Shown here: piece after piece, positions 1 to 5,071 of the stretch | Layout of the letters: each line of letters starts with the position of its first letter | How positions within the stretch are numbered: position 1 is the stretch's first letter | Source of the DNA: a virus | Lineage: Duplodnaviria; Heunggongvirae; Uroviricota; Caudoviricetes | Strand: one strand, 5' to 3' | Length of the DNA stretch: 5,071 bases | Virus record (IMG/VR): IMGVR_UViG_2663762849_000018 | Position numbers and translations under genes: made by a program | Notes under the pieces: model-generated | Databases searched by the model: none | What the model saw: only the letters and a program-made list of their open reading frames with translations | Told to the model about the DNA's origin: nothing

Positions 1-1
1 G

Positions 2-112
2 GATGCAATTGTGCGGGAGGCTCTTCTTCGTGATTTTAATACTCCACCCTTTAAAAAAGTGCCGGCTTACTGGCTTCATCCGGGGCTGACTTATCTTAAA
101 GTGCGTATTTAG
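2..112 (+). CDS. 3' end of an unidentified upstream ORF (36 codons open from the window edge, stop TAG 110-112)
   Basis: Frame 2 is open from nt 2 to TAG at 110-112 (…DAIVREALLRDFNTPPFKKVPAYWLHPGLTYLKVRI*). It ends 36 nt before the lysozyme start. It does not resemble the C-terminus of lambda gpM or of S/S21-type holins as I remember them. It may correspond to the small unknown ORF found between holin and endolysin in some lambdoid lysis cassettes; that is unverified. Confidence 0.25.
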   Translation, partial: DAIVREALLRDFNTPPFKKVPAYWLHPGLTYLKVRI

Positions 113-148
113 TGGGCCAGGGACAGCGGCTGAATATTTAATATATCC

Positions 149-1186
149 ATGAACACCAAAATCAAATACGGCCTGTCGGCTGCCGTTCTGGCGCTGATTT
201 CCGCTGGTGCGCCTGCGCCTGACATTCTCGACCAGTTTCTGGATGAAAAGGAAGGCAACCACACCACGGCATACCGTGATGGTGCAGGTATCTGGACCAT
301 CTGCCGTGGTGCCATCATGGTGGATGGCAAACCTGTCGTTCCGGGCATGAAGTTGTCGAAGGAAAAATGCGACCAGGTTAACGCCATTGAGCGTGATAAA
401 GCGCTGGCGTGGGTGGAGAAAAACATCAGAGTGCCGCTGACCGAACCCCAGAAAGCGGGGATCGCGTCATTCTGTCCGTACAACATTGGTCCCGGTAAGT
501 GTTTCCCGTCGACGTTTTACAGACGAATTAATGCTGGTGATCGCAGGGGAGCATGCGAGGCGATTCGCTGGTGGATTAAGGACGGTGAGCGGTATTTTTT
601 CTGTAATGAGCTGAATGAAAAAGGGGAGCCGGTCACCTGGCAGGGGCGGCAATATCAGGCGTACCCGATTGAGGGGAGTGGCTTTGAGATGAACGGAAAG
701 GGCAGCAGTGCCCGCCCGTCGCTGACGGTGTCCAATCTTTTCGGCCTTGTCACCGGAATGGCGGAGGATTTGCAGAGCCTGGTGGGGGCCACGGTGGTCC
801 GCCGCCGGGTGTATGCCCGTTTTCTGGATGCGGTGAATTTCGTTGCGGGCAATCCGGAGGCGGACCCGGAGCAGGAGCTGAGTGACCGCTGGGTGGTGGA
901 GCAGATGTCGCAGCTGACAGCCATGACGGCCTCGTTTGTGCTGGCCACACCGACCGAGACGGACGGGGCGCTGTTTCCCGGTCGTATCATGCTGGCGAAC
1001 ACCTGTATGTGGACCTACCGCTCTGATGAGTGTGGTTACACGGGCGGGGCTGTGGCGGATGAGTTCGATAAACCCACCACGGATATCCGTAAGGACAGAT
1101 GCAGCAAGTGCATGCGCGGGTGTGAACTGCGCAGGAATGTCGGCAATTTTGGCGGTTTCCTTTCCATTAATAAACTTTCGCAGTAA
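149..1186 (+). CDS. Chimeric ORF: N-terminal SAR-type phage lysozyme (GH24, P21 R / RrrQ-like, residues ~1-146) fused in frame to lambda-like tail-tip protein L (residues ~147-345, equivalent to lambda gpL ~34-232)
   Basis: 345-aa ORF from the six-frame track. Residues 1-146 match P21 R / E. coli RrrQ-type lysozymes: Gly/Ala-rich weakly hydrophobic N-terminal segment YGLSAAVLALISAGAPAP (SAR-like), catalytic E35-x8-D44-x5-T50 (EGNHTTAYRDGAGIWT), and FYRRINAGDRRGACEAIRWW. From ERYFFCNELNEKGEPVTWQGRQYQ onward the sequence is nearly collinear with lambda gpL through the C-terminal GNFGGFLSINKLSQ, including the Cys cluster (C286, C295, C318, C321). Junction is at about nt 584-589 (…WWIKDG|ERYFF…). 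Confidence 0.85.
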   Translation: MNTKIKYGLSAAVLALISAGAPAPDILDQFLDEKEGNHTTAYRDGAGIWTICRGAIMVDGKPVVPGMKLSKEKCDQVNAIERDKALAWVEKNIRVPLTEPQKAGIASFCPYNIGPGKCFPSTFYRRINAGDRRGACEAIRWWIKDGERYFFCNELNEKGEPVTWQGRQYQAYPIEGSGFEMNGKGSSARPSLTVSNLFGLVTGMAEDLQSLVGATVVRRRVYARFLDAVNFVAGNPEADPEQELSDRWVVEQMSQLTAMTASFVLATPTETDGALFPGRIMLANTCMWTYRSDECGYTGGAVADEFDKPTTDIRKDRCSKCMRGCELRRNVGNFGGFLSINKLSQ

Positions 1187-1191
1187 ATCCC

Positions 1192-1935
1192 ATGACAGAG
1201 ACAGAATCAGCGATTCTGGCGCATGCCCGGCGGTGTGCGCCTGCGGAGTCGTGCGGCTTCGTGATAAGCACGCCGGAGGGGGAGCGGTATATCCCTTGTG
1301 TGAATATTTCCGCAGAGCCGGAGGCGTATTTTCGTATCGCACCGGAAGACTGGCTGCGGGCAGAGATGCAGGGGGAGATTGTGGCACTGGTCCACAGTCA
1401 TCCCGGTGGACTGCCCTGGCTGAGCGAGGCCGACCGGCGGCTGCAGATAAAAAGCGCACTGCCCTGGTGGCTGGTCAGCCGGGGTGACATTCACAAATTC
1501 CGCTGCGTTCCGCAACTGACGGGACGGCGCTTTGCGCACGGGGTGACGGACTGTTACACGCTGTTCCGGGATGCATACCATCTGGCAGGCATTGATATGC
1601 CGGATTTTCATCGCGGGGATGACTGGTGGTGCAACGGTCAGAACCTTTACCTGGACAATATGGAGGCAACGGGCTTTTACCGGGTGCCCCTGTCCTCTGC
1701 ACTGCCGGGCGATATCCTGCTGTGCTGCTTCGGCGCATCGGTGGCTAATCATGCCGCCATTTACTGCGGCAACGGTGAGCTGCTTCACCATCTGCCTGAA
1801 CAGCTGAGTAAACGGGAGAGGTATTCCGAAAAATGGCAACGACGAACGCATTCTGTCTGGCGTCACCGCCACTGGCACGCATCTGCCTTCACGGGGATTT
1901 ACAACGATTTGGCCGCCGCCTCAGCCTGTATGTGA
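1192..1935 (+). CDS. K: Tail-tip assembly protein K (JAMM/MPN metalloprotease-like N-terminal domain plus NlpC/P60 C-terminal domain)
   Basis: 247-aa ORF starting 5 nt after the L stop. Strong similarity to lambda gpK as I remember it (MTETESAILAHARRCAPAESCGF…). JAMM motif HSHPGGLPWLSEAD (H68, H70, S78, D81) and NlpC/P60-type Cys/His (C121 in TDCYTLF, H187, H199/H200). 103-nt out-of-frame overlap with the next gene, as I recall for lambda K/I. Confidence 0.9.
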   Translation: MTETESAILAHARRCAPAESCGFVISTPEGERYIPCVNISAEPEAYFRIAPEDWLRAEMQGEIVALVHSHPGGLPWLSEADRRLQIKSALPWWLVSRGDIHKFRCVPQLTGRRFAHGVTDCYTLFRDAYHLAGIDMPDFHRGDDWWCNGQNLYLDNMEATGFYRVPLSSALPGDILLCCFGASVANHAAIYCGNGELLHHLPEQLSKRERYSEKWQRRTHSVWRHRHWHASAFTGIYNDLAAASACM

Positions 1936-2513
1936 ACACGGCAGCGGAAGCCATCCGCGCACTGTCGATGCAGGTGCCGGGCTTTCGCCGTCAGATGAAC
2001 GAAGGCTGGTACCAGATACGCATTGCCGGTGAGGATACGGCACCGGAGGCGGTGTATGCCCGCCTTCACGAACCACTGGGTGAGGGAACGGTTATCCATA
2101 TTGTGCCGCGACTGGCCGGAGCCGGAAAGGGCGGACTACAGATTGTGCTGGGGGCAGCTGCCATTGTGGGGTCTTTCTTCACGGCCGGAGCATCAATGGC
2201 GTTATGGGGTTCAGCCCTGGCAGCCGGTGGTTTTTCTGCCACCACGATGCTGTTTTCACTGGGTGCCAGCATGATACTGGGCGGTGTGGCCCAGATGCTG
2301 GCCCCGAAGGCAAAAACACCGGATTACCGCGCAACGGATAACGGCAGACAGAACACGTATTTTTCCTCACTGGACAACATGATTGCCCAGGGCAACCCGA
2401 TGCCGGTGCCCTACGGTGAAATGCTGGTTGGTTCACGACGTATCTCTCAGGACATCAGCACCCGTGATGAAGGCGGAGACGGAAAGGTGGTGGTTATTGG
2501 TCGACAGGGATAA
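1833..2513 (+). CDS. I: Tail-tip assembly protein I (ubiquitin-like N-terminal domain with Gly/Ala-rich hydrophobic C-terminal region)
   Basis: 226-aa ORF, about the length I recall for lambda gpI and resembling it by memory. GGGAGAGG Shine-Dalgarno-like sequence at 1814-1821. Overlaps the K 3' end by 103 nt in a different frame. Hydrophobic Gly/Ala-rich stretch GLQIVLGAAAIVGSFFTAGASMALWGSALAAGGFSATTMLFSLGASMILGG. Confidence 0.9.
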   Translation: MATTNAFCLASPPLARICLHGDLQRFGRRLSLYVNTAAEAIRALSMQVPGFRRQMNEGWYQIRIAGEDTAPEAVYARLHEPLGEGTVIHIVPRLAGAGKGGLQIVLGAAAIVGSFFTAGASMALWGSALAAGGFSATTMLFSLGASMILGGVAQMLAPKAKTPDYRATDNGRQNTYFSSLDNMIAQGNPMPVPYGEMLVGSRRISQDISTRDEGGDGKVVVIGRQG

Positions 2514-2552
2514 AACATAAAAAAATCCCGCAGTGATCGCGGAGCTGCGGGG
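2514..2552 (-). terminator. Rho-independent terminator oriented for minus-strand transcription, immediately 3' of gene I
   Basis: 7-bp GC-rich stem CCCGCAG (2527-2533) / CTGCGGG (2545-2551) with an 11-nt loop. On the minus strand the stem is followed by AUUUUUUUAUGUUUU (plus-strand A-run 2514-2526). On the plus strand no U-tract follows the stem, so the element is directional. Confidence 0.6.
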
Positions 2553-2622
2553 ACAGACAAATGAAGATTAATGTTAAGGAGTTGTTTTTGTTACTCGGGC
2601 AAAAAAACACTAACGCAGCGAA

Positions 2623-2652
2623 ATTATAAGCGCCACAGTCAGTGTGTGAAAA
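2623..2652 (-). promoter_or_regulatory. Candidate sigma70-type promoter on the minus strand (perfect -10 TATAAT, weak -35 TTTTCA, 18-nt spacer)
   Basis: Minus-strand TATAAT corresponds to plus 2623-2628. A 4/6 match to TTGACA (TTTTCA, plus 2647-2652) lies 18 nt upstream. A transcript from here would run about 95 nt to the terminator at 2514-2552. Sequence inspection only. Confidence 0.25.
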
Positions 2653-2720
2653 TGTGAAGATATTCAGAATTTTTATGCCATTACCGGTTTTAACCAACAG
2701 GATTATCGGTGGGCATGAAA

Positions 2721-2760
2721 GAAAACCCCGGTATCTGCTGATACCGGGGTTTCTGTTTAG
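2721..2760. terminator. Perfect palindromic hairpin, possible bidirectional intrinsic terminator
   Basis: AAACCCCGGTAT (2723-2734) / ATACCGGGGTTT (2741-2752) is a perfect 12-bp inverted repeat around the 6-nt loop CTGCTG. Plus strand continues TTTCTGTTT; minus strand continues TTTTCTTTC after the stem. Confidence 0.45.
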
Positions 2761-2842
2761 CATGGCAGAAATGTGTTTCATGCTTTTCGGGCGAAGGATA
2801 TCCGACTTCTGTACGGAATGGCAAGTGGCGGTTAATTTATTC

Positions 2843-2851
2843 AGGGGAAGG
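2843..2851 (+). promoter_or_regulatory. Shine-Dalgarno-like ribosome-binding site for J
   Basis: AGGGGAAGG ends 4 nt upstream of the J ATG at 2856. Confidence 0.4.
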
Positions 2852-2855
2852 CTGT

Positions 2856-5071
2856 ATGGGAAAAGGTGGCGGTAAGGCACACACGCCTCGTGAGGCGAAG
2901 GATAATCTCAAATCCACGCAGATGATGAGCGTGATTGATGCGATTGGTGAGGGACCCATTGAAGGTCCGGTGAAAGGCCTGCAGAGTATTCTGGTGAACA
3001 AAACCCCGCTGACGGACACGGACGGTAATCCCGTGATACACGGTGTGACCGCGGTCTGGCGCGCCGGGGAGCAGGAGCAGACACCACCGGAAGGCTTTGA
3101 GTCCTCCGGAGCTGAAACTGTACTGGGTGTGGAAGTGACGAAGGCAAAACCGGTGACACGCACCATTACGTCAGCGAACATTGACCGCCTGCGGGTGACC
3201 TTCGGGGTGCAGTCACTGGTGGAGACCACCTCAAAGGGTGACCGTAACCCGACGTCTGTCCGCCTGCTGATTCAGCTTGAGCGTGGTGGTAAATGGATGA
3301 CGGAAAAGGATGTCACCATTAACGGCAAGACCACCTCGCAGTTCCTGGCGTCGGTGATTCTGGATAATCTGCCGCCCCGGCCCTTTAACATCCGGATGGT
3401 CAGGGAGACGGCGGACAGCACCACGGACCAGCTGCAGAATAAGACGCTCTGGTCGTCATACACCGAAATCATCGATGTGAAACAGTGCTACCCGAACACG
3501 GCCATTGTGGGGCTGCAGGTGGATGCGGAGCAGTTCGGCGGCCAGCAGATGACGGTGAACTACCATATCCGCGGTCGCATCATCCAGGTGCCGTCAAACT
3601 ATGACCCGGAAAAACGCACGTACAGTGGTATCTGGGACGGCAGTCTGAAACCGGCATACAGCAACAACCCGGCCTGGTGTCTGTGGGACATGCTGACTCA
3701 CCCGCGCTACGGGATGGGAAAACGTCTGGGGGCGGCGGATGTGGACAAGTGGGCGCTGTATGCCATCGGGCAGTACTGCGACCAGACGGTCCCGGATGGT
3801 TTCGGGGGCACAGAGCCGCGGATGACCTTTAATGCGTACCTGGCACAACAGCGTAAGGCGTGGGACGTTCTCAGTGATTTCTGCTCGGCGATGCGCTGTA
3901 TGCCGGTATGGAACGGCCAGACGCTGACGTTCGTTCAGGACCGCCCGTCGGATGTGGTGTGGCCGTACACCAACAGCGATGTGGTGGTGGATGATAACGG
4001 CGTGGGGTTCCGCTACAGCTTCAGTGCCCTGAAGGACCGGCACACGGCGGTGGAGGTGAATTACACCGACCCGCAGAACGGCTGGCAGACCTCCACGGAA
4101 CTGGTGGAAGACCCGGAAGCCATACTGCGCTACGGACGCAATCTGCTGAAGATGGATGCGTTTGGCTGTACCAGCCGCGGTCAGGCTCACCGTGCAGGTC
4201 TGTGGGTGATAAAGACCGAACTGCTGGAAACGCAGACGGTGGACTTCACGCTCGGGTCACAGGGGCTGCGTCACACACCGGGTGACATTATTGAAATCTG
4301 TGATAACGACTATGCCGGGACTATGACCGGCGGACGTATCCTGTCCATTGATGCTGCCACCCGCACCCTGACGCTGGACCGTGAGGTTACCCTGCCGGAG
4401 ACAGGTACATCGGCGGTGAACCTGATTAACGGCAGCGGTAAGCCGGTGAGTGTGGACATCACCGCACACCCCGCGCCGGACCGGATACAGGTCAGTACCC
4501 TGCCTGATGGTGTGGAGACATACGGTGTGTGGGGACTCTCCCTGCCGTCACTGCGCCGTCGCCTGTTCCGCTGTGTCTCCATCCGGGAAAACACGGACGG
4601 CACCTTTGCCATCACGGCGGTGCAGCACGTACCGGAAAAAGAAGCCATTGTGGATAACGGAGCCCGCTTTGAGCCGCAGTCAGGCACCCTGAACAGCGTT
4701 ATCCCACCGGCAGTACAGCACCTCACGGTGGAGGTGAGCGCAGCTGACAGCCAGTATCTGGCGCTGGCGAAATGGGACACGCCGAGGGTGGTGAAGGGCG
4801 TGCGCTTCAGTCTGCGCCTGACCAGTGGAAGCGATGAGAACAGCCGCCTGCTGACCACCGCCATCACTGCCGATACGGAGCACCGTTTCAGTGGCCTGCC
4901 TCTCGGGGAATACACCCTGACGGTCAGGGCGATAAACAGCTACGGCCAGCAGGGCGAACCGGCCACCACCACGTTCCGGATTAATGCGCCTGCAGCACCG
5001 GCCACCATTGAGCTGACGCCGGGGTATTTTCAGATAACGGCGGTACCGCGTCTTGCGGTGTATGACCCGAC
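2856..5071 (+). CDS. J: Host specificity protein J (tail-tip / central tail fibre), N-terminal 738 codons; 3' end beyond window
   Basis: ATG at 2856-2858 preceded by a purine-rich SD-like GGGGAAGG. Frame 3 is open to the window end. Translation MGKGGGKAHTPREAKDNLKSTQMMSVIDAIGEGPIEGP…TEIIDVKQCYPNTAIVG…AWCLWDMLTHPRYGMGKRLGAADVDKWALY…LFRCVSIREN…ITAVQHVPEKEAIVDNGA… is collinear with the N-terminal region of lambda gpJ as I remember it. Not listed in the ORF track because it has no stop inside the window. Confidence 0.92.
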   Translation, partial: MGKGGGKAHTPREAKDNLKSTQMMSVIDAIGEGPIEGPVKGLQSILVNKTPLTDTDGNPVIHGVTAVWRAGEQEQTPPEGFESSGAETVLGVEVTKAKPVTRTITSANIDRLRVTFGVQSLVETTSKGDRNPTSVRLLIQLERGGKWMTEKDVTINGKTTSQFLASVILDNLPPRPFNIRMVRETADSTTDQLQNKTLWSSYTEIIDVKQCYPNTAIVGLQVDAEQFGGQQMTVNYHIRGRIIQVPSNYDPEKRTYSGIWDGSLKPAYSNNPAWCLWDMLTHPRYGMGKRLGAADVDKWALYAIGQYCDQTVPDGFGGTEPRMTFNAYLAQQRKAWDVLSDFCSAMRCMPVWNGQTLTFVQDRPSDVVWPYTNSDVVVDDNGVGFRYSFSALKDRHTAVEVNYTDPQNGWQTSTELVEDPEAILRYGRNLLKMDAFGCTSRGQAHRAGLWVIKTELLETQTVDFTLGSQGLRHTPGDIIEICDNDYAGTMTGGRILSIDAATRTLTLDREVTLPETGTSAVNLINGSGKPVSVDITAHPAPDRIQVSTLPDGVETYGVWGLSLPSLRRRLFRCVSIRENTDGTFAITAVQHVPEKEAIVDNGARFEPQSGTLNSVIPPAVQHLTVEVSAADSQYLALAKWDTPRVVKGVRFSLRLTSGSDENSRLLTTAITADTEHRFSGLPLGEYTLTVRAINSYGQQGEPATTTFRINAPAAPATIELTPGYFQITAVPRLAVYDP

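Follow-up and report, generated by a model that had tools for sequence, protein, structure and literature searches.

The cryptic prophages Qin, DLP12 and Rac of Escherichia coli K-12 are examples of defective lambdoid prophages. In the Sp prophage pool of E. coli O157 Sakai, blocks of morphogenesis genes are deleted, individual genes remain intact and segments are exchanged (PMC2669165); such exchange among co-resident lambdoid prophages by homologous recombination is well documented (PMC2669165, PMC3945230). In phage lambda the genes of the tail-tip module follow the order M-L-K-I-J (structure of gpL: 8iyk), and the lysis cassette of phage P21 contains the class II holin S21 and the SAR endolysin R21 (3hde, 3hdf). 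A lysis cassette near L-K-I-J is found in the JNEC-KY204 prophage (NZ_AP045180.1, L003 5010–8889), which has no head, tube, H or M genes: the genes of the holin, YdfR, lysozyme and lysis protein are followed by L-K-I-J within 2 kb, and the cassette lies ~1.5 kb from L.

The window studied here is a stretch of 5,071 bp that constitutes one entire contig of a draft assembly (CCBY01000508.1, GCA_000936105.1), and base 1 is the limit of what can be read upstream in its own genome. Its close relatives are, without exception, chromosomal prophages of E. coli or phages of the Stx type. Each end of the window falls within DNA of which E. coli genomes have several copies: the median for the tail segment is 3 per genome and the maximum 26. 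The window is part of a cryptic lambdoid prophage of a well-known kind, and one internal deletion in a lambdoid (Stx-phage-like) prophage, whose host was E. coli or Shigella, has probably left its right-hand scar here. The following features were assigned.

2–112, plus strand: 3' end (36 codons and TAG) of a 185-aa gene of the WP_001015163.1 type (phrog_1085), cut by the contig end; 100% amino acid identity to residues 150–185 of the L001 protein.
113–148, plus strand: A+T-rich 36-nt spacer before the lysozyme start, with no Shine-Dalgarno sequence; identical in intact prophages.
149–586, plus strand: lysozyme part of the chimera, residues 1–146 of a 177-aa rrrQ-type (P21 R-like) endolysin (PF00959).
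584–587, plus strand: deletion junction, GGTG microhomology present in both parental sequences.
587–1186, plus strand: gpL part of the chimera, minor tail protein L residues 34–232 and stop codon (PF05100, TIGR01600).
1192–1935, plus strand: tail-tip gene K, intact, 247 aa (JAB/MPN and NlpC/P60; PF14464, PF00877), of the same length as in relatives.
1833–2513, plus strand: tail assembly gene I, probably 226 aa from ATG 1833 (PF06805 over residues 15–97 of the long form).
2856–5071, plus strand: tip attachment gene J, 5' 738 codons, open to the contig end (Pfam FNIII-A_GpJ, Phage-tail_3, Ig_J).

Compared with the systems above, the window retains L (residues 34–232), K, I and J in the lambda order, but unlike lambda it lacks M and the first 33 residues of L, and it has a 342-nt gap between I and J with a PasB sRNA gene. 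As in P21, the holin of the relatives belongs to PF04971, and E35, D44 and T50 of the endolysin are conserved in the window. In contrast to P21, an extra gene (the 185-aa gene or YdfR) is located between the holin and endolysin genes, the endolysin ends after residue 146, and the spanin genes have been lost. The window is like the Sakai prophages in its deleted morphogenesis block, intact individual genes and exchanged segments; unlike defective lambdoid prophages in complete E. coli genomes, it has endolysin codon 146 joined to L codon 33/34, which yields an in-frame two-domain ORF. The JNEC-KY204 prophage shows that the layout with lysis genes beside the tail tip recurs. However, it results from an independent event: there the deletion has an IS1 and a fragment of a porin gene as its boundaries, the genes of the lysozyme, spanin and L remain whole, and no fusion is present.

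The beginning of the window was considered first in a preliminary description made from the sequence alone. The elements it had listed, namely a 36-codon ORF tail at 2–112, a distance of 36 nt and an ATG at 149, were all found at these positions, the frame ending in a TAG at 110–112. The 36-aa tail is identical to the C-terminus of WP_001015163.1 (residues 150–185 of 185), annotated as "hypothetical protein" and encoded in locus L001, where the counterpart of window base 112 is the stop of the 185-aa gene (L001 5555–6112). It also matches phrog_26186 (E = 1e-24) and phrog_1085 (E = 8e-20), both of unknown function. Judged by these matches, the 36-codon frame truly codes for protein and is not open by chance. 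At the DNA level, many E. coli strains have prophages that are 98.8–99.1% identical to positions 1–587, the best match being Z1323HEC0108 (locus L001). The gene order in this locus is a 71-aa class II holin (PF04971, P21 holin S, E = 9e-33), the 185-aa gene and a 177-aa lysozyme. Using tblastn, the 185-aa protein was also found in Stx1a, Stx2a and Stx2 converting phages. The full-length protein has no Pfam or NCBIfam family, and the 36-aa fragment has no Pfam match. The slot between holin and lysozyme is variable: it contains either the 185-aa gene or YdfR/DUF1327, or is empty, as in strain G1/2. No similarity was detectable between the 185-aa protein and YdfR/DUF1327. A homologue of the C-terminal part of the 185-aa protein in phage 86 (NC_008464.1 4452–4796, 82.6% identity) is labelled "YdfR family" in RefSeq, which may be an annotation inconsistency.

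The suggestion that a lysis cassette lies upstream of the tail genes is hence correct as to the place, which is the holin–lysozyme slot of lambdoid prophages, but the ORF tail itself belongs to no recognised lysis protein. The fragment could also have been the C-terminus of gpM. This assignment was rejected, as a different protein, the one encoded between the holin and lysozyme genes, is matched at 100%. The gpM and tape-measure H proteins of the closest tail-side relative were compared with the window by tblastn, the gpM query being recognised as PF05939 (Phage_min_tail) at E = 5e-28. The best E-values were 0.51 and 0.083, respectively, which is noise. Thus the tail-tip module does lack gene M, as had been proposed, with no gpM signal in the window, and this is one consequence of a far larger deletion.

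The ATG at 149 had been described as having no Shine-Dalgarno sequence, and the calculation agrees. For bases −22 to −4 relative to this ATG, the best duplex with the 16S anti-Shine-Dalgarno sequence has only −2.2 kcal/mol and is weaker than at 77% of window positions; the same measure gives −7.4 kcal/mol for the start of J. An in-frame TGA at 131–133 makes 149 the earliest possible start of the 345-codon ORF. The last 10 nt before the lysozyme ATG are common to both variants of the slot, and homology between the two haplotypes described below begins only at base 139. Since the lysozyme leader is identical in intact prophages (L001), its lack of a Shine-Dalgarno sequence is an original trait of this lysozyme gene family and no mark of decay.

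The ORF at 149–1186 consists of 345 codons, with lysozyme residues 1–146 joined in frame to gpL residues 34–232. Pfam splits it into Phage_lysozyme at residues 33–147 (PF00959, E = 2e-21) and Phage_tail_L at residues 146–343 (PF05100, E = 1e-91). The score of PF05100 is 305.9 bits (cut-off 25), and that of TIGR01600, 330.6 bits (cut-off 70.75; E = 3e-99, profile positions 22–224). Searches against Pfam, NCBIfam and PDB agree on the split between lysozyme and L at residue 145/146. The L part matches residues 32–232 of lambda gpL (8iyk_L) at E = 7e-112. It shares 97% of its amino acids with L of strain G1/2; the first 33 codons of L are missing together with its own start codon. The lysozyme part has 98% amino acid identity to the L001 lysozyme over residues 1–148, and the last 31 of the 177 residues are absent. 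It keeps a weakly hydrophobic N-terminus and the residues E35, D44 and T50, which we take, following the R21 literature, to be the catalytic triad of the endolysin. P21 R (3hde) aligns to residues 31–146 of the fusion, and all three residues are matched.

At the DNA level the window follows the lysis-side relative L001 through position 587 (99.1% identity) and the tail-side relative L002 from strain G1/2 starting from position 584 (97.2%). The joint is therefore the GGTG at 584–587; over positions 579–587, 7 of 9 bases are common to both parents. An overlap of 4 nt is typical of RecA-independent illegitimate recombination. The lysozyme frame runs straight into L at 584–587, so that no Rz/Rz1-type spanin is present 3' of the endolysin. 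Moreover, as R and L are fused, no terminase, portal, capsid, tube, H or M gene can stand between them.

The interval that is missing from the window was mapped on intact relatives. In single prophages of two complete genomes both breakpoints are collinear, have the same orientation and lie within genes. The distance between them is 18,491 bp in G1/2 (L011 13872/32364), whose prophage has an HK97-like head, and 15,794 bp in Z1323HEC0108 (L012 1341/17136), with a lambda-like head. The interval contains the 3' end of the lysozyme gene and the genes of the lysis (spanin-type) protein, small and large terminase subunits, portal, protease or capsid, and connectors, followed by the tail tube, G/T chaperones, tape measure, M and the 5' end of L. 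In G1/2 an ompC-like porin moron is located between M and L (L002 4545–5708), and a fragment of it lies beside IS1 in the JNEC-KY204 prophage (L003 7873–7992). Because of this moron, M and L are not adjacent even in intact prophages of this lineage. The view that the window sits on a deletion-scarred cryptic prophage in which lysis genes abut the tail tip is supported, and the junction inside the ORF at 149–1186 is now mapped, at the resolution of single nucleotides, onto the lysozyme gene and gene L.

We searched for the junction in other genomes. It is absent from 5,426 complete E. coli genomes and 50,697 phage records, where matches stop at 587 or begin at 579/584; a 30-nt query spanning the junction had no match in GTDB representative genomes or JGI metagenomes. 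The specific junction is thus new to the complete-genome and phage collections searched. The only match to the 30-nt query in IMG/VR was the contig of locus L009. By exact look-ups, the same 345-aa ORF or junction was found in six draft assemblies, all of them highly fragmented (contig numbers from >500 to >2,500): GCA_000936105.1, GCA_000936775.1, GCA_000941435.1, GCA_000944435.1, GCA_001373195.1 and GCA_000936715.1. The longest junction-bearing contigs are 5.1–8.5 kb long and hold prophage late genes only.

These six assemblies form two haplotypes. Haplotype A comprises the window, L005 and L006, and has the 185-aa gene upstream; the contigs of L005 and L006 begin 28 nt further in than the window. 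Haplotype B comprises L008, L009 and L010, with YdfR upstream. The haplotypes differ at 12 positions in 139–500, 2 positions in 501–2000 and ~130 positions in 2001–5071, and are unrelated upstream of base 139. Seven of the differing codons of the fusion are synonymous and four non-synonymous; all of them are in the recombined 5' part of the lysozyme, and the L part is near-identical. We read this pattern as one deletion event that would have been followed by exchange of the flanks through homologous recombination with other lambdoid prophages. One member of haplotype A, L006 (GCA_000941435.1, 1159–1298), diverges right after the stop of the fusion ORF, on a contig with Ns; after the divergence, 91 nt are 100% identical to the region of a prophage ClpP-type protease gene. 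Either this region was rearranged a second time or the contig was misassembled.

The context of the junction can be followed further in haplotype B. In all three of its assemblies the genes of the esterase, DUF1378, DUF826, holin and YdfR are located directly upstream of the junction. The order in L009 is the esterase C-terminus (DUF6645), DUF1378, DUF826, class II holin, DUF1327/YdfR and the fusion. Bases 80–1392 of L009 are 99.0% identical to the esterase–holin region of the G1/2 prophage, the best tail-side relative. In complete relatives the esterase–holin block lies downstream of the antiterminator Q and a tRNA cluster; by analogy, the holin gene, Q and the late promoter would be expected upstream in the genome from which the window comes. 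On the other side, L008 has a full-length J (1,176 aa) with a collagen-repeat tail-fibre gene after it.

The favoured scenario is as follows. Illegitimate recombination mediated by the GGTG microhomology would have joined endolysin codon 146 to L codon 33/34; the mechanism is suggested by the form of the joint. Approximately 16–19 kb would have been removed, including the 3' end of the endolysin gene, spanins, terminase, portal, head genes, tail tube, chaperones, H, M, any porin moron and the first 33 codons of L. By chance the reading frame is kept across the joint, for which reason gene callers see one 345-aa lysozyme::L ORF. Bases 1–148 represent the sequence just 5' of the endolysin gene, native leader included, which the event left undisturbed. 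Later, homologous recombination with other lambdoid prophages would have reshuffled the flanks, producing two haplotypes with one junction. As neither heads nor tail shafts could be formed and there is no intact endolysin or spanin, the remnant would be a cryptic prophage. The breakpoints, the microhomology, the identity of both flanks, the loss of the genes and the occurrence of one junction in six assemblies are observed; we infer that both flanks come from one prophage and that the fusion protein is non-functional. Some observations count against this picture. The window stops at base 1, and all six assemblies are fragmented drafts. The best lysis-side and tail-side relatives are different prophages of different strains, which leaves some room for an origin from two prophages. 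K, I and J are intact ORFs in the window (J being open to the contig end), the reading frame is kept through the fusion and E35, D44 and T50 are retained, so that individual genes may have residual function.

The main alternative is illegitimate recombination between two co-resident lambdoid prophages, in which case the junction would be the scar of a larger chromosomal deletion or rearrangement. It agrees with the divided best matches, Z1323HEC0108 for the lysis part (99.1%) and G1/2 for the tail part (97.2%), whose heads are lambda-like and HK97-like, respectively, and with the many copies of the tail segment in one E. coli genome (median 3, up to 26). However, the order and orientation of the genes are exactly those of a single prophage, and in each of two strains one prophage holds both breakpoints in collinear order. 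Besides, the upstream 1.3 kb of haplotype B is 99.0% identical to the prophage of G1/2, which is also the best tail-side match of the window; this favours an internal deletion over the joining of two prophages. Finally, the mosaicism of lambdoid phages accounts for mixed best matches without a second event. We consider the two-prophage origin unlikely, and an internal deletion in one prophage remains the preferred explanation.

Much less probable still is that the lysozyme::L ORF encodes a functional fusion kept by selection, such as a muralytic tail-tip protein or a poison subunit acting against tail assembly of incoming lambdoid phages; the order of the genes would in that case be a working architecture. 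The joint is in frame, E35, D44, T50 and the entire C-terminal part of L are kept, the ORF is intact in six assemblies of two haplotypes, and K, I and J are open. On the other hand, both partners are cut within their domains, the lysozyme having lost 31 C-terminal residues and L, 33 N-terminal ones; an in-frame joint has a prior of one in three; and the haplotypes are near-identical over the L part, which leaves no time for selection to show. Furthermore, there are no tube, tape-measure or M genes for a tail, and the junction occurs in none of the 5,426 complete genomes and none of the 50,697 phage records. We similarly regard it as highly improbable that lysozyme::L is expressed as part of the late operon and has gained a role such as that of a membrane-tethered L fragment poisoning the tail-tip assembly of superinfecting or co-resident lambdoid phages; if true, a function of this type would explain the persistence of one junction in two recombined haplotypes. 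An assembly artefact, that is, a chimeric contig made of lysis and tail reads from repeated prophages, is brought to mind by the very fragmented source assemblies, by L006 with its Ns and divergence after the ORF, and by contig ends lying in multi-copy prophage sequence, but is hardly credible given that the parents have only 4 nt in common at the joint (7 of 9 bases), far under the overlap or k-mer length of an assembler, and that six genomes, belonging to two haplotypes, each yielded this joint in a separate assembly.

Several observations concern the genes downstream of the fusion. K starts 5 nt after the stop of the fusion ORF (1187–1194) and has no Shine-Dalgarno sequence (+0.6 kcal/mol). 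This arrangement suggests that K is translationally coupled to L and would now depend on translation of the chimera. Gene callers begin gene I at GTG 1932 (193 aa). The ATG at 1833 is preceded by a strong Shine-Dalgarno sequence (−8.6 kcal/mol); the corresponding long form (226 aa) overlaps K by 103 nt, and its Lambda_tail_I domain begins from residue 15. Given the strong Shine-Dalgarno sequence and the position of the Pfam domain, the 226-aa form is likelier, and the start of gene I is most likely ATG 1833 rather than GTG 1932.

The gap between I and J, which is presumably only ~60 nt long in lambda, contains a homologue of PasB, an Hfq-dependent sRNA of EPEC E2348/69, on the minus strand at 2601–2519. 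The 83-nt homologue has 2 mismatches to E2348/69, where it is located in the same gap, and is flanked by a sigma-70-like promoter at 2650–2623 (11 of 12 matches) and a terminator at 2543–2527. The published PasB Northern probe (Table S6, PMC8550237) matches window positions 2524–2546 exactly. A permissive Rfam scan yielded no known RNA family, PasB itself being without an Rfam entry. Identification of this RNA as AgvB or AsxR was rejected, as there was no Rfam match and these two sRNAs are sited elsewhere, at the pR' moron site (PMC4104026). Upstream of J, at 2724–2762, the gap also contains a perfect 10-bp G+C-rich hairpin, CCCCGGTATC ... GATACCGGGG, flanked by an A-run and a T-run. It resembles a bidirectional terminator; it was read directly from the nucleotides and is absent from the list produced by the terminator scan.

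The mechanism and biology of this prophage are ordinary, such events are commonplace, and the junction raises no new biological question. Its significance is mainly practical. Annotators should mark the 345-aa "lysozyme / minor tail protein L" ORF as a pseudogene fusion that arose by deletion, rather than as a protein with two domains, and the contig is best read as part of a cryptic prophage. The locus provides a clean, base-resolved example of microhomology-mediated prophage decay, and the occurrence of one junction with recombined flanks shows how quickly segments are exchanged among lambdoid prophages.

Follow-up and report, generated by a model that had tools for sequence, protein, structure and literature searches.

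Is an open reading frame that joins a phage lysozyme to a tail tip protein a new muralytic component of a virion, or is it only what remained when a prophage lost the genes between the two? This question is raised by an ORF in the window, i.e. the whole stretch of 5,071 bp that was analysed, which is in itself a complete draft contig (CCBY01000508.1, assembly GCA_000936105.1). An earlier reading of the letters alone (the sequence-only reading) had left both answers standing. Our analyses point clearly to the second one: the fusion is very probably a scar left when a single illegitimate, microhomology-mediated event deleted about 16.1 kb from a lambdoid prophage. The nearest matches and the names of the cluster members suggest E. 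coli/Shigella as the host. The features of the window are collected in Table 1.

Table 1. Features of the window and of two related contigs (coordinates refer to the window unless another contig is named)
Feature	Position	Strand	Basis
Normal upstream flank of an rrrQ-type lysozyme gene, end of the lysis-cassette spacer	1..148	+	complete-genome matches
Chimeric ORF, 345 aa, ATG start	149..1186	+	lysozyme residues 1-146 and L residues 34-232, in frame
Lysozyme-derived part, GH24, RrrQ/P21 R type, without the last 31 codons	149..586	+	PF00959
SAR-like, weakly hydrophobic N-terminal segment, aa 8-24 GLSAAVLALISAGAPAP	170..220	+	composition, P21 R homology
Deletion junction, retained single copy of CGGTG	583..587	+	three-way alignment with intact C7 rrrQ and L
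L-derived part, gpL residues 34-232, normal L stop codon	587..1186	+	PF05100
gpK-like tail tip assembly protein, JAB/MPN and NlpC/P60, intact	1192..1935	+	PF14464 and PF00877
gpI-like tail assembly protein	1932..2513 (ORF open from 1833)	+	PF06805
gpJ 5' part (2.2 kb), tip attachment protein, running off the contig end	2856..5071	+	FNIII-A_GpJ, Phage-tail_3, Ig_J
Long antisense ORFs, up to 330 aa, opposite L, K and J	467..1459, 1207..1878, 3594..4190, 4310..4915	-	
Moron cassettes at L boundaries	L005 1159-1298; L007 8361-11128		

Each half of the chimeric protein was assigned to its own family. PF00959 (Phage_lysozyme) matched residues 33-147 with an E value of 2e-21 (77 bits against a cut-off of 22.3; profile positions 2-112 of 125), and PF05100 (Phage_tail_L) matched residues 146-343 with an E value of 1e-91 (306 bits; profile positions 5-206 of 206), both above the gathering scores. 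The PHROGs gave the same split, with endolysin phrog_7 on residues 13-153 (E 3e-51) and minor tail protein phrog_18 on residues 146-344. The ORF is thus an in-frame chimera of a lysozyme and tail tip protein L as had been proposed, and in all details that we examined the sequence-only reading had described it accurately.

The first 146 residues, which had been read as an RrrQ/P21 R-like GH24 lysozyme, have their structural relatives in PDB entries 7m5i, 3hde (P21 R) and 4zpu (RrrD). The catalytic triad claimed for them is intact: E35, D44 and T50 are all present and align to the residues of the same number in P21 R (3hde). The Gly/Ala-rich character of the N-terminus was also borne out by composition, with 59% Gly/Ala/Ser in residues 8-24, and homology to the N-terminus of P21 R suggests a SAR role for this segment in membrane tethering or export. 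The GH24 domain is incomplete, as the last 13 positions of the PF00959 profile are absent. Compared with the intact homologue, rrrQ of E. coli C7 (177 aa), the fusion lacks 31 C-terminal residues, close to the 30 or so estimated before. The absent segment aligns to residues ~143-163 of P21 R, which we take to lie within the C-terminal lobe of the T4-lysozyme-type fold.

The second half begins at L codon 34 by alignment with the intact C7 gene and ends at the normal L stop, just where the earlier reading had placed its limits. Intact C7 L matched the lambda gpL chains of 8iyk, 8iyl, 8k35, 8xcg and 9e7m (E 7e-125; 8iyk chain L over 232 of 232 residues). In gpL the HDI beta-sandwich comprises residues 1-166, and C173, C182, C205 and C212 coordinate a [4Fe-4S] cluster (PMC10721106). 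The fusion contains the HDI beta-sandwich without its first 33 residues, followed by a complete Fe-S domain in which all four cysteines have their counterparts (C286, C295, C318 and C325). The truncated beta-sandwich is the part of L that builds the final ring of the tail together with gpJ and lies stacked on gpM. Genes K, I and J follow the fusion in the operon, the lysis cassette lies upstream of it, and neither M nor H is found upstream.

We infer that the chimera serves neither parental role, since the lysozyme lacks the last 31 residues of its C-terminal lobe, L lacks the first 33 residues of its HDI beta-sandwich, and the SAR leader would route the chimera via Sec and place the L moiety in the periplasm. 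This leader would probably carry the L moiety unfolded across the membrane, away from the cytoplasmic Fe-S machinery and from tail assembly, and a periplasmic position would be unsuitable for a domain whose [4Fe-4S] cluster is assembled in the cytoplasm. Some residual activity is conceivable, as the catalytic residues and the four Fe-S cysteines are intact. Most likely the product is inert or unstable, in a prophage that neither lyses efficiently nor builds particles, and a function of the chimera is unlikely.

How the two genes came together can be seen from E. coli C7, which has rrrQ and L in one intact prophage, 16 kb apart, in the order and orientation that such a deletion requires. The interval contains Rz, a TonB-like gene, the two subunits of terminase, the head-tail joining protein, portal, S49 protease, decoration and major capsid proteins, FI, FII, Z, U, V, G, T, H and M, so that the earlier statement that Rz, terminase, head and tail-shaft genes and M normally separate the two genes holds for this prophage. 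In C7 coordinates, 16,126 bp are missing in the window. At the breakpoint the lysozyme parent reads ...AAGGACGGTG followed by GCAGAGA and the L parent ...CAGGGCGGTG followed by AGCGGTA; the window and its parents are identical at eight of nine positions over 579-587, and the exact 5-nt CGGTG at 583-587 is common to both parents. Lysozyme codon 147 and L codon 34 both begin at position 587, so that the join is in frame. In megablast against 5,426 complete E. coli genomes, the lysozyme-side matches end at 587 and the L-side matches start at 579/584. The glycine that had been noticed before the junction in both parents (..KDG/G.. and ..QGG/E.., the slash marking the junction) follows from the shared CGGTG at the DNA level. 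When all possible lysozyme x L joins were simulated, microhomology of at least 5 nt appeared in 0.15-0.7% of them (P 0.0015-0.0068); therefore CGGTG is regarded as the signature of an illegitimate, microhomology-mediated deletion. The two parents, the breakpoint, the shared pentanucleotide, the missing ~16 kb and the rarity of the join described below all agree with the large in-frame deletion scar that had been put forward as one alternative.

In the course of events that we propose, a deletion would have run from codon 147 of an rrrQ-type SAR-endolysin gene to codon 34 of the tail tip gene L. It would have taken away Rz/Rz1, cos, terminase, portal, protease, the decoration and capsid genes and the head-tail connectors, and further the tail tube, the chaperones G/T, the tape measure H, M and the 5' end of L. 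The breakpoints would have paired at CGGTG, of which one copy was kept. The reading frames would then have matched by a chance of about one third, and as deletions between co-oriented genes are in frame about one time in three, this outcome is unremarkable; it is also the reason why gene callers report one ORF of 345 aa. The contigs, which are 5-8 kb in size, suggest a defective prophage unable to make virions, and in a host the loss of lysis and virion genes is expected to be tolerated or even favoured.

The same contigs point to an origin of the deletion within one prophage. The same microhomology could also have been used in illegitimate recombination between two lambdoid prophages at separate chromosomal sites. 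Matching E. coli genomes do hold a median of 3 and a maximum of 26 matching places, and the best match of each side comes from a different strain (Z1323HEC0108 with 99.1% for the lysozyme, G1/2 with 97.2% for the tail). However, such an event would delete or invert the chromosome between the prophages and is less parsimonious, the intact C7 prophage has both parents in the right order and orientation, and lambdoid mosaicism alone accounts for the differing best matches. We therefore consider a two-prophage origin to be unlikely.

The deletion within one prophage was followed by a history of its own, which can be read from the other copies of the fusion. The exact 345-aa protein occurs on three NCBI draft contigs with differing ends, namely that of the window and those in GCA_000936775.1 (one synonymous SNP) and GCA_000941435.1. 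The junction sequence, taken as the 25-mer GATTAAGGACGGTGAGCGGTATTTT, is also present on the IMG/VR contig L006, a fourth genome, in different flanking sequence, and L006 together with three further NCBI contigs encodes a variant fusion (P0136) with four substitutions. In all copies seen, the ORF is intact. On its left, positions 1-587 of the window form one block in about 700 complete E. coli genomes (98.8-99.1% identity; annotated 'lysozyme' or 'rrrQ'), and on its right, 579/584-5071 correspond to ordinary L-K-I-J blocks of E. coli with identity up to 97.2%; separate intact lysozyme or tail genes that match the window are found in thousands of E. coli genomes. In L006 another sequence precedes the fusion: YdfR/DUF1327 is its immediate upstream neighbour, preceded in turn by a P21-type holin. 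The window and L006 are completely different upstream of the ATG, differ at 11 positions in 200-328 and at only 3 in 329-2119, and differ densely from 2120 through I and J. The near-identical core of about 1.8 kb, the nucleotide-identical junction and the mosaic flanks indicate a single deletion and then homologous exchange. The allele would have persisted while homologous recombination with other lambdoid prophages replaced both flanks in one lineage.

A third contig, L005 (1.3 kb, containing Ns), follows the common sequence as far as the L stop and then continues into a ClpP-like moron. We considered this right flank as a sign of a mobile fusion cassette and rejected it: the same L 3' end with the ClpP-like moron occurs in intact prophages, and the path seen in L005 may have been induced by a repeat during assembly. 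Some intact E. coli prophages carry a ClpP-like protease, an Arc-family regulator, YnfO and the antirepressor Ant between L and K, and strain SCU-106 has an ompC porin moron between M and L. With cassettes both between L and K and between M and L, the boundaries of L are moron insertion points.

An ORF that stays intact while its flanks are replaced is, taken alone, compatible with retention by selection. The scar could have been exapted, if host selection kept either an attenuated, membrane-tethered muramidase, with an effect for example on envelope turnover or vesiculation, or a dominant-negative L that acts against the tail tips of related lambdoid phages. That recombination exchanged both flanks around an unbroken ORF speaks for this, and the lysis module of a defective prophage can affect its host, as reported for DLP12 and outer-membrane vesicles (PMC7918800). 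Against it, the distribution is very narrow, similar fusions of L to other genes are sporadic singletons, and both domains are truncated. The shared core has almost no divergence (3 SNPs in 1.8 kb), so that it holds no purifying-selection signal and no power to test for it. We hold exaptation to be very unlikely; if true, a deletion scar would have given rise to a function in defence or in the envelope.

Misassembly had been a concern of the sequence-only reading, and the junction itself could in principle be an assembly or library chimera, with two regions of an intact prophage brought together in one contig by error. The drafts from which the sequences come are highly fragmented (contig numbers >500 and >1,500), the window equals one short contig from end to end, and L005 has Ns and switches to the other flank directly after the L stop. 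Nevertheless, an identical junction came from three separately assembled genomes whose contig ends are unlike, it recurs within different flanks in IMG/VR, and the variant protein was found on three more contigs. The 5 nt common at the junction are far below what a mis-join in a k-mer graph needs. We regard the junction, present in several independent assemblies, as genuine, and an artefact as highly improbable.

Although probably genuine, the fusion is rare. The junction was spanned in one piece in none of the 5,426 complete E. coli genomes, and no spanning DNA match was found in 50,697 phage records or 72,556 plasmids. Exact and codon-degenerate junction patterns gave no hit in GTDB species representatives (one genome per species) or in JGI metagenomes, and in IMG/VR they found L006 alone; a single nucleotide-identical junction is known. 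At the protein level, phmmer against 1.84 billion representatives returned no protein matching both halves, the matches covering either residues 1-150 or 141-345. The junction peptide was absent from 5.8 billion proteins, a weak result, as the fusion lies hidden in a 90% cluster under a lysozyme-fragment representative. This cluster, built at 90% identity, has 747 members, both fusion variants among them, and is represented by a 120-aa 'lysozyme, partial'; representative-only searches are thus blind to the fusion, which is a general blind spot for chimeric ORFs. With tblastn, eight phage records had at least 80% peptide coverage; among the matches listed with >60% coverage all were lysozyme only and in a single piece, and the eight are treated as putative over-extended lysozyme matches. 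P0115 (75% coverage), a candidate for a natural lysozyme-L protein, turned out to be a frameshifted lysozyme. The lysozyme-L fusion is not a conserved architecture, and the possibility that L natively carries a lysozyme domain in intact phages found no example in phages, plasmids or complete genomes.

These searches also bear on the other alternative of the sequence-only reading, a tail tip protein with muralytic activity, whose architecture occurred in no phage, plasmid or complete genome and which would have to do without M upstream. A genuine tail-tip protein with an acquired lysozyme domain that, by analogy with T4 gp5, would help the tail to cross peptidoglycan is in accordance with the intact triad and Fe-S cysteines, the normal order of K, I and J after the fusion and an ORF unbroken in every copy, but is almost certainly not the explanation here, given a lysis cassette upstream instead of H-M, both domains truncated inside their folds, a membrane-targeting SAR leader unsuited to a virion part assembled in the cytoplasm, 0 of 50,697 phage records with the junction and 0 of 1.84 billion protein representatives matching both halves, 97-99% DNA identity of each half to ordinary separate genes, and a deletion signature at the junction.

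Scars of the same kind were found elsewhere. In the phmmer search, L occurred in frame with fragments of gpA terminase, gpB portal, gpE capsid, gpG chaperone, gpH tape measure and gpC protease. These proteins are singletons or form small clusters limited to a lineage, and they come from E. coli, Shigella boydii and run-level assemblies. In E. coli JNEC-KY204 (L001, 6010-9889), an intact lysozyme and Rz are followed by a TonB-like fragment, IS1, a porin fragment and full-length L; here the block from terminase to M was lost independently by an IS1-associated route. The fusion of L to many late-gene fragments, together with the loss in JNEC-KY204, means that scars ending in L recur in prophage decay.

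Three of the fusions, P0137, P0138 and P0140, have fragments of gpA, gpE and gpB as their different left partners, all joined to a lambda-type L at ...(D)IR/QETLNE at L codons 3-5, and come from Logan or NCBI run-level assemblies. This shared join could be a deletion hotspot at the L 5' end, a shared artefact or engineered lambda. Some distant L-domain proteins with about 40% identity (P0223, 685 aa; P0240, 1170 aa; P0264, 2258 aa) have very long N-terminal regions in which no Pfam match was found, and they may be natural hub-protein fusions of other phage groups.

Downstream of the fusion the window carries K, I and the 5' part of J. Counterparts of the gpK-like gene in homologous prophages are annotated 'C40 family peptidase'. 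Genes I and J, nearly adjacent in lambda, are separated in the window by 342 non-coding nt (2514-2855) whose GC content (43%) is below that of the flanking genes (about 59%), and homologous prophages (C7, JNEC-KY204) have conserved this gap. It contains a near-consensus promoter-like site on the minus strand (2650..2623, 11/12), a terminator-like hairpin (2543..2527, minus) and a strong hairpin at ~2725-2760 (plus). No Rfam, Pfam or PHROG match was obtained for the gap, which could be a small moron or an antisense RNA, and no Rfam family was detected in the window as a whole. The long antisense ORFs, like the gap ORFs, had no Pfam or PHROG match, and both were treated as spurious; the antisense ORFs probably arise from the high GC content of the coding strand.

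In our reading the fusion is an ordinary relic of a decaying prophage, and no new tail enzyme. It is a base-resolved example, one more instance of a well-known process, in which one deletion took all the genes for building virions, together with most of the lysis capacity, and left a chimeric ORF behind. Alone it has little significance, and its value is mainly a caution for annotation: scar ORFs can pass the Pfam thresholds for two unrelated functions and be mistaken for new multidomain enzymes, and they can hide in clusters named for one half, as here under 'lysozyme, partial'. The recurrent L fusions suggest that a systematic catalogue of scars would be useful for the mechanisms and rates of prophage decay.

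Among known systems, the closest to the first half is the GH24 SAR endolysin of the RrrQ (Qin prophage)/P21 R type (PDB 3hde/3hdf; RrrD 4zpu). DNA identity to annotated rrrQ or lysozyme genes is 98.8-99.1% for residues 1-146, the SAR-like N-terminus and E35/D44/T50 are common to both, and in L006 even the P21-type holin is upstream. Unlike these endolysins, the fusion has 199 foreign residues in place of the last 31 of 177, and the partner genes Rz/Rz1 are deleted beside it. Residues 147-345 are in turn the colinear orthologue of residues 34-232 of the lambda tail tip hub protein gpL, with the same four cluster-binding cysteines, the normal stop and K-I-J following as in lambda, whereas gpL residues 1-33 are replaced by a membrane-targeted lysozyme fragment and M, H, V and other tail genes are not upstream.

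Tail-associated lysins are found in hub complexes, such as the lysozyme domain (GH24) of T4 gp5 and the NlpC/P60 domain of lambda gpK. In these proteins, too, a muralytic domain is linked to the tail tip or hub, and that of T4 gp5 belongs to the same GH24 family. However, they have complete domains in conserved virion proteins of functional phages, while the fusion is truncated, has a secretion leader and a deletion junction, and is known from few isolates. Further parallels are the gpA'-L, gpB'-L, gpE'-L, gpG'-L, gpH'-L and gpC'-L fusions of E. coli/Shigella prophages, which share the same plan, an N-terminal fragment of an upstream late gene followed by the C-terminal bulk of L. Their junctions lie at L codons 3-5, ~25 and ~72-80, compared with codon 34 in the lysozyme-L fusion. 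The left partner of the latter is a lysis gene, and it therefore represents the largest deletion of the set, in which the whole morphogenetic block was removed.

Follow-up and report, generated by a model that had tools for sequence, protein, structure and literature searches.

The spacer between tail genes I and J of a defective lambdoid prophage carries an allele of the small RNA gene pasB beside a lineage-specific segment with a candidate terminator

Introduction

PasB (pathogenicity-associated sRNA B) was found by RIL-seq in prophage PP6 of EPEC O127:H6 E2348/69, with confirmation by a northern blot whose band had the size predicted (Pearl Mizrahi et al. 2021, PMC8550237). The RNA is abundant, and northern blotting and RNA-seq show it to be approximately 83 nt in length and dependent on Hfq for its stability; it ranks among the top RIL-seq interactors, taking the second place in the chimera in nearly every case, with many partners drawn from both core and accessory genes (PMC8550237). 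Its gene lies on the minus strand of the E2348/69 genome, at 1466343-1466261, between the homologues of the lambdoid tail genes I and J. The distribution of PasB was subsequently surveyed by Zhu, Shabalina and Storz (2026; bioRxiv 10.64898/2026.05.13.724894), who described a common variant at position 27, PasB-2, and in whose study the seed region is a prediction only. A search of the literature for small RNAs encoded at the I-J junction, or for later studies of PasB, returned nothing beyond these two papers.

Other Hfq-associated RNAs of lambdoid prophages are known from EHEC O157:H7 Sakai, where EcOnc22, EcOnc23 and EcOnc24 were recovered by crosslinking to Hfq (Tree et al. 2014, PMC4104026, Table S2). 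EcOnc22 yields a northern band of approximately 85 nt and is destabilised without hfq (PMC4104026).

In the current study, we analysed the I-J junction in a 5,071-nucleotide stretch of DNA (hereafter the window) from the Caudoviricetes record IMGVR_UViG_2663762849_000018. An initial annotation, made from the sequence without database searches, had regarded the spacer at this junction as a single moron-like insert. The spacer is here divided, on sequence comparison, into two modules: an I-proximal part (2514 to approximately 2677) and a J-proximal part (2678-2855). It is very likely that the former is pasB and the latter a lineage-specific segment with a candidate bidirectional terminator. Since pasB is already known, the main finding of this study is not a new one.

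Results and Discussion

Extent and composition of the I-J spacer

The spacer is delimited by two tail genes:
1833-2513, plus strand: tail assembly gene I (ORF list; Pfam Lambda_tail_I, E = 6.8e-16; annotation of the E2348/69 and PPompW homologues)
2856-5071, plus strand: tail tip/host specificity gene J (Pfam FNIII-A_GpJ, Phage-tail_3 and Ig_J; homologue annotation)

Gene I, the upstream flank, ends with a stop codon at 2511-2513 and possesses an alternative GTG start at 1932, which would give the 582-bp form annotated in E2348/69, while J, the downstream flank, starts with the ATG at 2856 and runs off the end of the window. The intervening 342 bp (2514-2855) have a GC content of 43.3%, compared to 59.0% for K and I together and 59.9% for J, in agreement with the AT-rich spacer originally reported, and the corresponding gap in lambda is indeed short, at 60 bp (lambda 15445-15504). 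The length of the spacer is thus unusual relative to lambda, as had been proposed, but it is normal within its own clade: in 78 relatives chosen by similarity of the I protein the spacers all measure 235-344 bp or approximately 851 bp, and none (0/78) is of the 60-bp lambda type. Alignment of spacers across relatives, which the initial annotation had suggested as a means of defining the insertion, placed a boundary at approximately 2677 relative to E2348/69.

The I-proximal module encodes an allele of PasB

Window positions 2490-2677 align without gaps to the I-J spacer of E2348/69, columns 87-180 of the alignment being identical, and similarity to that spacer stops at approximately 2677. The GC content of this module is 39%, as against 59-60% in the flanks. 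The following elements were located within it:
2519-2601, minus strand: PasB small RNA in its published 83-nt form (alignment to NC_011601 1466261-1466343; match to the northern probe)
2519-2551, minus strand: pasB intrinsic terminator (terminator scan; fold; helix conserved in 17 alleles; 3' end mapped from E2348/69)
2623-2650, minus strand: pasB sigma-70 promoter (promoter scan, 11/12; invariant alignment columns 87-180)
2602-2616, minus strand: predicted 5' extension of the primary PasB transcript (position of the -10 box; conservation of 2611-2616)
2561-2583, minus strand: unstructured conserved stretch AACUCCUUAACAUUAAUCUUCAU (conserved blocks in 17 diverse alleles; no conserved pairing)

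The published northern probe for PasB, AATCCCGCAGTGATCGCGGAGCT, matches 2524-2546 at 23 of 23 positions with no mismatches, and the RNA encoded here is identical to E2348/69 PasB at 81 of 83 positions without gaps, the substitutions being C27A and G33A. The first of these is the PasB-2 change and falls at window position 2575; because the position-27 polymorphism sits exactly there, the register of the alignment is confirmed. As in E2348/69, pasB lies antisense to the tail genes, in the gap between I and J.

The terminator that had been noted as oriented against the tail operon was recovered on the minus strand by consensus scanning. Its stem pairs CCCGCAG (2551-2545) with CTGCGGG (2533-2527) over 7 bp around an 11-nt loop and is followed by an A and seven U residues (2525-2519), the 3' end of PasB lying 6 nt from the stop codon of I. 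Covariation analysis of 17 pasB alleles identified this stem as the sole conserved helix, the remainder of the RNA being unpaired, and one allele (L144) carries two compensatory pairs within it. The TATAAT box of the initial annotation is likewise present on the minus strand, at 2628-2623, where it constitutes the -10 element of a predicted promoter with a -35 box TTCACA (2650-2645) and a gap of 16 nt; the interval 2576-2669, in which this promoter is contained, is 100% identical to E2348/69. Within 2300-3000, consensus scanning returned three promoter-like sites where 0.8 would be expected, and while such matches alone represent weak evidence, the features of the spacer amount to more than chance because they are homologous to an experimentally validated RNA gene.

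Judged from the -10 box, transcription would start near G2616, 7 nt past the box, to produce an RNA of 98 nt, and CUGCGUUA at this predicted 5' end is conserved. The published 5' end, which corresponds to window position 2601, was estimated from read coverage (PMC8550237) and lies 15 nt downstream of the predicted start. This discrepancy implies either processing of PasB or an error in one of these estimates.

The suggestion of a small RNA was therefore well placed, in that the I-proximal half of the spacer is a self-contained antisense unit encoding the already described PasB. The moron-like character ascribed to the spacer holds for this half, where extra DNA of lower GC content separates genes that are adjacent in lambda and carries a predicted promoter and terminator of its own; it does not hold for the spacer as one insert, as two modules are present. 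Even the pasB module is moron-like in architecture only, its product being an RNA and not a host-benefiting protein. The Rfam search proposed at the outset gave no match to the spacer: when the entire window was scanned at E values up to 1, the only matches were two chance snoRNA-like ones, both inside J (2918-2975).

A second explanation for such a junction is a decayed protein-coding moron, or a small protein gene on the minus strand. A minus-strand frame is open over 113 of the 114 spacer codons, an extent reached by 48 of 5000 shuffles; some phage records annotate hypothetical ORFs at this spacer; and Sakai Sp10 and 15 of the 78 relatives have a genuine protein moron, sodC, at this junction, likewise on the minus strand. 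The open frame, however, crosses a promoter and two terminators and is broken in each of 8 relatives, and the indels that separate alleles are not multiples of three. The ORFs of the phage records are on the plus strand and not the minus strand, that annotated in phage ASU11 has no ribosome binding site, and a natural 47-nt deletion would shift its frame. Pfam searches with the 128-aa minus-strand and 77-aa plus-strand ORFs of the spacer returned no match, and the J-proximal module bears no similarity to the sodC insert. A coding spacer is therefore highly improbable, which accords with the original view that it holds no convincing protein gene.

Predicted expression and action of PasB

In the lysogen, pasB would be transcribed on the minus strand from its own sigma-70 promoter and end at the intrinsic terminator, giving an RNA of 83-98 nt. 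The E2348/69 allele, for which expression in a lysogen has been shown, is abundant, needs Hfq to be stable and becomes ligated on Hfq to numerous mRNAs; the most likely role of PasB is therefore to regulate host and island mRNAs in trans, by Hfq-dependent base pairing. Pairing would occur through the unstructured conserved stretch AACUCCUUAACAUUAAUCUUCAU, which contains an anti-Shine-Dalgarno-like CUCCUU and is likely the base-pairing (seed) region. The allele in the window differs from that of E2348/69 within this putative seed, as both C27A (shared with PasB-2) and G33A fall inside it. In other respects the two loci correspond in I-J position, antisense orientation and identical promoter and terminator, and they differ in that the spacer here is 342 bp as opposed to 240 bp, its J-proximal part being a different module.

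PasB might alternatively act mainly in cis, by base complementarity to the late mRNA between I and J, directing cleavage of that mRNA or lowering J expression; in a variant of this idea, the flood of late mRNA following induction could soak up PasB and so release host targets. In all alleles and spacer types examined, the gene occurs at this one junction and runs antisense to the tail operon, its position being fixed even though the RNA body is variable between alleles (approximately 75% identity), and perfect complementarity to the late polycistronic transcript follows from the sequence. Against these points, RIL-seq lists many trans partners for PasB among core and accessory genes, the RNA overlaps neither the I coding sequence nor the J ribosome binding site (3' end at 2519; Shine-Dalgarno sequence at 2843-2851), and the defective prophage in the window has no intact late operon on which to act. 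We consider a principally cis-acting role unlikely, and favour Hfq-dependent action in trans.

The prophage in the window is defective, unlike that of E2348/69, with its endolysin fused to L, yet pasB is intact.

A conserved block upstream of the pasB promoter

Conservation was assessed in 36 unique spacers that were picked by their I protein and not by any motif in the block itself, and a further element emerged:
2648-2676, no strand assigned: block upstream of the pasB -35 box (conservation 0.96-0.97 in 36 unique spacers)

This block is conserved about as well as the pasB terminator, is second only to 2524-2533, and is also kept in phages in which the PasB body is only approximately 75% identical. 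It is possibly a binding site for a regulator. A CRP-like core, TGTGA-N6-TCAGA, at 2653-2668 matches TGTGA-N6-TCACA at 9 of 10 positions, although at least one such site arose in 35 of 200 shuffles of the window, and the core is centred at -44.5 from the predicted start, whereas the canonical positions are -41.5 and -61.5.

The J-proximal module and its hairpin

The remainder of the spacer comprises the following:
2678-2855, no strand assigned: module 2, the J-proximal segment of the 342-bp spacer type (end of similarity to E2348/69; phage and genome matches)
2713-2783, no strand assigned: nested inverted repeats (repeat finder; folds of -24 kcal/mol on either strand)
2795-2824, minus strand: weak promoter-like site TTGCCA-18-TATCCT (promoter scan, 9/12)

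Module 2 is 178 bp in length, almost invariant and restricted to Escherichia, and it includes the J leader with its ribosome binding site, AGGGGAAGG (2843-2851). The sequence comparisons indicate that it has replaced the J-proximal portion of the spacer in a lineage-specific manner. The perfect 12-bp palindrome of the initial annotation is present, with arms one base longer than stated: 13 nt each (2723-2735 and 2740-2752), 100% complementary and separated by a TGCT loop. Its attribution to a moron-like insert was not borne out, as it belongs to this separate J-proximal segment and lambda has a terminator-like hairpin at the same position. The hairpin is nested inside an 8-bp pair (2713-2720 and 2776-2783) and is followed by T-rich tracts on both strands (TTTCTGTTT on the plus and TTTTCTTTC on the minus strand), and the folds that contain it are more stable than those of shuffled sequences, with z = -4.75 on the plus strand and z = -5.92 on the minus strand (2790-2712).

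A rule-based terminator scan made no call at this hairpin, despite a 13-bp perfect stem of -24 kcal/mol followed by UUUCUGUUU (plus) or UUUUCUUUC (minus); possibly, some of the T-tract is taken up into the stem. Lambda and spacer types A, B and C have hairpins of -15 to -24 kcal/mol with T-tracts a short distance upstream of J, and those of lambda and of types A and B, which are terminator-like on the plus strand, occupy the position of the module 2 hairpin. We infer that the module 2 hairpin is a candidate bidirectional intrinsic terminator, a second small RNA being less likely. Plus-strand RNA polymerase that lacks the Q antitermination modification would be kept from entering J, and on the minus strand antisense transcripts emerging from J would be stopped before they cross the pasB promoter. 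Module 2 is present in ASU11, a phage recovered by mitomycin C induction, and is therefore presumably compatible with tail gene expression. Only six near-identical sequence variants of the module were found in 112 viral loci, so that its conservation is uninformative as to function and covariation analysis is impossible.

The competing explanation is that module 2 represents a second, undescribed minus-strand small RNA gene, tandem with and upstream of pasB, in which the weak promoter and the hairpin would hypothetically give an RNA of approximately 75 nt that starts at around 2788 and ends at around 2713 with the hairpin and UUUUCUUUC. A promoter-like site matching at 9 of 12 positions, a strong terminator-like hairpin with a U-rich minus-strand tail (fold z = -5.92), a layout of 5' hairpin, A/U-rich linker and terminator that resembles Hfq-binding small RNAs, and the richness of prophage intergenic regions in small RNAs all speak for such a gene. 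The -10 box TATCCT, however, is poor and matches of this kind arise by chance (0.8 expected per 700 bp), expression evidence was not found in the literature searched, Rfam returned no match, the module is too invariant for covariation, and a natural variant (L202) deletes the hairpin. On balance a second RNA gene is quite unlikely, and similarly improbable is the more elaborate proposal in which such a gene in tandem with pasB is combined with a CRP-like upstream block that would link PasB to carbon status. If a second gene did exist, this widespread prophage type would have a two-sRNA island at its I-J junction. A candidate bidirectional terminator remains the preferred reading of the hairpin.

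The module was also considered as a relic of the sodC moron, and this was rejected as it has no similarity to the Sp10 insert.

Relationship to EHEC RNAs and other prophage systems

EcOnc22, EcOnc23 and EcOnc24 map to the spacers between I and J in Sakai Sp15, Sp14 and Sp11, antisense to the tail operon, and they land on the PasB-homologous body once the offset between genome versions (about +128 to +146, as estimated from AgvB) is corrected. The DNA of these spacers aligns with window 2514-2679 at approximately 75% identity. They differ from the locus described here in an RNA body of approximately 75% identity, in their -35 and -10 boxes and in belonging to the 240-bp type B spacer. Subject to the estimated coordinate offset, EcOnc22-24 very probably belong to the PasB family and appear to be diverged alleles of PasB; if this is correct, the family extends to Stx1 phages. 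The link is stated in neither paper, and Table S6 of the PasB study lists no EHEC homologue (PMC8550237). EcOnc54 of Sakai Sp6 was considered as a further Hfq-bound RNA of an I-J spacer and was discarded, as it lies near L and an antirepressor gene and not at the I-J junction.

The sodC (Cu/Zn superoxide dismutase) moron of O157 Sp10 resembles pasB in being cargo at the same junction and on the same antisense strand, and its spacer shares the I-proximal pasB-like body and terminator. It differs in being protein-coding, in a spacer length of 851 bp and in the lack of similarity to module 2. As the pasB promoter and start site have been replaced in Sp10, the pasB-like sequence there would be at most a 3' UTR.

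AgvB and AsxR (Rfam RF02702 and RF02703) are small RNAs that, like PasB, are encoded by prophages, bind Hfq, are expressed in the lysogen and influence host regulation, but they occupy a moron site downstream of PR', measure 51-60 nt and sponge the core small RNAs GcvB and FnrS. An AgvB-like GcvB sponge, suggested by the CA-rich AACAAAAACAAC, was rejected on the grounds that AgvB sits at PR' and that RF02702 has no match here, while the same model recovered AgvB of Sakai Sp10, used as a control, with 96.5 bits.

The 60-bp spacer of lambda has in common with the present one a GC-rich plus-strand hairpin and T-tract just upstream of the J ribosome binding site, and this hairpin aligns with the position of the J-proximal hairpin of longer spacers. 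Lambda differs in the absence of a pasB module, and its hairpin is unrelated in sequence to the 13-bp hairpin of the window.

Distribution of the spacer modules

Among the 78 relatives, pasB occupies the I-J position in 63, and sodC with a promoterless pasB remnant in the other 15; the junction behaves as a cargo slot for antisense units (pasB alone, or sodC together with the remnant) and is never empty in this phage clade. Matches to the spacer were obtained in 1612 of 5426 complete E. coli genomes. The window as a whole is not contained at high identity in any complete E. coli RefSeq genome, the best full-length match having approximately 97% identity from position 584 onward. Module 2 is present in 1446 of the 5426, in all cases at 95% identity or above, and the 342-bp spacer type is carried by about a quarter of complete E. 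coli genomes, CFT073 included. The module is covered by only 13 of 147 matching phage records, and E2348/69, VT1-Sakai and most Stx phages lack it.

A blastn comparison with phages and E. coli genomes, in which all matches were at 95% identity or above, detected no copy of module 2 outside this junction, the second place reported per phage record being the palindrome matching itself. When species-representative genomes were scanned for the hairpin, the one relevant match was in Escherichia albertii, the others apparently being chance palindromes in unrelated taxa.

pasB in the I-J spacer

The AT-rich I-J spacer reported in the initial annotation spans 342 bp (2514-2855) with a GC content of 43.3%, compared with 59.0% for K plus I and 59.9% for J, and the lambda gap, which had been put at about 60 bp, is indeed 60 bp long. 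The lambdoid tail genes around it were assigned from the ORF list and Pfam.

1192-1935, plus strand: K
1833-2513, plus strand: I
From 2856 past the window end, plus strand: J

The terminator described as opposing the tail operon is a minus-strand stem-loop that leads into a T-run and adjoins the I stop codon, while the TATAAT box lies on the minus strand at 2628-2623 with a TTCACA partner at 16-nt spacing (11/12 match). As promoter and terminator share one orientation and are approximately 100 nt apart, a small RNA antisense to the tail operon was predicted. AgvB, first considered because of a CA-rich stretch, was rejected since it occupies the moron site downstream of PR' and the Rfam search returned no match to the spacer.

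On sequence grounds, the I-proximal half of the spacer is pasB. PasB of E2348/69 is an 83-nt RNA encoded on the minus strand of NC_011601 (1466343-1466261) and was detected using the northern probe AATCCCGCAGTGATCGCGGAGCT (Table S6, Pearl Mizrahi et al. 2021, PMC8550237), which matches window positions 2524-2546 with no mismatches. In E2348/69 the gene is located between the I homologue (end 1466255) and gpJ (start 1466496), and the alignment of the two spacers is gap-free between the end of I and approximately 2677. They are identical at 2576-2669, a stretch that takes in the promoter together with part of its upstream block. The published PasB ends map to 2601->2519 on the minus strand, and the window and E2348/69 RNAs differ by only two substitutions, C27A and G33A. 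That PasB and PasB-2 differ at position 27 (bioRxiv 10.64898/2026.05.13.724894), corresponding to window position 2575, confirms the register. From the -10 box, a primary transcript of 98 nt is predicted with a start near G2616, 15 nt from the published 5' end, which is itself an estimate from read coverage.

A protein product was rejected, as the initial annotation had anticipated in finding no convincing protein gene: the minus-strand frame that is open across 113 of the 114 spacer codons (a level reached by 48 of 5000 shuffles) is interrupted in each of the eight relatives tested, has no Pfam match and passes through the promoter and two terminators, and indels between alleles are not multiples of three. 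The suggestion of a small RNA is right for half of the spacer, the I-proximal part that is pasB.

PasB of E2348/69 is seen in northern blots at the expected size, depends on Hfq for stability, is expressed more highly under the non-activating than the activating condition, and is a high-ranking RIL-seq interactor, nearly always as the second RNA of chimeras (Pearl Mizrahi et al. 2021, PMC8550237). When 17 diverse alleles from phage records and IMG/VR contigs were aligned, the terminator helix emerged as the only conserved helix, with two compensatory pairs, both in one allele, no pairing being predicted for the remainder of the RNA. Among these unpaired positions, the conserved blocks are CUGCGUUA at the 5' end, a run of U residues and, at 2583-2561, AACUCCUUA...UUAAUCUUCAU, which includes the anti-Shine-Dalgarno-like CUCCUU. 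PasB would be expected to act in trans on mRNAs with Hfq, employing the 2583-2561 stretch as a putative seed; both differences between the window and E2348/69 alleles fall within this stretch.

The homologous Hfq-crosslinked RNAs EcOnc22, EcOnc23 and EcOnc24 of EHEC Sakai, of which EcOnc22 gives a northern band of approximately 85 nt and is destabilised without hfq (Tree et al. 2014, PMC4104026), map to the I-J spacers of the Sakai prophages Sp15, Sp14 and Sp11 (retrieved loci L013, L014 and L015), respectively, antisense to the tail genes. The coordinates of Tree et al. refer to an older genome version, and an offset of approximately +128 to +146 was estimated using AgvB as a ruler (published peak versus Rfam match in the current record). 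The offset-corrected peaks coincide with the PasB-homologous body, which suggests, insofar as the estimated offset is correct, that EcOnc22-24 are PasB alleles. An EHEC homologue of PasB is not listed in the 2021 table (Pearl Mizrahi et al., PMC8550237), nor elsewhere in the PasB papers.

The I-J junction among relatives

A phage search revealed that the first ~166 nt of the spacer are common to many Stx1, Stx2 and other lambdoid phages (~75-99% identity) and that the sequence beyond is not shared with them. In an alignment of ten such I-J spacers with that of lambda, the pasB module is missing from lambda, which retains only a J-proximal hairpin, so that pasB is an insert relative to lambda. 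The moron-like insert proposed for the whole spacer corresponds, in architecture, to pasB, which covers only those ~166 nt, the J-proximal portion (module 2, 2678-2855) being separate.

Relatives were selected by I-protein similarity alone (80 IMG/VR loci, 96-99% identity), and 78 of these include J. The spacer measures 235-260 bp in 40 of the 78, with pasB present, and 338-344 bp in 23, with pasB and the window's hairpin; in the other 15 it measures 851-852 bp, equalling the sodC spacer of Sakai prophage Sp10, and the pasB promoter block is absent. None of the 78 has a lambda-like spacer. The long spacer is the rule within this phage clade and not, as had been supposed, an oddity. The 342-bp query was matched in 1612 of 5426 complete E. 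coli genomes.

At the Sp10 junction (851 bp; locus L012 38484-39334, NC_002695.2 1963484-1964334), sodC (ECs_1989) on the minus strand precedes a body and terminator that resemble those of pasB; their promoter and start site have been replaced, and this sequence could represent a sodC 3' UTR. The junction can be regarded as a cargo slot. In two IMG/VR contigs with type-B (240-bp) spacers, L148 and L154, the interval from the plus-strand hairpin to the J ribosome binding site contains the heptamer CATCAGA in two to four tandem copies, and spacer length varies with copy number in 7-nt steps. In two others, L168 and L084, what lies downstream of the -35 box of pasB has given way to unrelated DNA.

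The initial observation is confirmed and the finding is real; pasB is already known and the spacer is typical of its clade.

Module 2

Similarity to E2348/69 stops at approximately 2677, leaving 178 bp. This module is present in 1446 of 5426 complete genomes, CFT073 among them, every match having at least 95% identity; Escherichia albertii is its sole carrier among species-representative genomes. Just 13 phage records contain it, including that of ASU11, a phage recovered by mitomycin C induction, and only six variants occur among 112 viral loci. Module 2 is joined to PasB alleles of at least two kinds, approximately 25% different from each other, which places a recombination boundary between the two modules.

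Module 2 contains nested inverted repeats. The palindrome noted at 2721-2754 is a perfect inverted repeat, as described, with arms of 13 rather than 12 nt (2723-2735 and 2740-2752) and a 4-nt loop. Either strand of this hairpin folds at -24 kcal/mol, and T-rich tracts follow on both. On the plus strand, lambda and the type A and type B spacers possess a GC-rich hairpin and T-tract at the equivalent position immediately before J, and module 2 is best read as a candidate bidirectional version of this J-proximal terminator. A rule-based terminator scan did not call the 13-bp hairpin, and the invariance of the module gives no leverage on this reading. The promoter scan also returned a feature of this module.

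2824-2795, minus strand: weak promoter-like site (9/12 match)

This site would permit a second, minus-strand RNA of approximately 75 nt ending at the 13-bp hairpin, which we consider improbable beside the bidirectional terminator. Natural disruptions occur in two IMG/VR contigs. In L202 the 13-bp hairpin has been lost through a 47-nt deletion bounded by AGAAA repeats, the 8-bp GCATGAAA/TTTCATGC hairpin being retained. L025 carries an insertion near window position 2705, apparently an insertion sequence since a transposase-like ORF begins in it.

The block upstream of the pasB -35 box

Scored on spacers selected by I protein rather than by motif, 2648-2676 reaches about the same conservation as the terminator, with only the terminator block 2524-2533 scoring higher, and its conservation extends to spacers with a divergent -35 box and RNA body. 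It includes a CRP-like core, TGTGA-N6-TCAGA (2653-2668), with one mismatch to the CRP core and centred at approximately -44.5 from the predicted start, a non-canonical position. If the non-activating medium is glucose-poor, as we presume, the higher level of PasB in that condition would fit catabolite control, which is offered only as a lead.

State of the prophage

One ORF in the window bears on the integrity of the prophage.

149-1186: lysozyme-L fusion ORF of 345 aa, with tail protein L (aa 146-343) in frame after a phage lysozyme domain (aa 33-147)

Intact prophages resemble the window only from approximately 579-584 onward, which, together with this fusion, indicates that a large deletion runs from the endolysin gene into L and has taken out Rz, the terminase and head genes and the majority of the tail genes. 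Consequently the prophage is defective, with pasB still intact. Weak matches to the archaeal C/D-box snoRNA models sR32 and sR28 at 2918-2975, inside the J coding sequence, were judged to be due to chance (E = 0.24-0.56, far below gathering scores). The longest I ORF shares approximately 100 nt with the end of K (1833-1935), and the annotated I start differs among close relatives, with 681-bp forms starting at ATG 1833 and 582-bp forms at GTG 1932.

Follow-up and report, generated by a model that had tools for sequence, protein, structure and literature searches.

A prophage tail-gene spacer of Escherichia carries a copy of pasB, a published Hfq-dependent small RNA gene

PasB, or pathogenicity-associated sRNA B, was described in EPEC O127:H6 strain E2348/69, where prophage PP6 encodes it (Pearl Mizrahi et al. 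2021, PMC8550237). The study placed the gene on the minus strand of NC_011601 at 1466343..1466261, as an 83-nt RNA between E2348C_1436 and E2348C_1437, and validated it by Northern blot with the probe AATCCCGCAGTGATCGCGGAGCT (PMC8550237, Table S6). PasB depends strongly on Hfq: the log2 fold changes in an hfq mutant were -6.8 (activating condition) and -2.4 (non-activating condition), and the RNA is more abundant in the latter condition. With 37 RIL-seq interactions it took rank 15 among RNAs. In the activating condition it formed chimeras with bfpB, bfpI, ftsZ, galE, ler, perB, rplX and the pasA intergenic region, in which the PasB part lay at 1466260-1466309 (PMC8550237). A later study reported 1,158 PasB hits and 24 phage genomes, found that PasB is often the sole Pas gene in non-EPEC/EHEC strains and lies inside the phage structural operon, and proposed a seed immediately upstream of the terminator (Zhu, Shabalina and Storz 2026, doi 10.64898/2026.05.13.724894). 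A promoter, CRP or EcOnc22-24 is not mentioned for PasB in either paper, and published work gives no regulatory outcome for the targets of PasB.

Three groups of prophage-encoded elements offer further points of comparison. EcOnc22, EcOnc23 and EcOnc24 of EHEC O157:H7 Sakai map to the plus strand of prophages Sp15, Sp14 and Sp11, respectively (Tree et al. 2014, PMC4104026, Table S2). They were detected by Hfq-CRAC, gave a Northern band of ~85 nt and were destabilised without Hfq (PMC4104026); their function was still listed as unknown in 2021. HnrS (EcOnc10/11/12), an sRNA with multiple prophage copies, represses hha (Poudyal et al. 2026, PMC13502914). Finally, lambdoid phages carry 'morons' (Juhala et al. 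2000, as cited in PMC4104026), examples of which are the anti-sRNAs AgvB and AsxR downstream of PR'.

The DNA studied here is a 5,071-nt stretch of a viral record (IMG/VR IMGVR_UViG_2663762849_000018), referred to below as the window. An earlier note, made from the letters of this sequence, had flagged a candidate small RNA on its minus strand, and comparison with E2348/69 identifies that candidate. The PasB Northern probe matches the plus strand at 2524-2546 with 0 mismatches, which means that the RNA it detected is the minus-strand one. E2348C_1436 and E2348C_1437 are gpI and gpJ, and in both genomes pasB lies between these genes and is convergent with gpI. Positions 2500-2669 align with E2348/69 without gaps and with only 2 differences, at 2569 and 2575; through this alignment the published 83-nt coordinates fall on 2519-2601 and the PasB side of the RIL-seq chimeras on 2518-2567. 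The promoter, terminator, strand and gpI-gpJ position are identical, as are 96 of the 98 nt of the predicted transcript, the two substitutions (nt 42 C>A and nt 48 G>A) both falling in its single-stranded middle. The first of them (window 2575, A here and C in EPEC) is the 'position 27' polymorphism published for PasB-2. Taken together, the probe match, the alignment with two differences and the 'position 27' site identify the flagged stretch as a copy of pasB, an already published Hfq-dependent prophage sRNA and not a new one. The exact 98-nt allele of the window is rare, with 17 records, and the common allele is 1 base away. A literature search with generic terms for an sRNA between genes I and J returned none, and the link was made through the EcOnc and Pas papers. 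Coordinates are collected in Table 1.

Table 1. Features of the window and of the pasB family; positions are those of the window unless an accession is given, and identity is the mean pairwise value between clade representatives of the family alignment.
Feature	Position	Strand	Basis	Identity
Phage_lysozyme/Phage_tail_L fusion ORF	149-1186	+	Pfam	
gpK ORF, JAB and NlpC/P60 domains	1192-1935	+	Pfam	
gpI ORF, Lambda_tail_I	1833-2513	+	Pfam	
gpJ, start 2856; GpJ domains	2856-5069	+	Pfam	
Conserved 27-bp upstream box ATAAAAATTCTGAATATCTTCACATTT	2676-2650	-	family alignment	0.93
Spacer/-35 region		-	family alignment	0.53
-35 hexamer TTCACA, 16-nt spacer	2650-2645	-	consensus scan, 5/6 matches	
-10 hexamer TATAAT	2628-2623	-	consensus scan	0.87
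Predicted PasB primary transcript, 98 nt	2519-2616	-	promoter and terminator geometry	
5' U-run region		-	family alignment	0.48
CUCC (anti-Shine-Dalgarno-like) block, nt 31-44, AACAACUCCUUAAC	2573-2586	-	candidate seed	
CUCC block in the alignment		-	family alignment	0.69
AUCUUCAU, nt 49-56, AUCUUC invariant	2561-2568	-	most conserved single-stranded block	
AUCUUC block in the alignment		-	family alignment	0.84
Linker		-	family alignment	0.33
Intrinsic terminator, Hfq-binding module	2519-2551	-	stem and U7	
Terminator 3' arm and U-tract		-	family alignment	1.00
22-codon ORF MKINVKELFLLLGQKNTNAAKL, judged not a gene	2561-2629	+	ORF list	
HnrS calibration RNA	NC_002695.2 2234371-2234436			

The window comes from a lambdoid Escherichia prophage and covers its tail-tip region, where the genes are on the plus strand; the flagged stretch lies in the gap of 342 nt between I and J (2514-2855). 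A 391-nt query spanning this gap (2490-2880) found matches in 1612 of 5426 complete E. coli genomes, and its first half recurs in many Stx-converting phages at ~75% identity. The gap measures 240 nt in E2348/69, compared with 342 nt and a 13-bp hairpin module in the window. Its J-proximal half (2680-2855) forms a mosaic module of its own, which most E. coli copies have and E2348/69 lacks. Within it lies a perfect 13-bp hairpin at 2723-2752 (AAACCCCGGTATC/GATACCGGGGTTT); T-runs adjoin it on either strand, which gives it the appearance of a bidirectional terminator. On the minus strand a weak promoter-like site (TTGCCA-18-TATCCT, 2824-2795) could give an RNA of ~65 nt that ends at this hairpin. 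In other phages a different tail-sense terminator-like hairpin, CAGGCACC...GGTGCCTG with a T-run, occupies the same relative place, directly upstream of the PasB promoter. One possibility is that a terminator within the tail operon insulates that promoter. The entire gap, including the PasB gene, is also spanned by a 128-codon GTG-initiated ORF on the minus strand (2494-2880), which has no Shine-Dalgarno sequence, runs beyond the terminator of PasB and in relatives is interrupted by indels; we took it to be a chance frame.

Two further features of the surrounding tail module were observed. In the ORF at 149-1186, an N-terminal segment of a phage lysozyme (Pfam residues 33-147) continues in frame into minor tail protein L (residues 146-343), the junction lying near window position 580. 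The fusion implies that everything separating the lysis genes from the tail-tip genes has been deleted, and that the window comes from a defective prophage which still has pasB. The junction was found in no complete E. coli RefSeq genome, where the best matches begin at window positions 579-584. In E. coli 2018-166, whose I-J gap is 100% identical to that of the window, an annotated ompC porin gene (NZ_CP075632.1 190583-191746) sits inside an intact tail operon, between gpL and the gene after the tape-measure gene; this ompC is a second moron in the same tail module as pasB.

The elements of a transcription unit that the earlier note had read on the minus strand, namely a TATAAT at 2623-2628, a terminator stem within 2527-2551 followed by a U-tract, and a start near 2616, are all present, and the independently transcribed RNA of ~95 nt without an ATG-initiated ORF that it predicted is PasB, for which we predict 98 nt containing no AUG. 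The -35 was better than its description as weak: TTCACA matches the consensus at 5 of 6 positions, giving a promoter, TTCACA-16-TATAAT, with 11 of 12 consensus positions. Our scan of 2300-3000 found 3 promoter-like sites, compared with 0.8 expected. Placed 7 nt past the -10, the exact start would lie near 2616. The published 5' end corresponds to window position 2601, 15 nt downstream of this promoter-predicted start, which could reflect processing of the primary transcript or imprecision in the coverage-based coordinate. At the other end, the stem CCCGCAG/CUGCGGG (2551-2545/2533-2527) has 7 bp, is G+C-rich and 100% complementary, encloses an 11-nt loop and is followed by an A and U7 at 2526-2519.

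Folding of the 98-nt RNA gave a weak 5' hairpin between a U-run and an A-run, an open middle and the 3' terminator hairpin, with a folding energy mildly better than that of shuffled sequences (z = -1.8). In the RNAalifold consensus the terminator alone was recovered, and the 5' hairpin of the single-sequence fold was absent. None of the 8 RNAalifold pairs showed a two-sided change across 15 variants; the stem arms and U-tract are invariant, and because the stem never varies, covariation lends it no independent structural support. The Rfam covariance search that the earlier note had suggested was run with release 15 on the whole window at a permissive E-value and returned noise only: no family reached its gathering threshold, the best hit over the flagged stretch, to Hrs1, having 18.8 bits (E=3.6) where the gathering score is 56.4. 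No Rfam model exists for PasB in this release. The anatomy of PasB is that of a standard Hfq-dependent trans-acting sRNA.

We aligned 12 phage loci with 3 loci from Sakai, which together represent 15 distinct RNA variants in ~5 clades (identities in Table 1). Relatives that are ~75% identical and occupy the same gap keep the -10, AAYUCC, AUCUUC and the terminator, and the intervening sequence is scrambled. The -10 occurs as TATAAT, GATAAT, AATAAT or TATCAT, with A2 and T6 invariant. The -35 TTCACA is found only in PasB-type copies and is not kept by diverged relatives. The earlier note had made its proposal depend on conservation of the TATAAT/terminator pair in homologous spacers, and both elements are conserved between clades (0.87 for the -10 and 1.00 for the 3' arm and U-tract of the terminator). 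This mosaic conservation is the pattern expected of a functional promoter, seed and terminator.

The family is common. A distant search with the 98-nt RNA found it in 1748 of 5426 complete E. coli genomes, at 3890 places and with up to 8 per genome; 967 of the matching records have a copy of at least 90% identity, and 790 have diverged copies only. Among the matches listed, none of 40 lay over an annotated feature. When 185,579 species-representative genomes were scanned with a pattern made of seed plus terminator, the matches were to E. albertii and to a few short contigs that look like contamination, plus a single chance match, and the PasB family thus appears confined to Escherichia. Two copies, one in E. 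albertii and one on a contaminant-like contig, keep the RNA body from about nt 2; in both, the promoter and upstream box are replaced by unrelated sequence with a terminator-like hairpin, GGTAAGGGGCGGGCCCCTTACC, and a T-run at its end. These may be decayed or differently driven alleles.

The Sakai members of the alignment bear on EcOnc22-24. The coordinates in Table S2 of Tree et al. 2014 lie ~128-132 nt below those of NC_002695.2, at least across 2.17-2.90 Mb, and placing any EcOnc sRNA on that record requires a correction for this difference. This offset was calibrated on HnrS (EcOnc10), where the sole terminator-bearing RNA of 66 nt lies ~130 nt above the listed peak. The Sakai chromosome differs in length by 128 bp between genome versions, which agrees with the offset. 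In NC_002695.2, EcOnc22-24 fall in gpI-gpJ gaps, opposite to the tail genes, and each of these gaps holds one PasB-like RNA of 91 nt, that for EcOnc22 at 2902837-2902927. After a shift of +128 nt the EcOnc22 peak covers nt 7-67 of that RNA; unshifted, it falls on a stretch without a terminator and could not yield an 85-nt RNA. The Sakai RNAs have in common with the PasB of the window the upstream box, the -10, AACUCC, AAUCUUCAU and an identical terminator stem. They differ in overall identity (~75%), in a 5' part that is shorter and unlike that of the window RNA, and in the seed flanks; the O157-type and Sakai copies have no recognisable -35, and the promoter scan called no promoter there. On the strength of the +128-nt shift, which is stated in no paper, we infer that EcOnc22-24 are diverged PasB alleles and that all belong to one family.

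Upstream of the promoter, a 27-bp box is near-invariant in all promoter-bearing copies, at a fixed distance from the -10, and the 21-nt segment between box and -10, which includes the -35, is scrambled among clades. The core of the box, TCTGA-N6-TCACA (2668-2653), matches 9 of 10 positions of the CRP core, with a perfect right half-site, TCACATTT. A search of the window for TGTGA-N6-TCACA with at most 1 mismatch gave 1 match against 0.2 by chance, and 35 of 200 shuffles also gave one; a single match of this kind in 5 kb is not significant by itself. The centre of this core lies at about -44.5 from the predicted start, the canonical CRP positions being -41.5, or -61.5 and helical-turn steps upstream of it. 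Shifted -10 elements that would put the box at -41.5 (CTTATA, GCAATA, AGATAT and others) were rejected, as they do not have the required A2; the unshifted hexamers fit nATnAT. Chimeras of pasB number 258 in glucose medium and 1820 in LB (PMC8550237), a direction that is the same as for CyaR and opposite to that for Spot 42; McaS does not fit, and the agreement is a loose one. The CRP-like box suggests activator-dependent transcription that is regulated rather than constitutive. Alternatively, the box may be a Cra-like site (TGAAnn/TCTTCA), or may owe its conservation to a recombination joint.

Two single-stranded blocks are candidates for target recognition. AAYUCC is kept in 14 of the 15 variants, and the AUCUUCAU block lies within the region of the seed proposed by Zhu et al. 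We compared six RIL-seq target regions with 14-nt stretches of EPEC PasB, against a background of 138 real mRNA segments of 200 nt each. Averaged over the six targets, the z-score formed a single trough at stretches starting at nt 29-36. For EPEC nt 31-44 (AACAACUCCUUCAC), predicted energies ranged from -11.5 to -16.7 kcal/mol compared with a background median of -8.7 (Mann-Whitney p<1e-4). With the same six targets, nt 45-58, 17-30 and 3-16 showed no enrichment of pairing (p=0.14 for the AUCUUCAU block at nt 49-56). Examples are the predicted pairing of bfpI AGGAGUUGU with ACAACUCCU and of perB GGAAGGAG with CUCCUUC. Whole-RNA comparison by RNAduplex had produced long, loop-filled duplexes that were no better than shuffles, and it was replaced by the 14-nt stretches. 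From this test, which covers six targets with a simple duplex model and disagrees with the seed position of Zhu et al., the CUCC block (2586-2573) is probably the best seed candidate, with AUCUUCAU second. The A at nt 42 lies at the edge of this candidate seed and may give the allele of the window a slightly different target range.

In organisation, PasB resembles a moron. Like AgvB and AsxR it is an autonomous promoter-gene-terminator unit between late genes, and it is expressed from a repressed prophage. In the EPEC lysogen the DESeq baseMean is 4.8 (gpI) and 15 (gpJ), compared with pasB values of 482 and 1082 (PMC8550237); with flanking tail genes near-silent where pasB is abundant, PasB behaves as an autonomous moron. 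Unlike AgvB and AsxR, it lies in the tail module between I and J, away from the PR' moron site; its sequence is similar to neither RNA, and no Rfam hit to RF02702 or RF02703 was obtained. We know of no sponge (anti-sRNA) activity of PasB.

HnrS is like PasB in being short and Hfq-binding, in coming from a lambdoid late region, and in having an intrinsic terminator and the UAAUCUUC motif. It differs in sequence and terminator, and its locus lies between lysis and terminase genes. The multicopy late-region habit and UAAUCUUC had led us to suspect that the two are the same RNA, and the identification was rejected on the locus and sequence of EcOnc10. A common target was rejected as well: HnrS is predicted to pair with hha at -16.6 kcal/mol, and the best value among the PasB variants is -11.3, through the U-run and leaving AUCUUC unused. 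Among the EPEC RIL-seq entries listed, there is no hha-pasB chimera, and the hha-tomB (ybaJ) intergenic region pairs with PasC.

We consider it very probable that pasB is a moron between I and J that encodes an Hfq-dependent trans-acting sRNA. As a self-contained unit with its own promoter and terminator, it would have inserted between the two genes so as to be transcribed against the direction of the tail operon. Host RNA polymerase would, in the lysogen, start near 2616 and stop at the U7 terminator, giving an RNA of ~98 nt; the species of ~83-85 nt would be the form reported by Northern blots and coverage. The 3' hairpin with its U-tail, together with internal U- and A-rich stretches, would bind Hfq and so stabilise the RNA, and the conserved single-stranded blocks would pair in trans with host and virulence mRNAs. 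For the strain from which the window comes, expression of PasB and its regulatory outcome are presumed.

Two readings would deny the locus this role altogether. That a promoter-like and a terminator-like sequence have met by chance in an AT-rich spacer, with no transcript of their own, would fit the weakness of the consensus scans taken alone (1 terminator-like site against 0.8 expected) and the lack of an Rfam hit. The near-identical EPEC copy has, however, been detected by Northern blot, RNA-seq and RIL-seq, and the Sakai relatives by Hfq-CRAC and Northern blot, and conservation across the family is element-specific; since published expression data exist for a near-identical locus, this reading is refuted and we give it next to no credence. 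Hardly less improbable is a small-protein or type-I-toxin-like locus, in which a peptide is made from the 22-codon ORF under antisense repression by the minus-strand RNA. The ORF does exist, as the earlier note had described, preceded by GGGGA and fully overlapping the RNA on the other strand, and in the window it has an ATG. The comparison drawn there with sRNA/antisense or type I toxin pairs does not hold: the ATG is ACG in 7 of the 15 variants, and frame, content and stop diverge after ~10 codons. The peptide is not hydrophobic and has no Pfam match, and transcription of the sense strand is minimal in the EPEC lysogen. Moreover, the GGGGA lies within the complement of the terminator stem, and the AUCUUCAU and CUCC blocks, conserved in the RNA, give the conserved 'MKIN.KEL' start when their complementary strand is read. 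The ORF is therefore better understood as a by-product of the sRNA sequence than as a gene, and the locus does not belong with type I toxin-antitoxin systems.

A different role for a genuine PasB transcript deserves more weight, though we think it unlikely. By its position the RNA is perfectly complementary to the I-J intercistronic RNA, and it might act in cis as an antisense regulator of the phage's late tail transcript, directing cleavage or a change in J translation during lytic growth, or the late mRNA might mop up PasB. All relatives have the gene between I and J, even where identity has fallen to ~75%, and a purely trans-acting gene would not obviously need this position. The published chimeras, however, join PasB to unlinked host and plasmid mRNAs, and no chimera with an I-J locus tag appears among the RIL-seq entries listed; the lysogen has abundant PasB and next to no expression of the tail genes, and what is conserved is a set of short seed-like motifs and not the whole overlap. 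A cis-antisense role is compatible with a trans role, and the two are not exclusive. The trans-acting, Hfq-dependent moron is the reading that we retain.

With the sRNA already published, the additions made here are modest: the uniting of PasB and EcOnc22-24 in a family, the pairing at nt 31-44 and the upstream box. The gene is widespread and has no Rfam family, and scans that work from sequence alone will keep rediscovering it; the value of the identification lies in annotation. The CUCC block explains the RIL-seq partners better than the terminator-adjacent block does. Partners of PasB include the master virulence regulators ler and perB, and a seed together with an input signal would make a role in EPEC/EHEC testable. 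A more speculative proposal, which we regard as doubtful, is that PasB and EcOnc22-24 form a large, so far unannotated superfamily present in about one third of complete E. coli genomes, in which the CRP-like operator TCTGA-N6-TCACATTT replaces the missing -35 of the O157 copies, the RNAs are carbon-source-responsive virulence regulators, and variation in the flanks of AAYUCC gives each allele its own targets. If that were true, prophage sRNAs would be carbon-source-responsive regulators of the ler, perB and bfp virulence mRNAs.
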